The notes under the pieces: model-generated
Databases searched by the model: none
What the model was told of the DNA's origin: nothing
Seen by the model: the letters and a program-made list of their open reading frames with translations, nothing else
Made by a program: the position numbers and the translations under genes
Shown: piece after piece, positions 1 through 64,000 of the stretch
Numbering within the stretch: position 1 is the stretch's first letter
How the letters are laid out: each line of letters starts with the position of its first letter
Assembly: GCA_000004695.1 (NCBI GenBank)
Contig: CM000154.2
Location: 2,912,001 to 2,976,000 of the forward strand
Source: Dictyostelium discoideum
Lineage: Eukaryota
Length of the DNA: 64,000 nucleotides
Direction: 5' to 3'

Positions 1-19039: not shown

Positions 19040-20103
19040 AAGAAGCAGCATCATCATTATCAATTTTAGCACCATTAAATTTAAATGAAATAGATGAAAA
19101 TAAAATAAAATTTAATAAAGATGGTGATAAAACATATTTTTCAGAGAAAGATAATACTCATTATATTTATAATACACATAGTAAACAATGGTTAGCAGAG
19201 ATAACTAAAGATATGATGAATTCACAACAATCGGTATACCAGAAAAAGGTAGAGAAAAGAGATTTAACACAAGAACAAATTGATAATATCTCTGATTTAC
19301 ATATTTCTGGTATACCTATGGATGGTTCAATAAGAGAGTTACAAATATCAAATTATCTAAAGAAATGTGGTTACATTAAAAAGAATGAATATGGTAGACC
19401 AATCATTAGTCTTTTAGTTGATAATGAAAATCAATTCACTGGTTGTGCTTTAGTTTCATTTGAACGTAAAGAATCTGTTCCAATTGCAATTTTACAATAT
19501 GATGAAACTGAAATCTCTCCAAATAATATAATTAGAATAAGAAAAGTAAGTAAAATTAAACTAACATTATTAAATAATATATATATTAATATATTAATAT
19601 ATATATATTTATATTTATATTTATAGGCAACACTTGAAGAATCAAAACTACATTTAGTAAATGAAAAAAGTAATAAAAAACAAAAGAAATCACATAAAGA
19701 TAGAAGGAGTGAATATGAGAATGAAGCAAAATATGGTTGGGCAGATTCAGAGAGTAAAACAGTGATTATAAAGAATTTATTCTCACCAGAGGAAGCAATG
19801 GTGGATCCAAACTTTTTTAATGATCTTCAAGCAGATTTAGAGGATGAAACCCATGGTTGTGGAAAATGTGGTCCAATCTCTTCGATTCACATCTTTGAGT
19901 ATAATCCAGATGGTGTTGTATCTGTAAAATTTTCTGAATTTGAATCTGCTAAGAAATGTGTAGCCTTAATGAATGATCGATTCTTTGGTGGAAGGAAATT
20001 ATCTGCTGATTTCTATGATGGTTATTCAAATTATTATGTTGAAGAAACTGATGAAAATAAAGAAAAACGTCTCAAGAAATGGGAATCTTATATAAATAAA
20101 TAA
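18859..20103 (+). CDS. HIV Tat-specific factor 1 / CUS2 homologue (splicing factor, RRM/UHM type). 2 exons: 18859..19545, 19627..20103.
   Basis: C-terminus ALMNDRFFGGRKLSADFYDGYSNYYVEETDENKEKRLKKWESYINK* matches HTATSF1 ALMNGRWFGGRQITAQAWDGTTDYQVEETSREREERLRGWEAFL. Exon 1 ends …IIRIRK|GTAAGT. Acceptor is ttatag|GCAACACTT. The frame joins track ORFs 18859..19626 and 19762..20103. An RRM-like stretch VIIKNLFSPEEAMVDP…GPISSIHIFEYNPDGVVSVKF is present. Confidence 0.75.
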
Positions 20104-20118
20104 TCTACCCAGCACACA

Positions 20119-20174
<56 letters not shown>

Positions 20175-20426
20175 ATTTTAAACTTTTGGGGGAGGGGTGA
20201 GTGAGTATATAACCACACTGGAATAATTATCTATTACCAAATTAAATTGTATATAAAAAAAAAAAATAAAAAAAATAAAAAAAAAAACGGTTGGGTGTTT
20301 TCATCTTGGGTTTAATTATATCGCCCCACTTAACTTTTTAAGTGGTTTTGTTTTTTTTTTTTTTTAAAAAACAATGTTTTTTTTTTTTTTTTTTTTTTTT
20401 TTCTTAATTTCTTTTAAAATATAAAA

Positions 20427-20698
20427 ATGGTTTCGCATGATATAATTGATATGATTACACTAACAGGAAAGGGACACTATAGACAAAGAATTGAAGTTTT
20501 TTTAATAGCCGACCCTACCTTCACAAAGGAAGAAAAACAAAAAATTATGAAAATAATTGATGCATTCAGTTCAGCCCTCCCAGATGAAAAAATTGAAAAA
20601 GCAATAATAAATGAATGTGAAAAATATTTAAATTCTACATTAGTATTTAAAAGAATTTTAGGTTCCATCCGACCATCATTTATAGGTAAACTTTAATT

Positions 20699-20741
<43 letters not shown>

Positions 20742-20889
20742 AATATTTATTTTTATTATTGTCATTAATATAACAAAAAAAGAAAAAGTCTGTGGAAAAT
20801 TAAAATATGGCTGTGTCATTATATCATTATTAATTTGGACAATAATTACTATTTTTCTCCATATTGATTTATTAAAGGCACTACTAAAA

Positions 20890-20892
<3 letters not shown>
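20427..20892 (+). CDS. Small hypothetical protein. Exon 1 (20427..20685, 86 aa + 1 nt) is confident as an ORF. A speculative second exon (20783..20892) would add a C-terminal TM helix (…KYGCVIISLLIWTIITIFLHIDLLKALLK*), giving a tail-anchored protein of about 123 aa.
   Basis: ATG at 20427 with coding-like, unusually G/C-containing codons. The track ORF ends IGKL*, but ATAG|GTAAAC is a plausible phase-1 donor. The acceptor aaaag|AAAAAGTCTGTGG continues in frame into a hydrophobic segment ending TAA at 20890-20892. Confidence 0.3.
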
Positions 20893-20980
<88 letters not shown>

Positions 20981-20982
20981 AT
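20888..20982. repeat. (AAAT)n microsatellite, about 24 units
   Basis: Direct reading of aaataaataaat… tract. Confidence 0.95.
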
Positions 20983-21096
20983 TTTATTTTTTTATTTTTT
21001 TATTTTACAAATCAATTTTATTTTTATTTTTAACTTTGATTAAACCATTTTATTATTATTATTACTATTATTTTTATTTTTATTTTTATTTTTTTT

Positions 21097-23349
21097 TTAA
21101 CTTTGATTAAACCATTTACCTTCACCTAATAAAATGACACGAGAAGTTGAATAAGACATACCTAAAAAGAAAGTATAAAGTAACATAAAATAAAAATATT
21201 TTGGAGGATTTTTCCAATGGAGTGCTTCAATTTTATAAATTCTAGTTTCAATGTACATGGAAATGATATCGGTTACCCATTCAAAAGAGAATTGAATTGC
21301 CATACTTGAAAATAAAGTTGTATAATCTAATTGACTCTTATCGAAAACATTATAAAATGCTATATAAACAAAACATGATGTTAAAATAGAGGTATTTTCA
21401 TACAATTGTTCGTGACGTAGAAAATCTCTATAAATTTTATCAAAATTTTGAGAATGTGTTAATCTCTTTTTAAAACAAAATCCACAAATTGCATTCATAA
21501 TCTTTTTATCTCTTGGTCTTAATGTAGTTCTCCATAATAATTCTGTTAAACTAACAATTGCCATTGTACCAGACATAAATAATAATGACACTAGTTTAAA
21601 ATAAAATAAAATAAATTAGTATAAAAAGAAATTTAAATATTATTTAAAAAAATAAAAAATAAAAAAAGAAAATACATTACTATTACTATTAAAAAATCTA
21701 CCATAATAAGTTGAAAACCACATAAAGATTAAAACTGGGAAAACATTTGTACCTGGAGTTTTTGGTTTAATACGAGAAGAACAAGCACGAGCAACAAATA
21801 AACCCATAGCACATAAACCAGGATGAATTAAAATACGTACAACCGATTTATTAATTGATGAGGTTTTAACATACCATGGAAGGATAGCAAAATCATAAAG
21901 TACAAGTACGATGGCAGCAAGAGCAAATTGACCCATAAAAAGATGTCTAAAAGTTGGATTATTGATTTTTCTACCCATATAATGTGAAGAGAGTACTAAG
22001 GCAACACAGAAAAAGAAATAACTTGGTAAAAGCGCTAATGTTTGATCAAGTAATTCATGTACAGTGTTATAGATTGCCCATGCCGATGCACCCGAAGATG
22101 AAATTAAACCAATTATCAATGGGACTATTGTATCACGGAATCCAAAGAAAGTTAATAATAAAAAGTATGGAAACATACATAATGAAAAATTTAAAATGGT
22201 ACGACTAATTGAGTGGGTAACGATTGCCCAATATGGCCAAGTAGTTGATGAACTATCAATATAACGACAACCAAGAAATATTTCAAAACAACCATAACCA
22301 ATAGCCATAATTGAAATTACAAGTGTTAGACCTAGAATTTTAAGGAAATAAGTACCAAATACTCTTATGAATTCTTTATGACTAAATGGTGGTACTGGTT
22401 CTTTTTTCTCTTCAAGTGCTTCAATTGGTTGTTCAATATCTTCTTTATTTTGTTGATCATCATCTCTGTCTGCATCGTCATATTCATCATATTGATCTTC
22501 ATCACCATATTCATCTTGGTCATCACCGTCACCACCATAACCCTTCATTTCAATACCATCTTTTGAAGAATTCATTGGATCATTTGGTGTAAATAATGGT
22601 GGTGTAATTAAAACAGTTCCTGCTGCATATGATGTATTTAATAAATTACTTGGTGTATTAAAGTTTGGAATTGGTGATGGTCCAATTTTCTCTTTTTCTA
22701 AATTAATTTCTTCTTGTATTGGTGTTTGTAATTCAACAATTGTTGGAACTTGTAATGTTATTGATTTTGGTTGTTCATTTTCATTATTATTATTATTATC
22801 AATTGGAATTGTTGGTACCTCTAAAGTTTCAGTTTTTGTAGTAGCGCTTGTTGTAGTTGGTGTAGTGGTTGTGGTGGTAGTATTATTAATTGGTTGTAAA
22901 GTTGTTGATACCGGTCTTCTTGGTAAATTTGTTGAATTTCTTCTTGATGGATCTCTATTGATATTATTTGGACGTAATTGAGAACCTGATCTTTGTTGCC
23001 TAGTTTGTGCAGATAAAAGATTTGGATCAACACCTACACCAGGTGGTAATCCATTTGGATCTAATGCTGTTGTATGTGATCTTTGTTGTCTTGTTTGAAT
23101 TGGTGATCTATTAGGTCTAACAACTCTATTAGGATTATTATTATGATTATTATTATTAGTTGGTAAATTTGGAGGTCTTGAAACTTCTGTATGTGATCTT
23201 GAACGTGGTTGAGATTGTGGTTCTGATTCAGAAACTTGAATTGAAAGTGCGCTTGTATTCTCTCCCTCTTGTGAATCTTGTCCTTCTTGTGAATCTGATC
23301 TAAATCTTGAAGCCAATAAATCCAATAATGAAAATAATGTTGTTGCCAT
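21097..23349 (-). CDS. Multi-pass transmembrane protein of unknown family, about 735 aa. It has an N-terminal Ser/Thr/Asn/Pro/Gln-rich disordered region of about 330 aa, then 8 or more hydrophobic helices. 2 exons: 23349..(21681-21702), 21600..21097.
   Basis: Track ORFs 21640..23349(-) and 21097..21591(-) are joined by an AT-rich intron of about 100 nt ending ttttaaactag|TGTCATTA. Three alternative phase-1 donors exist (G|GTAGAT, A|GTAATA, A|GTAATG), so the junction is plus or minus 21 nt. ATG is the complement of 23347-23349 (MATTLFSLLDLLASRFRS…). Hydrophobic segments include LKILGLTLVISIMAIGYGCFEIFLG, ILNFSLCMFPYFLLLTFFGF, FALAAIVLVLYDFAILPW. Confidence 0.6.
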
Positions 23350-24345
23350 TTTTTTTTTCTTTTCTTTTTTTTTAGACTATTATTATTACAGGTTTTTATT
23401 TATATATTCTTTTTTTTTTTAATTACAAGTTTTAAGAAAAAAAAAAGTGGAAAAAAAAGTGGAAAAAAAAAATGGAAAATCTTTTTTTATTAAAAAATTA
23501 ATTTTAATGTTTATTATTATTATTATTTATCAATTATTAAAATACAATTCAAAAAAGAAAAAAAAAAGTAATGATACAATATTTAATGGTACACATAAAT
23601 TTATATAAAAAAAAAAATTTTAAATTTTTTTTTTAATTTTATTTATTTTATTTTATTTTACTTTCAATCACTTTGGAATGTTGAAAAAGTGATCAAATTT
23701 TTTTTTATTATTTTATTATTAATTTTTTTTTCAAAAAAAAAAATTAATTTTTATTATTATTATTACCAACGGTAATGTTATTTATATACACGTTAAAAGA
23801 AAAAATATAAATACAACAAAGAAGTTAATGTGTGATACAAAAATAAAAATTGTGGTTTCGAGGTATTTTTTTATTTTTTTTTTTTTTTATTTTTTTTGAT
23901 TGAGGTTTTTGAGATTGAGTGGGTGAAATGGTAATATTATATTTTCATGCAATGCAAAAATTTTGATGAGTTGATTTATTTTAATTTAATTTTTATTTTT
24001 GTTTTTATTTTTTTATTTATATTTTTTTTTTTTTTTTTTTTTTATGATTGATTATAATGTGGGATCATGTGAATTAATCTTTTTAAAATGTGATTAAAAA
24101 ATAACTCTTCGCAAATAAATAAATTATTATTTTTAGACAATGAATTGAAAGGTGATTGAATGGTTGAAAAATGATATATGGTGGTAAAACTATTTTTAAA
24201 ACAAAGTTATTTAAATAAAATAAATAAAGAAAAAAAAAATACAAAAATAAATAATTATTTTAATTAATAAAACATACCCAATATATTTTTACCTTCCCCC
24301 CCCCAAAAAAAATAAAAATTTTTTGGGGGGTTGGGAAGGGGGGGG

Positions 24346-24394
<49 letters not shown>

Positions 24395-24682
24395 TAAAAT
24401 AAAATTGTAAATAAAAAAGTGATTGGATGCAATGTACAAAAATAACTCTTTTTTTTTTTTTTCTAAACAATCAGAAAAAAAAAGTAAAAAAAAAAATGAA
24501 AATAATTTATTTTTATTTTTATTTTTATTTTTTTTTTTTTTTTTGTGAGAAAAAAAAAAAAAATGAACATTGATAAGTCAAATTCAAATAATTTTTTTGA
24601 TATTTTACGACTATTCAAATTAAAAAAAATAATCAGACCTTTTTTGCGAGTTATTATTATAAATAAGATCCGATAAACGATG

Positions 24683-24722
<40 letters not shown>

Positions 24723-25131
24723 AAACAAAGAAAGAAAGAAAAAAAAAAATAAAATAAAACATAAGAGAACAAGCGAATATAATCCCCTAAAAAGAAAAAA
24801 AAAAAAAAATGAAAATAAAAAAGATAAAAATAAAAAAAGATAAAAATAAAATTTTTTAAAAATGTATTATTTTGAATACAATAAAATTTAACCTACATTT
24901 TATTACAAGTTATTTTAAATTTTTGTTTTCTTTTTCTTTTTTTTTTATTTCCTATTTATTATTTTTATTATTTTTTTTTTTTTTACAAATGTACAATGAT
25001 TATTATTTATTTACAAAGATTTTAATGCGCTTGAGGAGAAGAGAAAAAAAAAAAAAAAAAAAAAAATAGTTATACGCGATATATTTAAAAATACATATAT
25101 TATTATAGTTATTTATTGTTGGTATGCAAAT

Positions 25132-25162
<31 letters not shown>

Positions 25163-25473
25163 TTTTCACTATGGAAAATAAAATAAAAAAAAAAAAAATA
25201 AAATAAAAAAAAAATTTTAAAAAATAATTATAACAATAGGGGCTCTATTGACCAAAAAAGCTTTTTGTGCAATATCTTTCACAAGATATTTATCTCAAAC
25301 CAAATTTTTTATTGATTACTCAGCTTATTTTGAGTAAAAGTTTTTAAAAATATCTAATTTTTTTTTTTTTTTCAATTATTTTAAAAAAAAAATATTCTTT
25401 TTTTCCATTTTTTTTTTTTTTAATTTCATTTTTTTTTTTTTTGAACATATCTAAAATTATAAATTCCAAAATA

Positions 25474-25504
<31 letters not shown>

Positions 25505-25738
25505 CTTTATTTATTTTAAATCAAAAAAAAATAAAAAAAGAAAAAAAAAGAATTAACGGATAATTTTTTAAAAGGTGTGAAGTTAATTTTTTTTTTTTTT
25601 TTTTTTGATTTAAAATTTTGTATACGAAGGATATTTATGGAATATTATTCAAAATAAAAAATTAAAATAAAAAATTTATAAAATTTTGACCAACAACATA
25701 AAATCGCATCATGATGCAGCTCCTCTTTTTCTTTTTTT

Positions 25739-25793
<55 letters not shown>

Positions 25794-25850
25794 ATCCCAA
25801 CAAACCTTATATATATTTTTTTTTTATTTTTTTTTTGATTGTTGGTTATG

Positions 25851-25895
<45 letters not shown>

Positions 25896-26325
25896 ATATT
25901 CTTTATTGATTTTATGATTTAAAAAAAAATACAGCAAGGAAGAAAATTAAAATAAAAAAATTTTATTTATCATTTTTAAAATCAATCTCCACACCCAAGA
26001 AAATATCACAAGTGAATACTATTAAAATGGAAATAAATTAAAATATTTTGACTTGTTCCTGTAAATATGAAAATAAATTTAATGGTAAATGTAATTTTAA
26101 TTATAATTATTTTCTATAAAATGGAAAGAAAAAAAAAAAAAAAATAAAATTTTTTTTAAAAATTTCTTATTATTTTATAGTTGGATAAAGATCAACAACT
26201 ATTAAATAATATTTGAAATTATTTTATTATATCTTTGGTTATTATACATATATAAATTATTATGAGAAACACTTTCATCAACGATTTTTTTTTTTTTTTT
26301 TTTTTTTTACTTTTTTCTAAATTAT

Positions 26326-27459
<1,134 letters not shown>

Positions 27460-28048
27460 TTATTTTTTTTTTTATTTGTTTATTTATTTAATATTAAAAT
27501 ATAATTAAAATCTTTTGAGTTGTTTAATAATGAAATAAAAAAAAAAAAAAAAAATTCTATTTATACACCAACCCAAAAAAAAAAAATTTTTTAAAAAAAT
27601 AAAAATCCATTTTTAATGGGTTTTAAAAAAAATAAATCTATTTTTTATGGCTTTCATAATTAACCCCCAAATTTCCAATAAAAATTTTCGAATTAACCTA
27701 GAACTTCCTATTTTTTATTAATTTTAATAGTTTTTTAATTTTTATTAAATAATAATTTTAAATTTCATATAAATTTATTATAATTATTTTTTTTATTATT
27801 TACATTATATGTATTACTATATTAAATTAATTTATTTAATTTAATTTATTTTGGAATGAAATAAAACAAAAAAAAAAAAAAAAAAAATAAAAAAATAAAA
27901 AACCCAAACACGATTACAATAATTATTTTAATTAATTTTTTTTATTTTTTTAAATTACTTACCAAAAAAAAAAAAATTTATTATGATAAGTAATTTTAAT
28001 ATTTCTTTAAAATAAAATTTGAACCTCTTATTATTTTTTATTTTCTAA

Positions 28049-28102
<54 letters not shown>

Positions 28103-28781
28103 CTTTATTCCAAAGACTGCTTTTATTTTTTTTTACTTCTTGAGCTATGGATTATTGTAAAAAATACCTATTATCTTTAAAATAAAATAAAAATAATAAT
28201 AGTATAAAAAAAAATAATTATAATAAAATAAAAATTATGATAGTATTATTAATAAAAATAATAATAATAATATTTATATGAAGAAACATTACCAAATCAA
28301 TGTTTCTTCATATCAATAAAAATAATAATAATAAAAATTAAAAATAAAACAAAAATAATAATGATAAAAATTAACAACACACAAATAGTTATAACGTTTC
28401 TATGACCAAAATGGAAATTTTGTTTGTGATTTCTTAATTTTCAAGGTTATTAATTTAAAAATAGAAAAAAAAAAAAAAAAAATAAAATAAAATAAAAATA
28501 AAAAAAAAAAAAATTATTCACACTTCAATTAAATACAAAACATCATTTGCACAATTCTTATGTTTTTTTAACTTTGTCTTTAATACGGCGACAAAATATA
28601 CACTAGTTACTGGAGTCTCTATGTCAGGCACAAAAAAACACAAAAAAAAAAAAAAAAAAAAAATAATATTAATTTTTTTAAAAATAAATAAATAAAAAAT
28701 AGAAAGAAAAAAAAAATAGTACTGTAAATAGAATTCAATGTACACACCACCTCCAACTTTTATATTTGGTGTGATGAAACA

Positions 28782-28830
<49 letters not shown>

Positions 28831-28978
28831 GGGAGTGGGTTTGTGTGTGAGTGTGAGTGTGAGTGGGGTTGGTGTTTGTGTTTTTCATTATACATTATAA
28901 AATAATAATAATAATAATAAAAAAATAAAAATTTAAAAAAAAAAAATTAAAAAATTAAAAAAATTAATTTTTTTATTT

Positions 28979-29078
28979 NNNNNNNNNNNNNNNNNNNNNN
29001 NNNNNNNNNNNNNNNNNNNNNNNNNNNNNNNNNNNNNNNNNNNNNNNNNNNNNNNNNNNNNNNNNNNNNNNNNNNNNN
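28979..29078. other. Assembly gap (100 N)
   Basis: Run of n. Confidence 1.
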
Positions 29079-29700
29079 TTTTTTTTTTTTTTTTTTTTTA
29101 ATATTGTGTGTGTTTTTTTTTTCTTTCATTTTCAATCAGTCAGCAGTCCCATTCACTCAATAAAAACTAATAATACATATATAAAATAAAAAGAAAAAAA
29201 TAACTATAATCAACTTTTATTTAATTAACCTAATTTATTAAATTAACAAATCATAACATAGCAACAATCAAATAATTTTTCAAAAAAAATATTTTAAAAA
29301 TAAAATCTCATACACAGGTAATAATTTTCTTTTTAATTTATTTATTTTTAATTTGTTTATTATTATTAGTCATCATTTATTTCATACGCATATACAATCA
29401 ATTTGCAATAGAGATTAAAATAAAAAAAAAAAAAAAAAAAAAAAAAAATAATTATACTAGAAAAAAAAAAAAAAATTAATATATTAACATATTTCTTCCT
29501 TATTTTATATAGAATAATAATATTATCAAAAATAATTAATAAAGTTATATAGTTTTAATATTTTATTTTTTTTATTAAAAAAACATTAGTGTAATATAAA
29601 AAGTTTAATAATAGTAATAATAATAGTTATAATAATAATAATAAAAAATAATTATAATAATAATAATAAAAATATTTTTTTATATAAACTATTATAATTT

Positions 29701-29734
<34 letters not shown>

Positions 29735-29849
29735 AAAAAAAAAAAATTATTTATTTTAATTATTAAATTTTTTCAATTTTAATATATATTATATAAATTA
29801 ATATTATTAAACATAAAAAAAAAAAACACATTAAAAAAAAAAAAAAATT

Positions 29850-30531
29850 ATGTCAATAAAATTACCACTATCAAATATTAATAGTGGTGGTAATAGTAAT
29901 AATAGTAGTAGTAGTAATAGTACTAGTAATAATAATATAAATATTAATATAGGTAATGGTATACCTACAAATATTGAGAAAATGACATTTGAAGATTCAG
30001 AAACTCAAAAATTAAATATCAAGCAACAATCAAATAATAATACATCAACTTCAGTATGTGTATCATCGATTCATTCCTCGTCACCAATTTCATCACCAAC
30101 ATCACATCAAGTTAATAAATCATCAGGATCATTACCACCAGTAATAAAAAGATCACCAACAACAACTCATCATCATAATAGTAGTGGTAGTAATAGCAGT
30201 AGTAGTAGCAGTGGTAGTAATAATAATAATAATCAAATTAAAACAAGTAATGGAATGAATAAACCAAATCCAACAGGATTTTTATTTGGGAGTAAACCAA
30301 GAGAAAATTCACAAAATAAAATCGATGATAATAAAGGTGTAAATCTAGCAGTTAGTACAAGTAATTCTTCAAATAATTTTCATAAATCGCATTCTGAAAG
30401 TAATATTATAAATATAAATGCACCACCTGTAGAAACTGTAAATATGGAAGAAATTTATAATAATATACCTTCTTCAATTTCAATGGAAAATATTAGAGAG
30501 AATGAAAATAATAATAATAGTAGTAATAACA

Positions 30532-30573
<42 letters not shown>

Positions 30574-33500
30574 GTAATAATATTAATAATGTAAATGGTA
30601 ATAAAAGTAGTTTAGCATCATCCACTTCATCAATATCATCTCTATCATCAGTTTCGACATTATCAACTTCTAATGCTGCTACAAATACAAATACAAATGC
30701 AAATACAACATCAACTACTAAAACTACATCAACAGTAAGATCAACATCACCAACCCAATTTAAACCAAGAGTTGAATTTGATGAAAATAATCCAAATGCA
30801 ATTATTTTATCAAGACAAAGATGTAAATCCATTTCAAGTCCAAGTGATTTTAGGTTGAACCCACCATCAAATGTACATATGCCAACTAGTTCCTTATCGA
30901 CTTCAACTTCAACTACTAATGTTAATGGATTATTATTACCAAATGGTGTTGGTGGGGTTTCAATGTCTTTCACCCCATCAGGTTTACCAATGACTCCACC
31001 AACAAATTCTTCACAGGTTGATACATTACAAATGTCAACTGAAAGTATAACAATTCAACCTTCCTCTTTAGACTCTTCCTCTGAATCAGTTTCTGATGGT
31101 TTACAATCTGTTTCTGGTTCGCCTGTTACTGCTTCACCTTCACCAACTATTTCAAATAACACAAATGCTACTACTACTAATAATAATAATAATACTAATA
31201 CTAATAATAATAATAATAATAATAATAATCAGCATAATCATCACCATCATCAACATAGTCATAGTCAACAACATGATGTTTATCAAATTAAAAAAGAAAA
31301 TTTTCCATCGTCACCAACTTCACCAACTTTATTACCATCAGAAACTCATGATTTCTCTTCTGAATATTCTAGTAATCCAGGTGGTAAATGTGCAATTTGT
31401 AGAAAACCATTGTGGAGTTTCCCAATTAGTGATAAGAGTAGACGTTGTAGAGATTGTTCTTTAGTTGTACATAGAGCATGTGTTCCTTTAGCAACTGAAT
31501 GTCCATCGGCAAAGAAAAGTCCTTCAAAATTATCGGTACCAAATGGTAATCAATCGAATTCATCATCATCATCCTCCTCTTCATCATCATCCTCATCATC
31601 ATCAAACTCATCATCATCTAATACAAAAGGCCATTCGCGTACACCATCATCACCATCAGTTAGTAGTATACCAGGATTTCAATTAACTTCAAATGCGTCA
31701 CAAAATTTACATGTAAATTCTCATACATTATCATTATTAGTAAATGGTGCGACAATTGATTCAAATCATTATAAGAGAAATAAAAAATCATTAGAAGCTG
31801 GAGCAAGAGATTTTCATTTTATATTTCGTGGTTGTGGTATACCTTTAGATGAATTCCCATTGGATTCATATGTATGTGGTCTTTATTCATACTTTGCACA
31901 TGGTAGATTATATTTAACAGAGAGTTATGTTTGTTTTTATGATGGTTTCGTATTCGATAGAACTAAAGAACGTACAAAGATAATTAAAGTATCAAATATT
32001 GCATCCATTGAAAAACGTTCATCAGGTTTAAATCCAAGTGCAATTAAAATCAAAACATTTGATGATCAATCATTTATATTCACTCATTTTATGCATAGAG
32101 AGGTAGCATTTGATGATTTGGAAGGTTTATTAATTCATCAAGAAAGTTTACATTTTGCACATAGTATAGTTGCAAATAATTTCCCAGGTATGAATGAAGC
32201 AATTAGAGGTCAAACAAAGAGATTACTTTCAAGAGCACGTTTAGATGGTCATTATCAAATTCATAGTAAAATACGTTGTCCAATGCCAAGTAAAGAGATA
32301 CTATTAATGAGTGCAATTAAAAATAATAATTTAGATATGGTTGTAACTTTATTAAATTATTATTGTCAAGTGAATTCCGATGAAATTAATTCCGTTGATT
32401 CAAAAGGTTATACACCATTACATAATGCTGTATTCTCTGAATGTTCTGATCAAATTTTCATGCATTTATTGAATCAAAAGGAAGTACGTGTTAGAGAACG
32501 TAATATGGATGGTAATACACCACTTCATTATTTCTGTCAAAAATTCAAATCACCAGAATGTCAGAGAATAGTTCAAGCCATGATTGAAAAAGGTGCAAAT
32601 ATTAACGAACAAAATTATAATGGTGAAACTCCATTACATAAAGCAATCTTCAATCATTCAGTACGTTTATTAATGGTTTACATTTTGTTAAAGAATAATG
32701 CCAATGTAAACATTGTCAACAATGCTGGTGAATCACCACTTCATTATGCAGTACGTTTAGGTAGATTAGATGTTGCAAAAATGTTATTAGCTGCTGGTGC
32801 TGATCCAACAATCATTAGTTTAAGAGATAGAAAAACCGCTTTAGCTTTAGCAGTTGATTATGATGTTTGTCCTGAAATCTCTGATTTATTACGTCGTTTA
32901 GATACAATCACAACATCATTGGAAATGTATGAATTGGAAAAGTTTCAAGCATCATTGGTTGTTGAAGAACTTCAAAAAGAGAATGTTGTAGCACGTTTAG
33001 ATGAAAAATTATTGGATAAAATAGGTTGTACTGATAAAGAAGAACGTAGAAAATTCTTATCATTAAAGAGTAATCGTTTATTAATTCATCATCCAGCACG
33101 TACTCAAGGTGCTAAAATCATTTTAAAAGAAATGGAAACTATGGATATTAAAAATGGTAAATTAATCATTTCAGAAACTGAATTGGAGTATACAGAGAAA
33201 ATTGGTTCCGGTGCATCTGGTAAAGTTTTCAAAGGAATTTATCGTGGTAGAGTAGTTGCAATTAAAGTTTTAAAATCTGCCGATGATGAAATGACTCGTG
33301 AAGATTTCTTAAAAGAATTTGGTGTTTTGGCTTCATTGGAATCTCATACTATAGTTGGTTTATATGGTGTGGTTTTAGAACCAAAGATTTGTTTAGTAAT
33401 GGAATATTGTTCAAACGGTAGTATCTATCATTCCATTAGAAAGAATCCACCATCTTGGGAGAGATTCTTTTCTTTTGTTCAACAAATGTTGGCTGGTATT

Positions 33501-34232
33501 AATGCACTTCATCAATCAACTCCTCAAGTTTTACATAGAGATATTAAAACTCTAAATTTCTTGGTAAATCATAACAATAAGGTTAAAGTTGCCGATTTTG
33601 GTTTAAGTCGTTTCAATACAGAATCAAATCAAGAAACTTTAAATAAAACAAGAGGTACTTCAGTATATTGTGCTCCAGAAGTTTTCGAAGGTAAAGAATA
33701 TAATGAACGTTCCGATATGTATTCAATGGGTATTGTAATGTGGGAGATTGTCTATTGTGTTGTTTATGGTTGTTATATGATACCATATCAAGAGTATAAT
33801 AAAATGTTTAATGCTTTCCAAGTTGCCCTATTGGTTAATTCGTCAAAGAGAGTTTTAAGACCAACAATCCCAATTGGTGTACCACAAGTTTTAAAAGATT
33901 TAATCTATTGTCTATGGGATCATGACGTTTCTTCAAGACCAACCGCAACTGAAGCAATGACCGCATTGGCTGTATGTGAAAAAGAATATAAACAAAATAA
34001 AGCTCAATGGGAATTAGTAATTACTAAAAAAGAACCAACTCCACTTCCACGTGTTGCTCCATTACCTGCTTTCCCTGGTTATCGCCAATTCTATGAACAA
34101 AATCTTGATATTAAACCTATACCTGAGGAGGAACAAATTTATCAAGAAGCAATGGAAAAACAAAGAAGAAATCAAGAAGCAAGTGCAAATAGAAATCAAA
34201 AAAATAAAGAATTATTAAATAATAATAATTAA
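29850..34232 (+). CDS. arkA: Ankyrin-repeat, C1-like zinc finger and GRAM-like domain-containing TKL-group Ser/Thr protein kinase, 1460 aa, single exon. Possibly arkA.
   Basis: Domains in order:
- Long Ser/Asn/Thr-rich N-terminus.
- Cys-rich C1-like motif GGKCAICRKPLWSFPISDKSRRCRDCSLVVHRACVPLATECPS.
- GRAM-like segment FHFIFRGCGIPLDEFPLDSYVCGLYSYFAHGRLYLTESYVCFYD…IKVSNIASIEK.
- Ankyrin repeats (GYTPLHNAVFSEC…, GNTPLHYFCQ…, GETPLHKAIFNHS…, GESPLHYAVRLGRLDVAKMLLAAGADP).
- C-terminal kinase domain IGSGASGKVFKGIYRGRVVAIKVLK…HRDIKTLNFLV…VADFGLSR…YCAPEV.
Symbol is from memory (arkA, about 1460 aa); unverified. Confidence 0.75.
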
Positions 34233-34264
34233 ATAATTAAATAATAATAAATAATAAATAATAA

Positions 34265-34295
<31 letters not shown>

Positions 34296-34488
34296 CTTTA
34301 TAATTAATAATAAGAAATAAAGAAAAAAAAAAAAAAAAAATATAATTTATATATTTTTTTTTTGTGTATATAAATATTAATAAAAATAAAATTAATTATT
34401 TTTAAGTTTTTTTTATTTATATCTTTTCTTTATTTCTTTTCTTTTGAAGAAATAATTGACATTTTTTTTTTTTCAATTTATCTTTGGT

Positions 34489-37226
<2,738 letters not shown>

Positions 37227-38025
37227 TGATATTTATCTGTATATTCAAGGTCTTAATACTTCTCTTTGAATATTACATTGAAAATAAAAAAATAAAAAAG
37301 TGAAAAAAAAAAAAAAATATTCCCCCAATTAGACACATAAAAAAAGAAAAAAAAAAAAAAAAAAATAAAATAAAATAATTATTTATTTTTTTTTATTTTT
37401 TTTATGTTTTTTTTTCTTTTATAAATTGATTTTTTTTTAAATACAAATTTAGTGTATAAAAATAGGGTATTCAAAAATACATAAAATGATATTAAATATA
37501 AAAAAAATGAATGTAACCATTATTATTTTTTAGTTTTTTTTTTTTTTTTTTTTTATATAATTATTTTTGATGTATAGTCCTTTAATTTCAGAATTTAATC
37601 ATTTGGCATTCATTTTTTGTAATTATTATTTTTATTTGAAGAACAATGAGAAGAAAATAAATTTTATATAAAAAATAGATTTACAAAATAAAAAACAGAA
37701 TATTTATTTTAAAATAACTAATTTAAAAATCCATATTTAATTCATTTATTTTTTTGATTTAAAAATTAATATAAATAAAAAAAATAATAAATAAATAAAA
37801 ATGGTAATATATTAAAAAAATAAAAAATTCAGAAATTAAATTACAAAATAAAATATTTGATTAAAAAAATAAAAAAAATTCCAAAAAAAAAAAAATAAAT
37901 ATTCCAAAAATCGTAAAGTTTAAATTCATTTTTTTTATATTATATATAATTTTGTGTATTTTTGAGTGTAAAAATATTATGATAATTTTAAATATGGATT
38001 TAATATTTAAAATTAAATCATTATT

Positions 38026-38059
<34 letters not shown>

Positions 38060-38542
38060 AATATATTTTTTTTTTTTAATTGTCAAATTATTGGACTATA
38101 CATCAAAAATAATTAGTAATAATAGCAATTAATATTTCAAATAAATCAAAAGGATATAAAAAACAAATATTAATTTAAATAATTAAACTATTTATTTATA
38201 AAATAATTCATTTTTTTTAACAATAATTATAATAAAAAATAATAATTATAATAAACCTAGAGCATTGACAAAATCTTTTAAATTATTTCATTTTACAAAA
38301 AAAAAAAAACAAAAAATCGAATTAATGATTGGTTCAAGAATACTATAAAAAAGAGTAACAATGTAAAAATGAAATACAAAAAAAAAAAAAAAAAAAAAAA
38401 ATTTTAATTCAAGGTTACAATTACAATCAAATATAAAATAATTAAAATAAATTAAAAACAATACATCTTAAAAAAAAAAAAAAAAAAAATATAAAATAAT
38501 TAAAAAAAATTAAAAACAATAATAATATAATTTATTTTTTTG

Positions 38543-38580
<38 letters not shown>

Positions 38581-39236
38581 AACTTATTTGATTAACATAA
38601 CAATAAGTTGTTGTTATAGTACAATATTAACATTGAGATTTATGGAGATTACACCTAACAATAATAATTTTTCTTTATTTTTAATTTTTTTTTTTTGCTT
38701 TTTGTTTTTTTTTTTTTTTTTTTCTTGGGGGGGTAATGATTAAAAATAGAAAAATTGAAGGGTAGAGAAAAGTGAAAAAAAAATTTATAATTAACACACT
38801 AATTTTTTTTCCTTTTAAGTTATCACCACTAGTAGTCAAAAAAATTTTATATAACAATCCACCTAAAATACACAATATGGTGTAACTAATTTTATTAGAA
38901 ACTACCCAAATTCAAAATTTAGGTATGTAGTGTTTTTTTTTTGTTTATTATTTTGAGTTAAATAGTATGATGTTCTATTTTCTTTGTGTTTATATAATTT
39001 TTTTTTTTAAAAAAAAAAATAATAATTTTTTTTTTAATTATTATTATTATTTTTTTTATTTTTTTTTTTTTTTACACTTTTTTTTTTTTTTTTTTATTCA
39101 TTTATTTTTTATCAAATTTATTTTTCTCATTTTTCAATACCAATATATTATTATTATTTTTTTATTTATAATTTGTATAAAAAATAAAAAATAATTATAA
39201 TAAATATAACAATCTATTAAAATTTATAAAAAAAAT

Positions 39237-42166
39237 GAATATAAAATATTTATCATTTTTATTTATATTATTCATTTTACCAATATGGTGTGAAGTTAAA
39301 GTTGAAAGTAAGTATTTTTTTTTTTTTTTTTATACAAATGATTTAAAAATATTAATTTTTTTTTTTTTTTTTTTTTATAAAAAAAATAGATTTTTATAAT
39401 AATGAAACAACTATTGTATTTGAATATAATTTAAATGATGAATATTTTACAAAATGGTTTTATTTTGATAATAATTATTTTGCCATATTCTCATGTTTTG
39501 ACAATTCAACAAATAGAATTTGTGAATTTTTACCAAGTATTTCAGATATGGATAAATTATATAGTAATAAAATTTTTTATTGTTCGATTAATCCATCATC
39601 ATCATCAGTAGAGGAATGTAATAATAGTATTTTAAAACCATCATTTTATCCAACACCAATTATATCGAAAGATTTTAAACCTCCAACAAAAGGTGGTCAA
39701 GTAGTTATTAAAGGATCATTTTTAATAAGCAGTGGTCACAAATTTCCAACACAATATGGTGATGTTAAAGTTGAAATTCCAAATTCAGGTTTAATAAATC
39801 CAACAAACATTACAATTAAATCATTTCCATTTGGATGTGGTGAACAAACAATTCGATATTATAATAATAAATTATTTAAATTTCAATATTCAAATCCAAT
39901 CCTATATTCAATATCAATTGAAAAAATAAATGAATATTCAAAAATTAAATTAATTATTAATGGTGATAATTTTTGTACAATTAGTGATAATGTTTCATTG
40001 TCAATTGGAAAATTAAATGGATTACAATTTAATTGGGAAAATAATAATAATAATAATATAATTTCAATTGAATATGATCAAATTTATTCTGGATTATATA
40101 ATGTATCATTAAATGCAAATGGATTAATTTCAAATAATTTATTATTAACGTTTAATCCAGAAATTAAAAGTGTAACATCCGTTCCAAAATCATTAGGAGG
40201 TATTATTACAATTAGAGGTAATAGATTAATATCAGAAAATGGTATGAATGATACTATTGTATCATTTGTTGGTAATCGAGAATTTGATTGTTTAATGATT
40301 TCAAATTCTGAATCCATTATTGAATGTAATCTTCTAAAAGTTGTTTTATTATTTTACGCATATTTTAATATAAATTTAATAGTTGGTGGTCAAAAACAAT
40401 TAGATGGAACAATTAAATTTGAGTTTGATAAACCATATATTAGTGGTAAATCATTAACAGGAATGAATTTAACATTATTTGGTGAAATGTTTATGAATCC
40501 CCATGTTTTTATAAATGGTATTGAATTAAATAATAATTTAACTATCTCTTTTAGTTCAACAGAATTTAAGTTCACATTACCAAATGATTTTAAAAAAGGA
40601 TCGATATTTCTTCGAAATTCTAAAAATGCTGCAGATTCAAATACAATAATATTTGAAAAATCATTTAATATTGAATCAATTGGATACTCAACAACTAGAG
40701 GTCAATTATTATCATTTCAATTTAACAATATTTTAAATGAAAATTTAAATTTAATACCAACTTTAACCTATAATTCAAGTCAATTAATTTTTAATGAACC
40801 ATTATCAACAATATTTAATAAAACAAATGGTGATTTTAAATTTGAAGTACCAATGGGTTGTGGTTCAAATAGTCCAATTCAAGGTATAATTGGTAATCAA
40901 ATTGCAAATTCAACATTTTCATATTTTGAACCAATTATTTTAAGATGTCTAACTGATGATTTTTTAATAATTTGTTATGGTTTTAATTTTGGTAGTTTAT
41001 CAATGATCAATAGTGATGATAGTGATAATAATAATAATAATAATAATAATAATATTAAAATTAATTTTTTAAATCAAATCTATACAAATAATAATATTAG
41101 TAAATTAGATCATGAAAAATTTGTTATACCATTAAAATCAAATAATCTTTATAATGGTAATATTTCAATCACTGTTTGTGGTTTAACTTCAAATTATTAT
41201 CAACTTTATTTTAAATCATCAATTAAAAATGAAGCTCGATTATTTAACCAATATTTTAAATCAAATGGTGGTGATTTAATAATTAATGGTCATAACTTCA
41301 TTTATAATAAAAGTAATTTCACATATTTACTTTGTGATGATGATGATGAATATTATAATCAAATTAAATATAATTGTAATTTTATAGATAATACATTTTA
41401 TAATTGTCCAATTAATATTATTGGGCCATTTGATAGAAAATGTATATTAAATTTCCAAAATGAAAAAATGTTTAATATAAAAATCAATTATTTATCACCA
41501 ACAGTTAATAATGTTATTTTAAATAATTTAACAATTACTGGTGGTTTAATAACTATAAATGGAAGTGATTTTTATAACCTTACAACTTTTATTGAAATTG
41601 GTAATTTAAATTGTTATAATGTTACTTTTATAAATTCAAATCAATTAAATTGCAATTTAATTACAAATAATATTTCACAACATTTAATAAGTAATAATTT
41701 ATATTATGTTAATATTTCAATTTTTAGTGGCACAAATAATAATTTAGATTTAATTAAAAATAGTAGTACTTTAATATTTAAATATGATAATTTATTAGGA
41801 AATTCAAATAGTAATAATAGTAATAATAATAATAATGGTGATGGTAGTCATGGTGATGATGGTGGTGATGGTGGGGGTGGTGATGGTGATGGTGATGGTG
41901 ATGGTGGTTCCAGTAAATTAAAATGGTTAATACCAACTATTATATGTCCAGTTATTTTTGTTGTAATGGTTATCTTTATTGGGCCTGAACTATTTAGAAG
42001 ATTCTATACCTATCCACCTCCAAAACCACCATTACCTGAACCAGGTTTTCAAAGAAGACCTTATGATCCTCCGAATTTAAATAACAGATTATATGAAAAT
42101 ACCATAACTCGATATGATAATGATCCTGATAATCTACAATTATCATTTGTTCCAATTCAACCTTAA
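39237..42166 (+). CDS. Type-I membrane glycoprotein with IPT/TIG-like repeats. It has a signal peptide, a GD-repeat stalk, a TM helix and a Pro-rich cytoplasmic tail. Tgr (tiger) family-like, about 948 aa. 2 exons: 39237..39309, 39390..42166.
   Basis: Exon 1 MNIKYLSFLFILFILPIWCEVKVE|GTAAGT is a signal peptide. The acceptor aaaaaaatag|AT at 39388-39389 (phase 1) joins to NFYNNETTIVFEY… in frame with track ORF 39548..42166. There are many NxS/T sequons. IPT/TIG-like segments (…IKSVTSVPKSLGGIITIRGNRLISENGMNDTIVSFVGNREFDCLMISNSESIIECNL…). C-terminus GDGSHGDDGGDGGGGDGDGDGDGG then TM WLIPTIICPVIFVVMVIFIG then RRFYTYPPPKPPLPEPGF. Confidence 0.7.
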
Positions 42167-42489
42167 TTCTAGCGAAGAAGAAGAAAAAAGAAAAAAAAAA
42201 AAAAAAATATATTTAATAATAACCTGTAAATAAAATAAACTATTTAACTTTTATAATTGTTTTTTTTTTTTTTTTGAATATATTTTTTTTGTTTTTTTAT
42301 TGATACATTTTACAATTTGAGGTTTGAATAAATATTATTTAATATCTTTTTTTTTTTTTTTTTCTTTCTTTTCTTAAAAATTTTTTTTTTTCTTTTTCTA
42401 TTTTCTCAATCCTGTTATATATATTTTAATTTTTTTGAAATTAATAAAAATAAATTTATTTTTTTAACTTTTTTTTTTTTTCATATATT

Positions 42490-42953
42490 TTAAAATAGAA
42501 AAAATATACTAACCCATAAGAAGAGCATTCCCACAAATGTTTCATATTGTACATATCCTGAATTTTGTGGATCAGCTTCATAGATCATTTCTTCAATCTT
42601 ATAAAATAAATATAATTTTATTTTATTTTTTTTTTTTTTTTTTTTTTGATTAGTAAGAAAATTGTAATAGGAAATTAAAATTTTAAAAAATGCTTACTTC
42701 ATCAGCTGGCATCATATCACCAAGTTCATTTAAAACTTTTCTTAAATAATCTACAGTTACATAACCATTACCATCACGATCAAAAACTTTGAAAGCTTCT
42801 ATAACTTGTGCCTAAAATAAAAAATAAAAAAATATTTTTAAATAAAAATTAAAATAATTAGAATTGGTAAATGAATTTTGTGTTTTTTTGTTTTTATAAA
42901 AAATTTTGTAATAACTGTGTACTTTTGTATTTATGTGATTCATTATTTATTTA
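42490..42953 (-). CDS. Small 2-EF-hand calmodulin-like protein (about 80 aa; myosin-I light chain MlcB/MlcC-like). 3 exons: join(42953..42933, 42811..42698, 42597..42490). First exon is low confidence.
   Basis: The minus strand encodes AQVIEAFKVFDRDGNGYVTVDYLRKVLNELGDMMPADE|GTAAGC…ttataag|IEEMIYEADPQNSGYVQYETFVGMLFLW…*. These are calmodulin C-lobe-like EF-hands (compare [23 protein letters not shown]…[23 protein letters not shown]). The middle exon is preceded by acceptor ttattttag with an in-frame stop just before it, so an upstream exon is required. The only in-frame candidate is ATGAATCACATAAATACAAAA|GTACAC (MNHINTK), which has a weak donor. The ORF track missed this gene entirely. Confidence 0.55.
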
Positions 42954-43803
42954 TTATTTGTGAAAGTTTGTTATGAAAAATAAAAAAAAAAAAAACTATT
43001 TGGATTTTTTTTTTTTTTTAATTTTTTTTTTTTATTTTGAGCATGTCATGACCCATTTTTTATTTTTATTAGAAAATTATTGATGAATTTTTGGGGTTTT
43101 TTTTTTTTTTTAATTTTTTTTTTATTTTCCAATTTGTTTTATCTTTTAAATAAATAAATCAATTCCAATACCAATTTTTTTTTTTTATATTAAATTTTGT
43201 AATTATTTTATTTATTTATTGTTTTTTTTTATTCAATTTTAATTATTTGTTTTAAAAAATAATTTAACAATCCAATAATTCTTTAATAACACAAACTATG
43301 AAATCAAATTCCAGTCCTTAAAATTCTAAATTACCGGATAATTTTTTTAATAACCTTGCACAATTAATTATGCGTGTTCGATTAATGTTTTTTTTTTTTT
43401 TTTTATACAAAGATTATTTTGGTTTGATTGTATTCCAAATTTTTTTTTTTTTTGAATTGGATAACGCAATTATTATTTGCTTCTCCTTGAGATGCTAGAT
43501 CTCATTTTATTTTATTTTTTTTTTTTTTTTTACAGGGTCTCTAAAAGAGGGGTTAGTTTACTTTTTTTTTTTTTTTTTTTTTTTTGTTTCGAATTTTGAA
43601 TTGTATTATTACTTTTGATTAAAACATCTTTTTTGTCCAAACTTTTTTCTAAATCTTTTTTTATTTTATCGTCTGGTTCGTGATTGATGTTTATGACGTA
43701 TTTGAATTGTTTTTTTTTTAATTGAGTTTTATCCACAATTTCGCTTATTTTTTGTAGGCATTTGTGTTGCTTAATATTTGTGGTGTTGTTTGTGATTTTC
43801 ATT

Positions 43804-43903
43804 NNNNNNNNNNNNNNNNNNNNNNNNNNNNNNNNNNNNNNNNNNNNNNNNNNNNNNNNNNNNNNNNNNNNNNNNNNNNNNNNNNNNNNNNNNNNNNNNN
43901 NNN
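43804..43903. other. Assembly gap (100 N) at the left edge of a tandem repeat array
   Basis: Run of n. Confidence 1.
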
Positions 43904-44640
43904 CAATAAAGTAAAAAGATGGCTTTTTAAGATAGTTTATTTATTTATTTATTTGTTTTTTAAGTCTTTTTTATATGAAAAATGAAATAATCAAAAAAAG
44001 AGATTGTTGTTGTTGTTTGTTTTTTTTCGATCTGATTATTTTTTGCTTTTTTTTGAAAATTTTGCTACGCAAAATTCTCAAAACGAAACAAATAATAAAT
44101 TACAATAAAGTAAAAAGATGGCTTTTTAAGATAGTTTATTTATTTATTTATTTGTTTTTTAAGTCTTTTTTATATGAAAAATGAAATAATCAAAAAAAGA
44201 GATTGTTGTTGTTGTTTGTTTTTTTTCGATCTGATTATTTTTTGCTTTTTTTTGAAAATTTTGCTACGCAAAATTCTCAAAACGAAACAAATAATAAATT
44301 ACAATAAAGTAAAAAGATGGCTTTTTAAGATAGTTTATTTATTTATTTATTTGTTTTTTAAGTCTTTTTTATATGAAAAATGAAATAATCAAAAAAAGAG
44401 ATTGTTGTTGTTGTTTGTTTTTTTTCGATCTGATTATTTTTTGCTTTTTTTTGAAAATTTTGCTACGCAAAATTCTCAAAACGAAACAAATAATAAATTA
44501 CAATAAAGTAAAAAGATGGCTTTTTAAGATAGTTTATTTATTTATTTATTTGTTTTTTAAGTCTTTTTTATATGAAAAATGAAATAATCAAAAAAAGAGA
44601 TTGTTGTTGTTGTTTGTTTTTTTTCGATCTCATTGTATTC
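43904..44640. repeat. Tandem repeat array, 199-bp unit, 3.7 or more copies (left side truncated by gap). The array ends about 40-50 bp upstream of tRNA-Pro.
   Basis: Track ORFs 43975, 44174 and 44373 are identical and spaced 199 nt. Unit: aaaaatgaaataatcaaaaaaagagattgttgttgttgtttgttttttttcgatctgattattttttgcttttttttgaaaattttgctacgcaaaattctcaaaacgaaacaaataataaattacaataaagtaaaaagatggctttttaagatagtttatttatttatttatttgttttttaagtcttttttatatg. The last copy diverges after …ttttttttcgatct. Confidence 0.95.
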
Positions 44641-44679
44641 CAAATAATTTTAAGCGTTCCAAATCCCAAATTTCAAAAT

Positions 44680-44750
44680 GGGAGATTAGTTAAGTGGTAT
44701 AATGCTACCTTTGGGTGGTAGCGTCCTGAGTTCGATTCTCGGATCTCCCC
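44680..44750 (+). tRNA. tRNA-Pro (anticodon UGG), 71 nt without CCA
   Basis: Cloverleaf read by hand:
- Acceptor GGGAGAT/ATCTCCC (7 bp), discriminator C.
- D-arm GTTA-AGTGGTA-TAAT.
- Anticodon stem CTACC/GGTAG with loop TTTGGGT, giving anticodon TGG.
- T-stem CTGAG/CTCGG with loop TTCGATT (B box).
An identical copy lies on the minus strand at 58447..58517. Confidence 0.85.
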
Positions 44751-44781
44751 ATCTTTTAAGATCCGAAACAATAGATTACAT

Positions 44782-44790
44782 GTTCGATTC
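44782..44790 (+). promoter_or_regulatory. Putative external B box (ex-B) downstream of tRNA-Pro
   Basis: GTTCGATTC about 32 bp downstream of the tRNA 3' end, within a 3' flank (atcttttaagatccgaa.caatagat.acatgttcgattcctata) conserved at both tRNA-Pro copies. Extra B boxes downstream of tRNA genes are an established feature of D. discoideum tRNA loci. Confidence 0.5.
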
Positions 44791-44899
44791 CTATATTTAT
44801 TTGGTATTCAAACTCTAATTTTTTAATATTTTAAAAAAAAAAACAAAAAAAATAAAAAAGTTTTTTTGGAGTAATTTAGGGTTGGCAATGTCCCTAGAG

Positions 44900-44932
<33 letters not shown>

Positions 44933-45192
44933 GACCCAAAATGACCTAAAATTTTTTTTTTTGACCCAAGATGACCCAAAATTTTTTAATTTGGCATTAT
45001 TTACTAAAAAAAAAAAAAAAAACTTAAAAAATTAAGAAAAATAAATTTAAAAAAATAGAAAAATTTTGATAAGATATTTTTGTATTCTAAATTTTTGATT
45101 AGTTTTTTTTTTTTTAGGTTTTCTTTTTTTTTTTTTTTTCATCATTTTTTTATATAAAATAAAATTAGATTTATAATTTTTATTCTCAAATC

Positions 45193-45654
45193 ATGATATC
45201 AAATAATAATAATAATAGAATATGTACACTTCATCCAAACAGATTTTTAATGTTTTTTTGTTTGGATTGCCAATTAATTCCATGTTGTGCTCAGTGTACC
45301 TCAGTTTCAGGTGAACATCATGGTCATAAAACTAATGAATAGGATGTGAATCCAAAAATAAATGAAAGAATCGAAGAGGATCAAAAAATATTAAAAGAAT
45401 CAAATGAAAAATTTGATAGAATTAAAACTCAATATGAAACAAATGTGGGAATATTGGAAAGGGAAATTAAAAAAATCCATGATATAGCTTCAATAGTACA
45501 AATAGAGGTCCAGAAAACATTATCGGTAGCTTTTGAAATGAATACATCAATAAATGATAGAATAGCTTTTTCAATCGAGAATGATAATGAAACACTTTCT
45601 AGCGATATGAGTAAAAATATTAGTTTTGATATATTCATTTATATCAGTATTTAA
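45193..45654 (+). pseudogene. B-box-type zinc finger + coiled-coil protein fragment interrupted by an in-frame TAG (pseudogene or sequence error)
   Basis: ATG at 45193 encodes [49 protein letters not shown] (Cys/His spacing B-box-like). TAG follows at about 45340. The same frame then continues DVNPKINERIEEDQKILKESNEKFDRIKTQYETNVGILEREIKKIHDIASIVQIEVQK… with heptad-like coiled-coil character (this is track ORF 45346..45654, whose GTG is mis-called M). A local duplication of agcgatatgagtaaaaatat (45596 and 45815) suggests decay. Confidence 0.4.
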
Positions 45655-45973
45655 ATGAATGGTTCGATTTTCGTATTCTTTTAATTTTTATGAGGAAAGT
45701 GGAATTAATAGTAATAATAATATTAATAATGATAATAATAATAATAATAATGTTAATGGTAGTAATGAAGAGAGAGAAATCCAAATGGCAATTTAACAAT
45801 CTTTTAGAAGTTTCTATAGCGATATGAGTAAAAATATGGTATGAATGTCCAGAAAGTATTCATTATATATCTGATCTACCATCTGTGGGTCTTATATAAT
45901 AAATTTTATTTTTTTCTAATCAATCATTAGATAAATTTGTAATATTTTTACAATACCAAATTAATGTTATTAT

Positions 45974-46018
<45 letters not shown>

Positions 46019-46323
46019 AATAAACAAGATAAATAAAAAAATAATTAAGTTAAATAAAAATAAAAAATAATTAAAATAATCTTTGATCTATTTTTTTTTT
46101 TTTTTTAACCAAATTTATTTATTGGGAATTTAAAATCAGAAAATTTTTCCCCCCCTTTATTAAATTTTTTTTTTTAAAAAAAATTTCCCAAAGGTAAAAA
46201 TATTAATTTTAAAAATTTAAATAATTTTAAAACCCAAAAATTTCAAAAAAAAAAAAAAAATTTTTTTTTTAACAAAAAATTTTTAAAGGTCAATTAATTT
46301 TAATTTTTTTTATTTAATTGGTT

Positions 46324-46366
<43 letters not shown>

Positions 46367-46706
46367 CACCAACCAATTCATCATTTTTTTTATTTGAATT
46401 AATTTATAAAAAATTAAAAAATTGATTTAATTAATTTTTTTTTTTTTATTTTCATTTTTTATTTTTTTTTATTTTTTTTTATTTTTTTTTTTTTTTGTTT
46501 TTATTTTTTTTTTTATTTTTTTATTTTTTTATTTTTTTTTTATTAATTATAACCTTTCACATGATATAGTCGACAATATTTGAAGTCATTCAAATAATTT
46601 TTAATAAACAAAAATAAAATTTAATAAAATAAAATTTATAGAAAACAATATAAAATAAAAACAAAAAACAAAGTAATAAAAATATTAAAAAAAAAAAAAA
46701 AAAGAT

Positions 46707-47311
46707 ATGGGAGGGTCTCAAAGTAAAAAATTAACAAAAAAATGTAAGTTTAGTATATATATATATATATTTATTCACAGCGCAGAATAATAATAATAAC
46801 AATAGTAATATTAATGTGACATATAATAATTTAATAATCACAATTAATATAGTAGAACAAAATGAAATCGATAGAATTCAAAGTTTATTTAATGATATAT
46901 CAGTACCAATAAAATCAGTTAAATCAATTGATAGAGATGGATTTAAAAGATTTCATTTAATTCCAGAACCACTATCCGATAGAATATTCAATTTATTTGA
47001 ACAATCAACAAAAAAAGGTGGATCTATGACTTTTGATGATTTATTATCAGGTTTAGCAGTTTGTGGTAAATCAACTGAAAAAGATAAAGTTAATGGTAAT
47101 TATTATTATTATTTTATAATATCATTATAAATTTTAAAATATATTTACTTTTTTTTTTTCAATTTTTTTTTTATTTTTTTTTTTTATTTAGTTATATTTA
47201 AATTTATAGATATTGATGATGATGGTATAATAACAAAAGAAGAGATATCAGTATTATCAGTTGTTTCATTAGAGAATGCAAATTCTCCAAAAATATTCTC
47301 AAATGGTAAAT

Positions 47312-47377
<66 letters not shown>

Positions 47378-48981
47378 ATTTCGGAATGTTAATATATACA
47401 TATATAAAATAATATTATATAGATGATAATCCATTACTTTTACAAGTTGTAGGTATGGGATTCCCAAAACATAAAGTTAATACAGCATTAAAAGAGACTA
47501 GAAATGGCACAGTTGGTACACCTGGTAGTAATCCTGTTGAAAATATAGTATCTTGGTTATTAGTCAATCAAAGTTCTGTATGTAATAGTATTTTAAAGAT
47601 GATGATGATGATGAGTATATACATATAATTTATTAAAATAATTATTTATAAAATTTAGGAAAGTGATTCAGGTATTGATGAAGAATCAAAGCAACAACAA
47701 CAACCAACATCAGTTAAACCAGATCCAAAATCAATTGAAGAATTAACAATTGGATTAAATTTATCAACTATATTAACAACATTTGAAGGATTATTCGATG
47801 TTTTAGATAAAGAAGGTAGTGGTAAGATTACATTAGCTAAATTTAAGAAATGGGCATCATCAACAAAGAAACCACATGAATTAGATTCATTATTGAAACC
47901 AATAGCTGCATTATATGATAGAGCAATTAAATGGAAATCTGAATCAAATTCATCCTCATCTTCATCAGCATTAAATCAATCAAATGGTAGTGGTAATGAA
48001 CAAGTTGTTGCTGCACCTTCTGTTGAAAGATCAACTTCTCAATCAAGTTTAAATGGACAAACAACAACAACGACACCAACACAATCACCATCAATAACTT
48101 CAACTAATCCACCAAATATAATTAGTAATAGTAATAATACTTCGTCATCTGATTTAAACAATAATATTAATAATAATAATAACAATAATAATACAAATCC
48201 AAAAGAATTAAAAAGATATTCATCAGTTTCAGTTATGGAATCAACGAAAAAAGATAAAGAAAAACAAGAAAAACAAGAAAAAGAAAGAGAGAAACAAGAA
48301 AAAGAAAGAGAAAAACAAGAGAAAAAAGCAGAAAAAGAGAGGGAAAAATTAGAAAAAGAAAAAGAAAAAGATAAAGAAAAGGATACAACAAATACAACAA
48401 CAACCACTACTACTACAGCAGCAACTACAACAACACCAACACCAATTAATTCTAGTAGTAATATAGTTAAATCATCAAGTAATTCATCAATATCAAAAAA
48501 TAATAACAATAGTAATGTTAATGATGGTGATTCATCATTTGATTCAGATAGTGATGATGAAGTTATTAAACCAGCTATTCAAGTGGTTATTAGAGATAAA
48601 CCAATTGAAAGTCAAAAGAGTGAAAATTCATTATTTAATATTGAACCTTCAATTGGTATTGTTAAACCAATGCTTAGTAAAGCTGCTACCTTAAGAACTA
48701 GAGGCAGTAGATCAAATAGAAATACAATGGATCCTGAATTATTCTCTTCACTTCAACCATTAACTCCAACTTCAAAACATACTACTACCACTGCAACTAA
48801 TACAAATACAAATACAAACACATCAACAACTTCACCAAATTTATCATCACCATTATCACCAACACCATCATCACCATTATCACCAACACCCTCAAATAGA
48901 AACCCATTAGGTCACAGTAATACTATTGTATCATCACCACCACCATATGTAACATCACAATCTAATGCAAGTTTCTTTTCA

Positions 48982-49018
<37 letters not shown>

Positions 49019-49625
49019 GTAGTAATAATATCAATAATAATAATAATAGTAATAATAATAATAATATAATCAATAATCAAAATAAAGATAATTTCACAGA
49101 TACAGCATCATCTAATAGTAATCCAACAAGTCCGATTTCACAAAAATTAAATTCTGAAAGTATCGAATATATGAAGAAATGTATAAATCAAATGGAAAAT
49201 GGTAACTTTAAAGAAGCAATTTTAGATTTGGATCAATGTATTAAAATATTATGTGTGTATAAAATTTTATTTAAAAAATAATATTAATAATTTTATTTTA
49301 TATTAATTTTTTTTTTTATTTTTTTTATTTTAAATAGTACAAGTTCATTCAAATAATTTATCAATTATTCAAAATGAAATTAATTTTTGTGTTGGATATA
49401 AAGTTACATTAAATTTATTAATAGAAATTAAAGAAATTGAAAAGAAGATTGAACAAGAATCAAATAAGGATGAAGTATCATCATATTATGAAACCATTGC
49501 TTTATTATCTAAATTTTTAGTCGACATTCCACTTCAAACTAATCATAGATTAGTTTGTGCAAAAATGGCTGTAAAATATAATTTAATTTCAAATAATTTT
49601 GGTATAGCTGGTAAATTAATAGAGG

Positions 49626-49663
<38 letters not shown>

Positions 49664-50052
49664 TTATAAAATAATACATTTATTAATTATTTATTAATTA
49701 TTTATTTAATTATTTTTGAAAGATTATTTTACAAAAAGGTATAAATTTAGGTGATAAAGAAAAAGAACAATATGAAATTCAATTACAACAATGTAGAGAT
49801 AATCAATTTAATAATTCAAGTTTACCAATGTATATTTGTCCAAGTTGTAAATCATCAACATCTTGTAGTTCAATTAGATGTTCTTGTTTGAGACCTGTAA
49901 GATGGTGTTTTCAAACTTTTCAACTTATTAAAGATTTAACCTTTTTACAATGTAATTATTGTTATTCAACTTTTTCAATTAATCAATCTGAAGTTGTTTC
50001 AAAATCAATTTGTCCATCTTGTAATCATGGTATAATTAATACTAAAAATTAA
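46707..50052 (+). CDS. Novel multi-domain protein. Domains in order: N-myristoylation motif (MGGSQSK), EF-hand(s), UBA-like domain, long S/T/N-rich and E/K-repeat low-complexity region, C-terminal helical + Cys-rich domain. 7 exons: join(46707..46743, 46781..47095, 47192..47305, 47423..47577, 47659..49252, 49338..49624, 49723..50052).
   Basis: Exon 1 MGGSQSKKLTKK|GTAAGT. Exon 2 reads …DRIFNLFEQSTKKGGSMTFDDLLSGLAVCGKSTEKDKVN (CHP/calcineurin-B-like). Exon 3 VIFKFIDIDDDGIITKEEISVL is a canonical EF loop DxDxDG…E. Exon 4 …QVVGMGFPKHKVNTALKETRNGTVGTPGSNPVENIVSWLLVNQSS|GTATGT is a UBA-like MGF…WLL pattern. Exon 5 contains DVLDKEGSGKITLAKF, the track ORF 47893..49281 and a KEKQEKQEKEREKQEKEREKQEKKAEKEREK repeat. 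Exons 6-7 give …YYETIALLSKFLVDIPLQTNHRLVCAKMAVKYNLISNNFGIAGKLIE|…MYICPSCKSSTSCSSIRCSCLRPVRWCF…CPSCNHGIINTKN*. All junctions keep frame. Donors are GTAAGT, GTAATT, GTAAAT, GTATGT, GTATTT and one weak GTGTGT at 49253 (so the exon 5/6 boundary is low confidence). The C-terminal region loosely resembles the alpha-COP C-terminal domain. Confidence 0.6.
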
Positions 50053-50176
50053 TAATAATAATTATTATTATTATTATTATTATTACTATTACTATTATTA
50101 TTATTATTATTATTTTTATTTATAAAAAAAATAATAAAATTTTGGTATAAACAATATAACAAATAATAACTCAAAA

Positions 50177-50276
50177 NNNNNNNNNNNNNNNNNNNNNNNN
50201 NNNNNNNNNNNNNNNNNNNNNNNNNNNNNNNNNNNNNNNNNNNNNNNNNNNNNNNNNNNNNNNNNNNNNNNNNNNN
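50177..50276. other. Assembly gap (100 N)
   Basis: Run of n. Confidence 1.
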
Positions 50277-51455
50277 AAAAAAAAGGTTATTAAAAAAAAA
50301 ATAATAATATTAATTTTTAAAGAAAATAAAAGATTATGTGGAAATTATTTTAAAAGAAAATTTTTGATGATCCCATCCTGATTTACTATTATTGGTTTTA
50401 AAAAAAAAAAAAAAAAAAAAAAGTTTTTCAACTGATAAGGGTTAATTTGGTTGAATGAATTGGTTGTGGTGATGTGTGGTGTGTTATTATTTTAAAAGAA
50501 TAATGGTAATATTTTGTATCTTTTTTTAATTTCTAAAAATAAAAAGTTTATAAAGGTATTATTTTTTTTTTTTTTTTTTTTTTTTTTATTTTTTTTTTAT
50601 TTTTTTTTTTACAACCCAAATTCATTCACATCATAAATCTCAATAAATAATAAAATAATTAAAACATATCCACTTTACAACTTTATTTTTAGATTTATTG
50701 AATTGTGTAACCTAAACACTTTTCAACTTAATTTTTTTTTTTTTTTTTTTTAAATTAAAAAAAGATATTTTAAAAAATGTAATTTCAAAAAAAGATATTT
50801 TTTTTTATTTTTTTAAATTTTATTTTGTTTTTTTTTTTTTTTTTTTGATAATTAATTTTTTATAATTTCAGCCTTTTTTATATATCTTTGAATTAAGATT
50901 TAGAAATCCCATTCACCATATATATAACACTTTTTTTTTTTTTTGCAATTGGGGGTATTTTTTAAACTATTTTTAACTTTAATAAAATTAAAAAATGGGC
51001 TCCAATTAAAGTGTTTGAATGAAAATGGGAAATAATTTGGTAAAAAAAAAATAAAAATAAAAAAACATAAAATTGATGTTCTAAAAATCTCTCAATGATC
51101 ATTCAATCTTTAAAAAAATAATTCAAACCATATGTATATATTTTATGTGGCTCAATATATGGTGCTATTGAAGAGATTATTTGAACATCAAGTTTATGGT
51201 TTTTAAGTTAATAAAAAAAAAAAAAATTATAGGGCTTTTAAAGGAATGAGCTATTTTTAATTATTTTTTTTTTTTCTCACCCCGCCACACAAGGAAAAAA
51301 ACCACCCAAAATTTTTTTTTTTTTTATTTTTGGAATTTTTAAATCTAAAAGTTAAGATTTGTGTTAATTTTTTTTATCATTTTTTTTTTTTATTATTTTT
51401 TTTTTTTTAATAATTTTTTTTATTATTTTTTTTTATTTACCTTTTTTGTGTTTCA

Positions 51456-51502
<47 letters not shown>

Positions 51503-52197
51503 ATTTTATTATTTTATTTCAAACAACACATTTCAATCCATCACATATATATACATATAAAAAAAAAATCTACACATACATTGTAACATAGTTGTAATTT
51601 GTAAAATACCATATATATATTATAAAAATCATTTCAATTTTTTTTTATTAAAATTATTTTAAATTACAAATAAAACAAAAAAAAAAATAAATAAAAAAAA
51701 TAAAATTGGGTAAGTTTTATTTTTCAACAATCAATTTCATTTTTTTTTTATTTTTTATTTTTTATTTTTTTTTCCTTTTTCATTTTTTTTATTTCTTAAT
51801 TTATTTTTTTATTTTTTTTTAATTATTTTTTTTTTTTTATAATTATTTCTTTTTTTATCAGTATTAAAAAAGACAATTTTATTTATAAAAAATTAAAAAA
51901 AAAAAAATTAAAAAATAAAAAAAAAAAAATTTTAATCAAATATAAACCACTTCACACACCACACACACTTTTTAACTTTTTTTTTTTTTTTTATTTTTTT
52001 TTTTTATTTTTTTTTTTATTTTTTTATTTTTTTTTTTTTTTACTATAATATTATAATAATATTATTTTGTATCAATCTAGAAAAAATTATTAGTATTGTT
52101 TTAACCTAACCTATAAATATAAACATTGTTTAAAATTATAAAGACAATATAATAAATAAATCAAAACATATAATTATTATTATTTTTTTTTTTTTTC

Positions 52198-52235
<38 letters not shown>

Positions 52236-52469
52236 CATTTTTTAATTATTATTATAATTAAATATACTTTAAACGTACTAATATTTCAATCAAATAAATC
52301 ACCAAAAATAGGAACCACAATAATACTGTAATAACAATAAAAATAATTTAATTACTACCAAATTAATCATACAAAATTTTAAAAAATTAATAATAAAAAA
52401 ATTAATTTAAATAAAAAAAAAAAAAATAAAAAAAATAAAAACAGTAAAAAATAAAAAAATAATTAAAAA

Positions 52470-52502
52470 ATGTTTAAATTATTTAAAAAAAAAGAAGTAC
52501 CA

Positions 52503-52561
<59 letters not shown>

Positions 52562-54659
52562 AAATAATAATAATGAAAATAAAATTTTAACACCAAGAAT
52601 TAATGGTGCAGATCAATCATCAACAACAACAACAATTACAAATATTCAGACTAGTGGTGAAAAGAAATTAAAAACTAAATTATCAAAGAGTGAATTAACA
52701 AAGAGTGATAGTACAACAAGTAGTTTAGCAAATAGTCCAAGAAGTGAAAAAGCGGAAATGGGTATTAGAGATATTCCATATGATCTTTTGGGTAAATTAT
52801 TGGCGTTAATTCATGGTAATCGTATATTGACCAAAGAATTTATGTCAACAAGTTTAGTATGTAGAAAATGGAGAGCATTGGCACGTCTTAATGGTAATCA
52901 TTTCAATTTGGAATCATTTTTTAAAAAGGTAGAAGCAAGTAAAATGAGAGTTGAAACCATTGAAAGCTGTATCAATTATTTCACCTACATTTACCAAGCA
53001 TTGGAAATCATTGATATTGGTAAACTTTGTATAAATAATAGAATCTATTCAAAATATTCAATCTTTTTAATTGAATCATTGGATAAAATCACCAAACTCT
53101 CATTGGATATGTCAAAAGTTACATTGTCAGAGTTTGAAGTATTAGCATCAAGTTTAAAATCATTGAAAGCAACCAAAGATGTAACCATTCATTGTATGAC
53201 ACATCATTATTGTAATGCAATGATATCCGTATTCGAATCGTTACCAGAGTTGGAGAGTTTAAAGTTTACAGAGATGACATTTGAAAATTCAAATGAAGAT
53301 CATGATCTATTCGTACAATATTTGAAAAAGAATAATACAATACAGAAGTTATCAATAACTTTATTACCTGACAATACAAGATTCTTAAATTCAATTAAAA
53401 CGATTATGGGTTCAAATAGATCAATCAACTCTTTACAACTTACTCAAAGTATTAAAAGACCATCATTAACTTCATCACCTTCTTCAAATAATGTACATAT
53501 TCCACCAAGCTCTTCAAATTCATCCTCTGCTGCTGCAATTTCAACATCACCATCATCATTTTCAAATACACAATTCAATAGTGTTTTACAAACTTCTTAT
53601 TCAATTTCAAAGTTTAATTATTCTCATGATAGTTTAAAGGAATTAAATCTATCAAATATGTCAATGAATGATACAGATATGATGGAATTGGCAGAGAATG
53701 TTTTACAAAATAATCAATCATTGAAATCATTAGATATTAGTTATAATAAAAAAGTATCCTCTGCTACAATGGAACAATTCCTAAGAATTATGTGTGCAAA
53801 TACTGATATGAAATTAGAATTTTTAAATATTAGTGGTTTATCAATTAATGATCAATGTATAAGTTTGGTTGGTGATTATCTTCAAACCAATCCTTACCTA
53901 AAGGAAATCTATATTAATGATAGTGTTGAACAATATTGGTCAGATGGATTTAGAAACTTTTCAAATAAACTTTCAAATCGTCCAGCTTTAAAAACTTTAT
54001 ACCTAAATAGAAATCGTATTGAAACTAAATGTTTCGATGATTTAGCTCATGCAATTTCAAATAATAGTTCAAATGTTAGATATTTGGGATTAAGTGGTAC
54101 TTTAAATAATGCTCAAAGTTTACATTTAATTTGTAATTCTTTAGGTTCAAATTCAAATTTAGTTTCATTGGATATTTCAAATTGTGAAGTTTGTTTCTGT
54201 CCTTCTCTAACAGATTCATTATTAAAGAATCGTTATTTAGCAAAATTAAATGTAAACAATTGTAAATTAAATCAAAAAACTCTATTGGGTATGGCAAATA
54301 GTAATCTATCCATTCTTGATATTGGTTCAAATAATTTCACTTCAGGTGATACACTTCAAGAGTTTTTCGAATCTTTAAAATCAAATCAATCACTTTACGT
54401 TTTAAATCTTTCAAATACAGGTTTAAAAACTAAAGAATGTCAAGTCCTTTCAAGTCTTTTAGATTTAAATTCAAAAATACACTCGGTTGATATCTCTCAT
54501 AATAAAATTAAATCCTCTGATATTCAATGTATCGTCAAATGTATTCAATGTAAAAATTTACCTCCTTCAACAAAATTCACTTTGAAATTAAATGATACTA
54601 AAATAGATTTATTAAAAATTTCTAATGATTTATTAAATAGTCAAATTTCTGTTGATTAA
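52470..54659 (+). CDS. F-box-like / leucine-rich repeat (RNI-like LRR) protein, 729 aa, single exon
   Basis: After a poly-Asn N-terminus: IRDIPYDLLGKLLALIHGNRILTKEFMSTSLVCRKWRAL (F-box-like). Then repeated LxxLxLSxNxI-type units (LKSLDISYNKKVSS…, LKTLYLNRNRIETKCFDDLAHAISNN…, LVSLDISNCEV…, LSILDIGSNNFTSGD…, LYVLNLSNTGLKTKECQVL…, IHSVDISHNKIKSSDIQCIV). Confidence 0.7.
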
Positions 54660-54796
54660 AAAAATAATATTAATAAAATTTTATATATATATATATATAA
54701 CTTAAAATAATGTATAAAAAACATTTGATTTTATTATTTGATTTTTCTTTTTTTTTTAATTAGTATTGACATAGAAATAAAGTTTCATCAATATAT

Positions 54797-54970
54797 GTCC
54801 CATGCCAAAATAAATATGGCTGCTGAAATTAATATGGCATGGGACTTATGTCTGCTAGAATTACCATATTAATTTCAGCAGCCATATTAATTTTGGCATG
54901 CACAGACCAACTATTTTAGGCTGAAATTAATATGGCTGCTGAAATTAATATGGTAATTTTGGCATGGGAC
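54797..54970. repeat. Compact foldback element: nested inverted and direct repeats (MITE-like or hairpin-RNA-like), about 175 bp
   Basis: tgtcccatgcc…ggcatgggac hairpin (54797-54848) encloses aaatatggctgctgaaattaatatgg. Its exact reverse complement ccatattaatttcagcagccatatt lies at 54864-54888. Direct copies gctgaaattaatatggctgctgaaattaatatgg lie at 54921-54953. attttggcatgggac recurs at 54956-54970. Confidence 0.8.
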
Positions 54971-55353
54971 AAATACGTTTTAAAAAAAAGAAATTACAAT
55001 AGTAAAATTTCTCACAATATGGCAAACCGATTCATTTTTTATAATTAAATGACAAATTAATTATTCAAATTTAATGAATGATATTAGATTTTAACAATTT
55101 TAATTAATATTAAATAATATTTTTATTTTGGCCAATGATTGTTAAGGGTATCAGGAAAGAAAATAAAGTTTGCTGGATATTTTTTTTTTTTTTTTTTTAA
55201 TTTTGGTAATTATAAATTAAATTTTTTTTTTTTTTTAAATAAAAAAAAAAGAAAAAGATTAATTATTTCATTATTAAAAAAAATTAAAATTTTTATTAAT
55301 TATAAAAAAAAAGAAATTAAAAATCATTTTATTCATTATTAAAAAAATTAAAA

Positions 55354-55919
55354 ATGAACCCAAATAAATTATTATTATTATTAATAATTGTCTTGTTGTC
55401 TATTAGCTATTCATTAGCAACGATGATTAAGTGTACTTGTGAAAAAGCTGGGGATATTCCAAATTATGCTGGCCACAATGTTACTAAGATATCGGGTAAT
55501 TTGTTAAATAATAAAAACCAAAATAATATATATAATTAATAAAAATAATTTATTTATTTATTTATTTATTTTTTTTTTTTTTTTCCATTCATATTTATTA
55601 AAAAGATTTTAAAAAAGCATTAGATGCACTAGAATATGATAATGTTTTTAATAAGGAAGGTACAATAAAAGAAATAGGAAATGTTAGAATTGAAAGAACT
55701 GGTTTTGCCATAGTAAATCGTAGAAAATGGAAAACCGTAGAAGGCCACGTGATCGGCGTCAAAGGAAATTCAACAATTTCACAAGTTGTATTTCCTAATG
55801 ATTTAAAAGATTCATTTGGTGATATTTCTAGTCAATTGAATCTTGTCAATTGTATTGATAATGCTTTGTATGATTCATATATATCTGGAAAAGTCCACAA
55901 GGTTGTCCGTAAATTTTAG
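55354..55919 (+). CDS. Small secreted protein (about 151 aa). 2 exons: 55354..55495 (signal peptide MNPNKLLLLLIIVLLSISYSLA…CTCEKAGDIPNYAGHNVTKIS) and 55606..55919.
   Basis: Donor TCGG|GTAATT (phase 1). Acceptor ttattaaaaag|AT at 55604-55605. Exon 2 reads DFKKALDALEYDNVFNKEGTIKEIGNVRIERTGFAIVNRRKWKTVEGHVIGVKGNSTISQVVFPNDLKDSFGDISSQLNLVNCIDNALYDSYISGKVHKVVRKF*. Its codon usage has G/C third positions unusual for local intergenic DNA. Track ORF 55843..56031 is an overlapping wrong-frame artefact. Confidence 0.45.
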
Positions 55920-55974
55920 AGGAATTCGTGGAAACGAAGGAATAAGAGGAAAAATTTTTATTTCCTCCATTTCC

Positions 55975-56460
55975 TTAATATTTCCTCACAAATTCCTCTT
56001 TTTCCTCTATTTCTCCTTTGAAATCCAATAATTTTTGAAGGAAAAGTAGGAAATGGAGGGAAAAAATTAAATTCCTTTTTTTCCTTTATTTCCTCAAAAA
56101 AAAAATAAAATTCCTCTTTTTTCCTTTGTTTCCTCAAAAAAAAAATAAAATTCCTCTTTTTCCCTTTATTTCCTCAAAAAAAAAATAAAATTCCTTTTTT
56201 TCCTTTATTTCCTCCTTCTTTTCCTTTTTTCCTTATTTCCTTAAAAAAAAAAAAAAAAAATTTCCTTTTTTTCCTTTATTTCCTCCTTCTTTTCCTTTAT
56301 TTCCTCCTTCTTTTCCTTTTTCCTTTATTTCCTTAAAAAAAAGAAAAAAAAAAATTTCCTTTTTTAAGGAATTTTATTTTTTTTTTCTTTTTTTTTTTTT
56401 CTTTTTTTTTTTTCTTTTTTCTTTTTTCTTTTTTCTTTTTTCTTTTTTCTTTTTTTTGTG
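55975..56460. repeat. GGAA/TTCC-rich minisatellite. About 42-bp units (aattcctctttttcctttatttcctcaaaaaaaaaataaa) x4-5, then (cttttt)n.
   Basis: Direct tandem copies visible at 56078-56250, with degenerate copies flanking. Followed by (CAAAT)9 at 56591-56635. Confidence 0.85.
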
Positions 56461-56675
56461 TTCACCAATTCCCGGAAAATAAAATTCAAATTATGGTGGA
56501 AAATGGAAAATGGAAGATCATCATATTTATAAAAATGGAAATAATTGGAAAAAAGATTAAAATGATTAAGAAAAAAAAAAAAAAAAAAATCAAATCAAAT
56601 CAAATCAAATCAAATCAAATCAAATAGAATAAAATTAAATTAAATTAAATAAAATTAAATAAAATTAAACAAAAT

Positions 56676-56731
<56 letters not shown>

Positions 56732-56831
56732 AAACTAATTAAATATATAAATAAATAAAATTGGATAATGTAAATTAATTTTTATTTATTTTATTATTTA
56801 TTTTTTTATTTATTTTATTTAATAACCGTCA

Positions 56832-56876
<45 letters not shown>

Positions 56877-57762
56877 AATTTAAAAATTAATAGTTTAAAA
56901 AAAAGAGTATTTTTATTATTTCATTTTTTTTTTATTTAAACTTTTTTTTTTTTTTTAATCACTTTAATTTAAGCAATTTTTGTTTGCTTTTGGTAACTTA
57001 AAACAAATTAAATGATCAAAGAGAAGTTCCACTACAATGGTTCTGATATAATAAAAAAATATTGAAGCTATGAGGTCTTTTGGATTTTATTGACCATTTT
57101 AATTGGTTGATAAACAATTGTTATTATTAATAATAATATTGTTATTATTTTCGTTTTTTCGATATTTCTTTAATTTTTTATTTTATTTTCCCAAAGGGAA
57201 CAAAATATAAAAGTTTGAGCAAAAAATAAAAAAAAAAAATTAAAAAAAATCAAAAAAAAAAAAAAAAAAAAAAATGGTGTAAATTTGAAAGTGAATTGTT
57301 AAAATAACTGTTTAAAAATAGTTTTTTTATTGTTTGGGTTAAATTGATAGTTTTTGATATTAAAAAAAAAATTTAGTGAATTTTATGTATTTTACTGTGA
57401 AAATTCCCCACCGTTGATGTGGGGAAATTTTTTTTTTTTTTCACTACAACAAATACTCTAACTCGATTGATTACCCCAAAATAAAACCTATGTCCAAATT
57501 AATTTCTGGTCTCAGCCTTAAAACCCTACACCTTTTTTAGAAAATTTAAAATTAAATAAAATAAAATAAAATAAAAAAATTATCAAAAAAAAAAAAAAAA
57601 AAAAAAAATAATTAAAAAAAATAAAAAATTAAATATTAAAAAAAATATAAAAAAGGAAAATTTAAATAATGATTTTTTAAAAGAGAGCCTAACGCATTTA
57701 CCATTACAATCTCATTACCACTACCACTAAAAATAAATTAATAAATAAATAAATAAATTATA

Positions 57763-57795
<33 letters not shown>

Positions 57796-58004
57796 TTTTT
57801 TTTTTTTTGTGTTATTTTTTTTTTAATTTTTTTTTTTTTTGCACTATCTCTAAATTTATTTTTGGTGTATCTATATCTTTCTTGGGTCCAATATGGAACG
57901 ATCTGTTGCGATGAATTTGAAGTTTTTCATTTTGTTGGGTTTTATAAATTCTTGTGTTTTCTTTATCAATTTTTTTTTTTTTTTAATATTGATTAATCCC
58001 AGTT

Positions 58005-58130
58005 CAAAATAAAAAAAAAGGAATAACTTTTTTACATTTCAAAATTAAATTCATAAATAAAACTATTAATTATTGCTTTGCTTGATTTAATTTTGAAATG
58101 TAAAAAAGTTATTCCTTTTTTTTTATTTTG
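58005..58130. repeat. Perfect inverted repeat: 46-bp arms separated by a 34-bp spacer (potential cruciform or MITE-like)
   Basis: Left arm caaaataaaaaaaaaggaataacttttttacatttcaaaattaaat (58005-58050). Right arm atttaattttgaaatgtaaaaaagttattcctttttttttattttg (58085-58130) is its exact reverse complement. Confidence 0.95.
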
Positions 58131-58405
58131 ATGGGATTTTATAATATAGGGTAGTTATTAATATTATTATTATTATCATTTTAAGATATCTACTTTTTAA
58201 ATATGTTAGTATTTAAAGTTAAATGTTAAATAATTAAATAAAATAATAAAATTGTAATTGTTTAGATGAATTGATCAAAGGATATAAGATTTGGAAGCAT
58301 TGATTCTGGAAAACAATATACTTTGCTAGTTAATTTTCTTTAATTATTACAATTAAAGAAACTCAGCCAATATAGACAAAATCTCTCTATTAAATAATCT
58401 ATATA

Positions 58406-58414
58406 GGAATCGAA
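58406..58414 (-). promoter_or_regulatory. Putative ex-B box downstream of the second tRNA-Pro copy
   Basis: Same conserved GTTCGATTC element as at copy 1. Confidence 0.45.
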
Positions 58415-58446
58415 CATGTGATCTATTGATTCGGATCTTAAAAGAT

Positions 58447-58517
58447 GGGGAGATCCGAGAATCGAACTCAGGACGCTACCACCCAAAGGTAGCATTATAC
58501 CACTTAACTAATCTCCC
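58447..58517 (-). tRNA. tRNA-Pro (UGG), second identical copy, minus strand
   Basis: The reverse complement of 58447-58517 is identical to the 44680-44750 tRNA. The 3' flank, including the ex-B box gttcgattcc (complement of 58406-58415), is conserved. Confidence 0.85.
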
Positions 58518-59312
58518 ATTTTGAAATTAGTGATTTTTAACGCATAAAAATATTTGAAATATTTTTTTAATTCGAAATTTTAATGTAAATTTGATTCTCA
58601 TTATTTAATTTAAGTTGAAAACATTGAGTAATAATTAAAAAAATATTAAATAAATATTAAACAAAGGTGGTTTCTACAAAAAAAAATTTCCAACACACCA
58701 ACAATTTTTTTTCACCATTCCAATTATTTCCATGTTTTGAGCCAATGATGGCACTTCCAAGTATAAACAATTAAATTTTTTAATTGCTGAACTAAATCAC
58801 CAGTACATGCACTCCAATCGCCATATTACCAATTATATTAAATCACATGATTAACCCTATAAGGATTTTGAATATTTGGAACAACATTGTAGATTTCACA
58901 AAAATATTAATGTTATTGTGTTTGTAAGCCATTTATAATTAAGGGCAACTATCCAAAAACTATTATTGATAAAATTGAAATTTTCAACATTATTTTGATT
59001 GTTATGATTCTTTTTTTCTTTTTTTTTTTTTTTTATAATAACACAATGAAATTTTTAAAAATAATACCAAATCATTAGAATTTCTTTAGATTATATAATT
59101 GGTTTATTAATTTGGTGAAGGTTATTTTTTTTTCAAATTATTAACTTCTTTTCAAAAAAACCGATAAAAACTTATTTGTTTTTAAAAAAAAAAAAAAAAA
59201 TTCCCATTAATTTAAGTTTCTGTACACTGTTTAAAATAATAAAAAAATATCTTTTAATTCCCACCTCGAGGTTTAGCCCGAAATTTTTTAGTAAAGTCTC
59301 GAATTTTTCAGC

Positions 59313-59354
<42 letters not shown>

Positions 59355-59495
59355 AAATCAAGAAAAATCTTGTTACATTTCATAATAATAATTATATTTT
59401 TTTTTTTTTTTCTCCAATACCAACAATTTTTTTGTTTTTATATTTTTATTTTTTTTTAATTTTTTATTTCCAACAATTGAAAAAAAAAAAAAAAA

Positions 59496-60644
59496 ATGAA
59501 TAAATTAATATTAAATGTTCTATTTATAGCAATAATTATTTGTGGTGTTGTAAATTCTTTAGGTTTTACAAGTACAACAACATTAATTGTTGATGTAACT
59601 CAAAATAACCAATATCCAAAATATGGAACATGTGGTACTGCCAGTAAAACATGTAATAATATTCAAGATGCAATTAATTATTATAATAGAATTTCCCAAA
59701 ATTCCAATATCCAACAATTAAATTTATTATTAGCCGATGGTGTATTTAATAATACAAATAATTTTATTGAATTTAAAAAATTCAATACAACTATTTCTCC
59801 ATTAAATGTTGGATCTGAAAATGTAATTTTCGATGGTTCAGTAGGTACTAAATCCAAGGAAACCCTATTCTCATTTGTCAGCTCAACAATTTGGATTACC
59901 GGTATTCAATTTGTTAATTTCCAAAGTGAAAGTTCTTTAATCTATAGTGAATCTGGCCAAATCAATATTGACCAATGCTCTTTCAAAAATGTTTCAAGTA
60001 AAGATGGCACTGTTTATTTAAAGAGTTCAAATAGTTTAATCTCAAATACAATTTTCACATCAAACTCTGTCAAGAAAACTTCCGATTCCGCCTCAGTTAT
60101 CAGCTTTTTCACAAGCTACACAAATAAATTCATAATCTCCAAATGCCAATTCAACAATAATGTCGCATTGAATGGCGGTGCCATTTACGCCAAAAACACT
60201 GCACTTATTACTGTTCCAGATCCACTTGTGTCCTTGATTGAGAATACCCTTTTCAATGGTAATGTTGCAAGTGGAAAAGGCGGTGCACTCTACACTGACA
60301 ATATTCTATTAATCGTCGATTCAAATGTTTTCACTAATAACACCTCACCAACTGGTAGTATTATTAATTTAAACAATGGTCTTATGAATATTACCTCTTC
60401 TTCATTCTACTCTGGAACTAGTTTAAACTATTTCTTATCAACTATTATCTATACAACTAAATCAGATTTAAATATTGATGATAGTACTTTTGATAGAAGT
60501 TTTTCAGTTGCAATTAATTGTGATTCTTCAACTGTTATAACTCAAAATAATAATCTTTCACTCAGATTAGTTTGTTATAATTGTATTTCAATTATTGAAG
60601 GTACTCAAGATTGTCAAGGAGTTCCAAAAAATTTAGATTACTAA
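59496..60644 (+). CDS. Secreted right-handed parallel beta-helix repeat protein (pectin-lyase-fold-like), 382 aa, signal peptide
   Basis: MNKLILNVLFIAIIICGVVNS signal peptide. Repeated ~22-residue Asn/Ser/Thr/Gly-rich turns (NNVALNGGAIYAKNTALITV, NGNVASGKGGALYTDNILLIVDSNVFTNN, …) typical of PbH1 beta-helix repeats. Many NxS/T sites. Cys-rich C-terminus. Confidence 0.6.
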   Translation: MNKLILNVLFIAIIICGVVNSLGFTSTTTLIVDVTQNNQYPKYGTCGTASKTCNNIQDAINYYNRISQNSNIQQLNLLLADGVFNNTNNFIEFKKFNTTISPLNVGSENVIFDGSVGTKSKETLFSFVSSTIWITGIQFVNFQSESSLIYSESGQINIDQCSFKNVSSKDGTVYLKSSNSLISNTIFTSNSVKKTSDSASVISFFTSYTNKFIISKCQFNNNVALNGGAIYAKNTALITVPDPLVSLIENTLFNGNVASGKGGALYTDNILLIVDSNVFTNNTSPTGSIINLNNGLMNITSSSFYSGTSLNYFLSTIIYTTKSDLNIDDSTFDRSFSVAINCDSSTVITQNNNLSLRLVCYNCISIIEGTQDCQGVPKNLDY

Positions 60645-61031
60645 TCAAAAAAAAAAAAATAATAAATAATTAAAAAAATTGTACAGAAAAAAAAAGAATA
60701 TTAATTTATTGATGATTTATTATTACTTTTTTTTTTTTTTGTATTTTTTTTATTTTTGGTTCACTTAAAAATTTTTATTTATTATTCTTATTTTATTTTT
60801 ATTTACAAATAATTTTTATTTTCTTTTTTTTTTTTTTTTTTTTCTTTTTTTATTTGATGTAAATGAAGTTTTTTTTTTTTTTCTTTTTTTTTTTTTTTTA
60901 TTATTTTGTACAAAGAGGTTATTTTCATTTTAAAATTTACTATGATCGCCATCATTTATCATTATTATTATAATAATTTTTCCTTTTTTCTTTTTTTCTG
61001 TCTGTTTTTTTTTCCATCTTTTTTTCTGTTT

Positions 61032-61062
<31 letters not shown>

Positions 61063-61075
61063 TATTATTATAGTT

Positions 61076-61266
61076 TTAATGATGAGGAGAATTTGGTGTA
61101 TTTGATTGAATATGGATATGATGATGATGATGATTTTGAATATTTGGGCCTAAAAATTTTCTAATTCTCTTAATTAAATCTGCTTTAACTTGTGGTGGTA
61201 CTTTTTCTAAAATTTGTTAATTTTGGGAATTAGTAAAAATATATATGGAAAATAAAAATAAAAAAA

Positions 61267-61333
<67 letters not shown>

Positions 61334-61749
61334 ATACTTTTAGCAATTGGTGTTATGAGTGCAATTAAATCTTCAATTTTAAAGTTTTCATTTTGATTAT
61401 TTTTAATATATTCACGACATGCAATTTTTACTTCATCTCTCCAACCACCTTCAACTAATTTACTCTTTAATAAAACCTTTAATCTTTCTTTTTCTCCTGA
61501 TTCTATAAGTTTTTGATGTATAGTTGATCTTAATTTGATATGACTAATTAAAATAATTATAAAAATAATAGAAAACAAAGAAAAAAAAAAATAATAAAAA
61601 AAAAAACGATAAAAAAAAAAATAAATAAAAAATAAAAAAAAAATTAAAAAGTTTTATTAGTATTTTAAATATGGAGTTAAAAAATTTAAGAAAAATTGTC
61701 ATATGAATACTTACTCTTTTGGTAGAATTGTAGTTGTAGTAGATGCCAT
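61076..61749 (-). CDS. ENY2/Sus1 (transcription and mRNA export factor; SAGA/TREX-2 subunit). 3 exons: join(61749..61715, 61543..61338, 61206..61076), 123 aa.
   Basis: MASTTTILPK|GTAAGT…ttaattag|(D)HIKLRSTIHQKLIESGEKERLKVLLKSKLVEGGWRDEVKIACREYIKNNQNENFKIEDLIALITPIAK|GTATTT…(ATTT)n…attttag|KKVPPQVKADLIKRIRKFLGPNIQNHHHHHIHIQSNTPNSPHH*. Compare human ENY2 [43 protein letters not shown]…[29 protein letters not shown]. Exon lengths 35+206+131 = 372 nt, in frame. Track ORF 61207..61578 is exon 2 plus intron read-through. Confidence 0.75.
61265..61335. repeat. (AAAT)n microsatellite (inside ENY2 intron 2)
   Basis: aaataaataaat… about 18 units. Confidence 0.95.
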
Positions 61750-62233
61750 TTATGTATTTATGTTTTTTTGGTTATATGACTGATGTGTGTGGGTAGTATT
61801 TTACAAAAAAAATAAAAATAAAAATAAAAAAATAAAAAAAATAAAAAAAGAGAAAAAAAAATTATTTGAATTACTAAATTAAAAAATTAATAAAGTAAAA
61901 TGTCTTTTTGTTTCGGTATCGATGTGTGGCCCCCTAAAGAATTGTTTTTGGTTTTTTATTTTTTTTTTTTTTTGATTTTTTATTTTTGATTTTTTATTTT
62001 TTTGATTATTTCAAATACTTTTTTTATACAATTGAAATCTTTATGATAATGAAAACTAAAAGAAAAAAAAAATATCACAATTTTTTAACGGCAAAAAAAA
62101 AAAAAAAAAAAAAAAAGAATAAAAAAAAAAAGAATAAAAAAAAAAAAATTTTTTGGAAAAAAAAAAAAAAAAACAAAAATAAAAATAAAAAATAAAAAAA
62201 AATAAAAAAAAATGATCAATCAAATTTGTGGTC

Positions 62234-62333
62234 NNNNNNNNNNNNNNNNNNNNNNNNNNNNNNNNNNNNNNNNNNNNNNNNNNNNNNNNNNNNNNNNNNN
62301 NNNNNNNNNNNNNNNNNNNNNNNNNNNNNNNNN
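62234..62333. other. Assembly gap (100 N)
   Basis: Run of n. Confidence 1.
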
Positions 62334-62796
62334 TTTTTTTTAAAATCTGTGTTTTTTTGTGTAATATAATTATTATTATTATTATTATTATTTTTTTATT
62401 TAATTATTTTTATTTTTTTTTTTTTATTTTTTTTTTTTATGGAAATGGTTGTGTGTTTGTGTGTGGAATAATAATAGTTATTATTTTTTTTTTCTTTTCT
62501 TTTTATTTTATTTTTATTTTTTAATTTTTCTGAAAAAAAAAAAAAAAAAAAAAAAAAATTAAAAAAATCTATTCCAATTTTATAAATCAATTCTAATAAG
62601 AAACCAAATCTGAGTAATGAAATTATCTATTTGAGATTAATTTTAGATTTTTGTTCAATGAAAATAAGACATCAAATTGGTTTTATTTGAAAAAATTGAA
62701 AAAAAGAAAAAACTCGCAAAAAATTTTTTTTCAACACTTTTATTTTTTTTTTATTTTTTTTAATGCGAATCTAAAACATCTCTAATACACAAGAGA

Positions 62797-64000
62797 ATGA
62801 TCGATAATCTATTTTTTAATGTATTTCGAAATAAATATATAAGATCGATTATCGTTCGTTATCTATGTTCATATAATCATATTGATTATTATTTTTATTT
62901 TAATCAACAAATTGAACAAAAATTAATAAAACAACAAAAATATCAATATAAAAAAAATAATAATAATAATAATAAAAATAATGATAAAAATAATAATAAT
63001 AATTTTGAAGAATATCAAATTTATTTTGATAAAATAATTGAAATTAAAAATGAATTAAAAATTAAAAAATATATTGAAATTAATGAATTAGAATGGATAG
63101 TAAAAAATAAAAAATTTTCAATACTTCATGATAAATTGATAATGTATAAAAAAATAATTAAAAAACAAATAGTAAATGAAAATAGTAATAATTTTAAAAT
63201 TAAAATTACAGAAGATTCAATTTATCAATTTTTTGAATTTAATAATAATTTTAAATTATTTAAATTATTTTATAAACTTTATTTTAATGAAGAGAACCAT
63301 GGTGAATATTATTGTAAAACCAATACGAGGATTATTCAAAAAGCAGTTCAAAGTGGTAATATTGAAATTGTGAAATTCCTAGTTGAAAATGGATTTAAAT
63401 ATGATGGTGATTCATTAAGATTCGCATCATCCTATGGTTATTTCGATATACTGAAATGGTTGAACCAAACTGACCCAACCATTGAACTAGATGAGAATAT
63501 TATAAATTTTGCAAGAGGTGATCCAATCCAATATGAATATTTTAATGAGCAGGGTAAACCTGTTATTGGTATTAGAAATGTAGGATTGGAGATTATTCAA
63601 TATTTAAAATCGGTTAAGCCAAATTTAATATTCTCTCAAGATGCCATTGATTATAGTTGCATTAGTGGTAATGTTGATATGGTAGATTGGTTTTATAAAA
63701 ATGCAAATTTAAAATGCACTTTATTCGGTGTTGAAGGTGCTATCATTGGCAATCATTTAAAATTATTAAAATATTTATTATTAACAAAATCAAGTGGTAT
63801 AAATATGGTTGATTTAAATTCATCATTTAGTATTGATGAGTCAATTAAAAATGGTAATATTGAAATTGTGAAATATATATATGAAAAGTACTCTAAAAAA
63901 TGGTCAATTAAAGGTATTGAAAATTCGGTTAAAAAGAATCATTTTGAAATTTTAAAATATATTTTATCAATTGAATTAAATAATAATGAAAATTCAATTA
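62797..64000 (+). CDS. Ankyrin-repeat-like protein, 5' portion (401 or more aa); the ORF runs off the window end
   Basis: ATG at 62797 follows an in-frame TAA at 62761. The frame stays open to position 64000. It reads MIDNLFFNVFRNKYIRSIIVRYLC…IQKAVQSGNIEIVKFLVENGFKYDGDSLRFASSYGYFDILKWL…DAIDYSCISGNVDMVDWFYKN…ESIKNGNIEIVKYIYEKYS…VKKNHFEILKYIL. It has repeated G-N-I-E-I-V-K-(F/Y)-L ankyrin-like units. It is absent from the ORF track only because there is no stop inside the window. Confidence 0.6.
   Translation, partial: MIDNLFFNVFRNKYIRSIIVRYLCSYNHIDYYFYFNQQIEQKLIKQQKYQYKKNNNNNNKNNDKNNNNNFEEYQIYFDKIIEIKNELKIKKYIEINELEWIVKNKKFSILHDKLIMYKKIIKKQIVNENSNNFKIKITEDSIYQFFEFNNNFKLFKLFYKLYFNEENHGEYYCKTNTRIIQKAVQSGNIEIVKFLVENGFKYDGDSLRFASSYGYFDILKWLNQTDPTIELDENIINFARGDPIQYEYFNEQGKPVIGIRNVGLEIIQYLKSVKPNLIFSQDAIDYSCISGNVDMVDWFYKNANLKCTLFGVEGAIIGNHLKLLKYLLLTKSSGINMVDLNSSFSIDESIKNGNIEIVKYIYEKYSKKWSIKGIENSVKKNHFEILKYILSIELNNNENSI

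Follow-up and report, generated by a model that had tools for sequence, protein, structure and literature searches.

tgrT1 of Dictyostelium discoideum, a single-copy Tgr surface protein with divergent outer modules and a near-constant cytoplasmic tail

Gene structure and genomic context

The window, meaning the whole 64-kb stretch of DNA that was analysed, contains a gene that matched DDB_G0289561 at 100% by sequence comparison. It is tgrT1 of Dictyostelium discoideum AX4, and it encodes a type I membrane protein of 949 amino acids. The gene model is as follows.

39235-42166, + strand: tgrT1 gene, two exons, 949-aa type I membrane protein
39235-39307, + strand: exon 1 (73 nt), with the ATG, the signal peptide (residues 1-20, MNIKYLSFLFILFILPIWCE) and the first mature residues
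39308-39389, + strand: the only intron of tgrT1 (82 nt, GTAAGT...TAG, phase 1)
39390-42166, + strand: exon 2, including the stop codon (42164-42166)

A first-pass annotation had placed the gene at 39237-42166. The place was right, but the start was not: the ATG occupies 39235-39237, and 39237 is its last base. The AX4 annotation is labelled "partial" and misses exon 1. The gene model corrected here includes this signal-peptide exon, which is new. A 73-nt exon 1 and the phase-1 intron position were common to the orthologues in four other genomes, with intron lengths of 84, 76, 71 and 114 nt, and all orthologues begin with MNIK. The independent annotation of a 99.84%-identical strain (KAM9947766.1) was the same as the 949-aa model. 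The open reading frame was intact in five genomes, from AX4 to D. firmibasis.

The gene order upstream of tgrT1 was the same in six genomes, in which the gene is single copy. No rapid duplication, rearrangement, or gene gain or loss was seen at the locus among these six genomes, and tblastn over the window, and over 10 kb to either side of the gene in three other genomes, revealed no further tgr-like sequence. No head-to-head tgr partner with a common promoter was found at the locus. Neither a TIG nor any other Pfam domain was recognised in the divergent upstream neighbour. In D. dimigraforme, tgrT1 has recently turned into a pseudogene, a new observation; the gene thus appears to be dispensable in at least one lineage.

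Domain architecture

The protein begins with a signal peptide and an N-terminal beta domain, continues with eight Ig-like modules (M1 to M8) and a flexible linker, and ends in one transmembrane (TM) helix and a 59-aa tail. Two of the Ig-like modules were recognised by the Ig_TgrO1 model (PF24612) and three by the TIG model (PF01833), while the remaining three were visible only in an AlphaFold (AF2) model. The Pfam cut-offs were 27.9 bits for PF24612 and 20.9 bits for PF01833. The AF2 model was built from a 14-sequence alignment; a 4-ortholog alignment gave a pLDDT of 32 and was discarded. The resulting nine-module domain map of tgrT1 is new.

39295-39649, + strand: N-terminal beta domain (residues 21-111, intron within the span), 8 strands, pLDDT ~84
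39650-39895, + strand: M1 (residues 112-193), TgrO1-like Ig, PF24612 E 2e-15, pLDDT ~82
39896-40156, + strand: M2 (residues 194-280), IPT/TIG, PF01833 E 7e-5, 23.2 bits
40157-40432, + strand: M3 (residues 281-372), IPT/TIG, PF01833 E 2e-4, 22.0 bits
40433-40666, + strand: M4 (residues 373-450), Ig-like beta module from the model only, no Pfam match, 6 strands, pLDDT ~79
40667-40930, + strand: M5 (residues 451-538), second TgrO1-like Ig, PF24612 E 3e-11
40931-41215, + strand: M6 (residues 539-633), Ig-like, model only, no Pfam match, 7 strands, pLDDT ~77
41216-41497, + strand: M7 (residues 634-727), Ig-like, model only, invariant Cys 673, 687, 697 and 709
41498-41791, + strand: M8 (residues 728-825), membrane-proximal, TIG-like, PF01833 E 7e-4, 19.9 bits, just below the cut-off
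41792-41914, + strand: low-complexity linker (residues 826-866), made of an Asn/Ser run and then a Gly-Asp run, pLDDT <50
41915-41986, + strand: juxtamembrane KLKW motif and single TM helix (residues 867-890), from the KD profile and the AF2 helix
41987-42163, + strand: cytoplasmic tail (residues 891-949), 59 aa, Pro/Tyr-rich, near-invariant across species

The signal peptide named in the first-pass annotation is a predicted, cleavable-looking one: the KD profile showed a hydrophobic N-terminus at residues 3-23, kept in all orthologues. No Pfam model matched the N-terminal beta domain. It has four invariant cysteines (60, 69, 89 and 101) and is shared with Tgr paralogues, whose alignments begin between query residues 2 and 7; F58, C60 and C69 were nearly invariant in 14 sequences. 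In total, 20 cysteines were invariant among the tgrT1 orthologues.

Multiple IPT/TIG-like beta-sandwich repeats had been predicted, and they were recovered as Pfam TIG and Ig_TgrO1 modules, with further Ig-like ones from the AF2 model. On the whole protein, PF24612 gave an E value of 2e-19 and two copies, M1 and M5. M3 is also the site of a plexin-A IPT profile match, and M6 carries a poly-Asn loop (residues ~566-577, pLDDT <50). Module-versus-module hhalign comparisons did not reveal a duplicated four-module unit (Ig_TgrO1-TIG-TIG-x, twice), with a best pair of M3-M8 at 16% probability and M1-M5 at 3.6%.

The ectodomain had also been described as rich in N-glycosylation sites, a claim that did not hold. 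It has 24 sequons, compared with 20.2 +/- 4.0 in composition-preserving shuffles, and since 16% of its residues are Asn, the count is an effect of composition. Only 7 of 61 sequon columns were conserved in all five sequences.

The Gly-Asp stalk of the first-pass annotation is present at residues ~840-864, as part of the low-complexity linker and not as a conserved element. The run is encoded by a GGT/GAT microsatellite (41835-41908), its length depends on the strain and D. citrinum lacks it; the linker around it is not conserved between species. The single TM segment stood up well, with a KD maximum of 2.8 at residues 870-890 and a helix in the AF2 model. So did the short Pro-rich tail (residues 891-949), which is Pro/Tyr-rich and predicted to be disordered. 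This tail is specific to the tgrT subfamily, as the tails of at least 60 relatives were unrelated.

Relationship to the Tgr family

The first-pass annotation had proposed a Tgr-like IPT/TIG membrane protein and had suggested profile searches, phylogeny and a comparison of natural isolates as checks. The profile searches and the published phylogeny agreed with the proposal. The Ig_TgrO1 and TIG Pfam models matched above threshold, and the relatives of the protein were Tgr/IPT-TIG proteins rather than members of another family. A phmmer search with the deposited protein P0001 against 1.84e9 representatives gave 46 matches; all relatives looked up were Dictyostelium IPT/TIG or TgrO1-like proteins, aligned to tgrT1 from the N-terminal domain onward. 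The protein combines a signal sequence, repeated IPT/TIG or Ig-like E-set domains, PF24612, a single C-terminal TM and homology to the family. In the published tgr phylogeny, tgrT forms a named clade, set apart by a long branch (Holland et al., PNAS 2025). The family assignment is correct and already published, because DDB_G0289561 was named tgrT1, in the 20th tgr subfamily, in the same study. Both the Tgr assignment and the gene name are therefore known. tgrT1 is a solitary, single-copy type I surface protein of the Tgr ("tiger") family.

The TgrO1-like/AHIO-type paralogues (e.g. D. discoideum XP_629455.1 / Q54CT6 and D. citrinum KAN0037661.1) are homologous to tgrT1 along almost all of the ectodomain, the N-terminal Cys domain and the Ig_TgrO1 modules included, with 26-31% identity and E values of 2e-21 to 9e-53. 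They also have a juxtamembrane K/R-W-L-x-P motif in common with tgrT1. However, they belong to mobile, multi-copy subfamilies that reach up to 17 copies in one genome (published), and their tails are unrelated or absent: that of Q54CT6 has 17 aa, and several of these proteins end at a hydrophobic C-terminus.

The published analysis classes tgrT with the single-copy, "evolutionarily static" subfamilies (Holland et al., PNAS 2025). Its members tgrF, G, L, M, N, P, Q, R and S likewise have one copy per genome, a clade topology equal to the species tree and 80-90% identity within the discoideum clade (published), and tgrR1 has the same singleton genomic arrangement (published). tgrT differs from them in its "partial" AX4 model and its D. 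dimigraforme pseudogene. It also differs in that the subfamily had no name until 2025.

Divergence and selection

The first-pass annotation had expected that allelic diversity could be high if the gene was a Tgr paralogue, and this was found to a moderate degree. Three distinct D. discoideum alleles were compared, all from geographically distant, diverged lineages; the AX4 allele was the same as that of an AX2-like strain. Between AX4 and two mating-compatible tropical isolates, ~12% of the aligned residues differed, against 0.2-3% in the neighbouring genes. Protein identity was 84-88% (84% by local alignment), and that of the flanks 97-99.8%. tgrT1 is thus more divergent than its flanking genes in both isolates, and its polymorphism is only partly like that of an allorecognition gene. 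A paralogous origin of the 84% allele P0002 was ruled out by synteny on both flanks. Its origin from a cryptic species was rejected too: NCBI labels cryptic lineages "cf. discoideum" (ACTFIY, ACTFIZ), while P0002 and P0006 are labelled D. discoideum.

The dN/dS of tgrT1 was 0.47-0.62, compared with 0.00-0.20 in eight flanking ORFs of the same genomes. This 4- to 50-fold excess, which the present analysis adds to the published work, is concentrated in M2-M5, where the ectodomain changes lie both between strains and between species. The differences between AX4 and P0002 were 20/87 in M2, 26/92 in M3, 16/78 in M4, 0/98 in M8, 0/24 in the TM segment and 1/59 in the tail. M3 was the most variable module, with 26 of its 92 residues differing between AX4 and each tropical allele. 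M8 showed 0/98 and 1/98 differences to the two tropical alleles. Within D. discoideum, amino-acid and silent divergence both peaked in one zone.

39767-40666, + strand: fast-evolving zone (residues 151-450, roughly M2-M4)

The opposite end of the protein hardly changed. In the TM segment dN/dS was 0, 0.12 and 0.11, and in the tail 0.07-0.17 while dS reached up to 0.84. A subfamily-specific tail under strong purifying selection is a new finding.

One reading is that tgrT1 is weakly constrained and drifting toward loss, its raised dN/dS reflecting relaxed purifying selection on a redundant ectodomain with no recognition function. The dN/dS of ~0.5-0.6 extends over nearly the whole ectodomain, within and between species, and the McDonald-Kreitman (MK) test was not significant (NI 0.73, p = 0.10), which is compatible with neutrality. 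Substitutions were equally frequent in strands and loops of the AF2 model, and because they were not enriched in loops, a "binding-face" pattern is undemonstrated. The pseudogene in D. dimigraforme agrees with drift, as does the literature, which reports low expression of many non-B1/C1 tgr genes. Several other sequenced strains yielded no annotated orthologue, although the homologue searches gave only four ortholog clusters and were swamped by Asn-rich words. On the other hand, the intact ORF and the 20 invariant cysteines persist over a divergence equated by the authors with that between human and mouse, and the signal-peptide exon and its intron are conserved. Ectodomain dN/dS is still well below 1, and at 0-0.17 the values for TM helix, tail and M8 indicate strong purifying selection. 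We consider loss by drift rather unlikely.

The first-pass annotation had drawn a parallel to tgrB1/C1. Here, tgrT1 itself would be a polymorphic kin or allorecognition determinant, with diversifying or balancing selection keeping divergent M2-M5 alleles. Besides the excess divergence over the neighbours, the published identity of tgrT within the discoideum clade (80-90% at the amino-acid level) equals that of curated tgrB1, and some 60-codon windows in residues 300-390 reached a dN/dS of 1-1.7. However, overall dN/dS was below 1, and no window was significantly above 1 by bootstrap, the confidence intervals including values below 1; the MK result does not favour this reading either. Silent divergence within D. 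discoideum was higher in residues 151-450 (29/229, dS 0.23) than in residues 451-949 (22/439; Fisher p = 6e-4, with the region chosen post hoc), in M8 (dS 0.016) or in the flanking genes (dS 0.03-0.10). This peak gives a hint that recombination has brought older allelic segments together, but an unbiased single-breakpoint max-chi-square permutation test of silent-site heterogeneity gave p = 0.14. The alleles also track strain relatedness, the AX4 allele being that of the AX2-like strain and the two tropical alleles being close to each other. The missing head-to-head partner, the lack of copy-number or structural dynamism, the D. dimigraforme pseudogene and the published "static" single-copy class argue against this role as well, and it seems unlikely.

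A variant of it would make tgrT1 an orphan, unpaired receptor, in which selection keeps old M2-M5 alleles, intragenic recombination reshuffles them and the invariant tail feeds into conserved signalling. Such a receptor could provide a second self/non-self cue, independent of tgrB1/C1 and perhaps homophilic. We regard this as quite improbable.

Host receptors facing pathogen pressure typically have an extracellular part that evolves fast, while their signalling tail is conserved. The tgrT1 pattern resembles theirs, and its ectodomain might be engaged in an arms race with a non-conspecific ligand, e.g. a bacterial, chlamydial or predator one, that exploits the receptor. Several sequenced isolates carry Chlamydiae endosymbionts (published). 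However, nothing ties tgrT1 to any microbe, and the characterised Tgr family members all act in developmental cell-cell recognition (published), which makes an arms race very improbable.

Possible function of tgrT1

The reading we favour, with reasonable though not high confidence, is that of a solitary Tgr receptor with fast outer modules and a constant tail, in an accessory adhesion or recognition role. By analogy with its family, tgrT1 most likely serves in multicellular development, as an accessory receptor for adhesion or recognition. Its ectodomain would form a rod of nine beta-sandwich modules, the family-specific N-terminal domain followed by eight Ig-like/IPT ones. The architecture and the other family members suggest that the variable outer modules provide a face for binding between cells, and that the specificity of this face either drifts or changes under selection. 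With its PPLP/PxxP and tyrosine motifs, which were picked by eye, the constant tail may link such binding to a conserved partner in the cytoplasm. An ectodomain dN/dS of ~0.5-0.6 is also expected from relaxed constraint, and the pseudogene in D. dimigraforme also runs counter to this reading. A search of the accessible literature on DDB_G0289561 for expression, localisation, binding or knockout results found none.

TgrB1/TgrC1, the allorecognition receptor-ligand pair of D. discoideum, resemble tgrT1 in the signal sequence, the string of IPT/Ig-like E-set domains, the single TM and the uneven divergence along the gene. Unlike tgrT1, their genes form a head-to-head pair with a common promoter. 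Loci of the tgrB1/C1 type are further marked by trans binding between cells, strain segregation upon allele mismatch and expression at about 9 h of development. tgrT1 lies unpaired and single-copy on a different chromosome, where its locus is stable and syntenic, and its 59-aa tail is subfamily-specific. An allorecognition role does not follow from family membership, and tgrT1 has neither the paired partner nor the locus dynamism of tgrB1/C1. It is unlikely to be a primary determinant of allorecognition as tgrB1/C1 are, and a kin-recognition role is not demonstrated by the present analysis. If the ectodomain variation is selected, recognition specificity would also reside in tgr genes of static copy number; if it is not, tgrT1 is an ordinary, fast-drifting surface protein. 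Without experiments, either outcome alters current understanding little.

tgrT1 would act like other Tgr and IPT-string receptors, e.g. TgrB1/TgrC1 or plexin/Met. The IPT stalks of Plexin-A and Met showed 12-16% identity to tgrT1, a likeness of the IPT fold only and not of orthology. In contrast to Plexin-A and Met, tgrT1 has no kinase or GAP cytoplasmic domain, and no Sema or PSI match in Pfam even at E <= 10.

Identity and gene model of tgrT1

The window protein was 100% identical to the hypothetical protein DDB_G0289561 of D. discoideum AX4, and a full-text search for this identifier matched a single work (Holland et al., bioRxiv 2025; PNAS 122:e2520843122). The first-pass annotation of a Tgr-like membrane glycoprotein gene was confirmed and its interpretation supported: Pfam matches, Tgr/IPT-TIG relatives and the published naming of DDB_G0289561 all showed the family assignment to be correct. 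This assignment is not new, as tgrT1 was already a named Tgr member in the literature. The subfamilies tgrF, G, L, M, N, P, Q, R, S and T have one copy per genome, their clades mirror the species tree, and they are termed 'comparatively old and evolutionarily static' (Holland et al., PNAS 122:e2520843122). Their amino acid identity in the discoideum clade is 80-90%, similar to that of curated tgrB1 (Holland et al., PNAS 122:e2520843122).

Window GC was ~20%. A long ORF at 39548-42166 (+ strand) belonged to a two-exon gene with a spliced product of 949 aa. Hydrophobic stretches were located at the N-terminus (residues 3-23) and in one strong segment (~867-890).

Gene model of tgrT1.
39235-39307, + strand: exon 1, 73 nt, from the ATG to a GTAAGT donor
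39308-39389, + strand: intron, 82 nt, with the TAG at 39389 as its 3' end
39390-42166, + strand: exon 2, in frame with exon 1

The gene had initially been placed at 39237-42166; the end was retained, but 39237 is the third position of the start codon, which begins at 39235. The model with a 73-nt exon 1 was confirmed in three ways. Orthologues in four other genomes all started with MNIK and had the 73-nt exon 1 and the phase-1 intron position in common. KAM9947766.1, annotated in a strain with 99.84% identical DNA over 14.6 kb, matched the 949-aa product without a difference. The AX4 RefSeq entry XP_636164.1, flagged 'partial' (924 aa), began exactly at exon 2, and therefore lacks the signal-peptide exon (25 N-terminal residues; 39235-39307), which is present in the newer AX2-like annotation and in all orthologues.

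When 1.84 billion representatives were searched exhaustively with phmmer, only 46 relatives emerged at E ≤ 1e-3, the closest one apart from the orthologue being 31% identical. The ten relatives checked were all from group-4 Dictyostelium and named IPT/TIG or 'TgrO1-like'. Their alignments began inside the N-terminal domain, whose Cys were nearly invariant in 14 sequences, and homology is therefore full-length.

Protein architecture

The proposed IPT/TIG repeats were recovered by profile search, with Ig_TgrO1 (PF24612, E 2e-19) and TIG (PF01833, E 5e-9) both above curated cut-offs. The nine putative modules were also scanned separately against Pfam.

Modules of the TgrT1 ectodomain (residues, Pfam match and E-value).
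21-111: N-terminal domain, no match
112-193: M1, Ig_TgrO1, 2e-15
194-280: M2, TIG, 7e-5
281-372: M3, TIG, 2e-4
373-450: M4, no match
451-538: M5, Ig_TgrO1, 3e-11
539-633: M6, no match
634-727: M7, no match
728-825: M8, TIG, 7e-4 (19.9 bits, below the cut-off of 20.9)

AlphaFold reached a pLDDT of 32 with four orthologues alone and 75.5 with 14 sequences including distant paralogues. In the latter model all nine modules were beta-rich (6-8 strands, mean pLDDT 77-84 each), followed by a disordered linker, one TM helix and a disordered tail. The supposed richness in N-glycosylation sites did not hold: 24 sequons were found versus 20.2 ± 4.0 predicted from the 16% Asn composition, and few were conserved. 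The Gly-Asp run described as a stalk does exist, but it is the product of a GGT/GAT microsatellite; its length varies from strain to strain, and D. citrinum lacks it.

The 59-aa tail (PELFRRFYTYPPPKPPLPEPGFQRRPYDPPNLNNRLYENTITRYDNDPDNLQLSFVPIQP) was Pro-rich as described, with PPLP/PxxP-like stretches, and contained five invariant Tyr. TM helix and tail were 85-98% identical in all species compared (dN/dS 0.07-0.17, while dS reached up to 0.84). None of the paralogues examined carried this tail. Cytoplasmic tails of the relatives ranged from 0 to ~190 aa and were unrelated to it, several relatives ending at a hydrophobic C-terminus; a juxtamembrane K/R-W-L-x-P motif was the sole common part at this end. 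We infer that the TgrT1 tail would bind a conserved cytoplasmic partner.

Only 0-3 residues followed the hydrophobic C-terminus in the Tgr relatives P0016, P0030, P0035, P0045 and P0063-P0068. This suggests GPI-anchor signals rather than a TM helix with tail, in which case membrane anchoring would differ among tgr subfamilies.

Synteny and evolutionary rate

Syntenic loci were compared from six genomes: two D. discoideum assemblies with the locus-tag prefixes ACTFIR and ACTFIW, the AX2-like assembly ACTFIT, D. citrinum, D. firmibasis and D. dimigraforme. ACTFIR and ACTFIW are probably CR116C (Costa Rica) and OT3A (Mexico), because cryptic lineages are labelled 'cf. discoideum' at NCBI under other prefixes. 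CR116C and OT3A form macrocysts with AX2 (Holland et al., PNAS 122:e2520843122). Gene order upstream of tgrT1 was kept in all six genomes, and no second tgr-like sequence was found in the window or in the orthologous loci searched. Unlike tgrB1/tgrC1, the D. discoideum allorecognition pair, tgrT1 has neither a head-to-head partner nor a dynamic locus.

Divergence of tgrT1 and its neighbours (versus ACTFIR / D. citrinum / D. firmibasis).
tgrT1 exon 2: amino acid identity 83 / 64 / 53%; dN/dS 0.55 / 0.57 / 0.61
Eight flanking ORFs: identity 74-99.8% (97-99.8% versus ACTFIR); dN/dS 0.00-0.20
1460-aa Ank/GRAM/C1 kinase gene: identity 99.8 / 93 / 90%; dN/dS 0.01 / 0.07 / 0.07

The kinase gene (29850-34232, + strand; C1, GRAM, ankyrin-repeat and protein-kinase domains) lies two genes upstream of tgrT1 and is exceptionally well conserved.

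The tgrT1 ectodomain is fast-evolving and clearly stands out from its neighbourhood. In full codon alignments, AX4 differed from each tropical allele with dN 0.060, dS 0.12-0.13 and dN/dS 0.47-0.49; between themselves, the two tropical alleles were close (dN 0.017). Residue differences between AX4 and the tropical allele P0002 fell in M2 (20/87), M3 (26/92), M4 (16/78) and M5 (15/88), versus 0/98 in M8, 0/24 in the TM helix and 1/59 in the tail.

Some 60-codon windows in residues 300-390 had dN/dS of 1-1.7 (bootstrap interval for 271-450, 0.36-1.09), and the McDonald-Kreitman table (Pn 140, Ps 73, Dn 319, Ds 122) gave a neutrality index of 0.73 (p = 0.10). Silent divergence (dS) of AX4 from the tropical D. 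discoideum alleles was 0.23 for residues 151-450 (39767-40666) and 0.016 for 721-830 (41477-41806), a ~14-fold difference within the gene, with 0.03-0.10 in flanking genes. This unevenness hints that recombination made the gene a mosaic of older and younger allelic segments; the contrast was significant in a test with regions picked post hoc (Fisher p = 6e-4) but not in an unbiased breakpoint permutation (p = 0.14). Positive or balancing selection on tgrT1 thus had no significant proof by McDonald-Kreitman test, window bootstrap or breakpoint permutation, and relaxed constraint is the main alternative explanation of the fast ectodomain.

The suggested allorecognition-type diversity was borne out in part: the ectodomain is fast (exon 2 as a whole 83% identical to ACTFIR, flanking genes 97-99.8%), but selection tests were non-significant, a partner was lacking and the locus was not dynamic. 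TgrT1 is most likely a type I surface receptor for adhesion or recognition, in which the variable outer region would bind and the conserved tail would signal. With lower probability it may be a second allorecognition cue, though one lacking the defining features that could be checked.

A pseudogene in D. dimigraforme

At the syntenic D. dimigraforme locus (GCA_054859025.1, L006:6001-8142), tgrT was annotated as fragments of 176 aa and 434 aa. Exon 2 held in-frame stops, a deletion of ~275 aa (residues ~120-394) had taken out M1-M4, and M5 carried stops and frameshifts. M6-M8, TM helix and tail were well kept, the last two still ~90% conserved. In this species tgrT has thus decayed recently into a pseudogene and is not indispensable, at odds with the published summary of tgrT as single copy in each genome. 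No annotated tgrT orthologues were retrieved for 'cf. discoideum' strains, other D. citrinum strains or D. intermedium, reflecting either an annotation gap or loss.

Other features of the window

~42500-42820, - strand: small multi-exon EF-hand gene, directly downstream of tgrT1, tail to tail
43804-43903: 100-N assembly gap, within 43591-44750
44680-44750: tRNA-Pro(UGG) gene
58447-58517, - strand: second tRNA-Pro(UGG) gene
59496-60644, + strand: 382-aa ORF
26326-27456, - strand: full-length actin gene (PF00022, E 7e-152)

The EF-hand gene was called in the syntenic loci L001 (111 aa) and L003 (74 aa), with no call in those of D. citrinum and ACTFIW. Just 5' of the gap, 43591-43803 matched the termini of a tandem pair of RVT_1 retroelement copies (1047 aa), which occupy the gap position in the long-read AX2-like assembly. 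Past the gap, a tandem array of about four ~195-bp repeats stopped ~50 bp upstream of the first tRNA-Pro gene. Region 43591-44750 resembles a non-LTR retrotransposon of the TRE5 type, targeted to a tRNA gene, whose sequence was collapsed in the AX4 reference. The 382-aa ORF matched the Chlamydia polymorphic membrane protein repeat (PF02415, E 1e-6, 28.7 bits, cut-off 20.6), a domain that is unusual in an amoeba gene.

Follow-up and report, generated by a model that had tools for sequence, protein, structure and literature searches.

A 199-bp tandem repeat upstream of a Dictyostelium discoideum tRNA-Pro gene as the probable A-module array of a TRE5-A retrotransposon interrupted by an assembly gap

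Results

The window, by which we mean the whole 64-kb stretch of AX4 chromosome 5 analysed here, contains two tRNA-Pro genes separated by 13,767 bp. The S2 table of PMC5391098 gives the same spacing for ProUGG-13 and ProUGG-14, which places the window at 2,912,001-2,976,000 of the chromosome; its assignment to AX4 comes from the flanking gene DDB_G0289561. ProUGG-13, at 2956680-2956750 of the chromosome, is the integration landmark of the element described below (Table 1). Upstream of this gene, Tandem Repeats Finder (TRF) identified a single array at 43904-44634 with a period of 199, 3.7 copies, 99% matches, no indels and a score of 1455; of this, 3.66 near-identical 199-bp units could be delimited. 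No difference was detected among the three full units of the window, and the 35-nt unit core GAAAATTTTGCTACGCAAAATTCTCAAAACGAAAC occurred three times in the 64 kb, each time inside the array, against an expectation of 0 in shuffled sequence. Read 5' to 3' on the minus strand, the partial unit begins with GAGATCGAAAAAAAAC at 44631. This is the final element-derived base, and exact base counting placed it 48 bp from the tRNA +1 at 44680; at its first base the element carries a G instead of the C found in the repeat unit. The window ORF scan found no ORF of at least 80 aa overlapping the array. A previous sequence-only reading had described at least 3.7 near-identical, non-coding 199-bp units beside an assembly gap, ending some 40-50 bp before the tRNA 5' end, and the count of units, the distance and the lack of coding capacity were all borne out.

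Table 1. Features assigned around ProUGG-13 and elsewhere in the window (window coordinates).
Feature	Position	Strand	Remarks
TSD, distal copy ATTGTATTCCAAAT	43427-43440		exact 14-bp direct repeat of 44632-44645, spacing 1205
Poly(A) tail	43441-43453	-	plus-strand T-run 43440-43453, 13-14 A; A14 in orthologous copy
C-module, 3' terminal, 137 bp, ending ...GCGTTATCCAATTC	43454-43590	-	published length 137 bp
3' B-module, visible 213 bp	43591-43803	-	ORF1 start codon and first ~70 codons duplicated; remainder of module in gap
90-aa ORF	43802-43530	-	reads into C-module
100-N assembly gap	43804-43903		borders array on tRNA-distal side
A-module array, visible tip	43904-44631	-	99-nt partial unit, three full 199-bp units and 32 nt to gap
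TSD, tRNA-proximal copy ATTGTATTCCAAAT	44632-44645		adjoins last repeat-derived base 44631
tRNA-Pro(UGG), ProUGG-13	44680-44750	+	ARAGORN; Rfam RF00005, 57 bits
B-box-like GTTCGATTCC	44782-44791		~32 bp 3' of the tRNA gene
30-bp unit TTTTTTTTTTTGACCCAAAATGACCCAAAA, 2.2 copies	44922-44987		~170-240 bp 3' of the tRNA gene
Other 100-N gap	50177-50276		~30 bp in gap-free assembly
tRNA-Pro(TGG), ProUGG-14	58447-58517	-	second tRNA-Pro gene
Other 100-N gap	62234-62333		~82 bp in gap-free assembly

The two sides of the gap were found to be the two ends of one minus-strand element, with a TSD enclosing 43441 to 44631; the T at 43440 can be assigned either to the end of the TSD or to the tail. In the C-module, the bases T15, C26, A35 and C38, counted from the 3' end, match all four published TRE5-A.1 wild-type bases (PMC3159450), and among the 21 offsets tested a complete match was confined to the correct register. 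All four bases fall within stems of the predicted fold, which is weakened by the published double mutations and has an energy of -16.9 kcal/mol at 22 C (ViennaRNA) compared with the published -20.08 (mfold). The stretch 43442-43803 is 97.8% identical to element 3' ends at two other loci, L001 and L002. Its B-module part (43591-43803, 213 bp) shares 99.5% identity with the two ORF1 starts of L002 and with that of L004, which runs on past the equivalent of 43803 into the other ~80 bp of the B-module and the ORF2 stop. In L002, a 444-aa ORF (ORF1) precedes a 1047-aa RVT_1 ORF, and the minus strand of the repeat unit shows a 96% match to the DNA directly upstream of B/ORF1.

The 90-aa ORF beside the gap matched only short D. 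discoideum "hypothetical proteins", and arises as a by-product of the duplication of the ORF1 start in the 3' B-module. Several assemblies list relatives whose ORF1 start is 66-100% identical as "hypothetical proteins", DDB_G0282561 and DDB_G0280833 among them, and the two such protein loci that were examined (P0002 and P0003) lie on a 3' B/C end. These short proteins sharing the B-module ORF1 start are probably spurious gene calls.

The same locus was located in GCA_054883475.1, a gap-free assembly of the same lineage, through the orthologue of the flanking gene DDB_G0289561 (giving L004) and through an ORF1 protein look-up, which returned three overlapping loci (L012-L014) that tile the site at CM142511.1:3,021,788-3,044,156. 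The same insertion is present there, flanked by the same TSD and with junctions identical to those of the window. The left flank in L004 is 99.69% identical up to 43803; over 5.8 kb it shows 3 mismatches and 3 homopolymer indels. From 43904 onwards the window is matched by L014, whose right flank, tRNA and first 3.66 units are 99.93% identical. The element measures 22,369 bp on CM142511.1, of which the window shows 1,078 bp, and it is ordered as a partial A-module, 36 A-modules, three B-ORF1-ORF2 bodies, a further B-module, a C-module and A14, followed by the TSD.

According to TRF, the L014 array comprises 36.5 units over 7.27 kb and is followed by an A-run, the B-module and ORF1. When the units were delimited by anchor-based splitting, 32 of the 35 full units were identical to those of AX4, and the remaining three had one extra A in a homopolymer. 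The three ORF1 (444 aa)/ORF2 (1047 aa) pairs recur with a period of ~4.89 kb and are connected by B-to-B joints, in which the ORF2 stop is followed by an A-run, B and ORF1; no C-module, poly(A), A-module or TSD was found between the three coding bodies of the composite. ORF2 gave an RVT_1 match (E=2.5e-33) and a weak Exo_endo_phos match (E=0.21), and ORF1 matched no Pfam family, in line with the literature. A second locus with a B-to-B tandem and at least two coding bodies was observed at L002:1-10358.

On the evidence of this sister assembly, the AX4 gap would stand for ~21.3 kb, consisting of ~32.9 A-modules and three B-ORF1-ORF2 units. The sequence-only reading had proposed that the assembler collapsed additional copies of the unit. 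By GCA_054883475.1 this is correct for ~33 further units but incomplete, as ~14.8 kb of coding sequence in the three B-ORF1-ORF2 bodies is hidden as well.

The ORF1 look-up also yielded a census of ten places from that one assembly, covering eight TRE5-A loci, ProUGG-13 included. The seven other loci are all arranged head-to-head with a tRNA gene (Table 2), and five of the arrays begin 39-48 bp from it. At these seven loci, as in L014, the 199-bp unit is continuous with a B-module and the ORF1 ATG. All 52 complete 199-bp units, from six loci including ProUGG-13, were identical. Each census element has its own TSD of 13-16 bp, and the other TRE5-A copies all end in ...CCAATTC followed by an A-run. 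Nearly all copies share the 5' start (G/C)AGATCGAAAAAAAAC; two begin 6 nt further in, and several bear an extra 5' G that is absent from the unit template.

Table 2. A-module arrays at the seven other TRE5-A loci of the census.
tRNA gene	A-module units	Array start
Lys-CUU	1.47	48 bp from tRNA
Thr-CGU	about 1.5	about 47 bp from tRNA
Val-AAC	3.5	44 bp from tRNA
Ser-UGA	3.5	47 bp from tRNA
Tyr-GUA	10.5	39 bp from tRNA
Val-UAC	7.5	behind older C-module fragment
Val-UAC, second locus	about 2.5	behind older 5'-truncated TRE5-A copy (re-integration tandem)

Tandems of another kind were also observed, at L007:6776-9400, L008:15238-18960 and L015:8260-8400, where TRE5-A follows TRE5-A by repeated integration at one tRNA gene. 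Between their copies, these re-integration tandems retain a C-module, poly(A), re-used target sequence and a new A-module. The target sequence stands after successive copies, for example as GATTAATCACCAAT, or as GTTTTGTAATT four times, demonstrating that the nick site was re-used.

Around the second tRNA-Pro gene, ProUGG-14, the window contains no copy of the unit and no TRE5-A upstream. The two tRNA-Pro loci are ~94% identical over 161 bp, flanks included. An external B box is typical of Dictyostelium tRNA genes, and the B-box-like motif of Table 1 was found ~32 bp 3' of both. The 30-bp repeat downstream of ProUGG-13 lies roughly in the TRE3 insertion zone; this region aligns at ~70% with other isolates, which argues that the repeat is probably not a recent insertion. 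The other two 100-N gaps of the window correspond to nothing substantial in the gap-free assembly.

Two divergent D. discoideum isolates (L003:14190-14640 and L005:14225-14420) have another occupant upstream of the orthologous tRNA-Pro, a ~200-bp piece from the 3' part of a different poly(A)-tailed element, ending in ...CTAGAATAGTACTGCTCTTT-A11, and L003 carries an additional nested repeat of ~240 bp that was found again in L001 and L011. No empty-site allele was found at the ProUGG-13 orthologue in these two isolates. The presence of different occupants at the same tRNA-Pro marks the site as a polymorphic insertion hotspot.

Discussion

The 199-bp repeat is almost certainly the A-module array at the 5' end of a minus-strand TRE5-A (DRE) non-LTR retrotransposon at tRNA-Pro(UGG)-13, a name given here from published anatomy, sizes, position and the four-base fingerprint of the C-module. 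TRE5-A.1 has the layout AB-ORF1/ORF2-BC, with an A-module of 200 bp, a B-module of 290 bp and a C-module of 134-137 bp; the A-module is the plus-strand promoter, transcribed by RNA polymerase II to give the template RNA, the B-module carries the ORF1 start, and the terminal stem-loops of the C-module are essential for retrotransposition (PMC3159450). ORF2 of TRE5-A encodes an endonuclease, a reverse transcriptase and a zinc finger. At ProUGG-13 the A-module is 199 bp long and precedes B and the ORF1 start, the junction being seen in GCA_054883475.1, and the C-module agrees with that of TRE5-A both in its 137-bp length and in all four stem-loop bases.

The position and orientation of the element also conform to TRE5-A. 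TRE5-A.1 integrates ~50 bp upstream of tRNA genes, its 5' end directed toward that of the tRNA (PMC3159450), and 59% of 98 reference copies lie within 47+/-3 bp, typically with TSDs and non-templated 5' nucleotides (PMC5391098). The 48 bp counted here fit this rule; the A-modules lie beside the tRNA, the C-module and poly(A) are distal, and the element is on the strand opposite the tRNA. The run of A13-14, the 14-bp TSD and the 5' G in place of the C of the unit are hallmarks of target-primed reverse transcription. A TRE3 element was rejected as a candidate, given that the array is upstream of the tRNA and TRE3 integrates ~100 bp downstream.

The sequence-only reading had favored a tandemly repeated UTR module of a tRNA-targeted, TRE5-type element, and had called for a check of other tRNA loci for the same unit. 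Its preferred interpretation is supported by the continuity of the unit with a B-module, ORF1 and an RVT_1-containing ORF2 in GCA_054883475.1, by the TRE5-A 3' B- and C-modules, poly(A) and matching 14-bp TSD across the gap, and by the identical unit upstream of seven other tRNA genes. With both a match to a TRE and recurrence at tRNA genes, that interpretation clearly stands.

Tandem A-modules are not new in themselves. Marschalek et al. in 1992 reportedly described the tRNA-proximal repeat of DRE as AnB, in which a single B-module follows one A-module or several, and the same arrangement occurs at ProUGG-13 and the census loci. If AnB was already part of the original DRE description, tandem A-modules were already known. 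To our knowledge, B-to-B concatemers of the coding body do not form part of that description. The array at ProUGG-13 would belong to a known kind; its size and the B-to-B concatemer may be undescribed. The copy differs from the other seven TRE5-A loci in having 36.5 A-modules rather than about 1.5-10.5, and from a canonical TRE5-A in that its body is triplicated head-to-tail, bringing the total in GCA_054883475.1 to 22.4 kb, compared with about 5.6 kb. An analogy in function only is provided by mouse LINE-1, whose 5' UTR has a variable number of ~200-bp tandem promoter monomers, the first usually partial; its sequence and host are unrelated and it is without tRNA targeting.

Published work describes TRE5-A integration as target-primed reverse transcription at a site ~47 bp upstream of tRNA genes, with targeting through binding of the ORF1 protein to TFIIIB. 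The composite at ProUGG-13 would have begun with one such integration, the 5' end toward the tRNA, and the A units and the B-ORF1-ORF2 body would then have been amplified internally. This order of events is suggested by the single TSD pair around the 22.4-kb composite and by the lack of internal C-modules, poly(A) and TSDs. The TRE-TRE tandems produced by repeated integration (PMC5391098) likewise place several bodies in a row upstream of one tRNA gene. The ProUGG-13 composite has no internal C-module, poly(A), re-used TSD or A-module, and is thus not a tandem of that type. Either unequal homologous exchange or slippage during replication, acting on identical repeats, namely the 199-bp A units and the ~300-bp 5' and 3' B-modules, would have driven the amplification, and the B-to-B joints look like the outcome of unequal exchange between the 5' and 3' B-modules. 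We consider growth of the A-array and the B-to-B concatemer by these routes the most likely explanation, at a probability somewhat better than even.

A less probable but still tenable explanation is that the multi-unit array was inherited, either through full-length RNA of a source element with many A-modules or through template switching of the reverse transcriptase between A units or B-modules during one integration. The arrays of 3.5, 7.5 and 10.5 units share their start position with the single-module copies, as if whole arrays had been copied from the first unit, and the units are identical at all loci. Template jumping by non-LTR reverse transcriptases is, moreover, an established phenomenon. 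However, none of the eight loci sampled holds a source element of 36 units or more, a cDNA of 22 kb would be exceptional, and the concurrence of the largest A-array and a B-to-B concatemer at one locus points to a recombination history of that locus. As all 52 units are identical, variants cannot separate local expansion from the inheritance of a long array. The common 5' end (G/C)AGATCGAAAAAAAAC probably marks a transcription start inside the unit; such a start inside each unit would explain why every array has the same leading partial unit.

The size of the element in AX4 itself has to be considered separately. The AX4 gap might hide only a single canonical TRE5-A of about 5.6 kb with few A-modules, the expansion in GCA_054883475.1 being either later or an error of the long-read assembly. 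Tandem arrays of identical units are unstable and hard to assemble and can change between sublines, and the single homopolymer A by which three of the 35 full L014 units differ resembles a read error. Against this, sequence differences in 5.8 kb of flank are limited to 3 mismatches and 3 homopolymer indels, both junctions are exactly common to the two assemblies, L002 likewise has a B-to-B tandem, and the AX4 assembly is broken at exactly that position, as would be expected of a repeat too long to bridge. On balance, a short element behind the gap appears unlikely. The broader proposition, that ProUGG-13 is an outlier TRE5-A locus with a large DNA-level amplification (36.5 promoter modules, a triple B-ORF1-ORF2 and 22.4 kb) hidden from the reference genome, is in our estimate distinctly improbable. 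The copy might also be a recombination-prone hotspot, its length varying between laboratory sublines.

Assignment of the element to TRE5-B or TRE5-C instead of TRE5-A is very improbable. A C-module is also found in TRE5-C, with 78% identity over its terminal part, and the integration position is shared, but a duplicate B-module in the 3' UTR has been described for TRE5-A only and is lacking in TRE5-B and TRE5-C (PMC3159450), and such a second B-module, followed by the C-module, is present at ProUGG-13. The length and the four bases of the C-module also favor TRE5-A.1, as does the canonical census copy of about 5.62 kb, compared with the numbering of TRE5-A.1 to nt 5647 (PMC3159450). That the array is an unrelated satellite merely abutting the tRNA gene, the alternative considered in the sequence-only reading, can be practically dismissed: within the window the gap does separate the array from any coding sequence, but in L014 the array runs directly into the B-module and ORF1, the unit is located only at the 5' ends of TRE5-A copies at the census loci, and the array and the B/C/poly(A) end lie within one TSD pair.

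The main value of these results is for curation: the 100-N gap at AX4 chromosome 5 ~2,955,8xx would represent a TRE5-A body, about 21 kb in length judging from the sister assembly, and the 199-bp repeat should be masked as the TRE5-A A-module. For the biology of the element, the gap-free assembly indicates that the A-module number ranges from about 1.5 to 36.5 while the 5' start is constant, and that B-to-B concatemers exist. This range of A-module number, together with the concatemers, could inform work on promoter dosage and recombination instability in TRE5-A.

Follow-up and report, generated by a model that had tools for sequence, protein, structure and literature searches.

An inverted pair of tRNA-Pro(UGG) genes with external B boxes in Dictyostelium discoideum, with flanks probably matched by gene conversion and the bracketed segment inverted

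An external B box (ex-B) lies downstream of 66 to 80% of Dictyostelium discoideum tRNA genes (PMC3159450, PMC5911963), and it is drawn on social-amoeba tRNA genes, about 80% of them, as a target or landmark of TRE3 (PMC5911963). It was originally described by Hofmann et al. (1991, J Mol Biol 222:537) and also by Siol et al. (2006, MCB 26:8242), both as cited in PMC3159450. Its position is given as "~41 bp downstream" (PMC3159450), and a distance of ~100 bp from the internal B box has also been published. External B boxes lack the 5'-GTC-3' found 5 to 7 bp upstream of internal B boxes, for which the D. discoideum consensus is GTCnnnnGTTCRAnYC (PMC3159450); the corresponding A-box consensus is TRRYNNARYNG (PMC5391098). 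On the other side of the gene, TRE5 elements insert 44 to 54 bp upstream of the tRNA in the opposite orientation (PMC5911963), and TRE5-A is organized in A, B, and C modules, usually with one or two A-modules (PMC3159450, PMC5911963). Pairs and triplets of tRNA genes with the same anticodon have been noted in the D. discoideum genome (Eichinger et al. 2005, as cited in PMC8163159).

Gene conversion and inversion at inverted tRNA pairs are documented mainly in yeasts. Kellis and colleagues reportedly described, in 2003, inversions that have tRNA genes of one isoacceptor type in opposite orientation at their two ends. Rearrangement breakpoints at tRNA genes in yeasts are also described by Gordon, Byrne & Wolfe (2009, PMC2675101).

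The window analyzed here, a 64-kb stretch of D. discoideum AX4 chromosome 5, has a GC content of ~20% and includes a mir-7131 match and a 382-aa gene at 59496-60644 that is exactly DDB_G0289575 of D. discoideum AX4. It contains exactly two tRNA genes (ARAGORN), both Pro(tgg), facing each other across 13.7 kb. Taken as a whole, the locus is quite probably a pair of tRNA-Pro genes of the known ex-B kind, with flanks that have been matched by gene conversion and a bracketed segment that has been inverted. External B boxes behind most tRNA genes and same-anticodon tRNA pairs are already known for D. discoideum, and the lineage-specific homogenization and the inversion history are a modest, probably unreported example of known genome dynamics, providing a concrete, datable case in an amoebozoan.

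The tRNA-Pro(UGG) genes and their external B boxes

44680-44750, + strand: tRNA-Pro(UGG) copy A, 71 nt, without intron and without encoded CCA (ARAGORN and Rfam RF00005)
58447-58517, - strand: tRNA-Pro(UGG) copy B, equal to copy A base for base and convergent with it (ARAGORN and Rfam RF00005)
44687-44697, + strand: A box TAGTTAAGTGG, beginning at tRNA +8 and fitting TRRYNNARYNG (PMC5391098)
44723-44738 (core 44730-44738), + strand: internal B box with GTC signature, GTCCTGAGTTCGATTC, fitting GTCnnnnGTTCRAnYC (PMC3159450)
44754-44757, + strand: T4 run, predicted Pol III terminator of copy A, starting 4 nt past the tRNA end
58440-58443, - strand: T4 run, predicted terminator of copy B, read from the sequence
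44775-44790, + strand: external B box block of copy A, ATTACATGTTCGATTC, with the core GTTCGATTC at 44782-44790
58407-58415, - strand: external B box core GTTCGATTC of copy B (motif search and mismatch map)
44751-58446, no strand: segment between the tRNA genes, 13.7 kb, with a ~1057-aa gene, the F-box/LRR gene at 52470-54659, and mir-7131

Both copies have a cloverleaf with its anticodon, an A box, a B box, and an oligo-T terminator, and both score 57 bits against Rfam RF00005 (E=1e-9; gathering score 29). They are standard Pol III type-2 genes, with transcription and processing predicted from these features. The initial annotation had named two identical, inverted tRNA-Pro(UGG) genes 13.7 kb apart and proposed a cloverleaf search as a check; ARAGORN, Rfam, and base-by-base comparison bear the pair out, with both programs accepting the two loci at exact coordinates. 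JGI metagenome contigs, searched for exact matches to the 38 nt at the 3' end of the tRNA to find further tRNA-Pro loci, yielded none.

Five gaps of 100 N interrupt the window, and one lies 776 nt away from copy A; a single tRNA locus could in principle have been placed twice in such a gapped reference. However, a second D. discoideum assembly, L001 (GCA_054883475.1), in which the regional proteins are 100% identical, reproduces both copies with the same flanks and with distinct outer flanks, so the copies are not an assembly artefact of AX4; a second isolate and D. cf. discoideum (below) also carry both. The chance that one locus has been counted twice is therefore negligible.

The ex-B core GTTCGATTC is a perfect match to the B-box core and lies 31 nt past the tRNA end, 52 nt past the internal B box, and beyond the T4 terminator. 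The sequence GTTCGANTC occurs four times in the window, once in each internal B box and once downstream of each gene, compared with 0.15 occurrences expected, and none of 100 shuffles reached four. The internal B boxes carry the GTC signature, but none is present 5' of the ex-B core, where the preceding sequence is agattacat.

For comparison, the loci of the F-box/LRR orthologues were taken with ±10 kb each from D. citrinum, D. dimigraforme, D. firmibasis, and D. purpureum, and further loci, from a second D. discoideum isolate, "FIW" (locus tag ACTFIW), and from D. cf. discoideum, were found via protein cluster members. A tRNA-Pro(tgg) gene flanks the LRR gene in every genome examined except D. 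purpureum, giving 11 tRNA-Pro copies from six genomes, with D. dimigraforme represented by copy B only within the fetched locus. All 11 distinct copies from the six genomes have the same 71-nt gene sequence, and 10 of the 11 have a T4-T6 run at +4 to +6. The motif GTTCGAnTC is likewise kept in 10 of the 11 (AX4, FIW, D. cf. discoideum, D. citrinum, D. dimigraforme, and D. firmibasis), and the distance of the ex-B from the tRNA end is 31 to 34 nt across all 11 copies. With the trailers anchored on the motif, an extended ex-B consensus, ATCACnnGTTCGATTC, is conserved across species, and the spacer between tRNA and ex-B is near background identity between species. As to the upstream GTC, copy A of D. 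firmibasis (fir_A) is the exception, with GTCGCGGGTTCGAGTC.

Within the flank, only a ~16-nt block made up of the ex-B core and ~7 nt before it looks selected. The motif appears constrained yet not indispensable: in D. cf. discoideum copy B the ex-B is mutated to GGTCAATTC, so it is dispensable at least sometimes. Near the syntenic place in D. purpureum, a tRNA-Ala(AGC) gene has no canonical ex-B box within 70 nt, which says nothing about how general the element is. By analogy with published work, the ex-B box is a TFIIIC-type site outside the transcript, with TFIIIC binding presumed from the literature. The second B-box-like element of the initial annotation is an ex-B box as it proposed, having a perfect core past T4, no GTC, and a distance kept in 10/11 copies, and fitting the descriptions in PMC3159450 and PMC5911963.

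Age of the pair and the TRE5-type element beside copy A

Both copies are syntenic in four other genomes (FIW, D. cf. discoideum, D. citrinum, and D. firmibasis), copy A of D. firmibasis being in direct rather than inverted orientation, and both tRNA-Pro genes are absent from the syntenic place in D. purpureum. By these syntenic comparisons, the pair is old and predates the splits of D. citrinum and D. firmibasis. This bears directly on the proposal of a recent duplication, whether segmental or mediated by a retroelement. If an inverted segment had been duplicated recently, the flanks would match simply because the duplicated DNA has not yet diverged; this agrees with the 100% identity of the genes and 96% identity of the trailers in AX4, and duplications are common in laboratory D. 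discoideum stocks (PMC2643946). However, homology between the copies stops after 166 nt, the FIW trailers have diverged (33/58), and the pair is syntenic in all four genomes named above; because it predates the D. citrinum and D. firmibasis splits, we take a recent duplication to be excluded and give this explanation scarcely any credence.

The retroelement variant of the proposal draws attention to an insertion just upstream of copy A, with the following parts:

43441-44631, - strand: putative TRE5-type non-LTR retroelement, interrupted by a 100-N gap at 43804-43903 (TRF, BLAST, and junction repeats)
43904-44634 (plus-strand coordinates), - strand: 199-bp tandem array, the part nearest the tRNA, abutting the 100-N gap (TRF)
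43587-43803, - strand: B-module-like piece with a short ORF, beyond the gap in the minus-strand 5'-to-3' order of the element
43455-43562, - strand: C-module-like piece, after the B-module-like piece
43441-43454, - strand: oligo(A) at the 3' end of the element, a T run on the plus strand
43427-43440 (left) and 44632-44645 (right), + strand: 14-bp target-site duplication ATTGTATTCCAAAT, with only two occurrences in the window, exactly at the junctions

The 5' end of the element (44631) lies 48 nt upstream of tRNA +1, and its orientation is opposite to that of the gene. We assign the insertion to the TRE5 type by analogy, from its position, orientation, oligo(A), and module lengths, which fit the description of TRE5-A. 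It shares with TRE5-A (DRE) the 48-nt position, orientation, oligo(A), 14-bp duplication, and ~200-bp repeated 5' module, as well as the order of parts, in which this module is followed by an ATG-carrying piece and then a terminal piece of ~110 to 135 nt. It differs in that the 199-bp unit is far more amplified, the gap-free assembly (GCA_054883475.1) having 11.6 or more copies of it in tandem; the likeness is to the published description rather than to a reference sequence, and the comparison of the 199-bp unit with the published 200-bp A-module is by length only. The interior of the element lies in the 100-N gap, and no RT/APE ORF is visible; Dictyostelium proteomes contain six homologues of its short ORF, all dispersed and none of them named. 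The 9-bp sequence GATCTCATT (43498 and 44626) was an alternative candidate for the target-site duplication; the 14-bp repeat, which coincides exactly with the junctions at the oligo(A) and at the 5' end, was preferred.

Relatives of the element occur elsewhere in the group. Upstream of copy B in D. cf. discoideum is a 5'-truncated relative with its own 15-bp duplication, AAATTAAACCGGATA, in which the B-module-like piece matches at 92% over 175 nt and a 57-nt terminal piece at 96%; it is accompanied by a duplicated 5' flank and the first 25 nt of the tRNA. The terminal 57-nt piece is also found upstream of copy B in D. citrinum, and a unit related to the 199-bp unit is present in the native 5' flank of copy A in D. 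cf. discoideum. In FIW, copy A has an empty site without the insertion. The interval 43447-43560 was at one stage regarded as an orthologous flank common with D. citrinum, and this was rejected: it is mobile-element sequence, because the same 57-nt piece recurs upstream of copy B in D. cf. discoideum, where the outer surroundings differ and a target-site duplication of its own bounds it, and it is absent in FIW.

A tRNA-targeted retrotransposon could have carried or templated a tRNA gene with its flanks to a second site. The element lies only 48 nt upstream of copy A, and the partial duplication in D. cf. discoideum demonstrates that retroelement-associated duplication does occur at this locus. 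However, AX4 is the only genome with the element at copy A (FIW copy A lacks it), the 166-nt shared tract contains no poly(A), target-site duplication, or element sequence, and the pair is older than the insertion. Copying by a retroelement is hardly credible as the origin of the pair, and the TRE5-type element is not the cause of the similarity between A and B.

Similarity of the flanks within and between lineages

A repeat search of the window places the two genes in inverted-repeat arms at 44636-44801 and 58396-58561 (166 nt, 93% identity); among the top inverted-repeat pairs of the window, this is the only one that is not (AAT)n-type low complexity. Mismatches between the copies number 7/44 in the 5' flank, 0/71 in the tRNA, and 2/46 in the first 46 nt of the trailer.

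44636-44679, + strand: 5' flank of copy A, 37/44 identical (84%) to that of copy B
58518-58561, - strand: 5' flank of copy B (mismatch map)
44751-44796, + strand: trailer of copy A, putatively homogenized, 44/46 (96%) identical to that of copy B
58401-58446, - strand: trailer of copy B, putatively homogenized (mismatch map)

The 46-nt AX4 trailer of the pair reads atcttttaagatccgaa.caatagat.acatGTTCGATTCctatat. Its mismatches are at 44768 (A/T) and 44777 (T/C), and similarity is lost from 44797 onward. The initial annotation, comparing by eye, had put the matching 3' flank at about 55 bp; its two mismatches are exactly those found, and the flanks hold up when properly aligned (44/46 in the mismatch map). 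The 84% similarity of the 5' flanks had escaped it. The 5' flank of copy A also contains a box, AATTTTAAGCGTTnnAAATnnnnAATTTCAAAAT, that is common to all six copies of the discoideum clade.

Within AX4 the paralogues resemble each other more than they resemble their orthologues in FIW. By MAFFT identity matrix, the trailers of the AX4 paralogues (AX4_A/AX4_B) are identical at 46/50 positions, compared with 30/58 for the orthologues AX4_A/FIW_A and 40/50 for the orthologues AX4_B/FIW_B; the FIW paralogues (FIW_A/FIW_B) match at only 33/58. In the proximal 20 nt of the trailer, the AX4 paralogues agree at 19/20, and the AX4 and FIW orthologues at 8/21 and 11/20. Identity between copies over the whole trailer is specific to AX4, and AX4_A has states of the B lineage, "caatagat" before the ex-B and "ctata" after it, that are present in FIW_B and not in FIW_A. 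In the 5' flanks, A and B match at 33/44 in AX4 (MAFFT; 37/44 ungapped), 28/45 in FIW, and 44/46 in D. cf. discoideum.

An attractive reading of the AX4 flanks, and that of the initial annotation, is purifying selection on the whole ~50-nt trailer, for example as an extended TFIIIC/terminator module or as a processing signal. The 44/46 match in AX4 is consistent with it, as is an 8-bp inverted repeat, TCGGATCT (44739-44746) and AGATCCGA (44759-44766), that brackets the T4 run. However, the AX4 and FIW orthologues are poorly conserved over the proximal 20 nt, as given above, the inverted repeat is absent in FIW, D. cf. discoideum, D. citrinum, D. dimigraforme, and D. firmibasis, and only ATCACnnGTTCGATTC is retained. 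Since the FIW trailers match at 33/58 and only the ~16 nt about the motif are conserved, it is very unlikely that the entire flank is under selection. A functional hairpin, with an 8-bp stem formed between the tRNA 3' end and the trailer, was rejected since the stem is AX4-specific.

The best reading is that the trailer has been homogenized by recent gene conversion between old inverted paralogues, a mechanism suggested by the pattern of identities: paralogues are more similar to each other than to their orthologues, the matching tract is bounded, and different tracts are matched in different lineages. In AX4 the trailer would reflect a recent conversion between the old paralogues, most likely in the direction B to A, with a tract of 46 to ~128 nt (minimum 44751-44796, maximum 44669-44796). 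The 5' flank of D. cf. discoideum (44/46) would have been homogenized independently. The paralogue comparison in AX4 covers this pair among the tRNA-Pro(UGG) genes of the genome, and the AX4 trailer may instead have been copied from a third tRNA-Pro(UGG) locus.

The comparison separates constraint, on ~16 nt around the ex-B core, from homogenization, in the rest of the trailer, which matches only in AX4. It also carries a warning, in that identity between the flanks of tRNA paralogues in one reference strain is not to be read as selection.

Inversion of the 13.7-kb segment and comparison with known systems

Compared with three sister species, the discoideum clade has the stretch between the tRNA genes in reversed orientation with respect to the genes outside it (tblastn, blastn, and gene tables). 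AX4, FIW, and D. cf. discoideum share the order g1460(+) C48(-) TIG(+), then A(+) g~1000(+) LRR(+) B(-), then PMP(+) EnY2(-), whereas D. citrinum and D. firmibasis have PMP(-), then A, g~950(+) LRR(+) B(-), then TIG(-) C48(+) g1460(-). D. dimigraforme has the same order as D. citrinum on the LRR-to-TIG side, the PMP/copy-A side being outside the fetched locus. The AX4 gene order agrees across three independent assemblies, so its misassembly is unlikely. We found no report of this inversion, and in the paper on the D. firmibasis genome, synteny is treated at large scale only.

The breakpoint intervals are 43104-46351 and 54725-59345 in AX4 and 12252-13525 and 200-3701 (1.3 kb and 3.5 kb) in D. 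citrinum, and each contains one tRNA-Pro gene. Sensitive blastn with 1.5-kb flanks gave noise-level HSPs of ~60% except for one match, between the 5' flanks of AX4_A and D. citrinum copy B (cit_B); the AT-rich intergenic DNA is too diverged to fix the breakpoints to the base. There are hints in the blastn results that each trailer may travel with its outer neighbor, which would place the breakpoints just downstream of the ex-B boxes. Most simply, the inversion would have come from a crossover in which the two inverted tRNA genes recombined, or from one immediately next to them, which would make the tRNA genes the presumed crossover sites. The LRR gene of D. purpureum has an AX4-like orientation relative to g1460/C48, without tRNA-Pro genes, and given this orientation the polarity of the inversion is ambiguous and the segment may have flipped more than once. 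A further caveat is the direct orientation of copy A in D. firmibasis.

These events can be drawn together by regarding the inverted pair as a small recombination module, with ~70 to 170 nt of shared sequence, that has given rise to a B-to-A trailer conversion in the AX4 lineage, an independent homogenization of the 5' flank in D. cf. discoideum, and a flip of the 13.7-kb segment, with its two protein genes (and mir-7131 in AX4), now fixed in the discoideum clade. We lean, if only slightly, toward this proposal. If it generalizes, same-anticodon tRNA pairs would be a systematic source of micro-inversions and flank homogenization in Dictyostelium.

Each component of the locus has a counterpart among described systems. 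The ex-B box differs in nothing essential from the published dictyostelid ex-B, which accompanies most tRNA genes of D. discoideum and is taken to be an additional TFIIIC site and a landmark for TRE3: both have the GTTCRAnYC core, a few tens of nucleotides downstream, past the terminator, and without GTC. It lies 31 nt from the gene end here, compared with a published ~41 bp that is approximate and without a stated reference point, and for the tRNA-Pro(UGG) genes of group-4 species, the extended block ATCACnnGTTCGATTC is an addition. It also resembles yeast ETC sites and solo B boxes in having the same B-box consensus outside a transcribed Pol III gene, as a presumed TFIIIC site (PMC5391098, PMC3159450), but the ex-B, known here from sequence, belongs to a complete tRNA gene, from which it keeps a fixed distance, and does not stand alone.

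Like the same-anticodon tRNA pairs noted in D. discoideum, this locus has two identical isoacceptor genes a few kilobases apart, but this pair is an old one, apparently kept similar by conversion, and not a fresh duplicate. With the yeast tRNA breakpoints it shares an identical, oppositely oriented tRNA gene in each breakpoint interval and ectopic recombination as the proposed cause. It differs in being from an amoebozoan, in having a homologous substrate of ~70 to 170 nt, and in the resolution of its breakpoint intervals to 1.3 to 3.5 kb.

Trailers of the tRNA-Pro genes

The proximal trailers of the inverted tRNA-Pro(UGG) pair, copy A (44680-44750, +) and copy B (58447-58517, -), contain an AX4-specific segment, AGATCCGA, which is the exact reverse complement of TCGGATCT in the tRNA, such that an 8-bp palindrome flanks the T4 terminator (window 44739-44766 and 58431-58458). 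The palindrome is present in none of the other genomes compared with AX4, and may reflect a templated mutation, by foldback or template switching, rather than a functional hairpin. The D. citrinum copy B trailer (L002 12995-13069) lacks any stretch of at least four Ts before position +75, and the external B (ex-B) box would thus precede the first strong terminator. The two D. firmibasis tRNA-Pro copies share a strand and form a direct rather than inverted pair; the ex-B box of the PMP-side copy (L004 2481-2551) carries the GTC signature (GTCGCGGGTTCGAGTC), as in the internal B box. The D. cf. discoideum copy B trailer (L009 13262-13270 region) has a degenerate ex-B box, GGTCAATTC.

Gene order and probable insertions near copy B

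The region upstream of D. cf. discoideum copy B contains the following:

L009 13374-14050, region with a duplicated 5' flank, a truncated tRNA-Pro fragment and a retroelement copy
L009 13887-13911, the truncated tRNA-Pro fragment (first 25 nt of the gene)

The duplicated flank and the tRNA fragment lie upstream of the retroelement copy, which is 5'-truncated and has a 15-bp target-site duplication. The motif of the proximal 5' flank, AGCGTTCAAA..AAAATTTCAAAATG, also occurs twice, at a distance of about 85 nt.

Between the F-box/LRR gene and copy B there is a segment of about 3 kb (window 54797-57850) for which no counterpart was found in strain FIW or D. cf. discoideum. It includes a called 128-aa gene, as well as a microRNA:

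window 54813-54890, mir-7131 hairpin (Rfam, 82.6 bits)

The segment appears to be an insertion, specific to the strain or lineage, that carries the miRNA.

In D. purpureum (L005), tRNA-Pro was not found at the syntenic position, nor were the TIG and ~1,000-aa genes found between C48 and the LRR gene. Relative to g1460/C48, its LRR gene is oriented as in AX4 and not as in D. citrinum or D. firmibasis, so that the inversion may have had either polarity or may have occurred more than once.

Assembly gaps, and repeats near copy A

Five runs of exactly 100 N are gaps in the reference assembly:

7127-7226
28979-29078
43804-43903
50177-50276
62234-62333

Those at 43804, 50177, and 62234 are closed in a second, gap-free assembly (L001, GCA_054883475.1), with lengths differing from the reference.

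About 170 nt downstream of copy A, the 30-bp unit TTTTTTTTTTTGACCCAAAATGACCCAAAA is tandemly repeated (2.2 copies, window 44922-44987), roughly at the integration distance expected of TRE3-type elements. No features of such an element were seen there.

A putative TRE5-type insertion, flanked by a 14-bp target-site duplication, is located 48 nt upstream of copy A:

window 43441-44631, putative TRE5-type insertion
window 43804-43903, N gap within it
window 43904-44634, its array of 199-bp units

In the window, 3.7 copies of the 199-bp 5' unit lie before the N gap, but the gap-free assembly (L001 1-2311) has at least 11.6 in tandem, a lower bound as the array continues past the locus edge. TRE5-A is described as having far fewer A-modules, one or two.

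Follow-up and report, generated by a model that had tools for sequence, protein, structure and literature searches.

The gene that we describe here, which lies in a window of 64,000 nucleotides (the whole stretch of DNA that was analysed), codes for a protein with a head of EF-hands and a predicted UBA domain, a long disordered linker and a tail that, as judged from profile comparisons and a structure model, is paralogous to the C-termini of IFT-A subunits and to the final two-thirds of the alpha-COP C-terminal domain. We tentatively propose that the product is a modular peripheral-membrane adaptor belonging to a conserved, undescribed protist family, and that its most likely role, on sequence and by analogy with known adaptors, would be in ubiquitin-dependent sorting. 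The features on which this proposal is based are listed in Table 1.

Table 1. Positions of the gene, its exons and the features of its product within the window.
Feature	Position	Strand	Remarks
Whole gene	46707..50052	+	919-aa product; stop TAA at 50050-50052
Exon 1	46707-46743	+	GT..AG join
Exon 2	46853-47095	+	GT..AG join
Exon 3	47192-47305	+	GT..AG join
Exon 4	47423-47577	+	GT..AG join
Exon 5	47659-49252	+	GT..AG join
Exon 6	49338-49624	+	GT..AG join
Exon 7	49723-50052	+	Stop included
Exon 1 peptide MGGSQSKKLTKK	46707..46742	+	N-myristoylation consensus (Gly2, Ser6), then basic patch; read from sequence
EF-hands 1-3 (residues 13-122; exons 2-3)	46743..47277	+	Calcineurin-B-like/CBL/NCS type; Pfam and profile
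Canonical Ca2+ loop of EF3, DIDDDGIITKEE (residues 100-111)	47209-47244	+	
UBA (residues 134-181; exon 4)	47428..47571	+	MGF loop; short insertion ahead of helix 3
EF4 (residues 218-249)	47761..47856	+	Pfam EF-hand_6/EF-hand_1 best at 226-249
Linker (residues about 250-681)	47857..49152	+	Disordered, low-complexity, about 400 aa
Linker element NPKELKRYSSVSVMES	48196-48243	+	
E/K-rich run, residues 380-425 (KKDKEKQEKQEKEREKQEK...)	48247-48384	+	
Acidic-Phe plus beta-strand motif SSFDSDSDDEVIKPAIQVVIRDKPIE	48532-48609	+	
Clathrin-box-like LFNIE, residues 508-512	48631-48645	+	
Basic motif TLRTRGSRSNRN	48688-48723	+	
Poly-N tract	48982-49083	+	
Helical part of tail (residues 682-839; end of exon 5, exon 6, start of exon 7)	49153..49809	+	Homologous to alpha-COP from about residue 1013
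Zinc module (residues 844-919)	49822..50049	+	Cys pattern, profile alignment
Zinc site 1, CPSC-x10-CSC	49837-49887	+	NZF-like ribbon
Lone conserved Cys in RWCF	49900-49911	+	
Zinc site 2, CNYC-x16-CPSC	49951-50022	+	RING-like half-site

Gene model and exon joins

Joining the seven exons in frame gave 2760 nt (46707-50052, plus strand) with an open frame of 919 aa, and the start and end are identical to those of the seven-exon, six-intron gene called in the initial annotation. All six introns are of the GT..AG type and are 81-117 nt in length. The exact 919-aa protein was absent from the protein collection that we searched, and no match was obtained in word-indexed searches, either with the N-terminal 279 aa or with the C-terminal 247 aa, both spliced; a profile search returned P0003 as its sole match.

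A potential explanation for so unusual a product is that a neighbouring EF-hand/UBA gene and a separate gene for an alpha-COP tail were merged into one model, as the window gene model is known from genomic DNA and orthologues alone, and fused models do exist among the homologues that we retrieved (P0002, of 3598 aa, and P0012, with FNIP repeats). We consider a mis-join of this kind scarcely credible. In the frame of exon 5 the EF-hand recognised by Pfam comes ahead of the first in-frame ATG, and exon 5 therefore requires the exons upstream of it. The same head-to-tail architecture is present in its entirety in independent single gene models from three other organisms, namely P0001 (D. purpureum), P0006 (from another dictyostelid assembly) and P0013 (from a distant, GC-rich organism). 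The joins are also backed by orthologue DNA, both from D. purpureum and from a second dictyostelid locus: the D. purpureum DNA is colinear with the window gene, its coding sequence being continuous over the junctions equivalent to introns 2 and 5 and breaking where introns 1, 3, 4 and 6 lie, so that four intron positions are held in common. The two-gene model was rejected on these three grounds, the colinearity and the single full-architecture models excluding a split. We conclude from these comparisons, which stand in for RNA-seq, that the seven-exon model is a real gene.

The N-terminal head and the disordered linker

The protein starts with MGGSQSKK (residues 1-8), of which MGGSQSK, the motif pointed out in the initial annotation, satisfies the PROSITE-type pattern G-{EDRKHPFYW}-x2-[STAGCN]-{P}. 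It is kept as MGGVQSKKLSKK in P0006 and as MGGKQSKKMVKK in P0013, and D. purpureum genomic DNA encodes MGGVQSKKLNKK at the N-terminus with an identical donor phase. The N-terminus therefore carries a conserved myristoylation signal, and the modification itself is predicted.

Pfam EF-hand_8 matched residues 68-116 (E 8e-12), and when a family profile was compared with the PDB, CBL4 gave the best match over EF1-EF3 (E 6.9e-15), with further matches to CBL2, NCS-1, KChIP and calcineurin B (E range 7e-15 to 1e-5). The earlier description of this region as CHP/calcineurin-B-like was thereby supported, the values for CBL4, CBL2, NCS-1 and calcineurin B running from 7e-15 to 1e-6. Read by eye, the loops of EF1 and EF2 are irregular and depart from the canonical form. 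The EF4 segment aligned weakly to EF4 of CBL4 in the family profile, and its loop, DKEGSGKITLAK, has a Lys at position 12, because of which it probably does not bind Ca2+. It follows that one of the four loops, that of EF3, is canonical (Asp at position 1, Glu or Asp at position 12); in the distant orthologue P0013 even this loop is degenerate, so Ca2+ regulation may be lineage-specific or absent. We conclude that the N-terminal module is a four-EF-hand domain of the CBL/calcineurin-B type, for which Ca2+ binding is predicted.

The UBA domain called initially stood at the level of the family, where the profile matched the UBA domains of USP5 (5.2e-6), AtUSP14 (1.8e-5) and USP13 (2.6e-5) in the PDB and where Pfam scored UBA at 1.3e-10 (41.3 bits) in P0013 and UBA_7 at 27.0 bits, at the cut-off, in P0012. 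It did not stand on the window sequence alone, for which the Pfam values (UBA_7 E 6e-4, 17-20 bits against a cut-off of 27; UBA 0.04) were both below cut-off. In the sequence the UBA seems to interrupt the EF-hand domain after EF3 and before EF4, a placement that depends on a weak assignment of EF4. Such an insertion into a calcineurin-B-like EF-hand domain would be an unusual arrangement, and one that could couple Ca2+ to the reading of ubiquitin.

Asn, Ser and Thr make up 49% of residues 280-680. The linker does contain the E/K run noted previously; its length is about 400 aa, not 450 as first given. Family comparison picked out the short linker motifs as conserved blocks amid otherwise divergent sequence, the acidic-Phe and basic RxRG motifs reaching as far as P0013, with a looser, partial version in P0022, while no conservation was found for the E/K run and the poly-N tract.

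One of the conserved blocks raises the question of whether the protein is a clathrin-associated sorting protein, with a linker that would contact the terminal domain of clathrin and the appendages of adaptors and a UBA that would pick out ubiquitinated cargo. The block contains an L-phi-x-phi-[DE] sequence (LFNIE in the window protein, LFNID in D. purpureum and P0003, LLNFD in P0006), acidic-Phe motifs are nearby, a sequence of this type in P0013, LLDMD, is placed elsewhere, and one family member has an EH domain. However, we estimate that about 0.17 chance matches would be expected per protein of such size, the consensus is broken in two dictyostelid sequences (LFSIY and LVDFT) and so fits four of six, and the window protein has no DPF, NPF or FxDxF motifs. 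We therefore regard a clathrin-associated role as unlikely. Its models would be epsin, Eps15 and Ede1, with the tail serving for oligomerisation only.

The C-terminal domain

As first described, a helical region (682-839) is followed by a Cys-rich end (844-919), and together they form a domain of about 225-235 aa. A search with exon 7 alone found 24 true homologues among 1.84 billion representatives, after P0015, a bacterial repeat protein, had been dropped from the matches as a false positive. The whole domain of ~225 aa is common to the homologues, which scored 88-293 bits, and we conclude from this that the tail is conserved as a unit in its own right. The same tail is found on other heads, with leucine-rich repeats and in three tandem copies in P0005, with beta-propellers in P0008 and P0025 and with an EH domain in P0017, a variety of interaction heads that would fit a common docking module.

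The family has the Cys pattern CxxC-x10-Cx(1-2)C-x6-C-x14-CxxC-x16-CxxC; eight of the cysteines are invariant in 19 family sequences and the ninth is kept in at least 90%. In profile alignments the zinc module is in register with that of an IFT-A subunit (8f5o_F) and aligns weakly to the TAB2 NZF. Reading the two types of zinc site after PMC10066299 and PMC4678705, we conclude that the tail retains two full Cys4 sites plus one orphan Cys, with zinc binding predicted, and that the module is an NZF-like zinc ribbon joined to a half-degenerate RING-like site, an arrangement common to IFT-A subunits.

This half-site invites comparison with RING-type E3 ubiquitin ligases, in which case an E2 would be recruited by the tail, with substrate or product chains bound by the UBA, and the protein would be a writer of ubiquitin rather than a reader. 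We think this very unlikely: the Cys spacing is unlike that of C3HC4 or C3H2C3, the first knuckle pair matches an NZF-type ribbon, and the single complete RING-type site has a counterpart that is down to one Cys, as in alpha-COP and IFT-A, the tails of which have no known ligase activity. Even the mono-ubiquitination seen with IFT172 was put down by its authors to E3-independent UbcH5a activity (PMC13290226). A canonical RING E3 was rejected on the Cys spacing and on there being one complete RING-type site, the other four Cys forming the NZF-like ribbon.

The resemblance of the tail to alpha-COP, proposed loosely in the initial annotation, was substantiated. Pfam COPI_C (PF06957) scored 27.3 bits on the full protein, above the gathering cut-off of 25, and 23.8 bits, under that cut-off, on the 247-aa tail taken by itself; the alignment spans only part of the profile (positions 156-335 of 405). 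COPI_C was also above cut-off in P0013 and P0014, and none of ten shuffled or reversed controls matched. A tail profile compared with the PDB matched the alpha-COP CTD at 3.4e-8, two IFT-A subunits at 5e-8 and 7e-8 and IFT122B at 7e-4. AF2 on exon 7 alone gave a pLDDT of 34; in a structure model of a homologue, alpha-COP CTD crystal structures were the best match (192/228 residues at 3.0 A), so that the tail is predicted to have the alpha-COP CTD fold. Sequence identity to alpha-COP is 12-18%; phmmer with the window tail did not find alpha-COP in the PDB, and BLASTP and Smith-Waterman comparisons with the end of human alpha-COP were not significant, the observed score being reached by 392 of 1000 shuffles. 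As pairwise similarity is not significant, the case for homology is built on profiles and fold, and since profiles score the IFT-A tails equally well, we take the tail to be a separate paralogue and not a copy of alpha-COP.

The same data bear on whether the protein is a COPI accessory factor, its tail binding epsilon-COP or the tryptophan motifs of delta-COP/Dsl1 in place of the alpha-COP CTD and so regulating coatomer. The alpha-COP crystals are the top structural match, and the tryptophan-motif site of alpha-COP is built from the helices (residues 1013 and 1058) with which the aligned region begins (PMC10866661). Set against this are the low identity, the lack of a counterpart to the opening third of the CTD of alpha-COP, the extra NZF-like ribbon and the IFT-A tails scoring as well as alpha-COP in sequence profiles, and we consider the idea quite improbable. 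Under it, coatomer would be recruited or regulated at a Ca2+- or ubiquitin-marked membrane. The window also contains a zeta-COP gene on its minus strand (about 1469-2114); a functional link was rejected, the two genes being 45 kb apart in a eukaryotic genome, and the proximity is, as had been suspected, coincidental.

Proposed function and comparison with known systems

How might a ubiquitin-dependent sorting adaptor of this type work? The myristate and the adjacent Lys patch would hold the protein at the membrane, where the UBA would read ubiquitin on cargo or partners, and this reading may be tuned by the lone canonical Ca2+ loop, that of EF3, next to the UBA insertion. The protocoatomer-type tail would act as a docking or oligomerisation module. 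Epsilon-COP, Dsl1 and acidic tryptophan motifs all bind to the CTD of alpha-COP, which also promotes oligomerisation (PMC4678705, PMC10866661), and the zinc-binding domains of IFT-A are at subunit interfaces, zinc chelation destabilising the complex (PMC10066299). As alpha-COP and IFT-A tails dock partners, the window tail would link the ubiquitin-reading head either to the acidic-Phe motif of the protein itself or to a scaffold of the coat-like or TPR kind. IFT-A subunits use the equivalent domain to lock onto TPR partners. Overall, a lipid anchor and a UBA would stand in for the beta-propellers of classical coat subunits. Binding to membrane, ubiquitin, Ca2+ and zinc is in each case deduced from sequence. 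The reading offered in the initial annotation, an adaptor that would sense Ca2+ and bind ubiquitin, is still plausible.

More speculatively, the tail, and in some members upstream linker motifs too, may mark an unrecognised protocoatomer-derived protist system in which a single alpha-COP/IFT-A-like docking domain bears exchangeable heads (beta-propellers, LRR, EH, and EF-hand/UBA in amoebae), a reading that we hold to be improbable. If this were so, the Dictyostelium protein would be a coat-type subunit in which a ubiquitin reader and a lipid anchor have taken the place of the cargo-binding propellers, making it a ubiquitin-selective and possibly Ca2+-gated coat adaptor. We found no description in the literature of this architecture, of the family or of non-alpha-COP COPI_C proteins, no mention of the architecture in the supplements of Kaur & Subramanian, and no earlier treatment of the alpha-COP/IFT-A C-terminal domain as a mobile module outside coatomer and IFT. 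A tail with its zinc ligands intact on unrelated heads in several protist lineages offers a new handle on protocoatomer reuse, and Dictyostelium is a tractable model organism in which to ask what the tail docks to. At present the gene is uncharacterised and its annotation well supported.

Alpha-COP (COPI_C PF06957; PDB 3MKR_B, 3MV2_A, 6TZT_B) has WD40 propellers and a WDAD solenoid, whereas a Pfam scan of the 919 aa found no WD40 and no Coatomer_WDAD, the N-terminus being EF-hand and UBA. The window protein is therefore not alpha-COP, and this identity was rejected. The two tails also differ: the window tail has nothing equivalent to the initial third of the CTD of alpha-COP, an extra NZF-like ribbon is inserted in it, and its zinc ligands are complete, whereas yeast and bovine alpha-COP have lost them.

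IFT-A subunits are WD40/TPR proteins of 1200-1400 aa that belong to ciliary trains, and identity with one of them was rejected because the window protein has no propellers or TPR arm, the common parts being the terminal helices and zinc module only. To our knowledge, dictyostelids lack cilia. The likeness to the C-terminal TPR plus zinc-binding domains of IFT122, IFT144/WDR19 and IFT121 (PDB 8F5O, 8HME, 8FGW; profile E 5e-8) takes in the helices as well as every element of the Cys pattern (CxxC-x10-CxxC, lone Cys, CxxC...CxxC), and in both cases site 1 is NZF-like and site 2 is RING-like with a degenerate partner site (PMC10066299). The U-box-like domain at the C-terminus of IFT172 (PDB 9H2D), which is part of IFT-B, is zinc-free and its likeness to the window tail is far weaker.

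At the other end of the protein, CBL4/SOS3, CBL2, NCS-1, KChIP, calcineurin B and CHP are alike in having a Gly2 myristoylation motif at the N-terminus, and the CBLs likewise have degenerate EF1 and EF2 loops, the profile likeness spanning EF1-EF3. However, the domain is uninterrupted in these myristoylated sensors, which are stand-alone subunits of ~200 aa, whereas that of the window protein appears to be split between EF3 and EF4 by the UBA and a linker of ~45 aa, forms the head of a 919-aa protein and has EF3 alone canonical. With Eps15/Ede1 and epsin the likeness is a functional analogy only, resting on the combination of domains of EF-hand type with a module for ubiquitin binding and a long, disordered linker that bears short motifs. 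The window protein differs from them in having no EH, ENTH or UIM by Pfam, in that a lipid anchor would provide its membrane attachment, and in its C-terminal protocoatomer domain, which is without counterpart in either.

Gene model and locus

The DNA is AT-rich and of dictyostelid type (GC ~20% over the window). The seven-exon gene proposed in the initial annotation was confirmed: its exons join in frame (2760 nt, encoding 919 amino acids), all six introns (81-117 nt) are GT..AG, and orthologous DNA is colinear with it, the support for the joins being comparative, from the DNA of dictyostelid orthologue loci. Exon 5 cannot stand alone, because Pfam places an EF-hand at its start with no in-frame ATG ahead of it.

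Window coordinates of the gene and other features
Feature	Position	Strand	Evidence
Gene studied, seven exons	46707-46743, 46853-47095, 47192-47305, 47423-47577, 47659-49252, 49338-49624, 49723-50052	+	in-frame join
Intronless actin	26329-27456	-	Pfam Actin 7e-152
TgrO1-like Ig/TIG protein	39548-42163	+	
2120-aa protein kinase	8446-14805	+	
C1 + GRAM + ankyrin + kinase protein	29850-34229	+	
Coatomer zeta-COP, at least 2 exons	~1469-2114	-	tblastn E 1e-20, 7e-10

The genes around the one studied (an actin, a Tgr-like Ig protein, kinases) are of Dictyostelium type and unrelated to it. The zeta-COP gene, located with a human COPZ1 sequence as tblastn query, lies 45 kb from the gene; in a eukaryote such proximity has no functional implication, in line with the earlier suggestion that it may be coincidental.

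At the orthologous locus L001 (GCA_000190715.1, contig GL871302.1), which we take from its accession to be D. purpureum, the coding sequence follows the window protein colinearly, continuing without a break over the positions of introns 2 (47096-47191) and 5 (49253-49337), and is interrupted where introns 1, 3, 4 and 6 fall. Read from genomic DNA, the absence of introns 2 and 5 means that introns were gained or lost between closely related species. The D. purpureum DNA has MGGVQSKKLNKK followed by T/GTAATG, with the acceptor ...AATAG/TG GAA CAA, and its exon 1/2 structure is identical to that in the window; L002, a further dictyostelid locus, shares the first intron. In D. purpureum the deposited model P0001 (MGGVQ/MEQNE...) splices the first exon differently and omits part of it (L001 2001-2180), where the DNA holds MGGVQSKKLNKK and a GT donor in the same phase as in the window. 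In that model the basic patch behind the myristoylation motif is probably cut short.

Intron 3 (47306-47422) contains an unbroken run of ~55 A, and very long homopolymer tracts occupy 46300-46540, upstream of the gene. An assembly gap of 100 N (50178-50277) starts just 125 nt past the stop codon, and the 3' UTR and downstream intergenic region are therefore incomplete. A 156-aa antisense ORF (48039-48509, minus strand) mirrors the E/K-rich and Thr-rich coding stretch and was rejected as a gene, being a low-complexity artefact.

The N-terminal half and linker

Pfam identified EF-hand_8 at residues 68-116 (E 8e-12), EF-hand_6/1 at 226-249 and, under the cut-off, UBA_7 at 136-181. When the profile of six aligned orthologous N-termini was run against PDB sequences, EF1-EF3 matched CBL4/SOS3 (6.9e-15), CBL2, NCS-1, KChIP and calcineurin B, residues ~128-190 matched the UBA of USP5 (5.2e-6), Arabidopsis USP14 (1.8e-5) and USP13 (2.6e-5), and the second EF-hand segment aligned weakly to EF4 of CBL4. 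Pfam and profile thus agree with the calcineurin-B-like EF-hands called initially. The UBA call stood at the level of the family, by the USP5 match and by the distant orthologue P0013, where the domain is textbook (Pfam UBA 1.3e-10), but not by the Pfam score of the window protein itself. The domain order appears to be EF1-EF2-EF3-[UBA]-EF4, with EF4 called from Pfam and the weak CBL4 alignment.

Control by Ca2+ is a possible alternative account of function. By direct reading, the canonical loop is found in EF3 only (DIDDDGIITKEE), that of EF4 has Lys at position 12, and that of EF3 is degenerate in P0013. The MGG-x-QSKK start, which P0006, P0013 and the D. purpureum DNA all keep, agrees with the common pattern for myristoylation and has a basic patch behind it, consistent with the putative myristoylation motif first noted.

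Across the linker (residues ~280-680) N, S and T make up 49%, and neither the E/K run nor the poly-N tract is conserved. The conserved blocks number four: NPKELKRYSSVSVME, SSFDSDSDDEVIKPAIQVVIRDKPIE, SLFNIEP and TLRTRGSR. The acidic-Phe and RxRG blocks reach P0013, and P0022 has a looser, partial version. SLFNIEP is clathrin-box-like (L-phi-x-phi-[DE]), and clathrin binding is a further possible alternative.

Homology of the C-terminal tail

The window protein, whose tail spans residues 682-919, scored 27.3 bits against Pfam COPI_C (cut-off 25), and COPI_C was found in none of one reversed and nine shuffled versions of the tail. Pairwise similarity to the true human alpha-COP end was not significant. 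Exhaustive phmmer with exon 7 gave 25 proteins, one of them spurious, and a local profile showed a whole unit of ~225 aa common to the homologues. The 19-sequence tail alignment has eight invariant cysteines and a ninth in at least 90% of sequences (CxxC-x10-Cx(1-2)C-x6-C-x14-CxxC-x16-CxxC). Against PDB, its profile matched the helices of the alpha-COP CTD (6U3V_B, 3MKR_B; 3.4e-8), with the lone Cys and last CxxC aligned to the degenerate beta-domain, and the helices and complete Cys pattern of IFT-A subunits (8F5O_F, 5e-8; 8HME_E, 7e-8), followed by IFT122B (7e-4) and WDR19 (0.011); TAB2 NZF gave weak matches to the first CxxC...CxxC. The alpha-COP-like tail of the initial annotation is borne out by both COPI_C and the CTD match, and by these alignments the tail is a distinct paralogue in the alpha-COP/IFT-A C-terminal superfamily.

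In alpha-COP the beta-domain was shown to be a binuclear treble clef, RING-like but degenerate, whose first Cys and second site are conserved; epsilon-COP binding, Dsl1 and oligomerisation have been linked to the CTD (Kaur & Subramanian, PMC4678705). Epsilon-COP binding by the window protein is a possible alternative. The alignment to alpha-COP starts exactly at the helices of its tryptophan-motif site (residues 1013 and 1058; PMC10866661). In IFT122 and IFT144, NZF-like site 1 and RNF146-like site 2 adjoin a degenerate site, lie at subunit interfaces and are required for complex stability (Jiang et al., PMC10066299), and the degenerate RING of IFT121 binds IFT43 (Hesketh et al., bioRxiv 10.1101/2022.08.09.503213). 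The tail was rejected as a canonical RING; E3 activity is another possible alternative. Literature searches brought up no paper on proteins of this EF-hand/UBA/tail make-up, nor any on COPI_C domains in proteins other than alpha-COP.

Other heads and proposed function

The same tail occurs with other heads: as three tandem copies after LRRs (P0005), after beta-propellers in large WD40 proteins (P0008 and P0025, the latter with an IFT122-type first propeller) and upstream of an EH domain (P0017). The simplest explanation for this variety is a common role in docking or assembly. Among homologues from other assemblies, the gene models P0002 (3598 aa), P0012 (1122 aa) and P0004 (553 aa) seem to be fused or cut short: they attach LRR, papain-like protease and transmembrane regions, or FNIP repeats, to the EF/UBA/tail protein, or leave out its helical part.

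Most likely, the protein is a membrane-bound ubiquitin-reading adaptor: the lipid anchor would hold it at the membrane, the UBA would read ubiquitin and the tail would plug into a coat-like or TPR partner. The domain interpretation offered initially is supported and sharpened. The gene is uncharacterised and conserved, with an architecture that is unusual but explicable. Its product was rejected as alpha-COP itself because alpha-COP has propellers and a solenoid, whereas the window protein is without both.

Follow-up and report, generated by a model that had tools for sequence, protein, structure and literature searches.

Some miRNA genes derive from MITEs, as human mir-548 does from Made1 and certain plant MIRs do from Stowaway and Tourist MITEs. 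A closer parallel to the locus described here is the Rfam family RF03716 (mir-7131), which we take to represent the ddi-mir-7131 precursors of Dictyostelium discoideum, attributed to Avesson et al. 2012. The name mir-7131 was not found in a literature search, and the supplement of PMC6161686 holds no thug or 7131 entries.

Thug-S is a family of D. discoideum DNA transposons (Glockner et al. 2001, cited through PMC4894637, PMC6161686, and PMC5633606). Thug elements make up about 0.1% of the genome, whose DNA transposons have otherwise hardly been studied. Small RNAs named miRNA_can_D3-5p (UAUGGCUGCUGAAAUUAAUGUGG) and miRNA_can_D3-3p (AUUAAUUUCGGCAGCCAUAUU) have been reported (Meier et al., Table 2, PMC4894637) and described as thug-S-derived and multicopy; thug-S-derived miRNAs had been published earlier (Avesson et al. 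2012, as cited in PMC4894637). Reads of miRNA_can_D3 are reduced in rbdB- cells and increased in agnA- cells, and its Northern blots were made with a probe complementary to 5p (PMC4894637). At the level of the family, the 21-23-nt RNAs from the 25-mer core of the repeat are RbdB/DrnB-dependent and developmentally regulated (PMC4894637). The S4 Table of that work places miRNA_can_D3 at six loci, three on chromosome 2, one on chromosome 3, and two on chromosome 5 (0.425 and 4.796 Mb).

The foldback considered here (Table 1) spans 174 bp on AX4-type chromosome 5 of D. discoideum, within a 64-kb stretch of DNA (the window) whose G+C content is about 20%. Alignment of its three segments reveals a single unit of approximately 55 nt that is repeated three times in the order +, -, +, with the formula CATGCCAAAATTA, AATATGGCTGCTGAAATTAATATGG, TAATTYTGGCA(TGG)GAC, or in aligned form CATGCCAAAAT(T/A), AATATGGCTGCTGAAATTAATATGG, TAATT(C/T)TGGCA(TGG)GAC. 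The central 25-mer AATATGGCTGCTGAAATTAATATGG is exact at positions 54813-54837(+), 54864-54888(-), and 54929-54953(+), which bears out the initial report of a repeat present twice directly and once inverted. None of these copies is expected by chance (0 matches in 100 shuffles), and no further match with up to three mismatches was found in the 64-kb window. The three copies do share one sequence, as had been claimed, but the exact common core is 25 nt rather than 26, given that the "a" before aatatgg occurs in copy 1 only. The two direct copies extend to 30 nt at 97% identity according to the repeat finder. Compared with module 3, module 1 is missing 9 nt (TAATTTTGG). GAC-TTAT-GTC links modules 1 and 2 tail to tail, and a 23-nt spacer separates modules 2 and 3, which stand head to head.

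The termini repeat this logic on a smaller scale. A stem sequence had been said to recur three times, and it does so as GTCCCATGCC once, at 54797(+), and as GGCATGGGAC twice, at 54836-54845 and 54961-54970. Both outer ends bear the longer 15-mer GTCCCATGCCAAAAT without mismatch, at 54797(+) and 54956-54970(-), and an inner copy with two mismatches lies at 54831-54845(-); 0.1 matches would be expected by chance. The inverted arms recovered by the repeat finder fall into three pairs, of 41 nt (95% complementary), of 37 nt (97%), and, outermost, of 20 nt (95%).

Table 1. Features of the foldback and of the adjoining strain-specific block, in window coordinates.
Feature	Position	Strand	Details
Whole foldback unit	54797..54970	.	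Terminal inverted repeat GTCCCATGCCAAAAT / ATTTTGGCATGGGAC at the ends
Foldback unit with T(A/T)T extension	54794-54973		
Module 1 of the ~55-nt unit	54797..54845	+	Alignment of three segments
Module 2, inverted	54850..54904	-	Alignment and repeat finder
Module 3	54915..54970	+	Alignment of three segments
Hairpin A (modules 1:2)	54797-54904		-56.8 kcal/mol, z = -10
Hairpin B (modules 2:3)	54848-54970		-65.9 kcal/mol, z = -11.9
Rfam RF03716 mir-7131 match (hairpin A)	54813..54890	+	82.6 bits
23-mer TATGGCTGCTGAAATTAATATGG	54815..54837	+	One mismatch to miRNA_can_D3-5p; second copy at 54931-54953
21-mer ATTAATTTCAGCAGCCATATT	54868..54888	+	One mismatch to miRNA_can_D3-3p
Candidate TA target-site duplication, left copy	54792..54793		catcaaTA / TATGTCCC; strains without the element read catcaaTAc
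Candidate TA target-site duplication, right copy	54974..54975		GGGACAAA / TAcgtttt
AX4-type-specific block carrying DDB_G0289579	54972..57861	+	~92-93% copy of a dispersed repeat; left junction abuts the hairpin
Left junction of the block			Ancestral chr5 catcAATACcaat; donor repeat tagtAATACgtttt; window catcaaTA[TATGTCCC...GGGACAAA]TAcgtttt
Right junction of the block			Ancestral chr5 tttatAAAtttatt; donor repeat ctctAAAAgtat; window ctctAAAtttatt

Because the modules run +, -, +, two mutually exclusive long hairpins are possible on either strand. In hairpin A the 25-nt core is fully paired within arms of 37 nt, whereas hairpin B (54853..54964, + strand) has 41-nt arms around a 30-nt loop. 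Pairing between the two outer termini is possible as well. The long imperfect hairpin proposed in the initial annotation, for which an RNA fold prediction was the suggested check, is predicted with z-scores of -10 to -12 against shuffled sequences. Specifically, the RNA of region 54785-54985 (201 nt) folds at -89.5 kcal/mol on the + strand (z = -11.4) and at -81.5 kcal/mol on the - strand (z = -10.0), compared to about -40 kcal/mol for shuffled controls, and the same region folded as DNA gives -53.6 kcal/mol (z = -10.6).

Hairpin A also matches the mir-7131 covariance model RF03716 over its full length (model positions 1-84), with a score of 82.6 bits (E = 2.3e-18) against a gathering score of 74 bits. 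The - strand of the foldback reaches 67.8 bits, which is under the gathering score. This is the sole non-tRNA Rfam family matched in the 64-kb window. The copy and the consensus come from the same organism and are identical in the 25-mer of the 5' arm, the TTAT loop, and the GAC/GTC junction. The copy differs in that its 5' arm is 6 bases shorter near the loop and its 3' arm carries a single substitution, reading CAGCAG where the consensus has CAGCAA. Matches to MIR5512, MIR7807, mir-1263, MIR8742, and mir-3913 on both strands of 54792-54973 (E of 1e-7 to 1e-11) fall far under their gathering scores, and these plant and animal families reflect the generic similarity of long perfect hairpins and not homology.

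The published small RNAs point in the same direction. The 23-mer and 21-mer that correspond to miRNA_can_D3-5p and -3p lie in opposite arms of a stable stem, and each differs from the published sequence by an A in place of a G: the copy reads UAAUAUGG where UAAUGUGG was published, and UUUCAGCAG where UUUCGGCAG was published. Since one base per arm differs, reads of this copy are distinguishable from those of its sister copies, and by the same token the published reads are no proof that this copy is expressed. The copy (chromosome 5, ~3 Mb) is absent from the list of six published loci. At all six of those loci the 21-mer begins 63 nt before the 23-mer, which equals the offset from 54868 to 54931 in hairpin B. 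Given that this spacing corresponds to hairpin B and the Rfam model to hairpin A, the three-module layout is evidently a property of the family. Taken together, the 174-bp structure very probably represents a copy of the repeat hairpin assigned to thug-S in the literature and to mir-7131 in Rfam and miRBase.

The relationship to thug-S deserves a more careful statement. The small RNAs attributed to thug-S have their sequences in this copy, at the internal spacing seen at the six thug-S loci, and its apparently low copy number is consistent with the thug share of the genome (~0.1%). It differs in that the 174-bp hairpin unit stands alone, with no thug-S gene model part adjacent. In dictyBase, thug-S is represented by gene models, which implies a full element longer than 174 bp. 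The rest of such an element was not found beside the hairpin, where the left flank is unique chromosome 5 DNA and the right flank an unrelated dispersed repeat. The right-flank repeat was considered as thug-S itself, an idea that is unsupported, as its other copies contain ordinary small genes only and lack the hairpin, the GTCCCATGCC terminus, and a transposase-like ORF. On small-RNA sequences and the Rfam match, the foldback is indirectly assignable to thug-S, and the evidence supports no label more precise than "solo thug-S hairpin unit". Both Rfam and the small-RNA literature on Dictyostelium already cover the foldback family, and the novelty of the foldback is therefore low. What is mildly new is the solo unit, its strain polymorphism, its exact coincidence with a 2.9-kb insertion, and its overlap with the start of a neighboring gene model.

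A reading as a MITE or foldback transposon, or as a precursor for small RNAs, had been offered from the outset. It finds support at the level of the family in the Rfam match, the near-identity to small RNAs, and the absence of the element from three assemblies. The family is likewise neither single-copy nor devoid of small RNAs, as six other loci, small-RNA reads, and Northern blots have been reported. The element has several features of a MITE: it is 174 bp long without coding capacity, and its terminal inverted repeats are exact over 15 of 15 nt (20 nt at 95% including flanking bases). Its presence also varies among strains, a polymorphism confounded by the strain-specific block next to it. 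Across the foldback and 60 nt of flank on each side, the longest stop-free stretch is about 45 codons and begins in the upstream flank, and none reaches 60; open frames within the hairpin are at most 25 aa. A second copy was sought in the 64-kb window and in approximately 230 kb of further DNA from the D. discoideum group, and none turned up; six actin loci sampled for this purpose (~127 kb) were negative by both 16-mer search and Rfam. A metagenome scan with ATGGCTGCTGAAATTAATRTGG returned two matches, each single and with no inverted copy nearby, which were set aside as chance occurrences without a hairpin.

Overall, the foldback behaves like a MITE, with a copy number that appears low and a target duplication that rests on very little flanking sequence. 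It resembles the MITE-derived miRNA genes in being a short noncoding element with terminal inverted repeats and a palindromic transcript, with a role as Dicer substrate that is proposed here by analogy, and in having flanks compatible with a TA duplication. It differs from them in its three alternating modules, which form two competing hairpins rather than one terminal-repeat pair, and in its apparently very low copy number. FB-type transposons share the near end-to-end foldback, but they measure kilobases and carry long terminal inverted repeats of tandem subrepeats, whereas this element has three units in 174 bp. Tandem subrepeat arrays were not found in it, and it is not a classical foldback transposon.

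If this copy acts as its relatives do, a transcript of either strand would fold as hairpin 1:2 or 2:3, and the nuclear Dicer-like protein DrnB, together with the dsRNA-binding protein RbdB, would cut it to 21-23-nt RNAs from the 25-mer core. Both transcription and dicing are projected onto this copy from its sister copies. Read-through or leader transcription of the hairpin is plausible, as it lies between two + strand genes at distances of 138 and 384 nt. The upstream neighbor is a 729-aa ORF at 52470-54659(+). The initial annotation had put the foldback just downstream of an F-box/LRR gene, and the position holds, at 138 nt past the stop codon. The name is plausible but weak, because all of the LRR and F-box Pfam matches fall under curated cut-offs. 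An exact look-up of this ORF gave no match, but three other window ORFs match D. discoideum exactly, as DDB_G0289575, the major actin, and part of DDB_G0289551. Together with the DDB_G0289579 model, these matches identify the window as AX4-type chromosome 5. The downstream neighbor, DDB_G0289579, lies at 55354-55919 on the + strand. Elsewhere in the window, two inverted tRNA-Pro(UGG) genes, at 44680-44750(+) and 58447-58517(-), lie 13.7 kb apart, and their flanks are so alike that one stretch of the D. cf. discoideum locus (L004, 8590-8700) matches both.

The distribution of the foldback among strains bears on how it arrived. An identical copy (100%) is present in the AX4-like assembly GCA_054883475.1 (L003 5350-5523; chromosome 5, ~3.05 Mb). 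Three further assemblies of the D. discoideum group, namely D. cf. discoideum (L004), L005, and L006, supplied orthologous loci for comparison, and no part of the foldback occurs at the orthologous site in any of them. Their homology with the upstream-gene side ends at "catcaata" (54793), 3 nt before the GTCCC terminus, and the left flank of the foldback is thus unique DNA that is conserved in strains without the element. TA (or ATA/AATA) flanks the foldback on both sides, and the reconstructed preinsertion sequence catcaaTAc equals that of the element-less strains, with one ancestral base only on the right. There is no clean empty site, given that the right flank is itself strain-specific. 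We infer that the copy arrived by transposition into a TA. As a separate observation, L005 and L006 show 81-86% intergenic identity to window positions 58339-59598 and 98% identity to the adjacent 53800-54746, a stretch made up mostly of coding sequence of the LRR gene, with ~90 nt of its 3' flank. This difference implies either that the strains are quite diverged or that spacers turn over fast.

The strain-specific right flank is a 2.9-kb block, from 54972 to ~57861, that is absent from L004-L006 and stands in place of approximately 200 bp there. The block is one copy of a dispersed repeat harboring a family of small secreted-protein genes, represented by DDB_G0289579 here, DDB_G0293998 on chromosome 6, and DDB_G0275949 on chromosome 2. 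Other copies of the repeat (L014 9552-11564, chromosome 6-like; L015 9551-12532, chromosome 2-type) extend further left, and neither contains the hairpin. The 3-5 nt of microhomology at both ends of the block indicate that it was joined through microhomology. The hairpin lies precisely within the left AATAC microhomology, with TA on each side, a position compatible with a TA target-site duplication. A second thug-type terminus was sought at the right end of the block and not found. Several features of the repeat and its surroundings can be recorded here. Positions 56061-56365 form a tandem array of a ~40-bp unit rich in TTCCTC (aaaattcctctttttcctttatttcctc...), which also occurs in the paralogous repeat copies, and the array is followed by T-rich (TTTTTC-type) sequence, (AAATC)n, and long poly(A) runs to ~56870. 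Around its repeat copy, L014 carries transposable-element genes with reverse transcriptase and integrase domains (1-1036, 14601-15433, and 18521-21883), and its annotation fuses the small repeat gene to an ML-domain (E1_DerP2_DerF2) gene.

Such a precise juxtaposition raises the possibility that hairpin and rearrangement are linked, with the hairpin either carried in with the 2.9-kb block or already present as a palindrome that caused a break or fork stall and so primed the copying of the block. The right end of the hairpin and the left end of the block coincide within 0-5 nt, a spot that an insertion unrelated to the block would hit about once in 1000 cases within the 4.8-kb spacer, and both features are limited to the AX4-type lineage. 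Against co-transport, three copies of the donor repeat are known in the AX4-like assembly (chromosome 5, L014, and L015), and only the one on chromosome 5 has the hairpin. Furthermore, the argument draws on a single locus without an intermediate allele. We consider a linked arrival possible, if somewhat doubtful. It concerns the arrival of this copy and is compatible with its mir-7131/thug-S identity. From this one locus, the data suggest that palindrome and rearrangement are linked, whether the hairpin gave rise to a break or fork stall or was itself inserted at a fresh junction. A more elaborate scenario, in which the 174-bp unit is a mobile MITE in its own right instead of an integral thug-S component and its palindrome triggered, in the AX4/NC4 lineage, a microhomology-mediated template switch that copied 2.9 kb of the paralogous gene-bearing repeat beside it, seems improbable.

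A cis-acting function would make the hairpin a 3'-end element or terminator of the LRR gene, or a promoter-proximal element of DDB_G0289579. The arrangement would suit such a role, since the hairpin follows the LRR stop codon and precedes the DDB_G0289579 start codon with everything on the + strand, but it is absent from the LRR orthologs in three assemblies and from the DDB_G0289579-type paralogs. Neither neighboring gene therefore needs the hairpin, and this reading is very unlikely. Less credible still is that the foldback is a local scar, an inverted triplication produced by microhomology-mediated repair when the block was inserted, rather than a mobile or repeated element. Its placement exactly in the AATAC microhomology shared by ancestral chromosome 5 and the donor repeat, the 3-5 nt of microhomology at both block junctions, and the hairpin-less paralogous copies (L014 and L015) would all fit a scar. 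However, the sequence scores above threshold with a covariance model built from other loci, and the small RNAs that map, identically spaced, to six further loci match it too. A scar formed de novo would not recreate a pre-existing family. Least tenable of all is that module 3 is protein-coding as the first exon of DDB_G0289579 in the AX4 reference, where EAL62656.1 indeed begins with a translation of this region, because the paralogs begin with MNPNKLLLL, which the window encodes further downstream, the exon is missing from a separate annotation of the AX4-like assembly, and hairpin-less paralogous loci contain the same gene.

The foldback also bears on gene annotation. The AX4 model of DDB_G0289579 (EAL62656.1, 164 aa) begins with MAAEINMVILAWDKYVLKKRNYN, the translation of 54932-55000, which corresponds to module 3 plus 30 nt of flank. 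Its start codon is an ATG inside the miRNA-like 25-mer. The paralog DDB_G0293998 and the D. cf. discoideum homolog begin with the signal peptide MNPNKLLLL. Positions 55354-55422 of the window encode the same peptide, in frame with and contiguous to MIKCTCEK. The hairpin exon is absent from the independent annotation of the AX4-like assembly (P0025). Since the paralogs start with a signal peptide and the independent annotation omits the exon, the 5' end of the reference model is probably wrong. Gene prediction probably produced both its first exon and its deviating C-terminus as artefacts, and the DDB_G0289579 reference model probably needs correction.

For the biology of these elements, the copy represents a natural presence/absence allele that is coupled to a microhomology-mediated insertion of 2.9 kb. 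If the improbable template-switch scenario were true, the switch would have created a strain-specific copy of DDB_G0289579 directly downstream of a miRNA-type hairpin. The presence/absence allele may be used to ask whether palindromes of the thug-S type are fragile or still mobile in D. discoideum.
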